Source of the DNA: an uncultured delta proteobacterium
GTDB lineage: Bacteria > Desulfobacterota > Zymogenia > Zymogenales > Zymogenaceae
Assembly (NCBI GenBank): GCA_963735595.1
Contig: CAVTLK010000001.1
Location: forward strand, 416,001-480,000
Direction of reading: 5' to 3'
Length of the DNA stretch: 64,000 nucleotides
Shown: one piece after another, positions 1 through 64,000 of the stretch
Numbering within the stretch: position 1 is the stretch's first letter
How the letters are laid out: every line of letters starts with the position of its first letter
Made by a program: the position numbers and the translations under genes
The notes under the pieces: model-generated
Told to the model about the DNA's origin: nothing
The model's input: only the letters and a program-made list of their open reading frames with translations
Databases searched by the model: none

Positions 1-64
1 TGCCCATTCAGTATCCCGTATCGCCGCCACGAAGCCGCCCGCCCCTCGATTACTCTCCGTTTTA

Positions 65-117
65 GATTGACTTGTCAATCAAATATAAATACTAAAAAAA
101 TTGCCGCGTTCTGTCAA
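65..117 (-). promoter_or_regulatory. sigma70-like promoter with a palindromic operator near the start site, for a gene leaving the window to the left
   Basis: Minus strand TTGACA (117-112)-N17-TAGTAT (94-89). Perfect inverted repeat GATTGAC-tt-GTCAATC at 65-80. Confidence 0.55.
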
Positions 118-125
118 GTAAAAAG

Positions 126-1908
126 TCATTCTTCGTCGTGAACATTGCGCCGTTTCCCTCGTTGTCTTTTGCTGACACTCCGGGCGATAACCCGCTCGAC
201 GACCGCGCGGCCGACTGCCAGAAAACGAAATCCCGGGCCTTTTTTTTGCCACTTGATTTCGTCCTTGTCGCAGACGACGCCAAGGTCCTTCGTATCTATC
301 CCGACGATCCGCCCTTTCCCTCTCCGCCAATTGACCGTCCGCTTCTGTCCGACGGCACCACTCCCGAATCGCCCCACCGATCGCCGGCACGTCGTTTCGC
401 GCCTTTACCCGCCCATACGTCGACCGGTCTATATTGCCCGCCGCAAACTTGAGTTCGTTGAGGCTGGGCGCCTGCCTCGTACGGTAGCCGAGACAAGTTC
501 ATCTACGGGAAGCGACGCGCTCTCATAGTTGAGCATGTCTTTCCATGACGACGACGACAGCGCCACAAGGTGTTCATCAAAGCTCTTGCATCGGATCGAG
601 TAACCGTGTTTATCAGGATTCTCGAAGGCGATACTGCCCGGATCGAGAAACGGCGCCATCGGCGATATGAACGGCATGAGACGTGCCCCGAACTCCTTCA
701 TCAGGCGGCCGCCGTAATCGACGGTCTGGATGACCGATCGATAATCCTGTCGGGGAATACCGGCCATGAAGAAGACGTCGAACTTTCGGGCGCCGTACTT
801 GCAGCGCCCAGCCGATGTTTTTCTCGACCGCGTCCGCCGTGTAGGGTTTGCCCGACGCACGGCGAAGCGTGTTATCGTGGGTCTCCGGAGATATCTCGTA
901 ATTGACGTTTGGGAACACCTGCGACACGGCTTTGAAAAACCCCTCGGGTGCGGTATCGAAGAGCTCTAATACGATAGGGTTTTTAATTCGGGCGTCCGCC
1001 AGTGTCTTCAGGAAACGGTCTGCATAGTCGTCTCCGGCCTGTCTGATGTCCCCGACAACGAAGATCGGCGCCCGGGTAAACCGGGTCAGCTTCGCAATAT
1101 CCGACGCGATAACCTCCGGGTCACGATACGCAATCCGGCCGCGCTTGAGGTATCGGTTTGCCGCCCATTTCGAGCCGCCGCAGATGACGCAGTTGTTGGT
1201 GCAGCCGCGGCAGGTAACAATCATGGTTATCGGATAACGCCACCAGTCGTGGATTGGCGTCATACCTATCGGATCGCGGTATTTTACGGCCTTCCGAAAA
1301 AGGTTTACGTAGTTATTCGAAAAGCTGTTCAAATGGTCGTCCACGACGAATGATTCGTTGAAAACGACCCGGTCGCCCCGTTTATAGACGAGGTTGGGGA
1401 CATCCTCGAGTTGCCCGCTGCCGCCGATAGCCCTCATCAGGTAAACGAGGGCCCGCTCGGTAGAGTCCCCCCGAACGACGTAATCGACGAAAGGGTACCT
1501 GATGATTTCGTCGGCAAAGTAGGTCGAGGAATACCCGCCGAGGATCACCGGGACGTCCGGGTGGACCTCTTTGAGAAGCCGGGCAAGTTCCATGGCACCA
1601 TGGGCATGGGGGAGCCAGTGAAGCGATATCCCGAACGCCGACGCCTTGATCGTCTTGAGGTAGCGCCTCACGTCCATCCGCGGGTGCGTTACCATGAGGT
1701 AAGCGAGATTGACGATACGCGCCCCTATCCCGTTGCGCGACAGTACCTCGGCGATAGAGGAAAATCCGATCGGGTACATCTCGAAGGCCGGCGTGGACGG
1801 TACAACGTCGCTGATCGGACCGAAGAGTATTTCCCGCTGCCTGAAATCAAACACGCTGGGGGGGTGAATGAGGCAAGGGTCGGTCCTGGGTGACGGGAGC
1901 CTGAACAT
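126..1908 (-). CDS. B12-binding domain/radical SAM protein (TIGR04190-like), several frameshifts in the 3' part
   Basis: N-terminal HPPSVFDFR...FEMYPIGF and SLHWLPHAHG cobalamin-binding region. CxxxCxxC in RGCTNNCVICGGS. Continues in ORF 429..860 (PFISPMAPFLDPGSIAFENP) and 126..377 (VVCDKDEIKW). Confidence 0.8.
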
Positions 1909-2115
1909 GCTGATCAAATCCTTCCTTGAATTTTATATTATCACACGCGCCCCGCCAAAAGGCAACCGAAAAAAGGTCCGTCAATTCCGTCGGCCTATGT
2001 CAGCGCGGGCCTGCCGACGACACTCCGGCGCAGTATCGTATCAATGCCTATCGCGTATGGAGGATCAGGTATGTACCGATTCACCGGCCACTTTTCGAAA
2101 TATCTGAAAAAAGGC

Positions 2116-2154
2116 TTGCGCATCGGTCAAACAAAACTATATAATGATTTGTTT
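2116..2154 (+). promoter_or_regulatory. putative sigma70 promoter of the cbiQO operon with an overlapping inverted repeat
   Basis: TTGCGC(2116)-N18-TATAAT(2140). AAACAAA(2129-2135)...TTTGTTT(2148-2154) flanks the -10. Confidence 0.4.
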
Positions 2155-2167
2155 TTTGGGATGGGAT

Positions 2168-2944
2168 ATGAAGCACCACTTTCTTGACGAAGAGAGCACC
2201 ATCGAGAGCCCCATCCGGTCTCTCAATCCGAAGACGAAGCTTATCACCATTATCGCCGTCGTATTGCTCCTCGTCTCAACACCCGCGGACGCCTTTACCG
2301 TCTTTGCCCTCTTCCTTTCCCTGGCCCTTGCCCTGATCGTGATTTCGAGGGTACCCGTCACGGTATTCCTGAGGCGCGCCCTGATCGCCCTTCCCTTTGT
2401 CGCGGTTGCCTTAGCGGCGGTTCCCTTTGTATCGAAGGTTCCGGGGGCGACCTCCTACTCCCTCGGTATCGGGGGAGCCTCCGTCACCATGACCGGGTTT
2501 TTCCTTGTTTTCAATGTGCTGTGCAAATCGATCCTATCAATCCTCTTCCTGACCCTGCTGATTTCCTCCACCCCCTTTCGCGACCTCGTTTCGGGCCTCC
2601 GGGAACTAAGGGTACCGTCGTTCATAACCGATACCCTCTCGTTCATGTACCAGTACCTCTTTATCATCATGGACGAGATTCAGCGCGTCGCCTTTGCGCG
2701 GGACGCCCGTCTATACGGAAACCGATGGATCTGGCAGGCGCCTGTTGTCGGGCATATGATCGGCAGCATCTTCGTGCGCAGCTTCGAGAGGGGCGAGCGG
2801 ATATTCCTGGCAATGAAGGCGCGGGGATACGACAGCAGCATCGGCGGGAAGCCCGCGGCCCCCTTTGCCGCGCCGGATTATATCTTTACGATAGTCGTCA
2901 TCTCGGGGGCACTGGCCGCGAGACTATTCGGTGTCAGACTATGA
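2168..2944 (+). CDS. cbiQ: Co/Ni ECF transporter T component CbiQ
   Basis: SPIRSLNPKTKL, multiple TM helices, ARDAR and RSFERGERIFLAMKARGY coupling motifs. Confidence 0.85.
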   Translation: MKHHFLDEESTIESPIRSLNPKTKLITIIAVVLLLVSTPADAFTVFALFLSLALALIVISRVPVTVFLRRALIALPFVAVALAAVPFVSKVPGATSYSLGIGGASVTMTGFFLVFNVLCKSILSILFLTLLISSTPFRDLVSGLRELRVPSFITDTLSFMYQYLFIIMDEIQRVAFARDARLYGNRWIWQAPVVGHMIGSIFVRSFERGERIFLAMKARGYDSSIGGKPAAPFAAPDYIFTIVVISGALAARLFGVRL

Positions 2945-3660
2945 CCGACCATTCCGGCTCAATCCAAATCGGCGACCTTTCCTATACCTATCCCGACGGA
3001 ACCCGGGGGCTTACCGACCTCAGCCTTTCCATTGACTCCGGCCAATCCGTCGCTATACTCGGACCCAACGGTGCTGGAAAATCGACCCTTCTCCTGACCC
3101 TCCCCGGCCTCATCTTTGGGACCGGCCGGATCGTTGTTTCGGGGATCCCCGTTTCCCCCAGAACGGTCCGTGAAGTCAGAAAACGGGTCGGTATCGTCTT
3201 CCAGAACCCGGACGATCAGCTCTTCTGTCCCACGGTATATGACGACGTCGCGTTCGGGCCGGAAAACATGGGCCTTTCCGAAAACGAGGTCAGGCGCCGA
3301 ACCGAGGATGCCCTTTCTTCGATGGGACTTGCCGGATATGGACGCCGCTCATCCCATCACCTGTCCTACGGCGAGAAGAAGCGAGCCTCGATCGCCACGA
3401 TACTGGCGATGGACCCGGCCATAATAGCCTTTGACGAACCGTCGGCAAATCTCGATCCCGAGGGGGTTCACGATCTATCCGCCGTGATCAGCGCGATCAC
3501 CAAGACCAAGATCATCGTCACACACGACGTCACGCTCGCCGGTAAACTGGCCGACCGCGCCGTCGTCATGCGGGATGGCCGCATAATCGAAGATATGCCG
3601 ATGAAGAAACTTACCGGCGATAAGAAACGGCAGAGGGATCTCAAGCTCGCGTTCGACTGA
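2941..3660 (+). CDS. cbiO: ECF transporter ATP-binding protein CbiO/EcfA
   Basis: Walker A GPNGAGKST, Q-loop VFQNPDDQLF, LSYGEKKR, DEPSANLD. ATGA overlap with cbiQ. Confidence 0.85.
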   Translation: MTDHSGSIQIGDLSYTYPDGTRGLTDLSLSIDSGQSVAILGPNGAGKSTLLLTLPGLIFGTGRIVVSGIPVSPRTVREVRKRVGIVFQNPDDQLFCPTVYDDVAFGPENMGLSENEVRRRTEDALSSMGLAGYGRRSSHHLSYGEKKRASIATILAMDPAIIAFDEPSANLDPEGVHDLSAVISAITKTKIIVTHDVTLAGKLADRAVVMRDGRIIEDMPMKKLTGDKKRQRDLKLAFD

Positions 3661-3703
3661 TTAGTTACGGCGACACCGCCTAAAACCCATATCGGAGGCA
3701 CTC

Positions 3704-4469
3704 ATGCCGACCACCAAGATCGTCTATAACGACGCGTACCTTACGGACTACCCGACCGCGTCCGTCGAAAAACCCCAGCGGGTCGAGGCGATCCATCGGG
3801 AGCTCTCGTCGTCCGGGTATCCGTTCGTCGAGGCCCGCCCCGCCGACGAATTGCGACGTGCTCCTTGTCCACTACCCGAGCCTCGTGCAGGCCGAGAAGC
3901 GCGACCATGATCGTTACGAGGTCGCCCTTCTGGCGGCCGGCGGCTCGATCCTCGCGGCCCAGATCGCCATGGATTCCGTTCCCGCCTTCGGCCTTGTTCG
4001 CCCGCCGGGCCACCATGCCAGCCCCGGCACTAATTGGGGATTCTGTTTCTTCAACAACATGGCCGTCTCGATTCAACGTCTGATCCTCAAACGGCAGATC
4101 AAGCGCGCCGTTATCCTTGATATCGACCTGCACTTCGGAGACGGTACCGAGAATTACTTCATGGGACGCAAGGATGTTTCGGTCATTAACGTACAGTCGT
4201 CGGACCGGGTGGAGTTTCTCGCACAATGCCGGGAGGGGCTGGCCCGCAGCGCCCCGTATGACATCATCGGGGTCAGCGCCGGTTTCGACCGCTACATCAA
4301 GGATTGGGGCAGCACGCTTACGACCGAGGATTTTAAGGCGATCGGGGAGACCGTCAAGGAGTTTTCCGAAAAGCACTGCTCGGGCCGGCGGTTCGCACTG
4401 CTCGAGGGCGGCTACTACCTGCCCGATCTCGGCGCCAACGCCCGAAACTTCATCGAGGGGATGGAATAG
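3704..4469 (+). CDS. histone deacetylase family protein (frameshift near 3855)
   Basis: RPPGHHA, GFCFFNN, DIDLHFGDGT, SAGFD and LEGGY motifs. SD GGAGG before ATG 3704. Confidence 0.85.
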
Positions 4470-4474
4470 GGATA

Positions 4475-5671
4475 ATGGCCCACGTGAAAAAGAAATCGCC
4501 CTATTCCTATATCGACCTGATTGCTGATATCGTCCGGGAGCGCAGCGCCGAGCGGGGAGTTCGCGTCCACGACCTCAGGCTCCAGGCCTTGAGAACCCGC
4601 CCCACGATGAAGCGGGGTACCTGGGGAACCCGGCCCGATGGGAGCCCCATGACGCGTGAAGAATATGAACAGCGGCTCACCGAATATAAGAAGGGACTCC
4701 CCGACCTCCTCTTCCCGCCCATCGACACCGAGTTCACCCTGAAGGACGCCGATGGAAAGATCGTGACGATGGGCAATCTCATTGCCCGAAAACACCAGGG
4801 GATGCTGACCTTTCCCAGCGCGATTACCTCCCCCATTGCCGCGAATAACACCGCCTGCGCCTTTGTTTATCCCGCCACGGCCGGGAAGGCCGTCGTGATC
4901 CTTCCCAACCTCAGGGCGGAGGAAGGCGCCTTCTCGCGCCTTGCCGGTTTACTTACCCGTTTCGGCTACACCTGCATCGAGGCAGTCCACCCGTACCACG
5001 GGAGGCGGCACGATCCCAATGATACGGCAATGGTCCCCGGAGAACGTCTCTTTTCCTCCAATGTTCACGAGACCCTCTGGTCTTTCTCGCAGGGTATATC
5101 GGACATCCTAGCCCTCTACCTCTTCCTGATGAAAGAGGGCTTTTCGCGCATCGGCGTCATCGGTACGAGCATCGGCTCGACATTGACGATCATGAGCCTG
5201 GCCAACGCCGAAGACTACCGCGCCTATCTCGGTAGCCGGGACCCCGGCCTGGTCGGGGACGTCCCCGACGGGATCTGCCGGGCGGTCGTCCTCAACCTTT
5301 CCGGCGGACTCCTGTCCGATTTTATCGTCGACGGAGACAACATCGAGGCCTCATATGTCCGCAAGGGGCTCATCGAAGACCTCGGGCTTACCGGTCCCGA
5401 CATCGAACATATCTGGCCGGAGGCCGACCCTCTGCGGTTTGTCCAAAAGATCACGATGCCGGTGCTCTCGGTAAAGAGCAAACAGGACCCGGTGCTGCTG
5501 TACCGGTATTCGAAGACACAGCGCGAGTTCTTCGCCGGGAACGCCGTCTCCGGGAGAAACTTCAGCGAGTTCTATATCCCGGTGCCCGCCGGTCACTACA
5601 GCGCCACCTACTTTCTGCCCAAGATGTTCCTGGGGATCGCCGACCTGCTGTTTATCCTCAGAAACGTGTAG
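4475..5671 (+). CDS. alpha/beta hydrolase family protein
   Basis: Nucleophile elbow GTSIG, candidate Asp (QDPVL) and His (GHYS). Confidence 0.7.
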   Translation: MAHVKKKSPYSYIDLIADIVRERSAERGVRVHDLRLQALRTRPTMKRGTWGTRPDGSPMTREEYEQRLTEYKKGLPDLLFPPIDTEFTLKDADGKIVTMGNLIARKHQGMLTFPSAITSPIAANNTACAFVYPATAGKAVVILPNLRAEEGAFSRLAGLLTRFGYTCIEAVHPYHGRRHDPNDTAMVPGERLFSSNVHETLWSFSQGISDILALYLFLMKEGFSRIGVIGTSIGSTLTIMSLANAEDYRAYLGSRDPGLVGDVPDGICRAVVLNLSGGLLSDFIVDGDNIEASYVRKGLIEDLGLTGPDIEHIWPEADPLRFVQKITMPVLSVKSKQDPVLLYRYSKTQREFFAGNAVSGRNFSEFYIPVPAGHYSATYFLPKMFLGIADLLFILRNV

Positions 5672-5889
5672 GTTGTATCGTCTCCCCGGTATCATCTCCC
5701 CGTTCCTTCTTCCGTACCGATTCTACCTGACCTCCGCAGTCAGCCGCATCACTGGCGCGCACGTAAGCCCTCGTTTTTACTCACAAATACCATACTATTG
5801 ATATATTTACTTGAACCTGGTCAAAATTAGTGCTATATATCGCCAGCGATCGTTTTTGAATATACTTTTCTGAAGGATTTGAGCGACGT

Positions 5890-6630
5890 ATGGGGAAAAC
5901 GGCCAAAATAGACGACCAGGAGATAAGACCAAAGGCCCGGGATACCATTCATTACGATATCATTGAGTGGTTTCGCGACAAAAAACGAGGTTCGGTGCTG
6001 GACGCGCCGGCAGGCTTCGGACACCTCAGCCTGAGATTAACTGAAATGGGATTCACGGTCGTGTGCGGCGAGATCGAGCCGGAGATATTCCGGGTCAAGG
6101 ACCTAACCTGCACCTTTACCGATCTCAACCGGCACATCGACGCCCCGGACGATTCCTTCGACTACGTATGCTGCGTCGACGGGCTTGAGCACATGACCGA
6201 TCCGTACCAGGCGGTGAAGGAGTTTTCGCGGGTTCTCAGGCGGGGCGGGTACGGCATCTTTTCAGTTCCGAACTATACGAACATCGAAAAGCGGATGAAA
6301 TACCTCTTGAACGGATACCTTACGAAACCCGTCGGCATGGAGCGCTACCGCAAGCAGGGGTCCCTGTTCAACTTCCACAATTCCCCCCTCACGATCACGA
6401 TCCTCGAATTCATGTTTTCCATAAACGGCCTTGAGATCGTCGAAATCAGAAAAAACGCGCCAAAGAAAAAGCAGTATCTTTTACTGCCGCTGGTCGCGGT
6501 TATCAAATTCGCAAATCTCTTCGGCTCGAGGCGTCACCGGGAAAAACACCGGACCGACCTCACGCTCCATCCCAACGTTATACTCGGCGGTAATAATATC
6601 ATCTGCATCACGCGAAAGACCGCCTCATAA
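5890..6630 (+). CDS. class I SAM-dependent methyltransferase
   Basis: VLDAPAGFG motif I, SFDYVCCVDGLEH, RVLRRGG. Confidence 0.85.
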   Translation: MGKTAKIDDQEIRPKARDTIHYDIIEWFRDKKRGSVLDAPAGFGHLSLRLTEMGFTVVCGEIEPEIFRVKDLTCTFTDLNRHIDAPDDSFDYVCCVDGLEHMTDPYQAVKEFSRVLRRGGYGIFSVPNYTNIEKRMKYLLNGYLTKPVGMERYRKQGSLFNFHNSPLTITILEFMFSINGLEIVEIRKNAPKKKQYLLLPLVAVIKFANLFGSRRHREKHRTDLTLHPNVILGGNNIICITRKTAS

Positions 6631-6649
6631 TAGTAGCGTCCCGCCTTCT

Positions 6650-6679
6650 CAAGAACGCACGCTTCCGCGTGTGTTCTTG
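6650..6679. terminator. stem-loop between convergent genes
   Basis: CAAGAACGCACGC-ttcc-GCGTGTGTTCTTG, 13-bp stem with one G-U pair. Confidence 0.45.
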
Positions 6680-6964
6680 TCTCACGAGTGGTGCTCTTTA
6701 CCTGACATATCCGCCGCCTATCAGCGTAATCTTTACTATCTCCGGGTGCGCGAAGACGCGGACTGGCGCATCCCACCGCGCCGGCCCGTCCGAGACGTAT
6801 ACCCGCGGATGGCGAGACACGCCCAAACCGTCATTAATAGAGGGACGTAACCGAAGGCTGACTCATTGCCTCGATAAATCAAATCTTCACTGATTATCGC
6901 GGTTTTCTTGGAAGAACTGACCGGTCGTTCCTTTTTACGAATGCATCGGTAAACTGGAGCGGTA

Positions 6965-7908
6965 TCACGCAATACGGTAGCAGACGTACGCCACATACAT
7001 GAGTACGAGATCCCCCCTTCCACGCGATGGAGGCGGCGGCTGCTAAGTGCGAGTAAGAACGCTAATACCGCCACCGCGATCATCGCCACCAGATCAGATA
7101 TCCGTATGGTTTCAGTTTCCAGCGGAGATATCAGGGAGACGATGCCCAGGATAGCAAGGATATTGAAAATGTTCGAACCGATAATATTCCCAATCGAAAT
7201 ATCGTTTTCTTTCCTGATCGAGGCTACTACGGAGGTCGTAAGCTCCGGAAGGCTCGTACCCACAGCCACGATGGTAAGCCCGATAACCGCCTGGCTCATC
7301 CCCATCATCTGTGCGATGGTAACCGCCCCCGTAACAAAGAGGTAACCACCTGCTATCAACAGCGCGCCTCCGAAAAATACGAATACAACATCGCGCCAAA
7401 CCCTCGGGTTTTCTCTCGGTATATACGGCTGGTCTATCCCAAGCGCTTTTTTCTTTTCCTGGGCTTTTGCTCGGGCAATACTGAAGACGGTATAGCAGAC
7501 TATCCCCGAAACCAGCAATAAACCTTCCCAACGCTCAACTGATCCATCCATGAGCATCATGAGTAGCAAGACGGATACTAAGATCATTATCGGGATCTGG
7601 ATTATCACGAGATCCCTCGTCTTTCTTAATGGGTAGATAAGAGAAGCAATCCCGAGGATCAAGGCAATGTTCATGATGTTAGACCCGATCACATTGCCGA
7701 CGGCGATATCGGCGTTCCCGTCCAACGCCGCCCTAATACCCACCGCGAGTTCGGGGCTGCTGGTTCCAAGTGCGACGACCGTCAGGCCCACAACAAGCCG
7801 CGTAATACCCATCTTCAGGGCGAGCGATGAGCTTCCGCGTACCAATCCCTCGGCACCGCCGTACAGGAGAAGCAGTCCAATAGTAAGAAAAGCGATTGAA
7901 ACTAGCAT
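6965..7908 (-). CDS. calcium/sodium antiporter (YrbG/CaCA family), frameshift near the C-terminus
   Basis: Two alpha repeats, GTSSPEL...GNVIGSNIMN and GTSLPEL...GNIIGSNIFN. Corrected C-terminus MYVAYVCYRIA* ends at 6965. Confidence 0.85.
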
Positions 7909-8006
7909 AGCCCTCAGTCCACACGATAAAGGACAGTTGGTATGAAACACAGATACGTCCTGGCCATTCTTCCGTATGATTGTGATCCACGATCCTCAGG
8001 AAGACA

Positions 8007-9173
8007 TCACTTCTTGCCTTCTCCCCCATACAGCGTAATCTTCACGATCTCGGGGTGTGTGAAAACGCGTGCCGGCGGGCCCCAGGTGCCCAGGCCGCTC
8101 GACACGTAGCCCTGCATCAAACCGACACGATAATAGCCGTAGTCCACGAGGTAGACCATACGAGTGATCAGGTTGAGGGGGAACATCTGGCCGTGGTGGG
8201 AATGTCCCGACAGCATCAGGTCTATCCCGTAGCCCGAGTATTCCTTCATTCTGATGGGCGGGTGAAACATTAGGATCGTTGGGAGGTCCGGGTCACCCTG
8301 TTTCATAAGCCCCGGCACCGACGCCTCTTCTTTCTTGCCGAACCTGATGTCGGCGGGGTCGTCCAGCCCTATGAGGTTGAACAGGCCCGGCAGCGTCACC
8401 GCCTCGTCCCGGAGCACGCGTATTCCCGCCGACTTCATGAAGCTCTCCGCCTTCTCGTGGCCGGCGTAGAACTCGTGGTTGCCCAGCACCGCGTAGATCC
8501 CCCGCGGCGCCGTGAGCCGCGCCAGGATCTCGGGCATATGGTCCAGCCCCTCCACGCTCTCGTCCAGCAGGTCTCCCCCGATGAGGATCACGTCCGGCTT
8601 TTGTTCATTGATCGTGTTTACGAAGGCCGTAAGGCGCCGCTCGTGGATTATCAATCCCAGGTGCACGTCAGAGATATAGACGATCGTCGTGGGATTGTGC
8701 GCCTTTGAGAGAGTCGGTAGCGTTATCTCGAGCGGCTTTACCCGCAGAAAGAGGGTATTTACCCACCCGAGAAGGAGGATGAGCGCCACCAGCCCGATCG
8801 ATCCGAAAAAGACGGCCCGTCCAAAGAGAACCCGGTCCGCCGTGAGCCGTGTCGGGACGAAGGGGATAAACGACTGGATCAAACGCACGATGTCGGAGGC
8901 AAACGCGATCAGGAAGAAATAGAGCATCGCACCCATCCAGACCGACCCGACGATCGTCAGGACGTTGCACACCTGGCAGTAGGACGTATTCCTGAAAAAG
9001 ACGCTCACCGGGAACGCCAGGACGATCACGGCAAACAGGATCTTCAGGGAGATGACCCACCTCCCCTCCCCGGACAGCGCCGCAAACCCGCGAAAATAGA
9101 CGTAGGTATTGATCAGCGCATAGATCGAGATGGCGACGATCAGGAAGATAACGAAAGCCTTCGTGCTCTGCAT
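8007..9173 (-). CDS. membrane-bound metallophosphoesterase (YkuE/YaeI-like)
   Basis: N-terminal TM helices, then SDVHLG, GGDLLD, LGNHE, SGHSHHGQ, GLGTWGPP. Confidence 0.88.
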   Translation of the reverse strand: MQSTKAFVIFLIVAISIYALINTYVYFRGFAALSGEGRWVISLKILFAVIVLAFPVSVFFRNTSYCQVCNVLTIVGSVWMGAMLYFFLIAFASDIVRLIQSFIPFVPTRLTADRVLFGRAVFFGSIGLVALILLLGWVNTLFLRVKPLEITLPTLSKAHNPTTIVYISDVHLGLIIHERRLTAFVNTINEQKPDVILIGGDLLDESVEGLDHMPEILARLTAPRGIYAVLGNHEFYAGHEKAESFMKSAGIRVLRDEAVTLPGLFNLIGLDDPADIRFGKKEEASVPGLMKQGDPDLPTILMFHPPIRMKEYSGYGIDLMLSGHSHHGQMFPLNLITRMVYLVDYGYYRVGLMQGYVSSGLGTWGPPARVFTHPEIVKITLYGGEGKK

Positions 9174-9252
9174 CGGCGGTTCCTGTTCATATACACAAAA
9201 AATATATTATACTATACTCTTGTCGGCACCGTAATCAAAAACGACCGGCGCG

Positions 9253-9280
9253 GGAACAAAACGCCCCCGTTCCTGTCAAT
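9253..9280 (+). promoter_or_regulatory. ECF (sigmaE-like) promoter
   Basis: GGAAC(9253-57)-N17-GTCAAT(9275-80), 33 nt upstream of the VIT-VWA ATG. Confidence 0.5.
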
Positions 9281-9313
9281 ACCCGTTAGAAACCGATTTA
9301 CAGGAGCAGCTAC

Positions 9314-11437
9314 ATGAACATACGACGCTTCCTTTTTGCGGCCCTGGCCCTTCCCCTGGCATTACTCGTCGCGCCGGGGCTGTCGATGGCCGACGGGATT
9401 ATCATAATCGACCCGCCGCCGCATCCCCCCAAACCGATCGTACCCCTCGAGGTGAAGTACCACAAGGTAACCGTTGAGATTGAGAACCAGGTCTCCACCA
9501 CCCACATCGACGAGGTCTTCGTCAACCCGAACGACATGGACCTGGAGGGGACATTCATTTTCCCCCTGCCTGAGCGTGCCTCGTTTTCCGACCTTGACAT
9601 GTATATCGACGGAAAGAAGGTCGAGGGGAAGATACTGGACGCCACGGAAGCCCGAAAGACCTACGAGGATATCGTCAGGCGGCTCAAAGACCCGGCCCTT
9701 CTCGAATACGTGAACCGCAACACCTTCAAGCTCCGGGTCTACCCGATTCCCGCCCACGGTGAGAAGCGCGTCGAGATAACCTACACTGAGACCCTCACGT
9801 ACGATTTTTCGACCGTCAGGTACGTGTACCCCCTCAATACGGAGAAGTTCTCGTCGGCCCCCCTGCACGAGGTCTCCCTGGACGTCTTGATCAAGTCGTC
9901 TGCTCCCGTGACCACCGTCTACTCTCCGTCCCACGAGATAGACATCGCCCGTAAGGGAGACCGGGAGGTTAGGCTTTCCTACGAGGATAAAAACGTGCTG
10001 CCCGACCGGGACTTCGTCCTCTACTACACCCTCTCCGATAAGGAGGTGGGCCTCTCCCTGATCACCTACAAAGACCGCCGCGGCCCCGGGTATTTCATGC
10101 TCCTCATTTCCCCCCAGCAGGATATCGACCCGTCGGACGTTGTCCCCAAAGACGTGACGTTCGTGCTGGATACGTCAGGCAGCATGAAGGGGGAAAAGCT
10201 CGTCCAGGCCAAAGACGCCCTGAAATACTGTATCGGGGCCCTCAACACCCGTGACCGCTTTAATATCGTCCGCTTTTCCACCGACACGGAAAAGTTCCGC
10301 TCGGGGCCGGTCTCTCCCGACCGGGCCAACCGGGACGCCGCGTTTGACTTTATCGACGGCTTAGTGGCCCGTGGCGGAACGAACATAAACGACTCATTGA
10401 CCGAGGCGCTGGCCGGCACCCCGGACAGGAATCGTCCCCGCATCGTCGTCTTTATCACCGACGGCGATCCGACCGTCGGGATTACCGACATCGGCTCCAT
10501 CATCAAAAACGTCGCCGCAGCAAACCGAGCGAAGGCCCGGATATTCGTCTTCGGCGTCGGGGAGGATATCAACACGCACCTCCTGGACCGGATATCCTCG
10601 GGCAACCATGGGACGTCGGAATACGTCACGCCGACCGAGAATATCGAATCCGTCGTTTCGGGCTTTTTTACCAAGATCAACGACCCAGCGATGACCAACC
10701 TCGTGTTGAAGTCGAGCCGCGTAAAGCTCAGGGACTACTACCCGGTAACGCTGCCCGACCTCTTTGCAGGCTCCCAGGTCACCGTGGTCGGAACGTACGA
10801 GGGATCCGGGCCCTCTACCATCACCCTTTCAGGGACTACGGGGACACGCGAAACAGTATTTGAATATCCGGTCAACTTCTCCGAGCGCGACGCGAAGAGC
10901 GATTTTCTCCCCCGCGTATGGGCCAACCGGAAGGTGGCCTACCTCCTTGACGAGATCAGGCTGAACGGAGAAAACAAGGAGCTGGTCGACGAGATCAAGG
11001 ACCTGGGCATGACCTTCGGCATCGTAACGCCCTATACGAGCTTCCTGGTGCTGGAAGACAGGGAACAGGGGTTTGAGGCCCCGTCACCGGCGGCCCGGGA
11101 TGACCTCGATATGATGTCGGGAAGCGGGATGCTCAAGGAAGAGCGGGGCGGATTTGCCATGAAGTCATCTGAGGCGGTGAGGGACATGAAGGAAAAGACG
11201 TTCGTGGATACCCCCAAGCTGATGAGCATCAAGCAGGTGGGCGACCGGACGTTCCTGCTGCGCGACAAGACATGGATCGACTCCGCGTACACCGAAGGTA
11301 CACGAACGACCGATCTCTCGTTTGATTCCGACGCATACTGGAAGCTCATCGGCGACCATCCGGATATCGGGAAATTCCTGGCCCTCGGCAACAGCGTGAT
11401 CTTCACCTATGACAGCGTATGGTACCGGGTGAAGTAG
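9314..11437 (+). CDS. secreted VIT and VWA domain protein
   Basis: Signal peptide, VIT domain (FIFPLPERASF...DPALLEY), MIDAS DTSGSM, FITDGDPT, GIVTPYTSFLVLE. Confidence 0.9.
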   Translation: MNIRRFLFAALALPLALLVAPGLSMADGIIIIDPPPHPPKPIVPLEVKYHKVTVEIENQVSTTHIDEVFVNPNDMDLEGTFIFPLPERASFSDLDMYIDGKKVEGKILDATEARKTYEDIVRRLKDPALLEYVNRNTFKLRVYPIPAHGEKRVEITYTETLTYDFSTVRYVYPLNTEKFSSAPLHEVSLDVLIKSSAPVTTVYSPSHEIDIARKGDREVRLSYEDKNVLPDRDFVLYYTLSDKEVGLSLITYKDRRGPGYFMLLISPQQDIDPSDVVPKDVTFVLDTSGSMKGEKLVQAKDALKYCIGALNTRDRFNIVRFSTDTEKFRSGPVSPDRANRDAAFDFIDGLVARGGTNINDSLTEALAGTPDRNRPRIVVFITDGDPTVGITDIGSIIKNVAAANRAKARIFVFGVGEDINTHLLDRISSGNHGTSEYVTPTENIESVVSGFFTKINDPAMTNLVLKSSRVKLRDYYPVTLPDLFAGSQVTVVGTYEGSGPSTITLSGTTGTRETVFEYPVNFSERDAKSDFLPRVWANRKVAYLLDEIRLNGENKELVDEIKDLGMTFGIVTPYTSFLVLEDREQGFEAPSPAARDDLDMMSGSGMLKEERGGFAMKSSEAVRDMKEKTFVDTPKLMSIKQVGDRTFLLRDKTWIDSAYTEGTRTTDLSFDSDAYWKLIGDHPDIGKFLALGNSVIFTYDSVWYRVK

Positions 11438-11451
11438 AATCGCACATCACG

Positions 11452-11486
11452 AAAAAGGCCGGGCTTCGCTTGCCCGGCCTTTTTTT
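11452..11486. terminator. bidirectional Rho-independent terminator
   Basis: AAAAAGGCCGGGC-ttcgctt-GCCCGGCCTTTTTTT between convergent genes. Confidence 0.85.
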
Positions 11487-11502
11487 GTCTCGCAATATCG
11501 AG

Positions 11503-11940
11503 CTATCGCATCATGAAGACGACCTTTTTCAAAATGCGGTAGATTTCCTCTTTTTCCGGAATCGGCAGCTCTTTTAGCTCCTCGAAGAGCTTCGTGCGGC
11601 ATCCCAACGGCACCGCCTTGATGATCTGCTCTCCCCTGGTTGTCAGGGAAACAATAACCCGGCGGGAGTCGGCGGGGTCCTTCGTTTTCAGCAGGAATCC
11701 CTTGGTACTCAGCCGGTTGGCATACCCCTCGACGGTGGTGATATGAAGCCGCGTGAGCGTGGCAAGCTCGCCGAGGGAAGTTTCCGGGTTCTCCCTGACC
11801 GCCCGCAGGATTTCCAGCTGCGGGGCGGTTACAGAGTAGCCGTCTTCCAGCAGTTTCCTTGTGTACGATTTCTCGATGGCGTCAAAATCGTCCAGAAGCC
11901 GGGAAATCAGATAGTAGACGTTCTCTTCACTGATATCCAT
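11503..11940 (-). CDS. MarR family transcriptional regulator
   Basis: wHTH with DPADSRRVIVSLTTRG. Confidence 0.88.
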   Translation of the reverse strand: MDISEENVYYLISRLLDDFDAIEKSYTRKLLEDGYSVTAPQLEILRAVRENPETSLGELATLTRLHITTVEGYANRLSTKGFLLKTKDPADSRRVIVSLTTRGEQIIKAVPLGCRTKLFEELKELPIPEKEEIYRILKKVVFMMR

Positions 11941-12037
11941 GGTTTATCACGTTCGTCGCTGTCCGCACCGGTCGATAGCTATACATAAAATGAGACCGCC
12001 GTGCGACTAATGGGTGTTCATTCTCGGGCAAAACGCC

Positions 12038-12523
12038 TTACAGCTGTTTGATATACTCCATCAGATCGACCATTTCCTGTCGAGGCACGTCAAATCGCGG
12101 CATCTCGTTAGAAAGCGCCGTGCCGCCGGGGCGCTCACCCCATTTGACCAATCCGGTAAATTTCTCGACCGACGTCTCAACGATCGGCCCTTTGACGGAC
12201 CGCCTGATATTCGGCGGTACAGTGGTCAGCCCCTTAACCGGTTCTCCACCGCGGCCGTTTTGCCCGTGGCATACCGCACACCCCCCGCCCTCTGTCACGT
12301 ACCAGCTCGGCCCACCCGATATCGGGATCATTGTGCCGGCGAGATCCATCCCCTTCTCGTAGATCGACCCGCCGTTGACGAGATCGGGCTCCCCTCCCCT
12401 TGGGTCCAGCGCATTTCGTGCCTCCCTGTTGATACCACACATCTGGATAGAAAGATAGGCAAGCATCCCAATGAGAATTACGAGCAGTACAACGAGATAG
12501 ACCATAAGTCTTCGGGATTCCAT
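12038..12523 (-). CDS. membrane-anchored monoheme cytochrome c
   Basis: N-terminal TM helix, CAVCH, candidate distal Met in EMPRF. Confidence 0.8.
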   Translation of the reverse strand: MESRRLMVYLVVLLVILIGMLAYLSIQMCGINREARNALDPRGGEPDLVNGGSIYEKGMDLAGTMIPISGGPSWYVTEGGGCAVCHGQNGRGGEPVKGLTTVPPNIRRSVKGPIVETSVEKFTGLVKWGERPGGTALSNEMPRFDVPRQEMVDLMEYIKQL

Positions 12524-12525
12524 GT

Positions 12526-13335
12526 TCAGGGCTCCTCGACCAAAAACGTCCGTTGCACGATTTCAAGGAGGACCGGGTGTATCCTTACCGGCGCCGCAAT
12601 GACGCCGCCGCCGTTCAGGTAGTTATCCGTGCTGGAAAAATCCGTCACGATCCCCCCCGCCTCGGTTACAATCAGCGATCCAGCCGCCATATCCCATATC
12701 GAGAGCTTCGGCTCCCAGAAACCGTCGGCCCGGCCCGCCGCCGTATAACAGAAATCCAGCGCCGCCGACCCGAGGCGCCTGATCCCCGCGCAAATACCGA
12801 ATATTTCTCTGAAGCCCGCCAGGTACGGTTCCAGTTGACGCCGGACCTGGTGAGGAAAGCCGGTTATGACAATCGATCGCGAAAGCTCGGACACGCCATT
12901 GACCCGTATCGGACGGTCGTTGAGGAAGGCGCCGCCGCCCTTGACCGCCGAAAACAGCTCGTTTCTCGTCGGGTCAAAGACGACCCCGACCTCCACGGCA
13001 CCGTTACGCATGTAGGCAATCGAGACCGAAAAAATGGGCAGAGATGACATGTAGTTTATCGTGCCGTCCAGCGGATCGACCACCCAGAGGGACTCCTTGC
13101 TGCCGGACAGGAGACCGCCCTCCTCCGCCAGAAACGAGTGATCGGGATGCCGCGAAAGGACAATCCCGCGTATCGTATCTTCCGAGTCCCGATCGACCTG
13201 GGTCACATAGTCCATTTCTCCTTTTCCCGTAATACCGCCCGGCCGTCCGGCATTCATACGGGAAACAAGGAGATTTCCGGCCTCCCGCGCCGCGTAAACG
13301 GCGGTCTCAAGGATATTCTTCGTATCAATCGCCAT
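12526..13335 (-). CDS. suhB: inositol monophosphatase family protein
   Basis: LAEE, WVVDPLDGTINY, RRLGSAALD, WDMAAG. Confidence 0.88.
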   Translation of the reverse strand: MAIDTKNILETAVYAAREAGNLLVSRMNAGRPGGITGKGEMDYVTQVDRDSEDTIRGIVLSRHPDHSFLAEEGGLLSGSKESLWVVDPLDGTINYMSSLPIFSVSIAYMRNGAVEVGVVFDPTRNELFSAVKGGGAFLNDRPIRVNGVSELSRSIVITGFPHQVRRQLEPYLAGFREIFGICAGIRRLGSAALDFCYTAAGRADGFWEPKLSIWDMAAGSLIVTEAGGIVTDFSSTDNYLNGGGVIAAPVRIHPVLLEIVQRTFLVEEP

Positions 13336-13449
13336 ACTCTCGTCCAAATGTCTCTCTTATCCTACCATAGTATCGGTTCGGAGCAAAGCACGATTCTTTT
13401 TCTTGTAATTGACCGCGTGTACGGTATAATACGCACGAGGAGGTATTCC

Positions 13450-13746
13450 ATGAAAAAGATCATCGATCATATCGACGAGAAGACTGCTGCTGTCCTCGCG
13501 GGCCTGAAAGAGGAATTTACCGCCGCGGATTACGTCGCGGCGTTTCGCGAAAAATATGCGTCGGACTGGAAGCGGCTGGAAGAGCGGCTCTCCGCCGATG
13601 AGAAGAGCGCCGCGTTCAGCGAATGGAAACGGGGGCCGATGCCGACCCCCGAAAAATATCTTGCCAATGCCCTCAAGGATTTCGCAAAGAAAAACGAAAA
13701 GTCCCTCCACAAGGTTTCAAACGACCATTTCAAGAAGAAATCGTAA
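13450..13746 (+). CDS. small basic hypothetical protein
   Basis: Strong SD AGGAGG, TATAAT upstream, 98-aa Lys/Glu-rich ORF (MKKIIDHIDEKT...). Confidence 0.7.
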   Translation: MKKIIDHIDEKTAAVLAGLKEEFTAADYVAAFREKYASDWKRLEERLSADEKSAAFSEWKRGPMPTPEKYLANALKDFAKKNEKSLHKVSNDHFKKKS

Positions 13747-13790
13747 CGCCGGCCGCCCAACCGTAAGGACATCGCTACCCGTGTTTGTCC

Positions 13791-14974
13791 CTACACGATA
13801 ATTCCGTTGCCGCGAAGCCGCTCTATTTCTTCCTGAGACATGCCGATCATCGAGAGGATCTCGTCGTTATGCTGGCCCATGATCGGCGGCGGCGCGATAT
13901 CCGTCGCCTTGGTCTCGGAAAACTTGATCGGCACCCCGATCGCCTTGAGGATGCCCTCGGTCGGATGATCCATCTGGACGATCATCCCGCGGGCGATCGC
14001 GTGAGGATCGTGCTCAACCTCCTCGATCGAAAGCACCGCGTCGCACATGGACTCCTCCCCGCGGAGAAGGTCCACCCATTCCTGCATCGTCCTGCTTGCG
14101 AAAAGTCCGGCGACCTCCCCGCGGAGCTGCTCATATTCCTTCCCGGTAACGAACTGCTTGTCGGTCCATTCAGGCTTTTCAACCAGCTCGCAGAAACGCT
14201 TCCAGAACTTGAACTCTAACGCGCCCATCGTTATATATCGATCGTCTTTTGTGCGGTATATGTCATAGCATACCAGCGCACCCGGAGAGAAAGGTATTAC
14301 CGCGGTCAGGCAGCCCGCCCCCCGCCTTGTAGTTGGCAAAGATCATCCCCATAAACGGGAGGATCCCGTCGAACATCGAGACGTCTACGTCCTGGCCCTT
14401 GCCGGTGCTCGTGCGCGCGACGAGGGCCGAAAGTACGCCGATGACCGACATCAGCCCTCCACCCGGCCACGTCGGCTACCTGGATGCCCGGAACGACGGG
14501 GGCCCCGTTTTTCGGGCCAATGATGTCGGTGATTCCGGCAAGCCCCATATAGTTGAGGTCGTGACCGGGGAGATCGGCGTAGGGACCGGTCTGTCCGAAT
14601 CCGGTTATGGAGCAGTAGATGACGCGCGGATTGACCTTCTTGGCCTTTTCGTACCCCAGTCCCATCTTCGCGAGGACCCCGGGACGGTACTGCTCGACGA
14701 CGACGTCCGATTTTTCGACGAGCCGAAAGAAGATCTCCTTTCCCCTGTCCGACCGCAGGTCAAGCGCTAAGCTCTTCTTGTTGCGGTTGACCGCGATGTA
14801 GCCCGCGCCTTCCTTGTTGAAGGTCGGCGGGAAAAACCGAATGTAGTCGGGAGAGTTCTTGTCCTCTACCTTGATGACCTCCGCGCCGAGGTCACCCAGA
14901 AGCTGTGTCCCGAATGGACCGGGATACAGCCTGGTGAGATCGATAATCCGTACGCCTGAAAGCGGCCCAGCCAT
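13791..14974 (-). CDS. CaiB/BaiF family III CoA-transferase (frameshifts near 14460 and 14310)
   Basis: IDLTRLYPGPFG, LGAEVIKVE, NRNKKSLALDL, GHDLNY, GALEFKFW, PIMGQHNDEIL. Confidence 0.88.
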
Positions 14975-14983
14975 CTGTGCCTC

Positions 14984-15610
14984 CTATTGGGTGATGAGGT
15001 TTTCTCGTATACGACCGATTTGATCCGAAGGAATGCCGAGTATCTTCGTAGTATAGTAATCCATTCCACCGTATTCGTCAAAATACCGCACGATGATCTC
15101 ACCCCACTCCCGCTTGAGCAAGGCATGGTGCTCGTTGGAAAGCAGGTAATCAGAAACGACATCGGGGCCCGACACGCCCAGCGTAAGCAGGATTAACTGT
15201 GCGGCGACATCGACCTCGTTGACACCGTCCTCGTCAAAGATGACCATCGGCAGGTTCCCTTTATCGGCAAGGAGCGACAGCAGGCCGATGAGGCTCTCCC
15301 TGCTGTTGACGATCATCCGTTTGTAGTAGTCATTCCTATCCTTGAGGGGGTCTGCCCGCATCGGAAGCCGCCTCACCTCAATGGCGCCGCCGGAAAGCTC
15401 CTCGATGCGGGAGGGATCACCCCCCTCTACCCTCAGGTCAACGACGGTCACGATACCCAGCCGCTTAAGGTCCTCGGCACCTTCTTTCGAGATTTTCGAA
15501 AGGTCGTCTGAGCGGAAGAGGACGCCGCTCTTCACGATACCATCGGCCGCCGGGTATCCCCCCATATCACGGAAGGTGGGAATCCCGTTTCACCTCGATC
15601 CATCTTCCAT
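14984..15610 (-). CDS. tyrosine-phosphatase-family (Y_phosphatase3-like) protein lacking the catalytic CX5R
   Basis: FRDMGGY, LFRSDDLS, VVDLR, LGVSGPDVVSDYLLSN. The P-loop position reads FDEDGVNEVD. Confidence 0.75.
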
Positions 15611-15744
15611 CCTGCGCCGCGGCCGGGTATACCGGGACTATAAATAGTATCAAGGCGACCAACAGCGTTCCTAAAAGAAGCGGGACGGATAGGCCTGCGG
15701 CTCCCGTATCCCACCGGCGGTTTTATTGAAGAGATAGTCCTGAC

Positions 15745-16888
15745 CGTTACCATTGTAGAGTTCTCCTTGACGATTCGCTTGAGCGCATCTTGTTTTTGTT
15801 CCATTTCCGCCAGGAGCCGAAACTGGGTCCGCGCCCGGTCAAGGTTATGATCGGGCCTGTCGGTCCTGAAATAGACGTCTCCCGACAGATAGTCCGTCAG
15901 GAATCTCACTCCCGTCTCCAACGTAATGACCAGGCATGCCGTTACCAGGAGCTCGCGCTCCGATTGTGAGAGCGATAGCCCCCTTCCGCCGCGATCGCCC
16001 CAAAAAACCGTTCGCGATCGCCTCGAAGATCTCCAGATCGACGTGAACGGCGTCCAGATTTGTTTCGTCTTCCGGGCTGCGGCAGACGGAGCTTCTCACC
16101 AGATCGCCGAAGTCAAAGAGCGGCGATCCCGGCATGACCGTGTCCAGATCGATAACGCACAGTGCCCGCGGATTCCCGGCCCGATTATCGGTGAAGACGA
16201 CGTTATTTATCTTCGTATCGTTGTGGGCTATCCTCAACGGGATATCGACCCCTGTTGAGGGGACCGGTGATTCCGCCGCACCGGTCCTCCCGGCCGAACG
16301 CCGAATCGATCTCCCGGGCAGCATCGTGCGCCCTCCCGCGTGGGTCACCGGTAACGGCCTCACGCAGCCGAAGAAAACGGGCGGGAGTATTATGGAAATC
16401 CTCGATGGTGACGTGGAAGCTATCCGCTTCCATTTCCTTGAGATGATCGGCAAAGCGCCGAAAGCGCCGGCCGCCTCCCGCGCAACCAATAATCCTGTCC
16501 TGCCATCCGGCACCCGGCTGTACGTGATTCCTTCGACGTAATGATAGCATCGCCAATACGCCCCATCGTTGTCCCGATGGTATGAGTCCCCTCTTCTGGT
16601 CGGCACGAGCATGAGCGCCGGAACGTCTCTACTAACCGCCTTTCCCCCGGTCCTTTGCCCGATCGCCCCGGTGATCAGCCCGATATTGTGCATGATAAGA
16701 TCCGGACGGGTGAAAACCGCGCCGTTGATACGCTGCAGGGTGTATCGTTTACTCCCTGCACCTGCCCTGATCGCGGCAATAAAGGTGTCGTTGATATGCC
16801 CGGCCTTACACGGGCTGACGTCGGCGACGTCGCCGCCGAGATCGAACCGGTCCAGGATAGTATGGAGCTGCTGGATCGTTTGATTCAT
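15745..16888 (-). CDS. aminoglycoside phosphotransferase family kinase (N-acetylhexosamine 1-kinase-like), multiple frameshifts, 3' end approximate
   Basis: GHINDTF, LQRINGAVF, HNDTKINN, IDLDTVMPG, DFGDLVRS, RFLTDYLSGDVYF...HNLDRARTQ. Confidence 0.8.
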
Positions 16889-17778
16889 CCGGTAAGCTGC
16901 TGAGGATATATCCCTGCCGCTATCATCCGGGATATCTCGGCCGTTACCACCTGCCTGTCCTCGGGATGGGTCATACCGAACCACCGGTCGGCCGTATTGA
17001 TCACCTTAACCCGGATAATCCCCTTGGTGATAAGGGTCTTGACTACCTCCGGGATCAGGAACTCGGCCTTCGGATCGTCTTTAACGCTGTCACGAAACGA
17101 CCGGTAGAGGCCTTCCAAGTGCTCAAAGAGACTCGGCGAGAAGCCCCAGATGTTCATGGAGATGAACGATTCGGGGCTCAGCTCAGCGAACCGGTTGTCT
17201 CGATCCGTCCCGATGCGCCCGTCCCTGATCTCGATACCGCTCGTTTCTGCGATATCGGTGAGCCAGCCGTTGGAAACCGCGCAGACGCCCCTGGTTACCG
17301 CCCCGTGCGGGCTCACGGTGTTTTTAAGGCGATATCCGATCATGGCGAAGTTCTTATCGTTATAGTCGTCGGAGACCAGAAACGAATGGAGCGACTCAAT
17401 AGCGTTCCTGCCGTAGTAGTCGTCGGCATTCACGACGCCGAAGGGAACTTCGATATAGTCCCTCGTTGCCAGAACCGCGTGTCCCGTCCCCCAGGGCTTT
17501 TTTCGACCGTTCGGAAGGTCGGTCAAGTCCTGGTGTGCGTAGGCAGGGGTGAGTCCGGCGGGCATATGGCGGCCGATTCGATCGACGAACTCCGACTCGA
17601 AGTCCTTCCTGATGACGAATACCACCCGTGAGAATCCCGCGCGGGCTGCGTCATACAGGGTGTAATGAATCAGCAGCTCCCCGTTCGGCCCCACGGGGTC
17701 AAGCTGCTTGAGGCCGCCGTATCGGGTCCCCATTCCCGCCGCCATGATTACGATTGCCGTCTGGACGTCCTTGTTCAT
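16885..17778 (-). CDS. sugar-phosphate nucleotidyltransferase
   Basis: MAAGMGTRYGGLKQ, KPWGTGHAV, NADDYYG, SMNIWGF. Confidence 0.88.
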   Translation of the reverse strand: MNKDVQTAIVIMAAGMGTRYGGLKQLDPVGPNGELLIHYTLYDAARAGFSRVVFVIRKDFESEFVDRIGRHMPAGLTPAYAHQDLTDLPNGRKKPWGTGHAVLATRDYIEVPFGVVNADDYYGRNAIESLHSFLVSDDYNDKNFAMIGYRLKNTVSPHGAVTRGVCAVSNGWLTDIAETSGIEIRDGRIGTDRDNRFAELSPESFISMNIWGFSPSLFEHLEGLYRSFRDSVKDDPKAEFLIPEVVKTLITKGIIRVKVINTADRWFGMTHPEDRQVVTAEISRMIAAGIYPQQLTG

Positions 17779-17845
17779 ATTTCATACACCGTATAGTAAG
17801 CTATCTATATAACCCAACCCGCCTTTGGAGGTCAAGGGGAATCCA

Positions 17846-18715
17846 TTATTTGAGGAACAATCCCACGGCAGCCGCTATTATTATCACCGTTATGATTCGC
17901 ATCAGAGCCACCTGGTTTATCGTATGGACTTTAGCGGCCGCCCACCTGGCGGCAAACGACCCGGACAGGGCCATGATGCCGCCGGCAACGTAATTCACGT
18001 ATCCTACGGAATGCGGAATATGTTCCGAAGCCGAGAGGCCCGCAATCGTCTGAACAATCACGCCCACGATGGTACAGACGGTCATGAGGCACGTGGAGTA
18101 GCAGATGGCCTCGATCATCGTAAAACGGACGAGGATTATCCCGATGGGAATCGTTATTGCTCCGCCGCCTATCCCGAAGAAGGTCGCCACGAATCCCGAG
18201 AAAAACCCGATAACACCACAGAAGAACATTCTCTTCGGTGGATACTGTCGCTCGTCGATCGGGCACTCTATTGTACCCTCCGGTTTCGAGTCTTTCAGAT
18301 CGCCGCTCTTGCCCGAGCGAGCGGTGCGCATGAACCGCAGAGCCGTCACAATCAGGAACGTGCCGAGGAGCTTCTTGAAGAGGGGACTTGCCGTCATTGC
18401 GGACATCGTACCCCCCGCAACCGCGCCTAGGATTCCCGAGATCACCATGATGACAAGGATACGGTGATTGATAATGTCTTTTTTTAGATGAACCAGTGAG
18501 CTTGACGCGGCATTGAAGATGATAACGAAGAGGCTTGTTCCCACCGCCGTGTGTACGGAGGCGTTTTCGGGATAGCCGAGGAGCGCAAAGACATAGATGA
18601 GGATTGGTACGGTGATAACGCCTCCCCCTCCCCCCAGAAAACCGGTACTCATACCGGCGGCGACGCCGACAACCAGGTAGAGGGCGAGCAGGCCCAGGAA
18701 AGCAATGTCAAGCAT
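17846..18715 (-). CDS. TauE/SafE family (TSUP) transporter
   Basis: Duplicated GFLGGGGG/TFFGIGGG motifs, AVGTSL, about 8 TM helices. Confidence 0.85.
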   Translation of the reverse strand: MLDIAFLGLLALYLVVGVAAGMSTGFLGGGGGVITVPILIYVFALLGYPENASVHTAVGTSLFVIIFNAASSSLVHLKKDIINHRILVIMVISGILGAVAGGTMSAMTASPLFKKLLGTFLIVTALRFMRTARSGKSGDLKDSKPEGTIECPIDERQYPPKRMFFCGVIGFFSGFVATFFGIGGGAITIPIGIILVRFTMIEAICYSTCLMTVCTIVGVIVQTIAGLSASEHIPHSVGYVNYVAGGIMALSGSFAARWAAAKVHTINQVALMRIITVIIIAAAVGLFLK

Positions 18716-18883
18716 GATATGTGGATATGTATTGGAACGGCCACAGAATCCTGCGGCCGCTCTCGCGTATAGAAACCCCCGCATCGGACAGACAACGGTT
18801 ATCCCGCACGACGTCCGGTTCTCAATGCACCGGACTATGGGCCCGCCGACGCGGGCCTAAGACCGCCTTCCGCCCGATACGCG

Positions 18884-19414
18884 CTAAAAGGCCTTTGACT
18901 CCGACACAAACTCCAGTATCTCGTCCTTCATCTCGGAGAAAAACTTTTCCTTGATCCGTTCCTTGGAAGGGAAGTACTTAGTCGTTTTCAGGACACCCTT
19001 CTTAGAGGTTATCTCGTCGAGCGTCCGGTTGTCGACAAAGGACGCGGTGTAGGACATGGAAGCTGCGTCCCTGACCAGCCCCAAGGTGCCGCGGGCCACC
19101 AGGCGCTCGTTTCTGCGTACCAGCACGAGATCATCGACCGTAACCGTAAGGAACATGTCGGCCCGGTCCGGGGAAGTTGCAATACTAAAGCCCATACCGT
19201 GCAGGCGAGATTGAAGGTCCTCGACAACGCTGATCTTTTCGTCGTTGGTGATCAACAGGATCGGATCATAGACCATGTCGATAAAAACGCTCTTGTATTT
19301 CTCCGGCGAAACCGGCGGCGGTACATAGGCCTGCGGGCCGGATTTGCAGCTCGGCAGGCTGACTGCAATTAAAAGAGCCGATATAACCGATATGAGAACA
19401 CTGATCTTCTTCAT
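18884..19414 (-). CDS. putative lipoprotein
   Basis: Signal MKKISVLISVISALLIAVSLPSC. Confidence 0.65.
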   Translation of the reverse strand: MKKISVLISVISALLIAVSLPSCKSGPQAYVPPPVSPEKYKSVFIDMVYDPILLITNDEKISVVEDLQSRLHGMGFSIATSPDRADMFLTVTVDDLVLVRRNERLVARGTLGLVRDAASMSYTASFVDNRTLDEITSKKGVLKTTKYFPSKERIKEKFFSEMKDEILEFVSESKAF

Positions 19415-19507
19415 TACCCCCCCGTAACGGATGATTCCCTGCGTAAAATGTTCAAAAGATGGTGCGATTACCCGTATACCCGTAGCGGAAAAACCGCTCT
19501 CCTCGCC

Positions 19508-20560
19508 TCACTGGATCGGTCTGGTGTAGAGAGTCAGATAGCTGAACGCGTAGGTTCCGTCAGGAAGCCGATCCACGCAAAAGTCGACCCTGTTTACCTG
19601 GATCTCATAGTAATTGAGATTCCAGGGCTCGGTCACGATACAATACCCAACGATATTCCCGACCTCGTCAATCCTCGTGGATACCTCCTTGATTTTCCAT
19701 GATGTATCCCATGAACCGGTCAACCATACCTGACGGCCGAGCTCCTGCGCGCCGAGCCGTATCACCCAGTCGGTGTGAGCTACCCAGACCTCAAAAATCC
19801 CGGGAACGGCAAGCTTCGACACGAGGGACAAATCCCTCTTCTCAAGTGCGGCCTTGATCTTCTTCATCGGCTCACCCGGCGCACTGAAGAGGGGGGCCAA
19901 AGAATAGGAGTCTATAAATACCATATACGGGTCGAGAAGCTCTGTAGCCGTAGCGAAATTTTCTTCCAGCTCCACGCCCGGATATGTCTTCATGAAATAA
20001 GCGTACGCCGCCCGCGCCTCGTCGAATCGGTGGAGGTATACTAACGCCTCGATCCGATCTGAAAACGTGCCGAGCAAGGCGCCCGAGAGCCGTGCACTCC
20101 CGGTGATTGAAGCCCGGGAAAAATTTCGTTCGATCTGATCTATAATGAGCCGGCACTGCCCCTCTGTTTCCGTTAGTTTTCCAGACCCGCGTAATTGATA
20201 AAGCCTGTTTATTTCCTCGGAGAGCGAGGGCACGTCCCGGTAGGATGTTTCCGCGTCCGGGTCTTTGGTATTAAGCGCCGTATCGAAGACCCATCCCTCG
20301 ACTCCCCGATATCTGGCCAAACACCAGTGCCCCGAACTACCCCCCATCGTATCGGTTTCTTTCAAACAGAGGATAATAAGTACCGCCTCTCCCGCGCCCG
20401 GAGAGACGATCGTTTCCGAATTGACGTCGGGCCGTTCCCTGAGGTCCGTCTCTTCTCCCACGAGAAAGGCCTTAGGGTTTTCGGCGCCAAGAAGTGAAAG
20501 AGGAGAAAATAGACATCCTATCCAGACAAATAGAAGGAATGTGAGCACACGATATTGCAT
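19508..20560 (-). CDS. secreted SH3b-domain protein
   Basis: Signal peptide, DLRERPDVNS...WCLARYRGVEGWVF SH3b pattern. Confidence 0.65.
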   Translation of the reverse strand: MQYRVLTFLLFVWIGCLFSPLSLLGAENPKAFLVGEETDLRERPDVNSETIVSPGAGEAVLIILCLKETDTMGGSSGHWCLARYRGVEGWVFDTALNTKDPDAETSYRDVPSLSEEINRLYQLRGSGKLTETEGQCRLIIDQIERNFSRASITGSARLSGALLGTFSDRIEALVYLHRFDEARAAYAYFMKTYPGVELEENFATATELLDPYMVFIDSYSLAPLFSAPGEPMKKIKAALEKRDLSLVSKLAVPGIFEVWVAHTDWVIRLGAQELGRQVWLTGSWDTSWKIKEVSTRIDEVGNIVGYCIVTEPWNLNYYEIQVNRVDFCVDRLPDGTYAFSYLTLYTRPIQ

Positions 20561-20562
20561 GA

Positions 20563-21957
20563 TTATCCCTTTCCTGATGCCCCCCTGCTTTCCTCCAGGA
20601 CCTCCATAATCTTCTTTTCCGGATAGAATAAATAGACGATGATTCCCAGGATGCAGACAAAGGCGGTAAGGAATGCCGAGAGTCGTATACCCCCGGGGTC
20701 GGCAACGTCCTTTCCGAAGGCGGCAAACAGGTAGGCAAGCACCAGCGTCGCCACACCGAGGTTGACCTTCTGAACAAGGCCCTGCGCGCCGAAGTACATG
20801 GCGTCCCGATTTATACCGGTCTTGACGGCATCATATTCGGCAAGATCCGCAATCATTGCGTTAGGGACGGCGAGGAGCGCAGAGACCGGTATCCCCATTA
20901 CACCGAAGATGATGAAGGCCTGATTAACGGGAGACAGGATCAGTGCATCGCTGCCTAAAAAGTAGATGAGTACGGCGCATACGGCAAAAACCGCAAGGCT
21001 CAAGATCATGATCATCTTCTTGCCGATAACCCGGCTGGCTATATTTATTATCGGGAAAAATATGAGGGCCACGCCGAATACGAAGGCAAAGACAACGCTC
21101 GCGAACGTTTCGGGTTTCCCGAGGAGGACCGTGACATAGTAGGTCGCCGATTCCGATACAACATTGAGGCCGAACCAGAGGCAGATCGTGCCGACGAGAT
21201 ACGGGATAAAGGGGCGGTTCTTGAACGTAAGCTTGAGCGAGTCCCACATTCCGATCTGCGCGGGACCGGTCGCGCTGTAGCGTTTCTCATCAAGGGGGAT
21301 GATGCACAGATAGCAGAAAACGAGGCCCAGGGCACAAAGGATAACGATAGTATACTGGAGTGCCAGGGTCTTATCGATTCCCGCGCCTTCCAGAGCACCC
21401 CAGAGGGCGTATCCCCCGATCATGACGATAACCACGCCGACCAGCGAGAACGCCGCCTGCATCGTGGTAATGTTTATCCGCTCCTTGTTGGTATGTGATA
21501 GCTCCGGTATCAGCGCGAGCCACGGCGTAACATAGAAGGTAAAGAAAAAGAGGAGGCACCCCAGCATCAGCGCCATATAGACGGCGTTTCCCATCGTCGC
21601 GTGATCAGAAGGCGGGAAAAAGAGGAGCGCCGTCGCCACCATAAGGGGGAGCCCGCCGTATACGAGAAAGAACTTCCTCCTGCCGAGCTTCGACGTGCTG
21701 CTGTCGCTCCAGCTTGCCACCAGCGGGTTGGCGATCGCATCCACCACCCTGCCGAATATCGTGGCCAGACCCGCGACCGTCAATACCCAGAGAAACGTCT
21801 TGTTGCTGATGAGCTCGGTCATTCCCGATTCTTTGGGGGGAAGGTAAAAATAGAGCATAAAAGTAATCCATATCCGATCGGCGATGGTAAATCCGATATA
21901 GCCGCTCGAATACAGGATTTGCCCCCAGAGCGGGAAGCGTTTGACTTTTTTCTTCAT
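20563..21957 (-). CDS. MFS transporter, GPH (MelB-like) family
   Basis: DAIANPLVASWSD...GRRKFF, ALIPEL, about 12 TM helices. Confidence 0.85.
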   Translation of the reverse strand: MKKKVKRFPLWGQILYSSGYIGFTIADRIWITFMLYFYLPPKESGMTELISNKTFLWVLTVAGLATIFGRVVDAIANPLVASWSDSSTSKLGRRKFFLVYGGLPLMVATALLFFPPSDHATMGNAVYMALMLGCLLFFFTFYVTPWLALIPELSHTNKERINITTMQAAFSLVGVVIVMIGGYALWGALEGAGIDKTLALQYTIVILCALGLVFCYLCIIPLDEKRYSATGPAQIGMWDSLKLTFKNRPFIPYLVGTICLWFGLNVVSESATYYVTVLLGKPETFASVVFAFVFGVALIFFPIINIASRVIGKKMIMILSLAVFAVCAVLIYFLGSDALILSPVNQAFIIFGVMGIPVSALLAVPNAMIADLAEYDAVKTGINRDAMYFGAQGLVQKVNLGVATLVLAYLFAAFGKDVADPGGIRLSAFLTAFVCILGIIVYLFYPEKKIMEVLEESRGASGKG

Positions 21958-22092
21958 ATATAATGCCGCTCAGTAGTTTGTATTAGGCTAAACCATCAGG
22001 CCTAATTTGTCAATATTTTTCATTCTCTTGACGTAACCACGATCGGTATGCTATTGTTCTTGGACAATTTACCGTCTATCGTTGAGGTTCTC

Positions 22093-23556
22093 ATGCCGCT
22101 CCTAATCCACAACTCGCTTTCCGGTAAGAGAGAGGAATTCGTTCCCGTGACACCCGGGACTGTCACGATGTATGTCTGCGGGATCACCGCCTACGACTAT
22201 TCACATATCGGCCACGCCCGGGCCTACGTGGCGTTTGACGTTATCTACCGATACCTGAAATACAAGGGGTATGCCGTCACTTACGTGCGCAACTTCACCG
22301 ATATCGACGATAAGATCATTAAGCGGGCCAACGAATCGGGACGCGATACGAAGACCCTTTCGGAACAGTTTATTCATGAATACCACGACGACATGGACGC
22401 CCTCGGAATACTTCGGCCGGATATCGAGCCCAGGGCCACCGGGACGATCCCAGCCATGATCGACCTCATCACCCGCCTCTTCGAGAAGGGCTATGCTTAT
22501 CGCGCGGGTGACGACGTAGCGTTTTCCGTCAAGAAGTTCGCCGGATACGGGAAGCTCTCCGGCAAGAGAATCGACGACCTGGAATCGGGAGCTCGGGTTG
22601 AAGTGGACGACAACAAGCAGGACCCGCTGGACTTTATCCTCTGGAAGGCCGCCAAACCGGGTGAACCCTCCTGGGAGAGCCCCTGGGGTAAGGGGCGCCC
22701 CGGCTGGCACATCGAGTGCTCGGCCATGAGCGGCAGTATCCTGGGCGACACTATTGATATCCACGGCGGGGGTAAGGACCTCATCTTCCCCCATCACGAA
22801 AACGAGATAGCCCAGTCGGAAGCCGCCACCGGCAAGCCCTTCGTCCGATACTTCTTGCATAACGGGTTCGTCAACATCGACTCGGAAAAGATGAGCAAAT
22901 CCACCGGCAAGTTTTCCACCGTTCGGGACATCAGGAAACAGTACCATCCCGAGGTAATCCGGCTCTTCCTCCTTTCGGTGCAGTACCGCAATCCCGTGGA
23001 CTTTTCCGAGAAAAACCTTCGCGACGCCGGCGAAGCCCTCGACCGGCTCTATACGACCAAGGCCCGCGTGTTCGAGACGGCCGCAGGAGCCCCGCCCGAC
23101 GGCCCCCAAAACGCGGACCTGAAGGAGATCGATGACGCGGCTTCGGCCTTCGTCGCGGGGTTCGCCGAGGCCATGGACGACGACTTCAACACGGCCCTCG
23201 TGCTGGGAAGGATCTTCGACCTTTCCCGCCTGTTCAACCGGGTGCTCGATCGGCAAAAGGATGCGCCGAAGGCGCAATGGGTATCGCTGTCCGGCGCATG
23301 GAAGACGATTTCCGACGCATTAGGCGTTCTGGGTATTCTGGGGCGCGACCCGTCCGTCTACTTTGAGGAGGTAAAGGGGCTCAGGCTTGCCGGCGCGTCG
23401 CTTACCGCCACCGATATCGAGCGGCTCATCGCCGAGCGCAACGCGGCCCGAAAGGCCAGAGACTTCAAACGGGCCGATGCCATCCGCGATGAGCTGACCG
23501 GAGGCGGCGTTATCCTCGAGGACGGCTCGGGCGGCACGACCTGGAAACTGAAATAA
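22093..23556 (+). CDS. cysS: cysteine--tRNA ligase
   Basis: YVCGITAY, HIGH, GRPGWHIECSAM, HGGGKDLIFPHHENE, KMSKS. Confidence 0.97.
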   Translation: MPLLIHNSLSGKREEFVPVTPGTVTMYVCGITAYDYSHIGHARAYVAFDVIYRYLKYKGYAVTYVRNFTDIDDKIIKRANESGRDTKTLSEQFIHEYHDDMDALGILRPDIEPRATGTIPAMIDLITRLFEKGYAYRAGDDVAFSVKKFAGYGKLSGKRIDDLESGARVEVDDNKQDPLDFILWKAAKPGEPSWESPWGKGRPGWHIECSAMSGSILGDTIDIHGGGKDLIFPHHENEIAQSEAATGKPFVRYFLHNGFVNIDSEKMSKSTGKFSTVRDIRKQYHPEVIRLFLLSVQYRNPVDFSEKNLRDAGEALDRLYTTKARVFETAAGAPPDGPQNADLKEIDDAASAFVAGFAEAMDDDFNTALVLGRIFDLSRLFNRVLDRQKDAPKAQWVSLSGAWKTISDALGVLGILGRDPSVYFEEVKGLRLAGASLTATDIERLIAERNAARKARDFKRADAIRDELTGGGVILEDGSGGTTWKLK

Positions 23557-23589
23557 ACAGACAGACACCTATTTACTGGATAGAGCCAC

Positions 23590-24366
23590 ATGTCTTCACA
23601 CGTTGTCATCCACGAAAACCGCGGCCCCGTCTCATGGGTCATCTTCAACCGACCCGAAATCTATAACGCGTTCAACCTCGAGTTGGCCCGTGAGGCGTTT
23701 TCAGCCCTCTCACGCGCCATCGAAGACCCGGCCACCAGGGTCCTGGTCCTGGCGGGTGCCGGTAAGGCCTTCTCCGTGGGGGCCGACGTGCTGGAGGTGG
23801 GCGCCTCCGACGACCCGCCCCGGATCATCGGAGAGCTTGCCACCATCGCCCACCGCGCGATCGCCGAGGTCAGGCAGTCCCCCAAGCCGGTGGTCGCCGC
23901 GATAAACCGCCTCGCCGCCGGATACGGCCTCGCGCTGGCGCTCGCATCCGATGTCAGGATTGCCACCGAACGCCTGCGGCTCCGATATGCGTATTCATCC
24001 ATCGGACTGACCGGCGACGGCGGCATCAACTGGACACTGCCCCGCCTCGCGGGGACCGCCCGCGCACTGGAAGTGGCGCTCCTTGCCGAAGACATCCACG
24101 AACAGGAGGCGGCCCGACTCGGGATCGTCACGAAGTTCGTGCCGGAGGACCGTCTTGTCGAGGAGACCCAGGCGCTCGCCGAGCGGATAGCGGCGCTGCC
24201 CCCCAAAACGGCCTCCGCCATCAAACGGATGATCTACGGCTCGGCCGCAAGCGACCTCCTGGTACACCTGTCTGTCGAGCATGCGGCGCTGACGGACGCC
24301 GCCCGGACGCCGGAGTTCGCGGACCTCTTGAAGAGCCTCCTCGAGCAGTTTTCACCAAAGGGATAG
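23590..24366 (+). CDS. enoyl-CoA hydratase/isomerase family protein (PaaG-like)
   Basis: NRPEIYNA, AFSVGAD, KPVVAAIN, GLTGDGG. Confidence 0.85.
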   Translation: MSSHVVIHENRGPVSWVIFNRPEIYNAFNLELAREAFSALSRAIEDPATRVLVLAGAGKAFSVGADVLEVGASDDPPRIIGELATIAHRAIAEVRQSPKPVVAAINRLAAGYGLALALASDVRIATERLRLRYAYSSIGLTGDGGINWTLPRLAGTARALEVALLAEDIHEQEAARLGIVTKFVPEDRLVEETQALAERIAALPPKTASAIKRMIYGSAASDLLVHLSVEHAALTDAARTPEFADLLKSLLEQFSPKG

Positions 24367-24524
24367 GCGCGCGCATGTGATGTGATCGCGGCCGTCGCGG
24401 GGGGTATGACGAAGACCTCTGGAAATGCGGCATCCGAAGGTGACGGCCGGGAAACCGGACACACTAAGCAATACTAAACATCAACCCATAAGCTTACCGC
24501 TTTGAACGGTACCCGAACATAACC

Positions 24525-25313
24525 ATGGGAAGACCGGCTTTTCTCTATCACCTCATGATGCGCTTCTATAAGCCCTTTCAACGGCTTGAGCGCCTCCGGC
24601 TCTTCGGCGGTCCGTCGACCGATGAAACAAGCTCTTCCCATATCATTCCGGTCAACGAATCGATTGTGCCGGAAGGGGCGGTTATAGTTCCGATGAATAT
24701 CATAGCCGCCTTTGTCAGGCGGGCGGATTCGATTGCGATCCTGCGGGAATGCCTCTGCCGCCGCGGCGAAGGATGTTCCGCCTACCCGGCAGACCTGGGA
24801 TGTCTCCTCCTGGGCCCGGCCGCCCGGGATCTCCATGGGGGGTTGGGCCGGATAGTCGGCCCGGACGAAGCCATCCGGCACGCCGAACGGGCGATCCGTC
24901 TGGGACTTACTCCCCTGGTCGTGCACAACACGTTTGACGCGTCGCTGTGGGGGCTCGACTACCGGCGGATGATGAACATCTGTTTCTGCTGCGACTGCTG
25001 CTGCTCGGTCCGCCGGGCCGTCCGCCTCGGCATTGATACCGGGGCGTCTTCCGCGATGCACCGGCTGGACGGCCTTACCGTCACCATCGACGATCGATGC
25101 GACGGCTGCGGAGCATGTGTAACCGGCTGTTTCGCCGGGGCGATCCTAATCACGGGGGGACGTGCCGTTATCGACCAGGAACGGTGCAAGGGATGCGGCC
25201 GGTGCATGGCCGTCTGCCCGAAGGCTGCCATCACGATGCGCCTCGATCCCCGCCTCGACACCCCGGGGCGGCTCCTGGCCCATTACCGGAAGAGAAGCAG
25301 CGTCGGGATCTGA
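24525..25313 (+). CDS. 4Fe-4S dicluster binding protein
   Basis: CDGCGACVTGC and CKGCGRCMAVCP, plus CLCRR and ICFCCDCCC. Confidence 0.85.
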   Translation: MGRPAFLYHLMMRFYKPFQRLERLRLFGGPSTDETSSSHIIPVNESIVPEGAVIVPMNIIAAFVRRADSIAILRECLCRRGEGCSAYPADLGCLLLGPAARDLHGGLGRIVGPDEAIRHAERAIRLGLTPLVVHNTFDASLWGLDYRRMMNICFCCDCCCSVRRAVRLGIDTGASSAMHRLDGLTVTIDDRCDGCGACVTGCFAGAILITGGRAVIDQERCKGCGRCMAVCPKAAITMRLDPRLDTPGRLLAHYRKRSSVGI

Positions 25314-25349
25314 ACCGCAATCTACGAAAAACAGGGAGAAGCCCGCATA

Positions 25350-27356
25350 ATGCCGCTGACACGCACGTCACCGTTCGATATGCTTACCGATTTCGTCCCC
25401 AGGGGGGACCAGCCCCGCGCCATCGGCGAGCTGACCGAGGGAGTTATCCGCGGCGACAAACACCAGGCGCTGATGGGCGTCACCGGCTCCGGCAAGACCT
25501 TCACCATGGCCAACGTCATAAAGAATACGGGACTTCCGAGCCTTGTTATCGCCCCCAATAAGACACTGGCCGCCCAGCTCTACTCCGAGTTCAAAACCCT
25601 CTTCCCTCACAACGCCGTGGAGTATTTCGTCAGCTACTACGACTATTACCAGCCCGAGGCCTACATCCCCCGGACCGACACGTTTATCGAGAAGGACACG
25701 GCCATCAACGAAGAGATCGACAAGATGCGCCACTCGGCCACCCATTCGCTCCTCTCACGGGACGACGTCATCATCATCGCCTCGGTCTCCTGCATATACG
25801 GCCTCGGCTCGCCGGACGCCTACGGCGATATGGTGGTCCGGCTGGTCGTGGGTGAGACATTCTTTCGGGATGAGCTCTTGTTGTCGCTGGTCGAGAGCAA
25901 GTACGACCGTAACGATATCGATTTTTCCCGCGGGACTTTCCGCGTTCGGGGGGACACCGTCGAGATATTTCCCGTCTACGAGGACGACCGCGCCGTTCGA
26001 ATACAATACGACGGCGACACCGTGGAAAAGATCAGTTATATCGATCCATTGCGCGGCCGGGTCATCCAGACGCTTGACGAGGTAAGCCTCTTCCCCGGCA
26101 GCCACTACGTAACCCCCCGTGACCTGATGATCAGGGCCGTTGAGACGATCCAGGAGGAGCTCGCCCTTCGTATCGACTTCTTCCGGGAGAACAACAAGCT
26201 CATTGAGGCCCAGCGCATTCAGGAGCGCACCAATTTCGACCTCGAGATGATGCGTGAGATCGGTTACTGCCAGGGGATCGAGAACTATTCCCGGCACCTG
26301 ACCGGCAGAAAACCGGGACAGCCCCCGCCGACGCTCCTGGATTATTACCCAAAGGACTGGCTCATCTTCATCGACGAAAGCCATATCACGGTCCCCCAGA
26401 TCGGGGGGATGTTTCGCGGCGACCGGTCCCGCAAAGATACCCTCGTCCAGTACGGGTTCCGGCTCCCCTCAGCGCTCGACAACCGCCCGCTGACCTTTGA
26501 GGAGTTCGAGGGTATGGTGCACCAGGTGATCTACGTATCGGCAACCCCGGCAGACTACGAGCTTACAAAGGCGGGCGGCGTGGTGGTGGAACAGGTTATC
26601 CGGCCTACGGGACTCATGGACCCCAGGGTGGAGGTAAGACCGGCAACCCACCAGGTGGATGACCTCTATGACGAGATCAAGAAGCGCGTGGCGCTCGGTA
26701 ACCGCGTCCTCGTTACGACACTGACCAAGCGGATGGCCGAAGAGCTGACGACCTACTACGCCAATCTCGGCCTTCGAACCCGCTACCTTCACTCCGAGGT
26801 GGATACGCTGGAGCGCGTGGCGATTATTCGGGACTTACGGCTCGGCAAGTTCGACGTGCTTGTCGGCATCAACCTGCTGAGGGAGGGCCTGGATATTCCG
26901 GAGGTGTCGCTCGTGGCGATCCTGGACGCCGATAAGGAGGGGTTCCTGCGTTCCGGGCGTTCCCTCATCCAGACCAGCGGCCGGGCGGCCAGGAATATCG
27001 ACGGGACGGTCATCATGTACGCCGATATCGTCACCCGGTCGATGGACCAGGCCATCGCGGAGGCCAACCGCCGCCGCACGATTCAAAACGAGTTCAACAT
27101 AAAGAATAATATCACGCCCGAAACGATCAAAAAGGAGATCAGCGAGATCCTCAGCTCGGTCTACGAGCAGGATTACTACACCGTCAAAAAGGAAGAGACG
27201 GAGGAGATGAAGTTCAAGTCTCAGCATGAGGTCAAGCGCTACATAGAAAAGCTCAGAAAACAGATGCGCAAGGCCGCCCACGACCTGGACTTCGAGTTGG
27301 CGGCGGAGCTCAGGGACAAGATCCTTGAGGTCGAGAAGATGGAGATGATGTCCTGA
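25350..27356 (+). CDS. uvrB: excinuclease ABC subunit B
   Basis: [36 protein letters not shown] domain [11 protein letters not shown]. Confidence 0.98.
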
Positions 27357-27478
27357 CCGTCTCGAAAGCACGGGCGCCGTCGTCATGTTCCGTCCGTCGG
27401 AACTTGAGGATTTAATCTGCCTCTATTATCACGTCTCTCACTCCTCCGCGCAGCCGGTATCGCCTCCCGCGAATGAAA

Positions 27479-27501
27479 ACGGCCCCTCAAGTCGGGGCCG
27501 T
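27479..27501. terminator. hairpin between convergent uvrB and reductase genes
   Basis: ACGGCCCC-tcaagtc-GGGGCCGT. Confidence 0.4.
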
Positions 27502-27531
27502 CGAGAATCAATCGGCGATTCACCCGATTTG

Positions 27532-28758
27532 CTACCCCGTCAGCGCCTCCGACGACGATATCCGTATAGAGCAGTTGCCTACCGGGTAGGTCGAGCATGT
27601 ATGGACGAATCCGTACTGCCTGTCGACCCGGCGGCGCGCGTCGGTCTCCGGTTCGATAAAGACCTCGCCGGAGATCAGCTCGGCCCGGCAGTTCCCGCAC
27701 TGGCCCGACCGGCAGCGGCTGTCCGTAACGATCCCGGCGCGCTCCAGCCCCACGAGTATCGGCTCCTCCGCCCGCGCCGTGATCGTCTTCTGGTCCCAGT
27801 CTCGTAAGACGGTTAGTTGATACTCCCTTCCCCGCGCCTTCTTCGGAAAAGCAGGGTGAGTCGCGATGAGTCGGTTTGGCCCGGAGACCTCCCAGCGGAT
27901 CCTCCGGCGCGGAATTCTGAGCCTTTCGGCCTCTGTGATAAAGAAGCTGTAGAGGGCCTGTGGACCGCAGACAAAAAATGACGTATCGCCAGTTTCAATG
28001 TTGTCGCCGATTTCCCGTGTGATCATTTTCGCGTCGATGAATCCCGTGGCGCACTTTTCCGTGCCGTCCGGCTCGCTCACCACGTAGCAGACCCTCAGGC
28101 GGCCGACGGCGGTTTTGGACAGTGACATGAGCTCCTGTTCGAAGAGGGCGTCGGCCATCGTCCTGACGCCATAGAGAATCGTAAGCGTCGCGTCCATTCC
28201 GCCGTGAGCAACCTCGCGCGCCATCGAGAGAAACGGCGTGATCCCCGAGCCCCCCGCAACGGCCACGATGTTGCGCGCGTCCCTCAACGGCTCGTGGTAA
28301 AACTCCCCGTGGGGGCCGGAGGCCGATAGACGCGTACCCTCCCTGAAGGTAGAGAAAACAAGGGGGGATACAAACCCGTCGGATAGCCGCTTGACGGTGA
28401 TCTCATAGAACCCGCCTCCCGCCCCGTTCGCTTCGAAGGGGGCCGACGAGATCGAATAGGGCCGGCTGACGCTCGCCCCGTCGAACGTCCCCTTTAATGA
28501 GAGGTACTGCCCCGCGCGAAACGGCGGCAGCTTCTCGGTCGCACCGGCGGCTTTCAGCCGATACGTCCGGGCGTCCGGCCCGTGCTCGGCGATCCGCGAG
28601 ACAACGAGGTCCAGGACCGGGGGGTGCAGGATCGAAACGGTGCGCCGTACCGGATCGGTGACATCGATAAAGGGGCGGGCCGCGGCCTTCCTGGCGGCGC
28701 GCTGAGCTAGCGCCCCTACCGTTCTGCCAACTCCCGCGACAAACCGAAAGAGATTCAT
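27532..28758 (-). CDS. FAD/NAD(P)H oxidoreductase with C-terminal 2Fe-2S domain (FNR/PaaE-like)
   Basis: RPYSISS, GFVS, AGGSGITP, FVCGP, CRSGQCGNC...C. Confidence 0.88.
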   Translation of the reverse strand: MNLFRFVAGVGRTVGALAQRAARKAAARPFIDVTDPVRRTVSILHPPVLDLVVSRIAEHGPDARTYRLKAAGATEKLPPFRAGQYLSLKGTFDGASVSRPYSISSAPFEANGAGGGFYEITVKRLSDGFVSPLVFSTFREGTRLSASGPHGEFYHEPLRDARNIVAVAGGSGITPFLSMAREVAHGGMDATLTILYGVRTMADALFEQELMSLSKTAVGRLRVCYVVSEPDGTEKCATGFIDAKMITREIGDNIETGDTSFFVCGPQALYSFFITEAERLRIPRRRIRWEVSGPNRLIATHPAFPKKARGREYQLTVLRDWDQKTITARAEEPILVGLERAGIVTDSRCRSGQCGNCRAELISGEVFIEPETDARRRVDRQYGFVHTCSTYPVGNCSIRISSSEALTG

Positions 28759-30391
28759 TGTGCAACGCTCCTTCCTATGACCTCTCGTCCCGATTTCCGT
28801 TTCATCTTTCCCAGCACCGCCAGCGCCGCAAGCCTGCCGGTGCTGATCGCGGCCGAGTATCCCTGCACCAGCAATCCGTGTCCCCCCACGAACTCGAGCC
28901 CCTTGACATACCCCTCCAGCGGCAGGGACAGTGCCCGCGCGATCACCGAGTCCCACACGTCATGCTCGTAGCCGTAGACGACCCCCTTGTGGGAGCCGGT
29001 ATATCGGCAAAAGGTCTGCGGGGCGGCCGACCTCGATCTCCTCGATGTGGTCAAATAGATTCGTGCCCATCGTCCGCTCGACGTGCCCAACGGCCGACCG
29101 GGCAAACCGCCGCTTCGTCTCGAAATAGTCGTCCGGCGATACCTGCCCCCAAACATCGGCGCCGTAGGATTGATTGAGTATCAGCTCGCATGTCCCCGGA
29201 GGTGACACACCCGGGACGACGTGATTGGGGCATAGCGCCGAAGTGGCAATGTGGGGCACCAGCGTATCCCCGATATCGTACGCCTTCCTCGTATCCATGT
29301 CGGGGCCCAGGTAGTATTCGTGATGATGGAGCCCCAGGTCGTTTGCCGGGCGGTCAAGCCCTATGTATACGACGAAGAGGCTGATGCCGTGTTTCCGGGC
29401 GGCGGTGAGCTTCTTTGCGCGCCCGGGGAACCGCGTCGGCGGGGCTGATGAGCCGCCCGTAGACAGTTGTGGGGGACGCGTTTGAAATCACCCAGTCTGC
29501 CCCGACCCGGCGCCCCCCGCTCGTCTCGACCCCTATGACCCGCCCCCGGTCGACCAGGATCTTTTCGACCCGCGTATTGTAGCGGGTTTTGCCCCCCAGC
29601 TCCCTGATCTTCTTGTCCAGCACCGTGGAAATTTGAAACGAGTTAATCGGCGGGTAGTAACATCCCCGGGTGAGCACCGAATTGATGGCCGTCGCCCAGA
29701 TTGTAAAGGACATCCGCTCAAACGGGATGCCGATATAGGGCCAGAATACGCCCAGTATGGATACTGCCTTCGGCGGCAGGTGAAACCGATCCGTCACCTC
29801 TTTTGCAGTATAGCCCGCCGTGGCCAACAGTGCCTTGTGGTTCTTGACAAGCACCAGAGGATCGGGCTTTCCGTCTGCTCCGGCGATGTAGTCGATCGCG
29901 CGTCCGATCTCGAGGCACAGGTCCATATACTCGCGCAGCGGCTTGAAGCTTCCCGGGACCTCTCCCGCCACCACGTCGATGAACCCGTCCATGTCAAACG
30001 GGACATCGACGTTGATCCCCTCGTCGGAGAGGATCAGGTGATACCCCTGGTCCACCCTGACCATGGGGATGTTCAGATCGAGTTCGTCCTCGAAGAGCTT
30101 GCGAACGAACCCCTTGTTTCCTGCCGGCCCATAATCGGTCAGGATGTGGAGAGACGCCTCGAACTCGAAGCGCCCCCGGCGGAACGACGTGGCAAATCCC
30201 CCGGGCATGCCATGCTGCTCCAGGAGCATTACCCCGACTCCCTCCCGGGCAAGCTTTGCCGCCGCCGACAACCCCCCCATTCCCGATCCGATGACGACGA
30301 CTTCCGTAACCTCGTCGAAGGATGAACGAGAGACTCCTTCGTGCTGCACCTGAGACGCTCCTTTTATACGATTTACGAAAACCCGCGACAT
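28755..30391 (-). CDS. phytoene desaturase/CrtISO-like FAD-dependent oxidoreductase (several frameshifts, 28990-29420)
   Basis: IGSGMGGLSAA, LEQHGMPGGFATSFRRGRFEFEASLH, VISNA, RYTGSHKGVVYG, GYSAAISTG. Confidence 0.82.
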
Positions 30392-30422
30392 GACTTCGCA
30401 GGAAAGCCGTGCCCGTGCGGCC

Positions 30423-31238
30423 TTATCGGAATATTTTTCTGATCACCCGATTCGTTTTGTGTTTGATGACATTGCCGTCTCTCTTGATATCGTTGACGGC
30501 CGATTCGCCCTTGTTCTGGAGGTACTTCAGGCGCTTCTCGATTAGCTTCTTGGTACGTTTACCTTTGAAATCCAGGTTGTGCAGCAATTTCGTCCGGTTA
30601 GCCTCAACCCACCGCCCGGGCTTCTCGGGGATCTTTCCTCTGACGAGCCGGACACCCTCGTTGCCCCTGACCAGGATGGGGGAAAGACCCTTCCTGACGA
30701 CGTCTTTTGGCCTGAGCTCCACGGTTCCGTCCGAGCACAATACGTCGGTCTCACCGGCGGCCTTATCGTGAGAGACGACGAAGTCCGTCCCCCGCACCCC
30801 CACTGTCGTGTTTTCCGTTTCAATGATAAATCTCGATTCGGCGTTCAGGAGCGGCGCCACGACAGCGCGCACCTTTCCGTAGAGGAGGTTCAGGACGTTT
30901 GACGATTTCTTTGTTACCTCAACGTAGCCCGCCTCTCGCACGACGACCCGGCTTTCCGGCCCGACCCGTACGACACTCTCGTCCGGCAGCAGCAGCTCCA
31001 CCGAGCCGTCCTTTCCCGTATCTATCCGGTCCCCCGTGTTAACGACCCGATCTTCCGAGAGGACAACGGACGTATCCCGTCCGAACGGCGTAAGCGTGGC
31101 CTCCCCCTCGACGTAGGCCACCGTAACAGCCGGGCATGCTTCCTCGCCGCCGAGGCTAAACCCGGTAAGCCCGACCATCAGTATCAGAGACCAGACAAAC
31201 AACGCGGCGGTAACTGCGACGATTCGCTGTGGATTCAT
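30423..31238 (-). CDS. secreted FecR-domain protein
   Basis: Signal/TM helix, GDRIDTGKDGSVEL, VGVRGTDF. SD GGAGG. Confidence 0.8.
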   Translation of the reverse strand: MNPQRIVAVTAALFVWSLILMVGLTGFSLGGEEACPAVTVAYVEGEATLTPFGRDTSVVLSEDRVVNTGDRIDTGKDGSVELLLPDESVVRVGPESRVVVREAGYVEVTKKSSNVLNLLYGKVRAVVAPLLNAESRFIIETENTTVGVRGTDFVVSHDKAAGETDVLCSDGTVELRPKDVVRKGLSPILVRGNEGVRLVRGKIPEKPGRWVEANRTKLLHNLDFKGKRTKKLIEKRLKYLQNKGESAVNDIKRDGNVIKHKTNRVIRKIFR

Positions 31239-31360
31239 GATCTTCCTCCGAGCGAAATACTGGAAAGGAGTATACCACGCCGCCGTACAGCTTTTCCATA
31301 GGTTTCTGCAGTCAATCTGACGATATTCATGTTTCACGGCGCGCCGCGAGATCCGATCCG

Positions 31361-31389
31361 TTGCTATTTTCGTATCGAACGGCTATAAT
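31361..31389 (+). promoter_or_regulatory. sigma70 promoter of uvrC
   Basis: TTGCTA-N17-TATAAT. Confidence 0.55.
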
Positions 31390-31421
31390 TGTTGGTATAG
31401 ATTCAGAGGTCATCGCCCCGC

Positions 31422-33236
31422 ATGAGCATCACCGAGCTCCCCAAGAAACTCGAAAACCTTCCCAACGCCCCCGGGGTTTACCTTATGAAAAACCGCGCGG
31501 GGAAGGTTATCTACGTCGGTAAGGCTATCGACCTCAGGAAACGCGTGACCACCTATTTCGCGGATGTCTCCAAAGACCCGAAAACAACCCTCCTCGTCAA
31601 GGAAATCGCCGATATCGACGTCATCGTGACCGATACCGAGGTGGAGGCCCTGCTTACCGAGAATACCCTCATCAAGGAATACCGTCCCAGGTTCAACGTG
31701 AACCTGAAGGATGACAAGAATTTCCTGTCCCTCCGTATCGACGTCAGGGACGAGTCCCCCCGCTTTACGCTGGTCCGGTCGATAAGACGCGACGGCGGCC
31801 TTTACTTTGGGCCCTACACCAACGCGGGCGTCGTCCGGCAGAACTACAAGTGGCTGTCAGCCACGTTCAGGCTCAGGCAGTGCAGTGATCATAAGTTCGC
31901 CAACAGGAGCAGGCCCTGCATATACTACGAGATAGGCCAATGCTCCGCCCCCTGCGTCGCATATATCTCCCGAAACGATTACCATAAGAGCGTCGACCAG
32001 GCCGTTATGTTCCTTAAGGGAAAGGATGAAGCCCTCCTCAAGGACCTCACCAATCGGATGACGTCCCTTTCCGACGAGATGCGGTTCGAGGAGGCCGCCG
32101 TCCTGCGCGATCGAATCGCGGCCGTCCACAAGATGGTGGCCGTCCAGAAAGTCGTCGGTAACGATGATATCGACCGTGACGTCATCGGTCTATCCCGGGA
32201 GGGCACGAGCCTCGGCATATCGGTCCTCTTTGTGCGCGCCGGTCGGCTCATGGGGAGCCGGTATCAGCTCTTCACCAACGTATTGGACGATGATCCGGTC
32301 GCCGTCCAGAGTTTCATAGAGCAATACTACCACGCCAAGGAATACATCCCGCCCGAGATCCTTCTTCCCGTTGAAATTCCGGAAACCGCCCTCGTCTCCG
32401 GGTGGCTCTCCCGGGAGGCGCCCGTCAGGCTCACCGTTCCGAAACGGGGCGTCTTTAAGAACCTCGTGGAAATGGCCGCACGGAACGCTGAGTCCTCCTT
32501 CCAGGCATATAAGAAGTCCCGCGAGAGCCGCGAGCAATCCCTCGCGTCTCTGGCAGACCGGCTGGGTCTGGCCGGGCCGCCAAAACGAATGGAGTGCTTT
32601 GATATTTCCAACATATCGGGGACCAACGCCGTCGGCTCCATGGCCGTCTTCGTTGACGGAGTGCCGGACACGAATGAGTACCGCCGCTTCCGAATAAAGG
32701 GAATCACCGGCATCGATGATTATGCCATGATGGATGAAGTACTCAGGCGCAGGGTAAAATCAATCTCGCCGGATAATCGCCCCGACCTTATACTCATCGA
32801 CGGCGGCAAGGGGCACCTAGCCATCGCACACGCGGTTCTCAAGGACCTCGGCGTCACCGATATCCCGCTCTTCGCCATCGCAAAAGAAAAGCAGAACAAG
32901 GCCGAATCTGACCGGATCTATCAGGTCGGAAGGAAAAATCCATTCGTGATTAAGGGAAACTCATCGGTCCTCTTCCTGCTCATGCGTCTGAGGGACGAGG
33001 CCCACCGTTTTGCCGTGGAGTACCACAGGCGGCTGCGCCAGAAGCGGGGAGTCGCCTCGGCCCTCGATGAGATACCGGGTATCGGGGCGAAACGCAAGCA
33101 CGCACTACTGACCTATTTCCCCCGCGTCTCGGACATCAGGGACGCCGATAGTAAGAAGCTTGCCGAGGTCCCCGGTATAACCGAATCGATAGCCGAAGCC
33201 ATAAGTGAATATTTTAATTCACGGAAAAGTAAGTAG
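31422..33236 (+). CDS. uvrC: excinuclease ABC subunit C
   Basis: GIY-YIG PGVYLMK...YVGKA, ECFDISN, IDGGKGH, RDEAHRFA, HhH. Confidence 0.97.
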   Translation: MSITELPKKLENLPNAPGVYLMKNRAGKVIYVGKAIDLRKRVTTYFADVSKDPKTTLLVKEIADIDVIVTDTEVEALLTENTLIKEYRPRFNVNLKDDKNFLSLRIDVRDESPRFTLVRSIRRDGGLYFGPYTNAGVVRQNYKWLSATFRLRQCSDHKFANRSRPCIYYEIGQCSAPCVAYISRNDYHKSVDQAVMFLKGKDEALLKDLTNRMTSLSDEMRFEEAAVLRDRIAAVHKMVAVQKVVGNDDIDRDVIGLSREGTSLGISVLFVRAGRLMGSRYQLFTNVLDDDPVAVQSFIEQYYHAKEYIPPEILLPVEIPETALVSGWLSREAPVRLTVPKRGVFKNLVEMAARNAESSFQAYKKSRESREQSLASLADRLGLAGPPKRMECFDISNISGTNAVGSMAVFVDGVPDTNEYRRFRIKGITGIDDYAMMDEVLRRRVKSISPDNRPDLILIDGGKGHLAIAHAVLKDLGVTDIPLFAIAKEKQNKAESDRIYQVGRKNPFVIKGNSSVLFLLMRLRDEAHRFAVEYHRRLRQKRGVASALDEIPGIGAKRKHALLTYFPRVSDIRDADSKKLAEVPGITESIAEAISEYFNSRKSK

Positions 33237-33341
33237 GCCACAATTAACCCGTTTCCGTCCATTTTAGTATTGCTTTACACAAAAAAGTGATTTATCATCA
33301 CCCATTATATTATCGTCCATAGCCCATGGAGGAATCTATAT

Positions 33342-35233
33342 ATGGATACCATGAACTTAACAATGAAAGATATCCTTGAGAATTCCGCCGCCCGTTTTCC
33401 CGATAAGCCCGCCCTTATGAAGAAGTCCGCAAACCAGTGGGTGTCTATCACCTACAAACAGCTCCTATCCATGGTAAGGGATTTCGGCACGAGCCTGGTC
33501 AACATGGGAATGGCCAAGGGCGATCGGATCGCCGTTTTGACGCATAACTGCCCTGAGTGGGTTGTTTCCTACTACGCAATCGTCATCAATAATGGAATCG
33601 TCGTTCCCATCGACAAGGAGCTCAAACCGCAGGAAATCCGCCACATCCTCGACGACAGCGGGGCCAAGTTCGTCATCGTCACGAAAGAGTATCTGGGCAA
33701 GGTCGAGGAGATCTGCGAATCGCTTCCCGATCTCAAGAAGATCATCCTGATTACCAACGGCGCGAGGGAAGCCTCGATGCCCAACGACCTCAAGGAAGAG
33801 ATGCGCGGCATTGAAAAGGCCTGGCTTACCATGGTCAGGAAAATCAAGCAGGAACATGAATCGGAAATAAAAGAGATCGAAAAGCTCTGGCTTACGTTCG
33901 AGGAAAAACTCAAGAGCCACCGGGTAAAGAAGGACAGCCTCATTGTCGAGAAGCAGAACCAGTTCCTCGAGTTCTTCCACGGCATTACCAGCGCCACGAC
34001 TAACGCCCCCGAGATCGTCTATTTTGAAGACCTGTTCGGCAATAAAAATATCGCCCAGCGTACGATGAACTACGAGGACGTTATCGCCGTTCTCTACACC
34101 TCCGGTACGACCGGGAAATCCAAGGGCGTTATGCTCAAGAACAGTAATATCGTATCCAACTTCATCGGCGTCAAACACCTCATGCAGCTCGATGAAACCA
34201 TCCGGGTGCTCTCTGTACTGCCTATCAACCACGTCTATGAATCGACCTGCGGTGTGCTGGCGCCGCTGTTCCTCGGGGGAACCGTGGCGTTTGCCGAATC
34301 GCTACTCAAGGTTGCCCAGAATCTTAACGAGATCAAGCCAAATTTCTTCCTGGGGGTTCCCGCGCTCTATCAGGCGCTCTACACCCGCATGTCGGCCAAG
34401 ATCAATGCGAGCGTGGCCGGCCGTATTATGAACACGAACCCCGTGACCAGGACATTGATCACATCCAAGATCAAGAAAGAGCTTGGCGGAAATATCGCTT
34501 TTATATCCGGTGGGGCGTCTTTGGACCCCGCGCTGCAGAAAGGCCTCAGGAACCTCGGCCTCAATATCTACAATGGCTACGGTATTACCGAGACCGCCCC
34601 GCTGGTTGCCGTTAACAGCAAGGTGGGGGAGATCGACTCGGCTCGGTCGGCAAGGTGATGCCCGATGTCGAGATCAAGATCGTGGACCCCAACGAAGACG
34701 CGATCGGTGAGATATGGATCAAGGGCCCCAACGTCATGAAGGGTTATTATAACAATCCTCAGGCCACCGCCGAGGTGCTTACCGACGCCTGGTACCACTC
34801 CGGCGATCTTGGCTACATAGATAAGGATAATTTCCTCTTCGTAATGGGACGGGTAAAAAACCTTATCGTGACCGGAAACGGCAAGAATATCTATCCCGAA
34901 GAGGTCGAGGCTGAGCTCGTCAAGAGCCCCTACGTTGAAGAGGCGATGATTTACGCCCACATGCCCGGAACTACAGACGAGGAGGTACGGGCGGTGGTCT
35001 ATCTCAATCAGGACGCCCTGGACGCCTATGCCAAGGAACAGGGTATCAAGGAACTGACAAAGAAGGACATATATACGCTCATCCGCGCCGAGATCAAGAA
35101 ATATTGCGCCAACCTTGCCGATTACAAGCGGGTCAAGGAGTTTATGATCAGGGACGAGGAATTCCCCAAGACCTCAACCCGTAAACTCAAGCGGTATGCC
35201 GTGGATGAGGTGATCTCAGTCAATCAAAATTAG
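33342..35233 (+). CDS. long-chain fatty acid--CoA ligase (AMP-binding), frameshift near 34635, with helical insert
   Basis: YTSGTTGKSKG, GYGITET, SGDLGYID, GKNIYPEEVE, PKTSTRKLKR. Confidence 0.88.
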
Positions 35234-37693
35234 ATGCGGCACCCCCTCCCCCTTATCACTCTTGCTCTCATGGCAGGAATCGGGCTGGGGGTGTTCGTTT
35301 TTGTGCCCGTCGGAATTGCCCTCCTTTTGGCGGCGGTATTTTTGATCCTCGTTCTGACGCTCACAAAAAGCCGTTTTGCGCTTTATCTCTGTCTTGCCCT
35401 TTTCTTCTTTCTTGGAACCGCCCTCATTTCAACCTCGCTTCGGCCCGAAAAGAAAGGCAACTCCATCACGGACTATTGTTCCGGGAAAGAGCATGCCATC
35501 TGCGGGACGGTTGCGGAGCCGCCCCGAACGGAGACGGACGCAACCCGGATCGTTCTTTCCGACCTCATGGTCAGGACTCGCGGCGCATGGCGGCCGGCCG
35601 GAGGCAGTCTCCGGCTGACGGTTGGTGAGCGGTTATCCAACGTGTCGTATGGCGATACCCTGTTCTTTGTCGGCACGATAAGGAAACCGCGAAATTTCAA
35701 CAACCCGGGCGGATTTGACTACGAGTTTTCGCTTTTGCGTGCGGGTTTATCAGCAACCGCTTATACCGACAACCGGGACCATCTTCTCGTCAGAGAGGCA
35801 AGCCCCTCATCACCGATGGGGCTGGTGGAGCGATGGAGGGGCACCGTTCGGGATTTCTACGACTCCCGGTTACCCACGCCGGAGGGGGCCGTCATCAAGG
35901 CGCTCATCCTCGGAGAACGGGGGGATATTCCGGAGGAGATCCTCTCCGCCTATTACCGTACGGGGGTCGGCCACGTGCTGGCGATATCGGGCTCGAACGT
36001 AGGGATTGTCTATATCTTTACGTACCTCTTTTTGCATGCGGTGCTCGTGCGGTGGGGGAAATTCCCCCTCAGGCACTCGGTCAGGAAATGGGCCTCGGTT
36101 GTGTCTCTCGGGCCCGTGATCGTCTATACGCTCCTGGCCGGCCTTGAGATCACCGTGGTTCGTGCGACCCTGATGATCTCGGTCTTTGTTTTGGCAATCC
36201 TCATTGAAAAAGAACAGCAGGTCTTCAATACCCTGGTTCTGGCCGCCTTCGTCATCCTCCTGTTTTTACCCGCCTCGCTTTTTGACCCGTCCTTTCAGCT
36301 TTCGTTCGCGGCGGTGCTCTCGATCGTACTCCTGTATCCCACCCTGATCGAGCCCCTCAAGCAGCGCTTCTTCCCTATCGACGGAGTCAAGCCGCCGCTT
36401 GCCCATCGGATTGCTTTTCGCCTCCTCCAGTTTACTCTGGTCTCCTTCGCGGCGATCGTGGGCCTGCTTCCCCTCACGGCCTATTATTTCCACAGGGTAA
36501 CCCCGTTTGCTCTTCCGCTGAATTTCGTGGTTGTGCCGCTTCTGGGTCCCGTGGCAACCTCCCTCGGTCTCCTCTCCGTTCCGTTTATGACGGTCGCGCC
36601 CCACATATCCTCTTTCTTGAGTCTCATCGCCGCGTGGGCGGTGTCCCTGTCCGATAGCGCGGTTGTCTGGGCCGACGCCCTCCTCCCGACGGGGGTGGTC
36701 GTCTTCGGTCCTACATTGATTGAAATCGTCCTCTACTATGGGTTAATCCTATCGGTGTTTCTGTTATTCAGGAAAAGGCGGTGGGCGATAATCCCGGCGG
36801 CCCTGCTTATCCTTATTGCTATAGCTGACGTCACCCTTACGGCGTGGCACCGGTACGACTCGAAACGTCTCGAAGCGACATTCCTTTCCGTCGGTAATGG
36901 GGATTCGTGCGTTATTAAGCTTCCGGGCGGCGATATCATGGTGGTCGACGGAGGCGGACGGTTGGGAAGCGCCTTTGACATGGGCGAGTACGTCGTTGCG
37001 CCTTTTCTGCTCAATGATCGGATACTCAGGATCGATTACCTGGTGCTGTCTCATCCGGAACAGGATCACGCGGCAGGGCTCACGTACCTGATGGGCAATT
37101 TTACCGTCGGCGAGCTCTGGATTACAGAGGATGCCGTCCGCTCAAAAGAAACGGCGCCCCTTATCACGTCGGCGCGGACGTTCGGGATCCCGGTGATTAC
37201 GATCGATTCGTCGTCGCCGCCCCGCGCCATTGGACCCACGACCATCCGGTTCTTCAATCCCGCCCCGCCGTCAACCGACCAACCGGGTGACGTAAATAAT
37301 CGCTCTCTGGTCCTTCGCCTTTCTTACGGGCTTTTTTCCTTGCTTATGGCCGGTGATACCGAAGAAGAAGGTCTTTCCCGGATCGCGGCCGACGGAACCG
37401 ATCTTAACTCCCTCGTCCTCAAGGTGCCCCACCACGGATCGTCACCGTCGTCTCCCCTTTTCTTTCTCGAATCGGTGAGCCCCCGTGCGGCGGTCGTATC
37501 ATGCGGGTTTGATAATCCCTATGGTTTCCCGGGAGAAAAGTCGCTGGAACGTCTTCGGGAGGTCGGCGCCGATGTATTTCGGACCGACCTCGACGGTGCG
37601 ATATCGGTCGCCACCGACGGCCGATATCTGAGGATAGAGACGATGAACGGCGCCCGATTATATGAGGACATCCCTGACGGGGGCTGCCGGTAG
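35234..37693 (+). CDS. comEC: DNA internalization competence protein ComEC/Rec2
   Basis: NPGGFDY OB region, GHVLAISGSNV, SFQLSF, MBL domain SHPEQDH, LKVPHHGS, RTDLDGAI. Confidence 0.93.
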   Translation: MRHPLPLITLALMAGIGLGVFVFVPVGIALLLAAVFLILVLTLTKSRFALYLCLALFFFLGTALISTSLRPEKKGNSITDYCSGKEHAICGTVAEPPRTETDATRIVLSDLMVRTRGAWRPAGGSLRLTVGERLSNVSYGDTLFFVGTIRKPRNFNNPGGFDYEFSLLRAGLSATAYTDNRDHLLVREASPSSPMGLVERWRGTVRDFYDSRLPTPEGAVIKALILGERGDIPEEILSAYYRTGVGHVLAISGSNVGIVYIFTYLFLHAVLVRWGKFPLRHSVRKWASVVSLGPVIVYTLLAGLEITVVRATLMISVFVLAILIEKEQQVFNTLVLAAFVILLFLPASLFDPSFQLSFAAVLSIVLLYPTLIEPLKQRFFPIDGVKPPLAHRIAFRLLQFTLVSFAAIVGLLPLTAYYFHRVTPFALPLNFVVVPLLGPVATSLGLLSVPFMTVAPHISSFLSLIAAWAVSLSDSAVVWADALLPTGVVVFGPTLIEIVLYYGLILSVFLLFRKRRWAIIPAALLILIAIADVTLTAWHRYDSKRLEATFLSVGNGDSCVIKLPGGDIMVVDGGGRLGSAFDMGEYVVAPFLLNDRILRIDYLVLSHPEQDHAAGLTYLMGNFTVGELWITEDAVRSKETAPLITSARTFGIPVITIDSSSPPRAIGPTTIRFFNPAPPSTDQPGDVNNRSLVLRLSYGLFSLLMAGDTEEEGLSRIAADGTDLNSLVLKVPHHGSSPSSPLFFLESVSPRAAVVSCGFDNPYGFPGEKSLERLREVGADVFRTDLDGAISVATDGRYLRIETMNGARLYEDIPDGGCR

Positions 37694-37719
37694 GCCTATC
37701 GGAAGGCCTATCGGAAGGC
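37692..37719. repeat. 12-bp tandem direct repeat (about 2.3 copies)
   Basis: AGGCCTATCGGA AGGCCTATCGGA AGGC. Confidence 0.8.
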
Positions 37720-37771
37720 TTTGGCCGCATTCAAACGGGCCGCGGCTCCCGTCCGATCCGGTTCCTGCCGC

Positions 37772-39313
37772 TCACCGGTTACGGAGCGCTTTACCTGACT
37801 TACCGATATGGTCTCTGCCCAGGAAATAATTTATCCACGATGACGTGCGCCACAATGCCCAATCGCACGGGGGGACGGTGTCCGGCTTAAAGACCCGGTC
37901 GGTCCCCGTGCGTGCAAGCCGCCGGTACGCCCGCACCCAGACGCAGAGCCGGGCGCCCGGATAGACCTCGCACCATCCGTCCGTTGATCCCCCGCAGGGA
38001 CCGTTGCGCTCTTCCTTCGGACACTGCGACATGGGGCAAAGGTAAGCGACGTCAAAGAGGGCGCAATCCCCGCAATTACGGCATTCGAACAACAGGACCT
38101 TGATGCCGTTCTCGATATAGGCAAAGAGGCCGGAAAGAATCCGCGAGGAATCAACGATACGCGCCGCTATGCGCATGAGTCCGTAGAACGGACTCTTCGG
38201 TTCAAAGAAAACGGTATGAACAACCCGGGAGAAGAGATAGGCCGGATGCCGTAACAGGCGTCCACTCCTCCCGGACGGTGTTGTCGAGTTCAATCGGCCC
38301 GTCTTTTGTTTCTCGAAGAGATAGTACCCGCCCTCCTGGGGATAGTCGAACTCCGGCAGGTACCGCCGCCAATCGGCCGAGAGCGCTTCCCCCCGTTCAA
38401 CGATCTCGATGACCGTGTCGCAGTCGATGCCGTGCCCCCCGATATGCGCGCCCGCACATCCCATCCCCTTGGCAACGGCGTAGTGCCTTGCCGCACGCGT
38501 AATCCGCGCCTCTCTGCCCCTGTCGGGGGCCGTCCGTTCGGCCTCGATTTCGGCTAAGAGTTTCCCGGTCACTACGCAACCGGGGATAGTCCCCGCATTC
38601 ATAGTCCGCGCCGCCGGAAACGTCAGGACGAATATGTTGGCAAGCACGGGGATATCCACCCCTGCTCTCGACAGGAAGGTCAAGACCTCGTGAAGCTTGC
38701 GGGCGTCGTAACCGACCTGGGTTACAATGAAGCGGGCGCCGGCCGCTATCTTTTTCATGATCTTCTCGTATTGCCCGACGAGCTCAGCCTCCGTCTTCTT
38801 GAACGGCGAGACGGCCGCCCCGCAAAAGAAGTCCGTGGGGGCCAGCTTCAGCGGTTTGCCCATGAAGTCGTATTCAAGCCCCCGGTTCATACGGCCTATC
38901 AGCGACAGCAGGTGGATCGGATCGATATCAAATACCGGTTTAGCCATACCAAACCCGCCGTCGGTCGGATAATCACCCGAAAGGGCGAGGAGGTCTTTCA
39001 CCCCGTTTCTATGTAGGCCGCAGAGAAGGCTTTCGAGCTCGTTTCTGTTCTTATCCCGGCAGGCGACATGAACCAGCGGGTCAATACCGAGCTTTCTTAT
39101 CTCCACGGCGATGAACTCCGCCGCAATCGCGGGGCTGCCCCCCGGGTTGTCGGTAAGTCCGATGCCGTGGATTTTCTTTGACCGCGCCGCCTTTTCGGCG
39201 TTCTTTATCAGGTCATCCTGCTGCCTTTCCGCGAATCCACGTCCGGAGACGAGCTCCCAGTTTACGCAGAAGGTCTTTGGGTCACGCAGGGCCTCTCTGA
39301 ACATATCGCTCAC
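37772..39313 (-). CDS. metF: methylenetetrahydrofolate reductase with fused C-terminal MetV-like Cys-rich domain
   Basis: TDNPGG, HVACRDKNR, LSGDY, GARFIVTQ. C-terminal CRNCGDC...CPMSQCPKEERNGPCGG...CEV...CVW. Confidence 0.85.
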   Translation of the reverse strand: MSDMFREALRDPKTFCVNWELVSGRGFAERQQDDLIKNAEKAARSKKIHGIGLTDNPGGSPAIAAEFIAVEIRKLGIDPLVHVACRDKNRNELESLLCGLHRNGVKDLLALSGDYPTDGGFGMAKPVFDIDPIHLLSLIGRMNRGLEYDFMGKPLKLAPTDFFCGAAVSPFKKTEAELVGQYEKIMKKIAAGARFIVTQVGYDARKLHEVLTFLSRAGVDIPVLANIFVLTFPAARTMNAGTIPGCVVTGKLLAEIEAERTAPDRGREARITRAARHYAVAKGMGCAGAHIGGHGIDCDTVIEIVERGEALSADWRRYLPEFDYPQEGGYYLFEKQKTGRLNSTTPSGRSGRLLRHPAYLFSRVVHTVFFEPKSPFYGLMRIAARIVDSSRILSGLFAYIENGIKVLLFECRNCGDCALFDVAYLCPMSQCPKEERNGPCGGSTDGWCEVYPGARLCVWVRAYRRLARTGTDRVFKPDTVPPCDWALWRTSSWINYFLGRDHIGKSGKALRNR

Positions 39314-39358
39314 CTTGTTCCTCTGCTACCGCCCTTCATTACCGGGCGCGAAAACGGA

Positions 39359-39889
39359 CTACACGATAACCCGATCTCCCCGAAAACGAGCGCCCTCCAT
39401 CTCGAGGAGACACCGCTTGAGCGCCACGCCGCCCTCCGTGGAAAAGCCGGTCATTCCGCCATCGCCGGACACAACCCGGTGGCACGGGATAAACGGCGGC
39501 AGCGGATTTCTTGACATCGCCCCGCCTACCGCCCTGGCCGCTCCGGGTCTGCCGGCCATGCGCGCGAGCCCTCCATAGGTGATAACGGCGCCCCTCCCGA
39601 TAGCCGACAGAGCCGAATATAGCGCGCGGTCAAAAGACGAACAGCCGTTCAGGTCAAGCACGGCCTCCGAGAGGTCTACCGCCTCCCCCCGGTAGTAGGC
39701 CGTCAGAAGCCGTATCGCCGGTTCCGGGGGCGCAACAAGACTGTTGAAGGTCGCCCGGGGGGGGGTGAGGTTTCTCTCAACCAACTCGCGCGTCCCCATT
39801 GGCAGGACTGAACGGACCAGCCCATCGGCGGTGGCCGCCAATCCCACCCATCCCTGTTCCGTTTGAAATATACGGTATCCAACGGTCAT
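39359..39889 (-). CDS. ogt: methylated-DNA--protein-cysteine methyltransferase
   Basis: TYGGLA, AARAVG, NPLPPFIPCHRVV. Confidence 0.92.
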   Translation of the reverse strand: MTVGYRIFQTEQGWVGLAATADGLVRSVLPMGTRELVERNLTPPRATFNSLVAPPEPAIRLLTAYYRGEAVDLSEAVLDLNGCSSFDRALYSALSAIGRGAVITYGGLARMAGRPGAARAVGGAMSRNPLPPFIPCHRVVSGDGGMTGFSTEGGVALKRCLLEMEGARFRGDRVIV

Positions 39890-41466
39890 CGTAATTCTCC
39901 CCTGTTTCTGAATCTCTTCACGAACGGGCCGACAATGGCCCCAAGCTCACGGGAGCCGAGCAGGTACGTCGTCAGCAGGTAGACGGATAGCGAGCCGAGT
40001 ATCGCCGCCGTCAGCACAACGATCTTTTCGGTAGTCCGGCCCGGCTTATCCCAGCCTATCAGCGATGCTATCCACCAGGCAGCCGCCGCCATTGTCAGGC
40101 ATCCGGCCCCCATCCTTGTCATCGAGAAGAAGAGCCGTTTCAACCCGAGCCTGCCCATGACGCGGCGAAAAACCATCATGAGGAGCACGGCGTTTAGGGC
40201 CGCGTCCAGAGAAACCGCCAGCGCCAAACCGCAGTGGGCAAGCGGCACAACCAGGATAACCGAAAGCAGGATATTGACGATAATAGCCACAATACCGATC
40301 GAAACGGGCGTGGCAGTGTCCTTCATGGCGTAGAATCCGTTGGACAGCACCCGTATCGACGCGACAAAGGGCAGCCCTATCGAAAAGAATATGAGGGCAT
40401 TGGCGGTCATAACAACCGACGTAAAGCCGAACTCCCCGCGAAAAAAGAGGGCGCTGATAATCGGAACCGAGAGGATCGCCAGCCCCAATGCCGCGGGTAT
40501 CGTGATGTACAGCGTCATGGAAAGCGCATCGATAAACGTCCGCTTCAGGTCCTCGATGCGGTTCTCGGCCGCCATCCTGCTCATCGTGGGCAGTACCGCC
40601 GTCCCCAGGGCCACGGCAAATATCCCAAGGGGGAACTGGTCGAGGCGGTCGGCGTAGTAGAGGTACGAAACGCTCCCCGACGGCAGGAATGACGCCAGGA
40701 GCCTGACCACCACCACGTTGACCTGATAAACTGACGCCCCGAAGATGGCCGGGACCATCAGTTTGAGAATCGTCTTTACCTTGGGATCGAAGAAATGAAA
40801 ATCGGGGGAAAACGTGACACCCTTTCTTATCAAAAACGGGACCTGGAGGGCCAACATCAGGATCCCTCCGATGACAACCCCGAACGCCAGACTCAGTACC
40901 GGGACGTTGAGGAGCGGACTGATGAGGAGCATCGACAGGATCATCGCGAGGTTGAAAAACATGGGCGATGCCGACGGCGCAAAGAAATGCCCCATGCTGT
41001 TGAGCACACCCATCGCCAGGGCCGACAGCGAGATCAACAGCATATAGGGAAACATCACCTGCGCCAGCAAAACCGTCAGCTCCCATTTCTGGGGGTTTGC
41101 GCGAAAGCCCGCCGCGAAGAGCGTAAGGATTTCGGGCGAAAAGATAACCCCGGCCACCACCGCCGCCGCAAGCACGATCGTCATGAACGTCATGGTGATC
41201 CGGGCGACGCGTACGGCCTCCTGTTTACCCTCGCGGATAAGGGTTTCGGTGTAGACCGGGATAACGGCCACCGTCATGGTCCCTTCGGCAAAGAGCCGCC
41301 GCAGGAGGTTCGGAATGGTAAAGGCGACGAAGAACGCATCGGCGGCGTCCGTCGCGCCGAAGAAAAACGCCGTAACCATATCCCGGACAAAACCGAGGAT
41401 ACGGCTGCCGAGGGTGCCCAGCCCCACGACGCCGGCCGCCCTCACCATTTGGGAATTTTCAGACAT
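39886..41466 (-). CDS. murJ: lipid II flippase MurJ
   Basis: SRILGFVRD, PNLLRRLFAEG, LYYADRLDQFPLGIF. Confidence 0.96.
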   Translation of the reverse strand: MSENSQMVRAAGVVGLGTLGSRILGFVRDMVTAFFFGATDAADAFFVAFTIPNLLRRLFAEGTMTVAVIPVYTETLIREGKQEAVRVARITMTFMTIVLAAAVVAGVIFSPEILTLFAAGFRANPQKWELTVLLAQVMFPYMLLISLSALAMGVLNSMGHFFAPSASPMFFNLAMILSMLLISPLLNVPVLSLAFGVVIGGILMLALQVPFLIRKGVTFSPDFHFFDPKVKTILKLMVPAIFGASVYQVNVVVVRLLASFLPSGSVSYLYYADRLDQFPLGIFAVALGTAVLPTMSRMAAENRIEDLKRTFIDALSMTLYITIPAALGLAILSVPIISALFFRGEFGFTSVVMTANALIFFSIGLPFVASIRVLSNGFYAMKDTATPVSIGIVAIIVNILLSVILVVPLAHCGLALAVSLDAALNAVLLMMVFRRVMGRLGLKRLFFSMTRMGAGCLTMAAAAWWIASLIGWDKPGRTTEKIVVLTAAILGSLSVYLLTTYLLGSRELGAIVGPFVKRFRNRGELR

Positions 41467-41479
41467 ACTAACAATTTCC

Positions 41480-41508
41480 TTGACAATAGCCGGAAAATAA
41501 CGTATATT
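41480..41508 (+). promoter_or_regulatory. sigma70 promoter of rpsT
   Basis: TTGACA-N17-TATATT, SD GGAGGT before the TTG start. Confidence 0.65.
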
Positions 41509-41544
41509 TCAAAAATTAAATTTAGACTTCGGAGGTAATCAAAT

Positions 41545-41814
41545 TTGGCTAATCATCGGTCGGCCATAAAACGGATGATCCAGGGCGAAAAGCGCCGGGT
41601 TAGAAATCGGCACGTCAAGAGCACCGTTAAGACCACTATAAAGAGCTACCTTAAAACCGTCGAAGAGAAGAACCCCGAGCTCGCCAAAGAGAGCCTTAAG
41701 CATACGATCACGACCATCAACAAGGCGGCTTCCAAGGGCGTCATCCACAAGCGAAACGCCTCCCGGAAGATTTCCCGGCTTACCCGGAAGTATAACGCCC
41801 TGTCCGCATCATAG
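41545..41814 (+). CDS. rpsT: 30S ribosomal protein S20
   Basis: MANHRSAIKR...KGVIHKRNASRKISRL. Confidence 0.97.
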   Translation: MANHRSAIKRMIQGEKRRVRNRHVKSTVKTTIKSYLKTVEEKNPELAKESLKHTITTINKAASKGVIHKRNASRKISRLTRKYNALSAS

Positions 41815-42850
41815 TGGTGATATCCAGGGCCATTTTGTCCATCACCACGCCGCTCTTCCCCGATCGGGATTTTAACAGCTTATCCGTTTTATAGAACTCC
41901 CGAAATGCCCCGCGAAACACCTCATGAGGGATGCGGCGCGCCTGCGCCGTGTATTCGGCAAGTCTGAACACGGGAATCTTGAGCTCCCGCGATGCCCTCG
42001 CGTCTTCCACGTGGTGATCCATCAGTATCTTCAGAGACCAGAGACGCATGAAGTGCCACCGAATGGTCGATAGGATCTGCGTGGGTTCCGCTCCCTCACC
42101 GATCACCTCCCTCAGCATCTCCACCGAGCCCGCCGGATCGCCGCGTGACAGCGCGTCCGTCAATTCGAAGACGCTGCGCACCCGGAGGTACGGGAGGATA
42201 TCCTCGACGACCGAAAGCGTTGCCTGTTTTTCATCGCCCAGGAACAGTACGATCTTTTCAACCTCCATTGCAACGGCAGAAAGGTCCTGCCCGATACAAT
42301 CCACGATGGCGTCCAGCGCCTCATGGTCGATTGCTTTACCTTCCTTCTCCATACGCTTTACCACCCACTCCCGGATATCGGTCTCCCTTGCCTTGGCAAA
42401 CACGGTCACGGCGGCGAGTTTAGCCAGCTCCGAGAGCCGGTCCACCGGCGGCGGGGCGACACCCGAGGCCCCCTTCCCCCTTCCGACTCCCCGGGCCGTT
42501 ACTATCATGAGGGTCTTGGACGACGGGTCCTGCGCATAGGCGACAATCGTCTGGATTTCCTTTTCCTTCAATCTCTCCACCCCTCGGATAGTAACGACCT
42601 TTTTCGCCCCCCCCATAGGGATGGTCATGGCGGAGTTCATGATATCGGTTATGGCATCGTCCCCGGCATAGAAAACCTCGCACAACAGGTCACCGAAGAT
42701 TCCGCCCCCCGTAAGCGCAGCCGACACCAGACGATCCTCGTATTCGCGGACAAGAAAGTCGTTTTCTCCGTAAAAAAAATAGACGGGATAAAACTTCCCG
42801 TCTTTAATGTCCCGATCGAGGTCCCTGGGAGAGGCATAATGCCGAGTCAT
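41780..42850 (-). CDS. holA: DNA polymerase III subunit delta
   Basis: PVYFFYGENDFL, EVEKIVLF, VFELTDAL. Position in the leuS-lptE-holA cluster. Confidence 0.88.
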   Translation of the reverse strand: MTRHYASPRDLDRDIKDGKFYPVYFFYGENDFLVREYEDRLVSAALTGGGIFGDLLCEVFYAGDDAITDIMNSAMTIPMGGAKKVVTIRGVERLKEKEIQTIVAYAQDPSSKTLMIVTARGVGRGKGASGVAPPPVDRLSELAKLAAVTVFAKARETDIREWVVKRMEKEGKAIDHEALDAIVDCIGQDLSAVAMEVEKIVLFLGDEKQATLSVVEDILPYLRVRSVFELTDALSRGDPAGSVEMLREVIGEGAEPTQILSTIRWHFMRLWSLKILMDHHVEDARASRELKIPVFRLAEYTAQARRIPHEVFRGAFREFYKTDKLLKSRSGKSGVVMDKMALDITTMMRTGRYTSG

Positions 42851-42856
42851 TGACGA

Positions 42857-43387
42857 TTAATACCCGAATACGAGCCGGTCATGGATCTCGAGCGCAAGCT
42901 TTTCCGTGACGTCCTGCAGCGCAATCTCCTTGTAGCTGTCAAACACGACGGCGCCGGTTTCGATATTGTAATCCTCGGTATAAGATATGTCCGACACTTC
43001 CCATACAACGGTGTCGTTCTTGACGAGTTTTGCCCCAACCCGCACAGAGACCGTTACGAGGACTGCCCGATCATCCTCGTCATATATGGTGTTATAATAG
43101 TCGACAGATTCGATGGTCCCGACAAGTTCTGCGTCGGCCTTTTCTTCTTTCACGGGCGTCAACGCGCCGGATTTCATGAATTCCCTCGTCAACGCGTTTG
43201 TCATAATCACCCCCAGCCTCGGCTCATCAGTCGGGTTAACGAACGAGGGAATATAGACCGTCTTGATATCCGGGGGCAACTGCTTCTTTACGTTTACGAA
43301 GGTGTAGCCGCACCCGAACAGGGAAACGATACTGACAAGCACAATGCCCATCGCCGATAGTCTCGATAGTCTTTTTATGACGTTCAT
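42857..43387 (-). CDS. lptE: LPS assembly lipoprotein LptE family
   Basis: Lipobox LFGCGY, VYIPSFVNPT. Lies between leuS and holA. Confidence 0.8.
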   Translation of the reverse strand: MNVIKRLSRLSAMGIVLVSIVSLFGCGYTFVNVKKQLPPDIKTVYIPSFVNPTDEPRLGVIMTNALTREFMKSGALTPVKEEKADAELVGTIESVDYYNTIYDEDDRAVLVTVSVRVGAKLVKNDTVVWEVSDISYTEDYNIETGAVVFDSYKEIALQDVTEKLALEIHDRLVFGY

Positions 43388-43505
43388 AACATAACCCCGC
43401 ACCGTCCTAAAACGACGGTTCATCGTGTCGGAACTAAGACCTGCCCACGAAAACCCGGAGAAACGGACGTGCCCGCGTTCCCCTCTCCCGTTAGCCCTTT
43501 ATATA

Positions 43506-46010
43506 TTACTGGATCACAACGATATTGACCAGTTTTCGAGGAACCACCACGACGTTTTTGATATCCTTCCCCTCGATGTAATCCCTGACTTTTTCGTCGT
43601 CAAGGGCCCTCTTCCGTATCTCTTCGTCTGCGGCGTCCGCCCCCACGGTTACCCTCCCCCGTACCTTGCCGTTTACCTGCACAACTATCGTGATCTCGTC
43701 CTCCCGCGCAAGTTCATCGTCCCATACCGGCCAGGACGCGGTAACGACCGAAGGCGGCTGTCCGAGGGCTTCCCACAGCTCTTCGGTAACATGGGGAACG
43801 GCCGGGGAAAGAAGCAGCACAATACTTTTGCCTGCCGCCGTAAAGGCGGCGGCATCCGCCGGTGTTACGTCCTTGCCTTCCCCGATGAAGGCGTACATTT
43901 CATTTACCAGCTCCATCACGGCCGCGATTGCGGTATTGAAATGGAAACGCTCCTCGATATCCTCGGTAACCTTCCTGATGGTCTGGTGGGTCTTCCTCCG
44001 CAGCCTGACGCCCCGCGCCGTCAATCCGGAGTTCCCGCCTCCCGAAAAAACCTTCCCCTTCTCGATAACGTCCGCATTATCGACGATGATCCGCCACAGG
44101 CGGCCGAGGAACCTGAAAGAGCCGTCGATCCCCTGGTCGCTCCATTCCAGTTCTTTCTCGGGAGGAGACGCAAAGAGCATAAAGAGCCGTGTCGTATCGG
44201 CCCCATACTTTTTTATCATATCGTCAGGATCAATGACATTGCCCTTTGATTTGCTCATCTTGGCGCCGTCTTTGATGACCATCCCCTGGGTAAGGAGCCT
44301 GGTGAACGGCTCCCGGTATTTTATCAGCCCGAACCGCTCCATAACACGGCTGTAAAAACGGGAGTAGAGGAGATGCAGGATCGCGTGCTCGATCCCCCCG
44401 ATGTACTGGTCGACGGGCAGCCAATAGTCAACCCGCTTTTTATCCACCATCCCCCCGTCATAGTCGGGGCAGGAATACCGGGCGTAGTACCAGGACGATT
44501 CCACGAAGGTATCCATCGTGTCGGTCTCCCGGCGGGCCTGGCCGTTACACTTCGGGCAGGTTGTCTTCACGAAAGGCTCGTGGGAAACGAGCGGAGAGCC
44601 GCCCTCACCCGTGACCGTTACGTCAAGCGGCAACACGACCGGAAGCCGGTCTTCCGGCACCGGCACCACGCCGCACGTGTCGCAATAGACGATCGGGATT
44701 GGCGCCCCCCAGTAGCGCTGACGGGAGATACCCCAGTCCCTCAACCGGTAGTTGATCGTTCGGGTCCCCCGGTGTTTCTTTTCTAAATCGTCGATGATGG
44801 CGTCCATAGCGGCCCGGTTCCTCATGCCGTTAAAGGTCCCGGAGTTAATCAGGACCCCGTCCTCAACGTAGGCCTCGGTCATCGTGTCCCCCGACAGCGT
44901 ATGTGACTCCGGAGAGATGACGACGATGATGGGGAGGTCGTATTTTTTGGCAAATTCGAAGTCGCGCTGGTCGTGAGCGGGCACCGCCATGACGGCCCCC
45001 GTACCGTATTCCATAAGGGCGAAGTTTGCCGCGAAGACCGGCATCTTCGCGCCGGTAAAGGGGTTCTTGCAATAGGCGCCGACGAAGATGCCCTCCTTCT
45101 CATAGTCCTCCGACGAGCGCTTTATCTTATCGGTCTTAAGCATCCGCCCGACGAAGGCGTCTACTTCTTTCTGCTGGGCGGTTCCCCTGGAGAGTTCTAT
45201 GGTAAGGGGATGCTCGGGGGCAAGCACCATGAAGGTCGCTCCGAAGATCGTGTCCTGCCGTGTCGTGAATACCGGTATCGACCCGTCCCGATCGTTGAGC
45301 GGAAACTCCACCCTAGCGCCGTGGCTTTTGCCGATCCAGTTCTTCTGCATCGTGAGGACGCGCTCCGGCCAGCCCGGGAGCTTTTCGAGGTAGCCCAGGA
45401 GGTCTTCGGCAAACTCCGTGATCTTGAAAAACCAGCCGGTAATCTCGCGCTGGGCTACCTCGCGGTCGCACCTCCAGCAGCGTCCCGCGATCACCTGCTC
45501 GTTGGCCAACACCGTCTGGCAATTGTCACACCAGTTGACGAATGATTTCTTCTGATACGCAAGCCCCGCCTCGTACATCTTGAGGAAGAGCCACTGCTCC
45601 CACCGGTAATAATCGGGATCACAGGTTGCCAGTTCACGATCCCAGTCATAGGAAAAGCCCATCGACTTGAGCTGCGTTTTCATGTATTCGATGTTCTCGT
45701 AAGTGAACGTCGCCGGGTGCACACCCTTCTGTATGGCGGCGTTTTCGGCCGGCATGCCGAACGCGTCCCACCCCATGGGATGAAGGACATTGAATCCCCG
45801 CATCATCTTATATCGGGCGACCAGGTCCGTGATGCTGTAGTTACGCACGTGCCCCATGTGAATCCTGCCGGAAGGATACGGAAACATCTCGAGGACGTAG
45901 TATTTTTCTTTTTTCGGATCTTCAACCGACCTGAAAACCTTATGTTCATTCCAATATTTTTGCCACCGGGATTCAACGGCGGCCGGATCGTACTTGCCTT
46001 TACCAGTCAT
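43506..46010 (-). CDS. leuS: leucine--tRNA ligase
   Basis: [44 protein letters not shown]. Confidence 0.98.
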
Positions 46011-46180
46011 TATCGGTCTCTTTCGTTATCGGATCATTCTCTGCCGGTTCGATATCACCATCATGTAGTAACGTAATTACGTATCATATATTTCTGCGAT
46101 TTGCAAGACTAATAGTAATTGGCCCGACCCGGTATTCGGTTTTTCGGAGATTCGGTCCCAGCTCGTGGTACAATGGACCG

Positions 46181-48494
46181 ATGACGAGCGCACAACCGCA
46201 GCGACACGCCTATATATCGGCCGTTACGCTGGGCGGCATATCCATAGCCGGCCAGATTGTGCTCATGCGGGAGATCATGATCCTCTTCTACGGCAATGAG
46301 CTGTCGGCCGGCGTCTGTCTCTTTTCATGGCTCCTCTGGACTTCGGCGGGGGCCTTCATAGGCACCGCTCTCACTAAACGTAACATCACCGGTCCAAGAG
46401 CCCTCCCCGCCCTGCTTGCGGCCGTTGCCGTGCTGCTTCCGGCAACCGTCGTCCTCTGCGCGTGTCGCAAAGACGATCGTCGGAATATCCCAGAGTGAGA
46501 TCATCGGCATCGTCCCGATGGCGGCTATTGCCGCGGTCGTCCTTTTGCCCTTCTGTTTCTTCTCTGGTCTGCTCTTCCCCCTGCTCATACGGACAGCCGT
46601 CCCCGACAGCCGGAACGACCGTGATGCCCCTGCCCGCATATACCTGTTCGAGTCCATCGGCTCATCACTCTTCGGAGTCATTACCGCCCTTGTCCTCATC
46701 CGGCATTTTGACGCCCTGACGGTCGCGTTTTTTGTCGCCGCCATTGCCGGCCTGGCGGCACTGTACATCTCGGTTTCCACCCGCCGCCCCGCGGCGGCCG
46801 TACTATCGGTCCTCGTCGTCTCTCTTTTCGTCCTTCAGCCCCTGTTTTCTATTCCCGACATCGCCGCGATCACCCGGCAGCTCCAGTGGAAGGGCTTCAC
46901 GGTGGTCGAATCGACCGATTCCGTTTACGGAAACCTCACCGTGACGCGGGCCGAAAGCCAGACCACTGTGTATGACAGCGGGGTACTTTCGTTTACCTAC
47001 CCGGACGTCATGAACAGCGAGCTCGGCGTGATCTATCCCCTCCTCCTTCACCCCCGGCCCGTGAGGGTGCTCCTTGTGGGCGGCGGGATATCCTCGACAC
47101 TCTCACAGATACTCAAGCACCCCTCGATTTCGGCAATCGATTACGTGGAGCTTGACCCCGCCCTCATCGACCTCGGTGTAAGAAACCTCCCCTCCGAGGC
47201 GACCCGCCCGCTGTCGGACCGCCGGGTTCGGGTCATCCACGAGGATGGACGTCTCTTCATAAGGGAGGCCCGTGATCGGTACGACGTAATCATCGTCAAC
47301 ATGGCCGACCCCGTCAACGCGCGCATAAACCGCTACTTTACGCGGGAATTCTTCCGCGAGGCGAAACGGATCCTTGCCCCCGGCGGCGTCTTCTCTATCT
47401 CGGTAGGCTCATCGGAGGAGATTATCAGCCCGGTGCTCGCCTCCTTCCTCGGGAGCGTCTCCCGGACGCTGTCGTCGGACTTTTCCCATACGGCGGTCGT
47501 GCCCGGGGGCACCGCGTTCTTCGTGGCGTCCGACCTCCCGTCCCGGGTGGACATCGACCCCGCGGTACTCGCCGCCCGTATGAAGGATCGCGATATCGTA
47601 AACAGCTACGTCACCGAGCAGTATCTCCTTTATCAGCTGAGCGACGAGCGGATTGAGTACGTTCGCCGAAGTATTGAAGGCGCGAAAACGGCGGGGAACA
47701 ACACGGACCTCACTCCCACGGTCTACTACTACAATATGGTGCTCAGGAGCTACTGGCTCTCACCCGGGCTGAAGATCGCCCTTGCCGACTTCGCCGGATC
47801 ACGGCCGGTCCTACCGATCACGGCGATTATCCTGGCGGCGGTCGTCTGCGGCGCTCTTATCAGAATCCGCGCCCGGAAACCGGCCTCGCTACCGGCGGCA
47901 ACCGTCGTTCCCGCGGCGTTGACCTCCGGCTTTTCCGAGATCGCGATTACCGTCGTTATCATCATCGCGTTCCAGACCTTCCGCGGCTACGTCTATTCGG
48001 GCCTCGGCCTGATCATCTCATCGTTCATGATCGGCCTTGCCATAGGAACCGGGGCCGCCCGCTCCCGGATAGGCATATTCGCCCGCCCCTGGCGGCTCCT
48101 TGGTATCGTCCAGTTGCTCTACGGCGCGTTGTGCCTGTCGATTGTCGGCGTCCTCTTCTTCTTTTCGACGTACGGATCGGGGGGATGGCCCTGGGGACCT
48201 GCCGCCGTCTTTTCACTGCTGAACATGCTCTGCGGGATACTCGCCGGTTTTCACTACGTTACCGCGGTGCGATCTCTTGTCGTCTCGGGCCTTACGGCCG
48301 ACGCGGGGGGGTGGGTCTACGGGATGAACCTTGCGGGCGCGGCGGGAGGGGCAATTCTCGCCTCGGTGGTCATGATACCGCTGTGGGGATTGGTCACGAC
48401 CCTGCTGCTGGTGCTGGCGGCAAACCTGTGCGCTGCGGCGGTTGTCGGAATCGGGGCAGGATATATCGGCGAGAATAACACACGGCGCAGATAG
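46181..48494 (+). CDS. polytopic membrane protein with central spermidine-synthase-like SAM-binding domain (frameshift near 46470)
   Basis: QIVLMRE...FYGNEL, YLFESIGS, SVYGNL, VLLVGGG, VELDP, EDGRLFI, YFTREFF, LAPGG. TM bundles at both ends. Confidence 0.82.
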
Positions 48495-48531
48495 AACCAG
48501 CGCCGTCCTCGAAAGAGACGATCATCCATTC

Positions 48532-49757
48532 TCAGACGCCCTTCGGCGCCTCCCATATCCCCGCGATCGGGTATCCGCAAAACGAGCACTTCCCTTTCTT
48601 GATCTTTACCTCTCCCACGAAGTACCCCATACGAAAGATTAGCGTCTTCCCGCACGTGGGGCAGTAGGTGGACTCGTATTTATGGCCCGGGACGTTGCCG
48701 ACGTAGACGTATTCGAGGCCGGCCTTTCGGGCGGCGGTATGCGCGGCTTCAAGCGTCTCTACCGGCGTGCTCGGGAGGTTGGTGAGCCGATACATCGGGG
48801 TGAACCGGGAAAAATGGAGCGGCGTCTCTTTGCCGACCTTATCCCTGATCCACTCGCACATCCTGGTGATCGTCGGGAGGTCGTCGTTCCTGGTGGGAAC
48901 GATCAGCGTCGTGATCTCCACGTGGACGCCCGCCTTCTTGTATCCCGCGATCGAGTCGAGCACCGGTTTAAGCCTGCCATCGGTCATCGATGAGTAATAG
49001 TCCTCGGTAAACCCCTTGAGGTCGATGTTGGCCGCCGTCAGGTATTTGGAAAGCTCGGCCCGCGGCCCGGGGTTGATATACCCGTTTGAATGCATGACGT
49101 TGATCAAGCCCGGCCTTCTTGACGGCCCTGGCGCAGTCCAGCATGTATTCGTAGAAAATCGTCGGCTCCACGTAGGTGTAGGCGACGCTCGCGGATCTCG
49201 ATGATTCGTGCCTCCCGTGCCAGCGCCGCCGGGCTAAGCCGGTAATTATCGGTGTTTTCCGGCCGGGCCTGGGAGATGTCGTAGTTCTGGCAGAATTTGC
49301 AGGTGAGGTTGCAGCCGGCGGTGGCGATGGAATATGACGTCGTTCCGGGAAGGCAGTGAAAGAACGGCTTTTTCTCTATGGGGTCGACGTGGATCGCGCA
49401 GGGGTTGCCCCATACGAGGCTGTAGTATTTCCCCTTCCTGTTCTCCCTGACCTCGCAGTATCCCCGTTTGCCGTCGGCCACCGTGCATCCCCGGGGACAC
49501 AGGAGGCACATTACCGTTCCATCGCCCAGCGGGGTATACAAGGGGGACTCCTTCGGTACCATGTAACCCCGTTCGGGATACCCCATTTCGTCGCTGCCGT
49601 CGGACGTTCCGATCGGCTCGGCACAGGCGGAAAGCGGCAGGCCCGCGGCGCAATACCCCAGGGCGCACGCGGATGCCCCCGTCAGGAATTCCCGCCGGGA
49701 AAGCCCCCCCGCATTTCTACCGACTACTTTTCTCTTACCCTCACCTGCCCCGTCCAC
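48532..49757 (-). CDS. amrS: AmmeMemoRadiSam system radical SAM enzyme with Tat signal (frameshifts near 49200 and 49105)
   Basis: CLLCPRGC, VDPIEKKPFFH, GCNLTCKFCQN, NIDLKGF, LHFSRFTP, YVYVGNVPG, CPTC...CSFC. N-terminal SRREFL. Confidence 0.9.
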
Positions 49758-49760
49758 AGT

Positions 49761-50307
49761 CTATTCCTCCGAGAAAGCCTCCGTCGTGAAGATATAGAGT
49801 TGGGCGTCCTGCTCTTTCCAGTCGTTCGGAAGGAGACGGGCCTTCACGCAGAGATTTTCGAGGTACTCGTTGAGCGTCCACCCCTGCTGGACTGGAACCT
49901 CCGGAAGGAAGAGGCCCGAGTTGCCTCCCTTTCCGAATTACTACCCCGTGCGTCCCGACGATGATCTCGTCGACGCTCTTTATCGGTTTTAGCTCCGATA
50001 GTACCGAGACTTCGATAGTGATATCTTTGAGCTCCGCTTTCGTCACCGGGTTGTCAGAGAATCGATAGTCGTAGACTGCCCCGAGGGCACCAAGCGATAC
50101 CGTTTCGTACAGGGGATAGACCGGCTCGATATAGCCGACGCAACCTCGCAGCTCTCCATCGTTGGTGAGGGTAACGAAAGCGCCGCCGGGCCTTCGTAAG
50201 GGCGGCCGAATCGCTCTGTGAAATCGGGAACGCACTTTTCCCGACAGCTCGCACTCGATGGTCTTCCTCGCAATCGAGAGGAGTTCCTTCCTGTCGTTCG
50301 TCGTCAA
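49761..50307 (-). CDS. amrA: AmmeMemoRadiSam system protein A (AMMECR1), possibly fused to AmrB, frameshifted
   Basis: GAFVTL...LRGCVGY, IEVSVLS, GTHG. After a shift GLFLPEVPVQQGW...LCVKA...FSEE* (TAG 49761). Confidence 0.88.
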
Positions 50308-51266
50308 TCCCTCCCGGCCTCGTCCCCTTCTCCCGCCGGCGGCCCTCCCCTCCCGTAGACGACCGCCGAGATGTATCCGACGACGGCATCGGTTGTCCCG
50401 GTCTCTGTCCCGCTGTCGTCATACATTGTCACAAGGACCCCCGAGGAGCCGAGAGCACTTGCCGCGAGGAGCGCCGTCACCACCGGCCCCGCCCCGCAGG
50501 CCTCGGTCTTTCGGCCGACGACGGCGTCGTACAGCCCCTCTGCGATCGTTCTTCTCGAGGAATTTCCTGAATACGCCGTCAAGCGAGCGCGCTTCCGTGC
50601 GTGAATGGTAGTGCGACAGGTCCGACGAGGCGACGATCAGGACGCGTTTATCGCCGATCGACGCCGCGATCGCCCGCGCCAGGTCCTCGCACGAGGCGAG
50701 GCTGCAGCTGCCCATGACAATGGGGACAATCTCAAAATCACCGAGAACGACCTGAAGGAACGGGACTTCGACTTCCACCGAATGCTCCGGGAGGTGGGGA
50801 AGCCCGTTTTTAGTGATGCGATCGCCCTTCTTTACGATCGAATCGATCAGGTCGGTATCAGGGCGATACGTCGCCCAGAGGCGTACGGTACGGACCGTCG
50901 GCGTATATGGCCGAGCCGTCAAACGAATAGTGATGGCTTGGACCGATAATGATGACGGTGTCGTAGGAGGTCCCGGCCAGCGCCTTGAAACCGGCGGCTG
51001 CCGTCTGGCCGGAATAGATATACCCTGCGTGGGGAGCAATGACCGCGAGCGGCCGTCCCGGCACCCTGATTGCCGGCGCTTCGGCGAGAAAACCCGTGAT
51101 CATTGCCCGAAGGTCGTTCGGATCGCCGGGATAAAAGGAACCGGCCACCGCGGGGGCCCGGGCCCGACGTCGGACCGGATAGCTCTTCACCCGACAGGCA
51201 CGCGGGGGTAATAAAAATGAGTATCAAGAACAGGGTTAGCCGGATCGCCTTCGAGTTTCGACCCAT
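50304..51266 (-). CDS. amrB: AmmeMemoRadiSam system protein B (Memo1-like) with putative N-terminal signal, frameshifted
   Basis: VAGSFYP, APHAGYIYSG, IGPSHH, EHSVEVEVPFLQ, SSDLSHY, ACGAGP, VVGY spread over four ORFs. Confidence 0.88.
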
Positions 51267-51293
51267 AAGTCGTAATATCCCGATGGCTATCGG

Positions 51294-51512
51294 TCAATGA
51301 CAGCTGCCGCAGTTTTTCGACGTACATCCCCCGCAGCCGTCCCCCGACGACGCGGAGATAAACTTCTCGCCGCTCTTGACCGCACAGACCGACATTTCTT
51401 GTTAACCTGCTGTGGAGGCGCACTTAGGGCAGGAAATCTCGGCACTCCTGGACATTACCAGCTCCTCGAACTCGTTGCCGCATCCCCCGCAGACAAATTC
51501 AAATATCGGCAT
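51294..51512 (-). CDS. FmdB-family zinc-ribbon protein (not in ORF track, frameshifted)
   Basis: Manual translation gives MPIFEFVCGGCGNEFEELV...CPKCAS.../...MSVCAVKSGEKFISASSGDGCGGCTSKNCGSCH*. Confidence 0.8.
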
Positions 51513-51515
51513 ATG

Positions 51516-52099
51516 CTACCTCATCGACCCAGGAGCCGTCGCCCCGTTGAATCCACCAGCCTGCGCGCGCCTGATTCTGCCAGCTGTCGGCAAAGAGGCG
51601 TTCGATCTGCGGTATGGTATCGCCGCCGAGGCCGTTAGCCGACGCGATCTCCTGATAGAGGCGCCTGCGGTCGGCGTTGTCGGCGTCTACCAGTCCCCGA
51701 AGGCTGCCCGATCGCGCCGATATCCAGCCCCCCCTGGTTCCTGATCTCCAGGTACCCACGGTTGGATATCCCGATATTGCCGCCGTTATAGAAGGGCATG
51801 AGCTGCGGGAACCGTCCCTCCATGGTGGAACGAATCGCCCGTATAGCCGGCGTTGAGATATTGATATCGACCTGCGCCCATGCGCTGTCCACCAGCAGGC
51901 CGGCAAGCCTGAACGGAACGGCCAGGCGCCCCTCGGGCTTCGTGTCCGTGGCCGGCTCCGCTCCCTTCTTGTAGACGTCGTCGACGATCTCATCGGCCGC
52001 CTTCCGCACCGCTTCGGCGGGGAAATATATATTAACCGTGACGCATGCCCCGACGAGCAGCATTATCGTCAAGAGCGCGGGAATTACTTTTCTCATCAT
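51516..52099 (-). CDS. YdbL (DUF1318) family lipoprotein with YnbE-like N-terminus, frameshifted
   Basis: Lipobox VGAC followed by VTVNIYFPAEAVRKAADEIV, then NADRRRLYQEIASAN...ARAGWWIQ. Confidence 0.8.
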
Positions 52100-52195
52100 G
52101 GTCAATTCCTCCTGTGGCTCCTCTGTGGCTTTCCTTGGCTCCAGTTTGTTCCTCATAGGACCCGGATTGGCTCATGGTCGGTTCCTTATTCGGAC

Positions 52196-54832
52196 CTACC
52201 TGGTTTCAATCCTGATATCTTCGGTATCCTTTACGTTTATCCGCTCCAGCCGCCGCATCATATCGTCAAAACGGATCAGGTTGTTGGGGTTCTGATTGAT
52301 TACGTTGATGCCGGTAAGGCCGCTGCGCTTGATGAAATACTCGGTGTCGCCTTCGTGAATCATGCCCCTGAGCGTAAAATAGTCGTTCTTGAGCTCGAGG
52401 TGAATGCCGATCCCCGAATAGTTATACTCGTGGACGAATCGGTTAAGGCCCGTGCGGAGCAGCGCCCGAAAACAGGGTCGATCCCGATCCGAGGATCGTC
52501 AGCTTATCGACGAATTCGACGCTGACGCGCTTATCCACTCCCCGTCTATCGACCGTCCTGACATCTAATACAAATCGTCTCCGGCCCCCCGTAGGAGAAA
52601 ATAAGACCGGAGATTCCGCCTTCGGCGATCCCGGTGACCCTGCCCACGTCGATCGTTTGGGTCAGCGCTCCAAGGTCGATATCGGCAAACGTCACGTCAC
52701 ACCCGAGCCTTCGCCCCGCATCAAAGATATCCTGACCCCATATGTTTTCGATGCGTACCGCTCCATTAAATATTTTAGCAGTAAGGGTGCCCGAAGTAAA
52801 CAGCTTTTTTTCCTCGATCCTGACCTCCGCGAGCTCGCCGATGAGCTCCCCCTTCAGAGCGACAAGCTTTTCCTTCGGGAAGATCGCCGCGATATTGATT
52901 CCTTTCACGGCCAGCGACAGGCGCATCGTTCTGTTTTCGTCGAATATGTTTTCCCCCGAGCTCCACCGATCGTTACGGAGCCGCCGGCTGCCGAAACCAC
53001 AACGGTATCCTTCAGGGCAAAGGCGTTTTTCGTAAGCGCCGGTGATAACGTCACCGCACCGATATCGACCCCGCCCAGCATCGCGTGGGAAACGGTTACC
53101 TCTCCGAAGTCACCGGGGATAAGCTCCGGCGTTGCGTCTTTATTCGACCCGTCTGAAAGGTCGAAGGAAAACGGCATAGAAGCCGAAATCCCCTCGACCT
53201 TCGTGGAAATACCGGGGAAATCAAGGGTAGCGCCGACGATATCCAGTCTGCCCGAGACACGCGGCGCCGCAAGGTTTCCCCCTATCCTGCCCGATGAATT
53301 CAGAGAACCGGCGACGGCGCCCGTATAAAGCCAGGCGATGCGGTTCATGAAGTAGTTTCGAAAGAGGATGTCGTAGGCCGCTGCCATGTCGCGGACCTTC
53401 ATGCGGTACGAGAGATCCCCGCTCATACCGGCCCGCCCGGAATCGATATCTCCGAAAATATCCGCCGAGAGGACCGAGGGTATCGATACCTCGCCCGTAA
53501 AGTTCTTGACGCCCCCGTCGTCTTTCAGCCGGCCCGATGCCTTGAGGGAGATCCGGTGCTTTTCGAAATTGACGAAGAGGCCCGAGAGGAGGAGCCCGAA
53601 ATCATGGGCGGTGAGCTCGCCGTTAAAAAAGAATCCCTCCCTGATATCGTCCCTGAACTGAATCCGCGCCGACCCGGTAATACCCTGACCCAGGTAGCCG
53701 GAATCGGGAGACGAAAATCCGGCATTGACGAGATCGACCTCGAGATTGCCGGCAATGCTCCTGTCACCCGCATCGACAGTCCCCATCGTCAGGAGGCTTT
53801 TCGCCCGCCCCGTGATCCCCCAACCGGCAAGGAATTCGGGCATATAGTCCCCGAGGCGGCGGAGGTTCGCAGACGAGAGCATCAGCGAATCCGCCTCCGA
53901 CGTAACCTTCCATTCCCCGTTCTTCTCGACCGCTAAGATTCAGCAATACGTCCCCGAAACCGGGGCACCGAGAGCGCCGCGTCTCTCAGTATAAAGGCGC
54001 CGTCGTTTTCTTTCTCCATCTCGCCCGTGGCCGTGATCCCGTCCAGCATAAGGCCGCGCCCCTCCGCGGCAATCGAGAGGCCGTCGATCGAGATGTCCGT
54101 CGCTTCGACGGTATCACGGTTAAACCGTATGTGCGCCGTAACGTGTTTGCCCGCGAATAGAAAATCTCCGATCCGATACCCCGACTCTCCCATCCTGACC
54201 GCCCCCCGGGCCGAAACGTCCGGATAGGTTCCCGCAACACGCATCCGGCCGTAAAACGGCCCGTCGAGCATCGAGCCCTCGTTTATCCCTTCCGTCCGCG
54301 CCGATCCGGCAATCGTGAGGGACTCGCCCACGATGCCGTGTTCATAGCTCATATCCACGCCCTGGAAGATGTAGCGCCCTGACGTGTCGATCAGGACAAG
54401 CTCGCCGTTTTCGACGGTGATATCCAGCTCCATAATCCTCTGGATGAGACGATCCCCGTCGCCTCCACCTTCCCGTGACACATCCAGAGATATCGAGGGA
54501 TTATGAACGGTGATTTTTTTTATTCTCAGGGGAGTGGTCAGGCCGAGGCCGAACTCCAGTACCGCCGGGCCGGATGAAAAGACGACCGGGCCGGTCACCA
54601 GGTCCATCCCTTCCACGATTACCGCGCCGGGAGAGACCAGCCGTATCCCGGTTAGATACACCCGGTAGCCGACGGTTCGTTCGACGACACGCCCGACCGC
54701 ATCGCCGATCAGTTCGTCTCCGAAATAGTAGTAGAAGACCGATATCGCCGTTAGCGACCCGAAGAAAACGGTCAGGCAGCAGATCCAGATGATCCGGGCG
54801 AGGCGGGTCTTTTTCCATAGCCTCTTGGACAT
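52196..54832 (-). CDS. YdbH/AsmA-like intermembrane (lipid-bridge) protein, multiple frameshifts
   Basis: N-terminal TM anchor, long beta-rich body, IDLGALTQTIDVGRVTG, C-terminal EYNYSGIGIHLELKNDYFTLRG...INVINQNPNNLIRFDDMMRRLERI. Adjacent to ydbL. Confidence 0.7.
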
Positions 54833-55002
54833 GCGCCTTCGTTTCCCTTTTGATCGCCGGTTACGGGTCTTTCAATATCAGGATAAGCCGTGTCCGTCTT
54901 GGTTCGTGTGACGAAAATCACAGCATAGCGGGGACTTCTTTTGTATCATAATAGTATCGAATCATGTACGATAGCGTAATCAACGGCATACGGGGAAAAG
55001 CC

Positions 55003-55266
55003 ATGAAAAAGACGATCATGATTCTTGTGTTTCTTGCCCTTTCCGCGACGTTGCTGGGATGCATCGGGTACGGCGTCATCACCCATGGCGGATACGCGGT
55101 CTACCTAACCGACGGCTCCGAATACCATAACGTCTTGTGGTACAAGAGCAGGACTGAAGGTGTGGCCCTATCGGAGCATCCCACCGGGACGGTCATGTTC
55201 CTGACCCAGGACTACGGCCTTGTTGAGGTGCCATGGGCCAACGTGGTGAAAATCCAGACCGAATAA
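55003..55266 (+). CDS. small lipoprotein
   Basis: MKKTIMILVFLALSATLLGC lipobox. Confidence 0.7.
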   Translation: MKKTIMILVFLALSATLLGCIGYGVITHGGYAVYLTDGSEYHNVLWYKSRTEGVALSEHPTGTVMFLTQDYGLVEVPWANVVKIQTE

Positions 55267-55350
55267 AAGGCTCCGACACCGGACATATGCCATGCCGCCC
55301 TGCTCTGCCCGGCAAACCGGGAAATGACTGCCGGCACCCGGAACGAGGGG

Positions 55351-57090
55351 CTACTTCGCCGCCTGAGTGATGACGCCTGAGACGAACCGACCGTCGAGCG
55401 CGTCTCTATCGGGCACGTGCGTCATTTCGCGGACAAAATCTGCAAGGGTATCGCTGACGAATTTTACGGACGCGCCTCTGATTCTATCGTCGCCGCATTC
55501 GGGCATTCGCCCGACGAATGCCTCAACGTGCCGGATAATCGTACCGGAAATTCCCGGGTTTTCGCGCACCATATCATAAAAACGGCCCAGCTCTTCATCC
55601 GAAAGCGGGACGACCTCCCATTCACCCCCAAGACACCCCCGCACACACGCCGTCATAAAGATATGTTCAAGTCCCCAGCCATGGGTTTTCGCGTTGCCTA
55701 TCAGCCACGGCCTGATATCTTCGGGGATGTTCACGATCTCACGGATGAGATGGACCCGGGCCGAGAGCTCCGTCATGAAGCCCGCGGACGCCGTCAGGTC
55801 GGCGATCGATCTGAAATTTCTATAGCTATGCGCGCCGCCGGAGATCGCCTCATAGAAAAGGGGTTTTCCGGCCAAAAGGCCCTCGACAACACTGCGGGCG
55901 AAATCCCCCCAGAAGACCGGCTCGATGATCGACGAGAGTTCCCTCACGAGAACCTCGTTTCGTTTTCTTTCGGCCAGCGCCAGCGTATAACCCAGCCGAA
56001 ACAGCTCCACCAGATAGACATCCCGGATCGTCTGCTTTGCTTCATCGTAGTGCGCCGCCCCCGTGAGGTACTCCAAACCGAGATTGATATAGTCCCTGGT
56101 CATTTGCGCAGATGATACCAACTCCTCCACGTCAGAAAGGTCCATCCCCGAGGCCGCCACGACCTTATGTACCAGGTACGAAAGCTCCCACAGCAGGTGA
56201 GCGGCGCGGTCGTCGTCGGCCACCTCTCCCATGAGATCCTCGAAGAAACCGCCGGTCTTTCTGGGTATGAGCCAGTAATGGGGGGGGAGTTGGTCGGTCT
56301 GACGGTCGTCAAGGTAAATGACTTTGGACGACATTGAGCGGATCGTTTCGACGATTTTGGCCGGGTCTTCAAACAGGAAGAGATCCCGCGCCTCGCTCAG
56401 CTCCGGAAAGCCGATCATCGACATGCGGGACGATCTGAGCCGGTAGGCGTCTTCTTCCATAGGAGAGGGCAGCTCTCCGATCACCCCTTCCATGATAACG
56501 CGGTAATAGTCGGGCTCGTGCTCAAAAAAACCCATGAGGAGATTTGAGACGAGGTCGAAGTCCAGTTCCTCATCTATCGGCCTGAAATAGTAGAGATTGT
56601 CGAAGCTGAACCATCCGCCGTCGGTAAATTCGAGCGGGTCTTGATCGAGGTTCCTGGGCACTGCCTCGATGATCCCCTTAAAGAAGAGTATCACGAGCGG
56701 CTCATCGAGCATAAAGAGGCTCTTGGTAAGGACCCGCTCCCCGCCTTCCGCAAGAAGCTGGAGCCATTCCATGAACTTGCCGAAGTCTATCCGATCCCGC
56801 TTCCAGATATCCATATCCAGGAGCTGGACGATCTTCTCCGGGGCCGACATTTCGAGAATAATGGCCGCATCCGTGCCCCACGATTCCTTCACCGTAAGAT
56901 ATATCTCCTGCGGAGAGAGCTTTTTCAGGAGCTTGAGCGGATCGGGAGACGAGATTATGAGATTGGCCTTTGTCCTGACGGGCGATCTCTGGATAAGGCG
57001 GAGGCGATCCTCAAACGAGAGGGCCGTAAGTTCGCGCTCCGTCAGGCGCTCGCCGGCGAGCGTCCGATCGAGGAGGTTGTCTAAGGCCAT
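55351..57090 (-). CDS. DUF6178-like conserved hypothetical protein
   Basis: LSPQEIYLTVKE...LLDMDIWKRD...EEDAYRLRSSRMSMIGFP...LFRLGY pattern, recalled from deltaproteobacterial proteins. Confidence 0.7.
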   Translation of the reverse strand: MALDNLLDRTLAGERLTERELTALSFEDRLRLIQRSPVRTKANLIISSPDPLKLLKKLSPQEIYLTVKESWGTDAAIILEMSAPEKIVQLLDMDIWKRDRIDFGKFMEWLQLLAEGGERVLTKSLFMLDEPLVILFFKGIIEAVPRNLDQDPLEFTDGGWFSFDNLYYFRPIDEELDFDLVSNLLMGFFEHEPDYYRVIMEGVIGELPSPMEEDAYRLRSSRMSMIGFPELSEARDLFLFEDPAKIVETIRSMSSKVIYLDDRQTDQLPPHYWLIPRKTGGFFEDLMGEVADDDRAAHLLWELSYLVHKVVAASGMDLSDVEELVSSAQMTRDYINLGLEYLTGAAHYDEAKQTIRDVYLVELFRLGYTLALAERKRNEVLVRELSSIIEPVFWGDFARSVVEGLLAGKPLFYEAISGGAHSYRNFRSIADLTASAGFMTELSARVHLIREIVNIPEDIRPWLIGNAKTHGWGLEHIFMTACVRGCLGGEWEVVPLSDEELGRFYDMVRENPGISGTIIRHVEAFVGRMPECGDDRIRGASVKFVSDTLADFVREMTHVPDRDALDGRFVSGVITQAAK

Positions 57091-57220
57091 AGGCCGGTAT
57101 CAGATCGTTCATTTTTTCAATTATATCAGAGGATTGCGCAAAAGGGAAGTTAATCATTTACTTCTGCGGCAAAATTAAGTAGTATGCAGCGCATCCGCAC
57201 TTCTCATGGTTGACAGCCGC

Positions 57221-58587
57221 ATGAATACCACGAACCGTACGACTCGGGGGAAAGCTCCCCCTTTACCGTAAAGTCCTGTTCGGCGTGGGTGATTCAACCA
57301 ACAGCCTCTTCTTTACCGTCATTGCATTCTTTTACCTTTTCTTCCTCACCGACGTAGCCGGGATCGCGCCGGCGCTTGCCGGATGGGTGCTCTTGGCCGG
57401 GAAGGCGTGGGATGCTGTAACCGACCCGATGATGGGATTCATATCCGACCATACAAAATCTCGATGGGGACGCAGGCGGCCCTACTTCCTGGCCTGTGTT
57501 CCGACGGCGGGCCTCTTTTACCTGATTTGGATTAGCCTACCCCATTCGAGAACCAGACCCTCCTCTTTCTGACCTACGCGGGATTGAATCTCCTCTTTTG
57601 GACCTTCTATACGATGATGGCGATTCCCTACTCCGCGCTGATGCCGGAGCTTTCCCTTGACTACGACGACCGTACATCTCTTGTCTCCGTCCGCATGTCC
57701 TTTTCCATCGTCTTCGGACTCCTGGCCGCCGTCGTTCCCATGGCGATCGTATCCCTGTTTCCCGATCGAAAGACCGGATTTGCCATGATGGCGCTATTCC
57801 TCGGCATGTTCGGCATATTCCCTTACGTTATCAGCTTTTTCGGCACGAAGGAGCGTCCGGAGTTCCAGCAGAAGGCATCGCTGCCGTTCTCTCGCGTCGC
57901 TCAGGGAAACGATGAAGAATCGATCGTACGTAGTCGCAATGGTCGTCTTTCTGTTGAGCTGGGTGTGCGTGGATGTAATCGGCGCGGTCTTTATCTATTT
58001 CATCATCTATTGGATGGGACTAACGGAGAACGATGTGTCGATCCTGTTGGGCATCATCTTTGTTACCGCGGTACTTGTGCTGCCGTTGTGGGTCCTGATC
58101 TCGAAATGGGTCGGCAAGAAGGCGGCTTATGTCATCGGGATGTCGTTCTGGGCCGTCGTCATGAGCCTGGCCTTTTTCCTGCGTCCGGGCGTTAGGAATT
58201 GGTTTCTCTACCTCTTCTGTTTTCTTGCGGGTTTCGGCGTCTCCACGGCCCACGTGCTTCCCTGGTCAATGATTATCGACTGTGTCGACATCGACGAATA
58301 TCGCACCGGCGCGCGCCGGGAGGGAATGTATACCGGCTTTACCCTCTTCGCCCAGAAGCTGGCCTCATCGGTAGCCCTCCTGCTGGTGGGGAGTTTCCTG
58401 GGCTGGGCGGGCTACGTGGCCAATACGGTGCAGAAAGAGAGCGCGCTGATTGCCATCCGGGTGCTCCTCGGCCCCGTTCCCGCCGTTCTGCTTATTCTCT
58501 CGATCTATCGCTGTTCTCCTGTACCCGATTACCAAGGCCGACCACGAGAAAATCAGGGACGAGCTGGACCGAAGGCCGCGGAGATAG
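57221..58587 (+). CDS. MFS transporter, GPH family (several frameshifts)
   Basis: WDAVTDPMMGFISD...WGRRRPY, PYSALMPELSLDYDDRT, DIDEYRTGARREG. Confidence 0.85.
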
Positions 58588-58643
58588 GTATACGGGAGGC
58601 CGACCGCATTACAGTCTCTTTGGCAAATAAAGCGGGGTCATGT

Positions 58644-59024
58644 ATGGTTAACTCGATACTTCTGTATACCGGTTCGATCATTATAGTGACCTGGGGGATC
58701 GCCCACGTTGTCCCGACCAGAGGGGTCGTCGCGGGCTTCGGCAAGCTTTCCCGGGACAACGCCAGGATCATCACGATGGAATGGATCGCCGAGGGGCTGA
58801 CGCTGGTCTTCATCGGGGCGCCTGACGCTCGCCGTCACACTCGTCGCGGGCAGGCGCAATCCCGGCAGCCGATCGTCGTCTATCGCGGGTGCGCGCTGAT
58901 GCTCGCCGCCATGGCGGGACTGACGCTTGCCACCGGCGCCCGGACGAAGATTATCCCCATCAAGGTCTGTCCCATCGTAAAGGCCGCAGTAGCGATCCTT
59001 TTTGTCGTGGGAAGCGCGGGGTAG
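58644..59024 (+). CDS. small membrane protein of unknown function
   Basis: WGIAHVVPTRGVVAGFG...ITMEWIAEG...TGART...KVCP, about 4 TM helices. Confidence 0.65.
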   Translation: MVNSILLYTGSIIIVTWGIAHVVPTRGVVAGFGKLSRDNARIITMEWIAEGLTLVFIGAPDARRHTRRGQAQSRQPIVVYRGCALMLAAMAGLTLATGARTKIIPIKVCPIVKAAVAILFVVGSAG

Positions 59025-59121
59025 ACCGGCTCCGGCGCCGGATCGGCGTCCCGGTCCCGGCCCATGCGGCACGGAACGTCAATTACCTGTCGGCTCCGTC
59101 CGATCCTCATCCGACGGCTGT

Positions 59122-60024
59122 TCAGTGAGTCGCGTGGTGTCTCCCGCTCTCCTCTTGCCGCCATTGCTTTGCCCTGAATTCGGAGAGGATGATCCCCGTA
59201 AGTATCAGCGCGGCCCCGACGTACCCACGGCTCCCGAGCACCTCGCCGCCCCACCAGTAGGCGAAGATCGCCGCGAAGACCGGCTCCATCGTAAAGATGA
59301 CCGCGGCCCTGTGGGGGACGTGTACTGCTGCGCCCAGGTCTGGACGGTGAAGTTGAAGGCGGTCGCGAAGATCGCCAGGAACATGATGGCGACGATCACG
59401 TATCCCGGACAAGCGTGGGGCGCCTCGCCGATCGTTACGGCCGACACCCCCGCCCACGTCGTCATCGCCACCATCTGGGCTATCGCCACGAGGTATACGT
59501 CGTGCTTGACCGCGTACCACCCCGTCAGGATCACGTGGAAGGCCACGCTCACCGCGCATGACGATCACCCAGACGTCTCCCCGGTTGATCGAAAAATCGT
59601 CTCCGACCGTCAGCAGGAAGAGCCCCGCCGCACTGATCACCGCGCCGATCGTGGCGGTCGCGGCGGGCATTTTTCTGAAGAAGATCGCAAGGATAAACGG
59701 GACGAGGATTACGTGCAGCCCCGTGATGAACCCGGCGTTCGAGGCCGACGTATAGTTGAGGCCTATCGTCTGAAGCACAAAGGCGGAAAAGAGGACCGAG
59801 CCCAGGATGAAACCGTCCCGGAAGGAGTGCGAAAGGTAAACCTTCTGAGCCGTCCGGCAAAGAACGGCCAGCAGTATCGCGGTGGCAAGAGAAAAACGCA
59901 GGAAGAGGAACCAGTAGAGGTCAAGCTCCGTGATGGCCGTCTTGACCATAATGAACGACATCCCCCAGAAGAGGCAAATGAGAACGAGCATCAGGTCGGC
60001 TATGACGCCCTTCCTGGTCGTCAT
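59122..60024 (-). CDS. DMT/EamA family transporter (frameshifted internally)
   Basis: FWGMSF, FLRFSLA, GLNYTSASNAGFITGL, AVIFTMEPVFA. Confidence 0.87.
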   Translation of the reverse strand: MTTRKGVIADLMLVLICLFWGMSFIMVKTAITELDLYWFLFLRFSLATAILLAVLCRTAQKVYLSHSFRDGFILGSVLFSAFVLQTIGLNYTSASNAGFITGLHVILVPFILAIFFRKMPAATATIGAVISAAGLFLLTVGDDFSINRGDVWVIVMRGERGLPRDPDGVVRGQARRIPRGDSPDGGDDDVGGGVGRNDRRGAPRLSGIRDRRHHVPGDLRDRLQLHRPDLGAAVHVPHRAAVIFTMEPVFAAIFAYWWGGEVLGSRGYVGAALILTGIILSEFRAKQWRQEESGRHHATH

Positions 60025-60123
60025 GTGAAACCCCGGGCTAAACGGTAAAAGAAAAGGGGCATTTCTCATGCCCCGCGACTGATCGGATTTTCTCGTCTCG
60101 GAATGACCGCTTACGGCCGTCTA

Positions 60124-61385
<1,262 letters not shown>

Positions 61386-61544
61386 GATTATTCTCCTTAT
61401 CGTCCCTAAGGTCCCTATCGTCACGCCGGCATTCTTCGTGGAGTTACCCAATCATCACGCCGGCGTCGGTTATCTCTTCCTGCCGCCGGCCGGCCACGCA
61501 GCGCGTATTACCCCGTTTCGGCGATCGGGTACCGGAATTCATCC

Positions 61545-62714
61545 CTATACGCCGGCCGCCTTCTTGAGCCGCTTGACCATATTGACCGTTTCCCAGGTAA
61601 AGCCGTCTTCATCCCTTCCAAAGTGACCGTAGGCCGCCGTTTGCCGGTACTTCGGCTTGAGCAGGTCGAGCTGTTCGATTATGGCCGCCGGCCGAAAATC
61701 AAACTCCTCCTGAATTATCCGGGCAATCTGATCAGGCGGTATGACGCTGGTACCATCGGTGTTTATCATAAACGAAACCGGCTCGGCCTTTCCAATCGCA
61801 TAGGCGACCTGAACTTCGCACCGCTTTGCAAGTCCCGCCGCCACGACGTTCTTGGCGACATAGCGCGCCATATAGGAACCGGAACGGTCGACCTTGGAAG
61901 GGTCCTTGCCCGAAAAGCACCCGCCCCCGTGGCTTCCTTGCCCTCCGTAGGTATCGACGATGATCTTGCGGCCCGTTACCCCGCAGTCACCCTGGGGCCC
62001 TCCGATGACAAATCGCCCGGTTTCGTTGACGTAATACTTGGTCTTTTTATCCATGAGGCCCTCGGGGATAACCTTCCTGATAACCTCCTCGATGATCGCT
62101 TCCTTGATCGTCTGATACTTGGCGTCGGGATTATGCTGCGCCGCCACGACGACGGCGTCTACCCTCACCGGCTTGTGATCGACATACTGGACCGTCACCT
62201 GGGATTTCCCGTCGGGGCGCAGAAACGGCAGCACTCCCTTCTTCCTGACCTCGGCAAGCCTCCTGCACACCTTGTGCGCATACATGATGCTCATCGGCAT
62301 CAGCTCCGGGGTATCGTCACAGGCATACCCGAACATCAACCCCTGGTCTCCGGCGCCCTGGTCCTTGTGGAGGCCCTGGCCCACCGTTACGCCCTGGGAG
62401 ATATCGGGAGATTGCTTGTCAATGGACGTCAGCACCGCGCACGTCTCCCAGTCAAATCCCATTGAGGCGTCGGTATAGCCTATCTCCTTTATCGTGTTTC
62501 GGACAATCTGCGGCATATCCACCCAGGTACTGGTTGTGATTTCTCCAGCAATGATGGCAAATCCCGTGGATACGAGGGTCTCGCACGCTACCCGTCCTTT
62601 TTTATCTTCGCCGATAATCGCGTCAAGGATTGCATCGGATATCTGATCGGCCACCTTGTCGGGATGGCCTTCCGTCACTGATTCCGACGTGAATAGAAAG
62701 TCGGTCATTGACAT
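61545..62714 (-). CDS. metK: methionine adenosyltransferase
   Basis: [42 protein letters not shown]. Confidence 0.98.
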
Positions 62715-62784
62715 AATGGGCACCTCCAGTCTGAATCGGTTCCTCGAGTATGGGAAATCCGATAGTTGTTCTTTTTAACTCTTT

Positions 62785-62813
62785 TTTATATCTTTCAATT
62801 AATCGAAAGTCAA
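62785..62813 (-). promoter_or_regulatory. sigma70 promoter of metK-ahcY with an imperfect palindrome in the spacer
   Basis: TTGACT-N17-TATAAA, CTTTC-aattaatc-GAAAG at 62792-62809. Confidence 0.55.
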
Positions 62814-62835
62814 GGGAATTTAGGTAACAAGCGCC

Positions 62836-64000
62836 CTAACGCGAACGCTCGTTGTCTGAGAATATCTCGGGAAAGCGCTCCTTCAATTCGAGGAATACAT
62901 ACCGGTCGATTTCTCTGGCCGTCGCAAACGTGAGGACCTCATCGGTAATCGCCTTGCAGTCTTTATACGAGATTTCCCGGAGAATTTTCTTTACTCTGAG
63001 GATAGACATAGCGTTCATCGACAGATCGTCCAGCCCTATCCCCACCAGTATCGGAAGGTAGAGCGGCTCGCCTGCCATCTCGCCGCACATGGCGACCCTG
63101 ATACCTTGTTCATGGGCCGCATGGACCGCCCCACCGATCATTCTGAGGACCGCCGGATGCAGCGGCTCGTACAGATAATTGACGTGCTCGTTTACGCGGT
63201 CTATTGCCAGTGAATACTGAATCAGGTCGTTGGTCCCGATTGAGAAGAAATCGACCTCCTTTGCCAGCAGGTCCGCTATGACCATAGCCGAGGGGACCTC
63301 CATCATAGAGCCGATCTCGATGTGTTCGTCAAACGGGATACCGCGGGTAAGCAGATCATCTTTTACCTCTTCGAGAATCATCTTGGTCAGACGTATCTCT
63401 TCTATACCTGAGATCATCGGGAACATGATCTTAACCGGGCCGTACGCACTGGCGCGCAGTATCGCCCGGAGCTGGTCCTTGAAGATATCGACTTCCTTGA
63501 GACAAAACCGTATTGCCCTCAACCCCATCGCCGGATTCATTTCCTGGGCAAGGTCTATCGGCGACAGGAAACGGTCTCCACCGAGGTCAAACGTCCTGAT
63601 GATGGTGACCTTCGGTTTCATGTTTTCTACAACGTATTTGTATACCTCGAAATGCTCCTCCTCCGTAGGAAGGCTCTTGCGGTTGAGGTAGATGAATTCC
63701 GTTCTATATAGCCCGATGCCTTCAGCCCCGTGCTGTTTTATGGACTGTATCTCATGGGGCATCTCGATATTGGCCATCAGAGAGACCCGGTAGCCGTCGG
63801 TAGTAACCGCGGGGAGTTCCGTTATGGAAAGGAGTTCGCGCTCTTCAGCCTGGTACTGCCTGAGCAGCCCCTCGTATTCGATCCGCACCTCGGCCGACGG
63901 ATTGATGATGACCTGTCCCGGTGGTGCCGTTGACAATAATGCAGTCACCGCCCTTGACCATGGTACTGACCGCCTCCAGACCCACGACCGAGGGTATCTC
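62836..64000 (-). CDS. ptsI: phosphoenolpyruvate--protein phosphotransferase (PTS enzyme I), 5' part outside the window
   Basis: GIGLYRTEF, NPAMGLRAIR, FFSIGTNDLIQY, MCGEMAG. Confidence 0.93.
   Translation of the reverse strand, partial: RYPRSWVWRRSVPWSRAVTALLSTAPPGQVIINPSAEVRIEYEGLLRQYQAEERELLSITELPAVTTDGYRVSLMANIEMPHEIQSIKQHGAEGIGLYRTEFIYLNRKSLPTEEEHFEVYKYVVENMKPKVTIIRTFDLGGDRFLSPIDLAQEMNPAMGLRAIRFCLKEVDIFKDQLRAILRASAYGPVKIMFPMISGIEEIRLTKMILEEVKDDLLTRGIPFDEHIEIGSMMEVPSAMVIADLLAKEVDFFSIGTNDLIQYSLAIDRVNEHVNYLYEPLHPAVLRMIGGAVHAAHEQGIRVAMCGEMAGEPLYLPILVGIGLDDLSMNAMSILRVKKILREISYKDCKAITDEVLTFATAREIDRYVFLELKERFPEIFSDNERSR

Follow-up and report, generated by a model that had tools for sequence, protein, structure and literature searches.

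Gene content of the locus

The window, a DNA stretch of 64,000 nucleotides, carries a minus-strand run of genes that converges with the plus-strand gene of a membrane protein, SpeM (Table 1). Profile searches agreed with the gene identities of the initial annotation, namely AmrS (TIGR04337), AmrB (TIGR04336), AmrA (TIGR04335), an FmdB zinc ribbon (TIGR02605) and YdbL (DUF1318), and the 37-bp convergence of SpeM and amrS (48494/48532) could be read from the sequence, as could the proposed gaps of 96, 27 and 3 bp. The "-4" overlap of amrB with amrA, however, does not stand, the two being one fused gene. Many single-base indels separate the window from its relative L018, and several of them (46458, 49927, 50545, 50861 and 51165) are missing in contigs of related strains; it is such contigs, not reads of the window's genome, that made up the four sequencing runs compared. 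The reading of amrB and amrA as two separate genes was rejected as an indel artefact, with a single ORF found in L018-L021, and the break, judged by these relatives, is due to long-read indels in one fused gene.

Table 1. Features of the locus, with positions counted from the first letter of the window
Feature	Position	Strand	Remarks
SpeM (membrane SpeE-fold protein)	46181..48494	+	NF037959, PF01564; single frameshift near 46453-46458; belongs to the module's core
amrS, exported-clade radical SAM enzyme	48532..49757	-	TIGR04337 in pieces; frameshifts near 49209 and 49109; core member
Predicted Tat signal peptide of AmrS	49620..49757	-	SRREFL at 49700-49683; AxA site or L-S-A-C lipobox-like motif at the end
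Fused amrB-amrA (signal peptide, Memo, AMMECR1)	49761..51266	-	TIGR04336 and TIGR04335 pieces; several indels; core member in most loci
Predicted Sec-type signal of AmrBA	51189..51266	-	basic N-terminus, hydrophobic core; SPI or lipoprotein type
FmdB-type zinc-ribbon gene	51294..51512	-	TIGR02605/PF09723; frameshift near 51398-51412; neighbour at family level
Lipoprotein-type N-terminus fused to YdbL/DUF1318	51516..52099	-	PF07027; neighbour only
AsmA/YdbH-like bridge protein, N-terminal anchor	52196..54832	-	ESM Atlas PF11739 clusters; frameshifted; 877 aa in relatives; neighbour only

A promoter/terminator scan found no more sites than in shuffled sequence (6 terminator-like sites in the region against 8.3 expected), and therefore says nothing on co-transcription. 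A scan of genome contigs with one protein as query reached only 5 loci.

AmrS and AmrBA

The AmrS of the window matches TIGR04337 in pieces of 194, 117 and 25 bits, and its intact L018 relative scores 364 bits against a cut-off of 220. The CxxxCxxC motif is retained, as in all 96 long AmrS (96/96). Export signals were judged by motif and hydropathy, the hydropathy rule giving 3 false calls among 26 controls. Of the 4571 frames of at least 200 aa in G000, the window's genome, which also encodes TatC, only 13 have a Tat motif such as the S-R-R-E-F-L of AmrS among their first 100 residues. The motif is conserved in relatives and present on 69 of the 75 AmrS in SpeM loci, as the initial annotation of a Tat signal would have it; RR and F stay conserved in leaders that otherwise diverge (alignment A2), and some motifs are T-R-K variants. 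The profile of A2 drew mainly on AmrS next to SpeM, close relatives are not independent data points, and a further 134 weaker matches were unlisted. The h-region is modest, with a hydropathy of 1.51, and neither TIGR01409 nor PF10518 matched the L018 AmrS, their matches being seen only on a DUF362 protein and a small ORF. Given a conserved S/T-R-R-x-F-L, an h-region, a cleavage or lipobox site and TatC in the genome, AmrS is a probable Tat substrate.

Exported AmrS form a separate clade in a quick tree (SH-aLRT 82) from which one G000 control row was left out. Three exported-clade AmrS beside SpeM (L070, L110 and L151) have no signal on their own ORF, two AmrS near SpeM (L033 and L123) belong to the cytoplasmic clade, and some of the AmrS chosen without regard to SpeM are signal-less. 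G000 also encodes other AmrS, AmrB and AmrA proteins, all signal-less and forming a separate set.

In the relatives L018-L021, one ORF of 499-508 aa comprises the signal, Memo and AMMECR1 parts, and an intact relative reaches 268.8 bits for AmrB (cut-off 26) and 147.9 bits for AmrA (cut-off 99). The Memo His motifs, RGChG and DxRa are retained in AmrBA; across the alignment PHAG is found in 59/59, EHSxE in 58/59, SSDxxH in 58/59 and RGChG in 59/59 sequences. The N-terminus of AmrBA has a hydropathy of 2.8 over 12 aa, and homologous N-termini exist. Such a hydrophobic extension precedes 59 of 60 AmrB, in line with the Sec-type signal proposed before, and 58 of the 60 are fused to AmrA. Among control AmrB from relatives, 18 of 26 were signal-less.

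The membrane protein SpeM

SpeM matches NF037959 with 57.8 bits (cut-off 40) as well as PF01564, and its intact form in L018 has 770 aa. About 14 transmembrane segments are predicted, seven on either side of a SAM-type domain; a first hydropathy pass gave 15, of which a weak, loop-like one (98-116, H 1.21) was discarded. The Lys/Arg bias of both membrane halves predicts that the SAM domain lies outside, in the periplasm. Residues 8-200 and 572-765 form a 6+6 pseudo-repeat (HHalign 98.3%, E 2e-14, 181 columns), with no 3+3 repeat detected in SpeM. A profile search of the PDB returned only SpeE-fold matches and no transporter structure, and the ESM Atlas MFS_1 cluster scored 0.77; what speaks for an MFS protein is the internal repeat and NF037959.

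The initial annotation had described this protein as spermidine-synthase-like, a label that is wrong as chemistry. At the GGGD position, where an aspartate would serve decarboxylated SAM (dcSAM), the 97 SpeM show I in 54, V in 23, L in 13, A in 3 and a gap in 2, with two rows unprinted and no Asp listed. YVELD/DGR is nearly invariant, an invariant N-R motif follows the DP site, and Asn mostly replaces the Asp that corresponds to D173 (64/97; Asp 6/97). Against the equivalog cut-offs for aminopropyltransferases, SpeM reaches 136 versus 472 and 90 versus 250 bits, and it also matches METTL13 weakly (E 5.5e-6). SpeM and SpeD are distributed independently (39/36/65/60, odds ratio 1.0), with class-1 SpeD not seen in 36 of 75 SpeM genomes and PF02675 not found in G000. 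An aminopropyltransferase role was rejected on the loss of the GGGD aspartate, the cut-offs and the independence from SpeD.

Among 200 Desulfobacterota genomes, 73 hold both SpeM and exported AmrS, four SpeM only, four AmrS only, and 119 neither; in a second phylum (120 genomes) the corresponding counts are 37, 4, 4 and 75. Presence and absence both occur inside 11 families. The membrane protein that had been suggested as a partner is therefore close to AmrS both as a neighbour and genome-wide, with near-perfect pairing in both phyla, and on these co-occurrence tables SpeM is a true partner of exported AmrS. No amr gene lay nearby in 24 of the 40 SpeM loci retrieved from Desulfobacterota. In G057, G091 and G122, the gene directly after SpeM encodes a Tat-bearing radical SAM enzyme from a different family, and none of these three genomes showed an AmrB that was fused or bore a signal.

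Redox proteins also recur beside the module. SpeM itself is fused to FMN_bind and Fer4_5 domains in L151, and proteins with FMN_bind and Fer4_5 or Fer4_5 ferredoxins adjoin the module in L070, L110, L177, L074, L075 and L102. DUF362 proteins, mostly with Tat motifs, occur in 33 of 80 metagenome SpeM loci; in G000, a membrane ferredoxin/DUF362 pair lies away from the module (C2:792772-795306).

The ydbH, ydbL and zinc-ribbon neighbours

Neither Pfam nor NCBIfam gave a match for the long upstream ORF. Its intact relative falls near the PF11739 YdbH-like clusters of the ESM Atlas (0.97), behind three unnamed clusters at 0.98, so that of the bridge-operon markers PF07027 is matched and PF11739 is supported by language-model features only. 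The gene annotated as a ydbL lipoprotein does have a lipoprotein-type N-terminus (V-G-A-C), but this is fused to DUF1318 in one ORF. The lipoprotein part may be YnbE-like; no match to the YnbE family was found for it.

The order ydbH, ydbL, zinc ribbon, amrBA and amrS is kept on one strand in the window and L018-L021, and in L026 ydbL is directly upstream. The zinc ribbon holds the same place in L018-L021, L026 and G004. G004, a member of the window's family, has DUF6178, zinc ribbon, amrBA and amrS without ydbH and ydbL; these two are found on a separate contig, ahead of another gene. Over 200 genomes, YdbL/DUF1318 is not associated with exported AmrS (odds ratio 1.11, p 0.75), and ydbL adjoins amr genes in 2 of 23 genomes holding both, both from the window's family. 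A single-sequence search of limited reach gave no YdbH or YdbL match in the SpeM loci, 80 from metagenomes and 40 from genomes. The proposed conservation of the neighbourhood thus held for the membrane protein and not for ydbH/ydbL, and the link to a lipid bridge, broken even within the family, had to be given up. The ydbH-ydbL pair looks like a lineage-level neighbour with a job of its own, unrelated to the amr module.

Discussion

Because their chemistry depends on SAM, an Fe-S cluster and a strong reductant, radical SAM enzymes are regarded as cytoplasmic. In the mechanism that we propose, AmrS with its Tat signal and AmrBA with its Sec-type signal, both keeping their catalytic motifs, would form a periplasm-facing branch of AmmeMemoRadiSam. 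AmrS would be loaded with its cluster in the cytoplasm and exported folded, an order suggested by how Tat works, and AmrBA would leave via Sec. SpeM, according to its predicted topology, would hold a domain of SAM type, not dcSAM type, outside on a 6+6 transporter-like core. We consider these steps, together with the verdict that ydbH-ydbL are neighbours only, to be probable. Less firmly, and with the chances close to balanced, SpeM may carry SAM across the inner membrane and present it to the exported radical SAM enzyme. The neighbours and the one fusion suggest that a membrane ferredoxin, which may or may not carry an FMN-binding domain, could supply the electrons together with Tat-exported DUF362. 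As a guess, AmrS would form the 5'-deoxyadenosyl radical and AmrBA would complete the reaction; the substrate would be a small or lipid-soluble molecule on the periplasmic side of the inner membrane, rather than RNA. The full reading, which we put forward tentatively, is that SpeM, its SAM-binding domain facing outward, would have SAM export as its dedicated role and, together with a membrane ferredoxin/FMN electron conduit, would enable periplasmic radical SAM catalysis by at least two radical SAM families in several anaerobic phyla. The periplasm-facing variant imagined initially is thus borne out in its conserved signals and SpeM partnership, and not in its lipid bridge, an envelope substrate (lipid, glycan or protein) being no more than a candidate.

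With the same exported module, SpeM could instead be mainly an outward SAM-dependent methyltransferase that imports its own SAM and shares one pathway with AmrS and AmrBA, a reading compatible with the SAM exporter but which we hold to be rather unlikely. PMC3725402 describes that D103I in spermidine synthase abolishes activity and brings a gain of methyltransferase activity, and the GGG-I/V/L of SpeM matches the change turning spermidine synthase into putrescine N-methyltransferase; the weak METTL13 match points the same way, and the invariant N-R motif could be an active-site element. The D173-equivalent Asp, however, is mostly Asn, and SpeM persists beside a different Tat radical SAM enzyme with no exported AmrBA seen, which argues for a shared need of SAM more than for a single pathway substrate. 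That SpeM is a membrane-bound spermidine synthase whose position is unrelated to AmrS is the least credible alternative: PF01564 and the best PDB matches are aminopropyltransferases, but the scores far under the equivalog cut-offs, the lost dcSAM aspartate, the genomes (G000 included) in which class-1 SpeD was not seen and the near-perfect co-occurrence with exported AmrS all speak against it.

The N-terminal peptides might also be anchors or relics, with the catalytic domains on the cytoplasmic side of the membrane, where SAM and low-potential reductant are found. Six of the 75 SpeM-associated AmrS lack a Tat motif, and the HXS antiphage system (PMC13128918) likewise uses radical SAM chemistry for a periplasmic function with signal-less enzymes proposed to be cytoplasmic and only the effector exported, a point in which the exported AmrS module differs. 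We consider this improbable, as three independent signals concur (Tat on AmrS, Sec-type on AmrBA, outward SpeM) with DUF362 bearing Tat motifs too, RR and F are conserved in divergent leaders, and a separate signal-less set is kept in the genome. Very improbable is a module that alters an envelope substrate which is passed on to the YdbH-YnbE-YdbL bridge or travels on it; the same-strand order in the window and L018-L021, ydbL in L026 and terminator-like sites no more frequent than chance would suit it, but the odds ratio, the rare adjacency, G004 and the 80 and 40 SpeM loci do not. In E. coli the YdbH-YnbE-YdbL intermembrane bridge has been described (PMC11126948 and bioRxiv 10.64898/2026.03.16.712125), and the window likewise has a long AsmA-like ORF with an anchor and, after it, a lipoprotein-type ORF carrying DUF1318; unlike there, a single ORF encodes both the lipoprotein part and YdbL, with no functional tie to the amr module.

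The module resembles known AmmeMemoRadiSam (TIGR04335/TIGR04336/TIGR04337) in having all three domains above cut-off in an intact relative with catalytic motifs retained, and differs from it in its export signals, separate AmrS clade, membrane SAM-fold partner and Fe-S/FMN neighbours. SpeM shares with NF037959, the fused MFS/spermidine synthases, a SpeE fold plus a multi-pass membrane part above cut-off; unlike these and the aminopropyltransferases, it has a second 6-helix block and is linked to Tat radical SAM enzymes, with neither the GGGD aspartate nor a SpeD link. Burroughs et al. 2019 reportedly treats Memo gene contexts and may mention the exported module. No report of an exported AmmeMemoRadiSam set appeared in the searchable literature, which likewise gave nothing relevant on exported or periplasmic radical SAM enzymes or SAM export. 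The association and an AMMECR1-dioxygenase fusion have been described and RNA base modification proposed (PMC2034487), the available part of that paper lacking the term "signal peptide"; no established AmmeMemoRadiSam reaction was present in the literature found.

If true, radical SAM chemistry would extend to the periplasm, with a conserved exported set in more than a third of the genomes sampled from two phyla, and the large protein class that carries the label "spermidine synthase" would gain a function. An RNA substrate outside the cytoplasm is unlikely, and comparing exported and cytoplasmic copies in one organism may therefore offer a direct route to the reaction of Memo and AMMECR1, both of which have human homologues.

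Gene content of the window

The genes listed in the initial annotation are present in the window, which spans positions 416001-480000 of C1, one of the five contigs of its genome, G000. The nearest relatives that bear a name come from uncultured delta proteobacteria and a Candidatus Zymogenaceae bin. Frameshifts were found in nearly all of the genes, and alignment with the relative L018 (91% identical) revealed many single-base indels, several of them absent from contigs of related strains. Because relatives L018-L021 have amrB and amrA as a single ORF, 499-508 aa long and bearing a signal at its N-terminus, the -4 bp overlap claimed for these genes is an artefact. The long minus-strand ORF had no family match and looks YdbH/AsmA-like by language-model features, while the DUF1318 gene is YdbL-like. 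Flanking the run, a small lipoprotein-like ORF and a DUF6178 gene are conserved in relatives; a single relative, L019, carries an AT-rich 193-aa membrane ORF without a Pfam match between the zinc ribbon and amrBA.

Features of the module and related loci (window coordinates unless a locus or contig is named)
Feature	Position	Strand
SpeM, spermidine-synthase-fold membrane protein	46181-48494	+
amrS, amrA and amrB pieces, FmdB zinc ribbon, DUF1318 gene, long ORF		- (one run)
Lipoprotein-DUF1318 ORF	51516-52099	
Small lipoprotein-like ORF	54964-55266	+
DUF6178 gene	55351-57090	-
193-aa membrane ORF	L019:14777-15358	
57-aa Tat-motif ORF	L110:8260-8430	
91-aa membrane-anchored ORF	L177:4640-4912	
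615-aa ORF (L015)	G000:C5:205932-207776	+
SpeM-FMN_bind-Fer4_5 ORF (G148)	L151:8791-12402	
DUF362, then Fer4_5 ferredoxin (L197)	G000:C2:792772-795306	-
DUF6599 protein	L116:12413-13051	
Second-family Tat-bearing radical SAM next to SpeM	L134:7453-8520	
Same	L145:7556-8626	
Same	L149:7096-8190	
Same	L045:8441-9493	
Same	L122:6350-7420	

Export signals on AmrS and AmrBA

The N-terminus of AmrS reads S-R-R-E-F-L, a type of motif found in 13 of 4571 long frames of G000, where TatC is also present; a moderately hydrophobic segment follows, ending in AxA or a lipobox-like sequence. The Tat signal ascribed to AmrS proved to be conserved: with seven duplicate loci removed and K-R and R-K variants included, 69 of 75 AmrS from SpeM-containing loci carry such a motif. 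The six exceptions comprise two cytoplasmic-clade enzymes near SpeM (L033, L123), three leaderless members of the exported clade (L070, L110, L151), and the AmrS of L092, whose hydrophobic leader is non-Tat. On a quick tree of 80 rows, the Tat label changed 3 times versus 13.2 for shuffles, the exported clade having an SH-aLRT of only 82. Beside leaderless exported-clade AmrS lie a separate 57-aa Tat-motif ORF in L110 and a 91-aa membrane-anchored ORF in L177, possibly detached N-terminal pieces carrying the enzyme out.

The signal proposed for AmrB likewise held and is carried by fused AmrBA: in SpeM loci, 59 of the 60 AmrB whose N-terminus could be seen satisfy our hydropathy rule, which was falsely positive, on untranslated upstream frames, in 3 of 18 signal-less controls, and 58 of the 60 are fused to AmrA. 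Among control AmrB loci from relatives (26 of 30 readable), eight were fused with a signal and 18 lacked one, three of the latter being long or fused forms. Elsewhere, G000 encodes two further AmrS as well as AmrB and AmrA, all with starts that show no signal. In L181, L191, and L192, which show T-R-K-E-F variants of the Tat motif, a signal-like AmrA stands alone, without Memo, ahead of SpeM and AmrS. A second AMMECR1-type protein, apparently exported, is encoded by a 615-aa ORF of G000 that begins with a Tat-like T-R-R-T-F-V and matches the AMMECR1 domain weakly (PF01871, 28.7 bits).

Co-occurrence with SpeM and with the lipid bridge

Requiring the profile match to extend into the Tat region, we counted 57 genomes with both SpeM and exported AmrS, 18 with SpeM only, six with AmrS only, and 119 with neither among 200 Desulfobacterota; following up edge cases and adding eight genomes by score (Tat-type motif in five, absent in two, one not inspected) gave 73/4/4/119. 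A second phylum, that of G207, yielded 37/4/4/75 in 120 genomes at the same 480-bit cut, a count resting on score and not on Tat-motif inspection. The proposed partnership with the membrane SAM-fold protein is thus borne out genome-wide in two phyla, and 11 Desulfobacterota families hold both double-positive and double-negative members; p-values are overstated, since kin are not independent, and a few divergent exported AmrS may lie among weaker matches beyond those listed. The link is tighter genome-wide than at the locus level, where an amr gene occurred in the fetched DNA of 58 of 80 metagenome SpeM loci (many contigs being short) and only 16 of 40 from Desulfobacterota.

In three of the four SpeM-only genomes, SpeM is directly followed by a radical SAM enzyme that bears a Tat motif but belongs to a different family, presumably PflX-like, and these three showed no AmrB that was fused or carried a signal; in the fourth, a signal-bearing AmrBA accompanies AmrS fragments at contig ends. 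Such second-family enzymes adjoin SpeM either replacing AmrS or beside it, and two homologues with no leader seen are encoded on C2 of G000.

The claimed link to ydbH/ydbL is local synteny and was dropped. DUF1318 occurs in 57 of the 200 genomes, independently of exported AmrS (23 of the 57; odds ratio 1.11, p 0.75), and adjoins the module only in G001 and G006, both of the window's family, the remaining co-occurrences being on other contigs or 124 kb distant. G004, of the same family, has the order DUF6178, zinc ribbon, amrBA, amrS, with ydbH-ydbL elsewhere. The window's DUF1318 ORF (about 193 aa) includes a lipoprotein-type N-terminus; since many of the phylum's DUF1318 matches come from frames about 200 aa long, this fusion may be common there.

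SpeM and a possible mechanism

Hydropathy over an alignment that takes in 97 of 120 listed homologues gives SpeM 14 helices (one weak segment discarded), seven on either side of a soluble domain which is predicted to face outside from alternating Lys/Arg-rich loops, an alternation that is clean in the C-terminal half (4.4, 0.7, 3.9, 0.6, 2.6) and less so in the N-terminal half. Homology links the six helices at the start of the protein to the six at its end (HHalign 98.3%, E 2e-14), an arrangement like that of 6+6 transporters, but a PDB search returned no transporter structure. In the same alignment, the dcSAM aspartate of GGGD has given way to I, V or L, and N mostly stands at the site of the second catalytic aspartate, whereas the ribose/adenine motifs hardly vary. 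A D103I exchange in plant spermidine synthase abolished aminopropyl transfer and gained low methyltransferase activity (PMC3725402). The occurrence of SpeM is independent of class-1 SpeD (odds ratio 1.0), which is missing from 36 of 75 SpeM genomes and was not found in G000. For these reasons, SpeM is best read as a SAM-binding protein.

AmrS would be exported by Tat already cluster-loaded, and we give slightly less than an even chance to SpeM delivering its SAM. The main rival is that SpeM is a self-supplied methyltransferase. The best argument for SpeM serving a shared need for SAM is that a second radical SAM family takes the place of AmrS. Electrons would come from membrane ferredoxin/DUF362 proteins. 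One 1204-aa ORF joins SpeM to FMN_bind and Fer4_5 (4Fe-4S membrane ferredoxin), FMN_bind-Fer4_5 proteins flank the leaderless AmrS of L070, L110, and L177, and in L074, L075, and L102 the module has Fer4_5 membrane ferredoxins in its vicinity, together with additional DUF362 genes. DUF362 occurs in 33 of 80 metagenome SpeM loci and has at least seven full matches in G000, one with a Tat motif preceding a Fer4_5 ferredoxin; we infer that these proteins serve AmrS. A DUF6599 protein stands beside DUF362 and ferredoxin in about 11 metagenome module loci. The substrate, we guess, would be small or lipid-soluble, at the outer face of the inner membrane.

Relation to known systems

With intact catalytic motifs, the module is by all testable features a member of the AmmeMemoRadiSam system, differing in its location, through apparent export, and its membrane partner. 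Memo was reportedly linked to nucleotide base and isoprenoid modification by Burroughs and colleagues in 2019. The trio and the fusion were described by Balaji and Aravind, who proposed RNA base modification (PMC2034487), and PMC7159879 cites Burroughs et al. 2019 for Memo-AMMECR1 systems. Our literature searches, largely at the level of listings, turned up no account of an exported form, a context that Burroughs et al. 2019 or its supplements may already note. The module is real and widespread: a variant, apparently exported, of a system that is known but still uncharacterised, partnered by a membrane SAM-fold protein.

Follow-up and report, generated by a model that had tools for sequence, protein, structure and literature searches.

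AmrS, the radical SAM enzyme of the AmmeMemoRadiSam system, begins with a leader of the twin-arginine (Tat) type in a 64,000-nucleotide stretch of DNA from an uncultured delta proteobacterium, referred to here as the window. Relatives exchange this leader for another export route or move it to a separate small gene, and the chemistry of the enzyme therefore probably takes place outside the cytoplasm. Judging from sequence, we consider it likely that AmrS is exported and resides in the periplasm, and nearly as likely that the gene belongs, as its radical SAM enzyme, to an exported branch of the system. Extracytoplasmic radical SAM chemistry, proposed in an earlier sequence-only reading of this DNA, appears to be the best reading because it is favored by conservation, phylogeny, gene neighbors, and the association of leader type with TatC alike.

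To our knowledge, radical SAM enzymes are regarded as cytoplasmic, and we know of no periplasmic SAM pool. A periplasmic radical SAM enzyme, if real, would imply that SAM is exported, that electrons have a path outward, and that the substrate belongs to the envelope. The Memo-AMMECR1-radical SAM family has human disease relatives and no known reaction; an exported AmrS would point to membranes and the periplasm as the place of its product. What this analysis adds is the tracking of the translocase by leader type in raw counts and the placement of a putative Tat signal on a separate small gene.

Table 1. Positions of amrS, its leader and partner genes in the window, and of related features at loci of relatives
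Feature	Position	Strand	Remarks
amrS, AmmeMemoRadiSam radical SAM enzyme (TIGR04337)	48532..49757	minus	three TIGR04337 pieces; relatives have about 407 aa
Tat-type leader of amrS: n-region, SRREFL, h-region, ACA/E or possible LSAC lipobox	49617..49757	minus	from sequence; conserved in homologs
GGAGG ribosome-binding site	49766..49770	minus	within end of amrA, 8 nt upstream of GTG
amrB-amrA (Memo-AMMECR1) fusion, Sec-type N-terminal signal	49761..51266	minus	six frame pieces here, one ORF of about 500 aa in relatives
MFS-fold membrane protein, 14 helices, inserted spermidine-synthase-like SAM-binding domain	46181..48494	plus	convergent with amrS, downstream
Separate small Tat-like genes behind leaderless amrS	L198:4783-4920, L203:6006-6164, L209:6050-6196 and similar		
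Genes that precede leaderless amrS and encode FMN_bind/Fer4_5 membrane proteins or small anchor peptides	L193:5974-7527, L197:1556-3290, L205:6013-7606, L198:5976-6116, L209:4827-5027		
AmrS with CxxCH insert	L087, L090, L092, L265, L266, L275, L293, L294, L297, L301, L303, L305-L307, L322		between first strand and first Cys (hairpin loop)

The leader and start of amrS

The open reading frame that carries the leader spans 49104-49757 on the minus strand (217 aa) and starts with the GTG at 49757, 3 nt behind the end of the amrA stop codon. This start and its GGAGG Shine-Dalgarno sequence, called in the sequence-only reading, hold up: in two relatives the matching start position is an ATG just behind the amrA stop. 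The earlier reading had also placed an SRREFL motif, an h-region, and ACA/E in frame with the Cys motifs, and this is confirmed. SRREFL forms residues 20 to 25 (49700-49683; SRREFLT in the window), and the h-region comprises residues 26 to 42 (17 residues) with a modest mean Kyte-Doolittle value of 1.16. LSAC lies at residues 42 to 45 and ACA/E at residues 44 to 47; the N-terminal Cys motif begins at residue 84 and CxxxCxxC at residue 149. The leader helix in a structure model of the G002 ortholog comprises residues 19 to 35.

Two other explanations of the motif were rejected. Under a rule combining an SRREFL-type motif with a hydrophobic stretch, a match within the first 70 residues occurs in 7 of 3076 stop-to-stop ORFs of the genome, compared with 0 of 2323 when the same rule is applied to residues 150 to 220 as a control, which argues against a chance motif. 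Translation from an internal start at the Met before GYP (MGYPERGY), which the sequence-only reading had named as one finding that would undo its proposal, is not borne out by the 13 closest homologs listed: 11 have Ile at the position, one has Val, and one has Met.

Profile matches to the leader are weak. The window leader has no match to Pfam TAT_signal, the G001 ortholog narrowly exceeds the TIGR01409 cut-off (16.9 bits versus 16.7), and PF10518 (Pfam TAT_signal) matches 20 of 129 aligned AmrS members with E values up to 0.1, all in Tat-type rows.

An A-x-A before the cut recurs among homologs. The sequence-only reading gave signal peptidase I cleavage alone; LSAC may also act as a lipobox, and AmrS of the source genus is a possible lipoprotein. 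As a clade-wide form the lipoprotein is unsupported: a lipobox occurs in 8 of the 86 RR-bearing homologs, and the Cys is not conserved. Many leaders among P0001-P0120 contain one or two Cys within the h-region.

Leader-bearing AmrS proteins in one clade

Conservation of the RRxFL motif among AmrS homologs, a check proposed with the sequence-only reading, was observed: the leaders of 118 of 120 listed homologs, otherwise divergent, carry RR or KR with F and hydrophobic residues, a figure that is biased because the query contained the leader. A strict RRxF plus hydrophobic residue is found in 76 of 119 parsed homologs among the matches listed. The 86 RR-bearing homologs follow the Tat consensus, with S/T in 82, F in 77, L in 77, and K in 60.

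We also scanned with the core alone, taking one genome per species. The best 80 of 599 loci, from many phyla, comprise 53 Tat-type, 11 Sec-type, and 16 leaderless proteins, with leader classes assigned by regular expressions, hydropathy rules, and inspection rather than by SignalP, and with L083 and L127 reclassified by eye. In a tree of the leader-free core (131 rows), one branch with support 99 holds all 75 Tat and 12 Sec rows; in a larger FastTree tree (210 rows), a split with support 99 separates 42 cytoplasmic-type rows from 168 others. Both trees are rooted at their midpoints, and the direction of leader change is not readable from them. By these core sequences, leader-bearing AmrS proteins form one clade, apart from the leaderless cytoplasmic AmrS.

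Leader type and TatC

We searched for TatC in the genomes of the 80 core-scan loci and in 151 from the phylum to which G045 belongs (Omnitrophota); 75 of the 151 have it. From the 102 AmrS-matching genomes of this phylum, 80 loci were taken, namely, the top-scoring ones plus two lower ones picked for a nearby tatC. Pooling left 144 exported-clade rows once rows of the cytoplasmic type, a single broken row, and loci not covered by the TatC search had been excluded. In this set, 57 of 62 Tat-leader loci come from genomes with a TatC match, as do all 15 leaderless clade members and 12 of 67 Sec-leader loci, and a DsbD_2 gene adjoins 49 of the 67 Sec-leader loci versus 0 of the 77 others. The exceptions (5 Tat-leader loci in genomes in which no TatC was found and 12 Sec-leader loci with TatC) come from a sample of incomplete genomes.

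Correction for the tree on starred branches leaves 6 independent pairs for the TatC link, with a mean of 4.2 in the expected direction, 0.0 in the opposite direction, and a median P of 0.125; for the DsbD_2 link, which has fewer pairs, a mean of 2.0 point the same way (P = 0.5). Neither link is significant after this correction. Leader type tracks the translocase in raw counts, which kin inflate. In six genomes (G144, G156, G166, G184, G216, and G239), amrS lies within about 12 kb of tatC.

Sec-leader AmrS proteins lacking the twin arginine occur at L059-L061, L064, L065, L073, L083, L084, L101, L129, L133, and 55 loci among L183-L260, mostly in genomes in which no TatC was found and usually with a DsbD_2 gene alongside. 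Sec exports unfolded chains, and Sec-type leaders on an Fe-S enzyme are therefore hard to explain. They hint at Fe-S assembly outside the cytoplasm and raise the question of whether Fe-S clusters are built there.

A candidate Tat signal on a separate gene

Leaderless amrS genes of the exported clade are often directly followed by a small ORF of 45 to 75 aa with an RRxF-type motif and a hydrophobic stretch. Under one rule applied to loci from L057 on, such a gene is present at 29 of the 55 leaderless loci with room for it, a set that includes cytoplasmic-type genes, versus 1 of 175 leader-bearing loci. It is present at 23 of the 28 leaderless loci whose AmrS lacks its own first strand, and the pattern was found in two collections, including 80 metagenome loci. 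Recognition by existing profiles is weak: among 11 separate peptides, NF038009 matches 5, far below its cut-off, and TIGR01409 matches 2, and one peptide searched in the ESM Atlas retrieved only hypothetical or Tat-signal clusters.

One subtype of the peptide ends in EA(R/M)(Y/F)(Y/W), a segment absent from its AmrS; another subtype ends differently. Where leader and enzyme are fused, this segment forms the first of the two strands of the N-terminal hairpin, which span residues 72-76 and 79-82 in the G002 ortholog model. We infer that the separate peptide binds the leaderless AmrS. On their upstream side, several leaderless amrS genes have a gene for a short anchor peptide or for a membrane protein of the FMN/Fe-S type; several of these products end in the same strand segment and may dock AmrS.

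Tat hitchhiking, in which the signal sits on one partner of a two-subunit redox enzyme, has been described, as has an AmiA assay; in the part of that report covered here, a radical SAM gene is mentioned only as a neighbor (10.1101/2023.11.02.564894). Leaderless AmrS and its separate Tat peptide would work alike, with the difference that the carrier is a peptide of 45 to 75 aa, one subtype of which repeats the first AmrS β-strand.

Two side observations concern these loci. At three related loci (L200:11645-12625, L203, and L204), the small Tat peptide gene overlaps at its stop with a gene for a polyprenyl synthetase, possibly by chance. Upstream of position 2932 of L311, what looks by eye like a TatC C terminus lies directly 5' of a leaderless amrS.

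A CxxCH insert was found in 15 of 298 AmrS rows, some of them duplicated; 14 stand behind a Tat leader. Heme c attachment takes place outside the cytoplasm, and the insert would fit such attachment there; a zinc site is also possible.

Partners of AmrS at the locus

The amrB-amrA fusion adjoins amrS upstream, so that AmrA and AmrB co-occur with AmrS, and it retains the catalytic motifs of both Memo and AMMECR1. A hydrophobic Sec-type leader is present on 62 of 64 AmrB(-A) ORFs scored; the exceptions are a stand-alone AmrB and a truncated ORF. In five genomes of the same genus or family, the layout of the locus is intact and RRxFL is kept.

The convergent MFS-fold gene is the only match of the genome to the fused MFS/spermidine synthase family NF037959 (57.8 bits versus a cut-off of 40). 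Averaged over 76 homologs, its product has 14 helices, and its K+R content per loop alternates between about 21 inside and about 5 outside, from which residues 225 to 543, the SAM-binding domain, are predicted to face outside. A model of this protein (pLDDT 93.7) matches MFS transporters and spermidine synthases, with Z scores of 29.4 for VMAT2 (rmsd 3.5, 349 residues aligned) and 27.9 for SotB. It shares the spermidine synthase fold with polyamine aminopropyltransferases and differs from them in the predicted outside location of the domain and in the replacement of the GGG(E/D)G acidic residue and the DxxDP Asp: Asp occurs at position 373 in 3 of 76 homologs and an acidic residue at 303-304 in none. 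These acidic residues, which serve decarboxylated SAM and the amine, are replaced, and polyamine synthesis is therefore unlikely; we rejected the neighbor as a true spermidine synthase. Among the best 80 of 599 loci, the MFS/SAM-domain gene is close to amrS at 33 of 53 Tat loci, 6 of 11 Sec loci, and 1 of 16 loci without a leader.

Elsewhere, the genome encodes TatC (E = 3.7e-77), with a TatA/B-like gene upstream of tatC by inspection. It also has two leaderless AmrS paralogs and a separate AmrB; exported and cytoplasmic forms therefore appear to coexist. No electron-donor gene linked to amrS was found in the source genome or in G001-G006; the DUF362, Fer4_5, FMN_bind, and DsbD_2 genes of the source genome are on other contigs only. 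In relatives, a DUF362 gene lies near 14 of 53 Tat-amrS loci (best 80 of 599 loci).

At L131:6737-7747, L075:5780-7845, and L079, the genes next to Tat-amrS encode DUF362 proteins, several of which have Tat motifs, and DUF6599 proteins. At L009:587-1489, L015:2899-3801, and L017:536-1438, Tat-amrS stands beside another radical SAM gene, a more distant one that itself carries an RRxF leader.

The leader might not take AmrS across the membrane at all: as an uncleaved anchor or chaperone-binding remnant, it could leave the enzyme on the cytoplasmic face, as in NarG, whose twin-arginine peptide is vestigial. SAM and reductant are cytoplasmic, the window leader is modestly hydrophobic and lacks a Pfam match, and an anchor role would make the Sec-type leaders less puzzling. 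We nevertheless consider this improbable, given that the basic n-region ahead of the helix predicts a C terminus outside, that A-x-A sites recur, and that Tat-type leaders, like the separate Tat peptides, are nearly confined to genomes with TatC. The CxxCH inserts of homologs, the cytoplasmic paralogs in the same genome, the Sec signal on AmrB-AmrA, and the predicted outward orientation of the neighboring SAM domain also speak for export.

Catalytic core and known relatives

All 11 family-invariant Cys, which are conserved in 103 exported-type and 26 cytoplasmic-type AmrS rows, are present across the pieces of the window gene, as are CxxxCxxC and the N- and C-terminal Cys modules. We found no AmrS structure among the sequences of solved structures. 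The nearest solved relative by both sequence (E = 2.6e-13) and fold is pyruvate formate lyase (PFL) activating enzyme (PDB 3cb8 and 3c8f), with the fold taken from the G002 ortholog model (pLDDT 93.6). It shares 18 to 19% identity with AmrS and lacks both 4-Cys modules and an export signal; where databases call AmrS homologs "pyruvate formate lyase activating enzyme" or the like, the label has been transferred.

These features bear on whether AmrS, once exported, performs radical chemistry outside or serves there as an Fe-S or SAM-binding subunit for redox or sensing. Supply of SAM and reductant is deduced indirectly, and the neighbor lacks the aminopropyltransferase acidic residues, so that noncatalytic SAM binding would exist in the system. 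Against such a role, CxxxCxxC and the core show the same degree of conservation as their cytoplasmic counterparts, Foldseek pairs the model with PFL-activase (E = 1.7e-13, rmsd 2.3), and the exported partner keeps its Memo and AMMECR1 motifs; we give this alternative, like the anchor, a low probability.

The canonical AmmeMemoRadiSam system (TIGR04337 AmrS, TIGR04336 Memo-like AmrB, and TIGR04335 AMMECR1-like AmrA) has the same three components and the same 11 Cys. It differs in having no leader; in the present form, each of the two proteins has an export signal, and the locus includes a gene for a membrane MFS/SAM-binding protein. No established function of the canonical or the exported form was found in the literature covered. 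Work by Burroughs et al. from 2019 reportedly links Memo contexts to nucleotide-base and isoprenoid modification and may mention secreted versions. In the titles and text passages covered, no exported or periplasmic radical SAM enzyme was found.

The association of Memo, AMMECR1, and radical SAM genes and the AmrB-AmrA fusion have been described, and RNA base modification was predicted for the system; in the portion of the main text covered, the term "signal peptide" is absent (PMC2034487). An exported AmrS would argue against this prediction for the present branch. Another article, as far as covered, only cites "Memo-Ammecr1 systems" (PMC7159879). The HXS antiphage system likewise links a radical SAM enzyme to periplasmic function; according to the part of the report covered, that enzyme lacks a signal peptide, and the proposal there is that it acts in the cytoplasm on a substrate that is exported later (PMC13128918).

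A proposed route for AmrS and its chemistry

We propose that AmrS would be loaded in the cytoplasm with a [4Fe-4S] cluster and two 4-Cys metal sites, cross the membrane folded through Tat, and then be cut at ACA/E or lipid anchored at Cys45. In the periplasm it would work with AmrB-AmrA. Tentatively, and at slightly less than even odds, the MFS protein would supply SAM across the membrane and hold it outside, possibly exchanging spent products; alternatively, its outer domain might be a methyltransferase acting on the same substrate. Electrons have about an even chance of coming from outward-facing membrane redox proteins of FMN/Fe-S (NosR-like), DUF362/Fer4_5, or DsbD_2 types. The likeliest substrate, though somewhat short of an even chance, would be an envelope component, for example one linked to a lipid or an isoprenoid, or else a small molecule that passes through the MFS protein. 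A partner protein activated as in PFL-activase chemistry is a distinctly weaker candidate, and RNA is an unlikely substrate for the exported enzyme.

The fullest scheme, which we hold to be rather doubtful as a whole, is a widespread periplasmic radical SAM pathway fed by a SAM-exporting MFS protein. The enzyme would leave the cytoplasm by a fused Tat signal, as in the window; by a Tat signal in trans, on a small peptide that completes the first β-hairpin and is possibly then exchanged for a membrane anchor or electron donor with the same strand; or, in lineages without Tat, by a Sec signal, which would require Fe-S assembly outside, helped by the DsbD_2 protein.

State of the locus in this assembly

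The TIGR04337 profile splits into three pieces over the window amrS. Scored separately, pieces reach 117 and 194 bits, each below the cut-off of 220 because of frame breaks, compared with 356 bits for the intact G001 ortholog. DNA alignment with G003 places two single-base insertions near 49209 and 49106; both extra bases, and four more in amrB-amrA, are absent from the short-read contigs of relatives. The remaining differences between amrS and G003 are mostly protein preserving. Comparison of 189 genes between the assembly and G001 gave 78 frame changes and 47 broken genes. Frame breaks cluster at 460000-530000 of contig C1 of the source assembly (G000), and split ORFs there are therefore not to be taken as biology. 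The two amrS breaks are probably assembly errors. They were overlooked in the sequence-only reading, which also left out the family context, the proposed exported branch of the AmmeMemoRadiSam system.

Least probable is that the operon is a decaying pseudogene cluster in the source organism, or is translated from behind the leader: although its frame changes (2 in amrS, 5 in amrB-amrA, and 1 near the 5' end of the MFS-fold membrane gene) are denser than the average of 0.35 per kb, and a search of sequencing runs for reads of the source organism found none, RNA included, the following 70 kb contains unrelated genes that are broken likewise, each break examined consists of one extra base absent from relatives, the other differences from G003 mostly preserve protein, the internal Met is not conserved, and decay would touch only the source-organism copy and not the clade.

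Upstream of the operon, on the minus strand at 51499-54832 of the window, lie genes for a DUF1318 protein and a large, frameshifted membrane-anchored protein.
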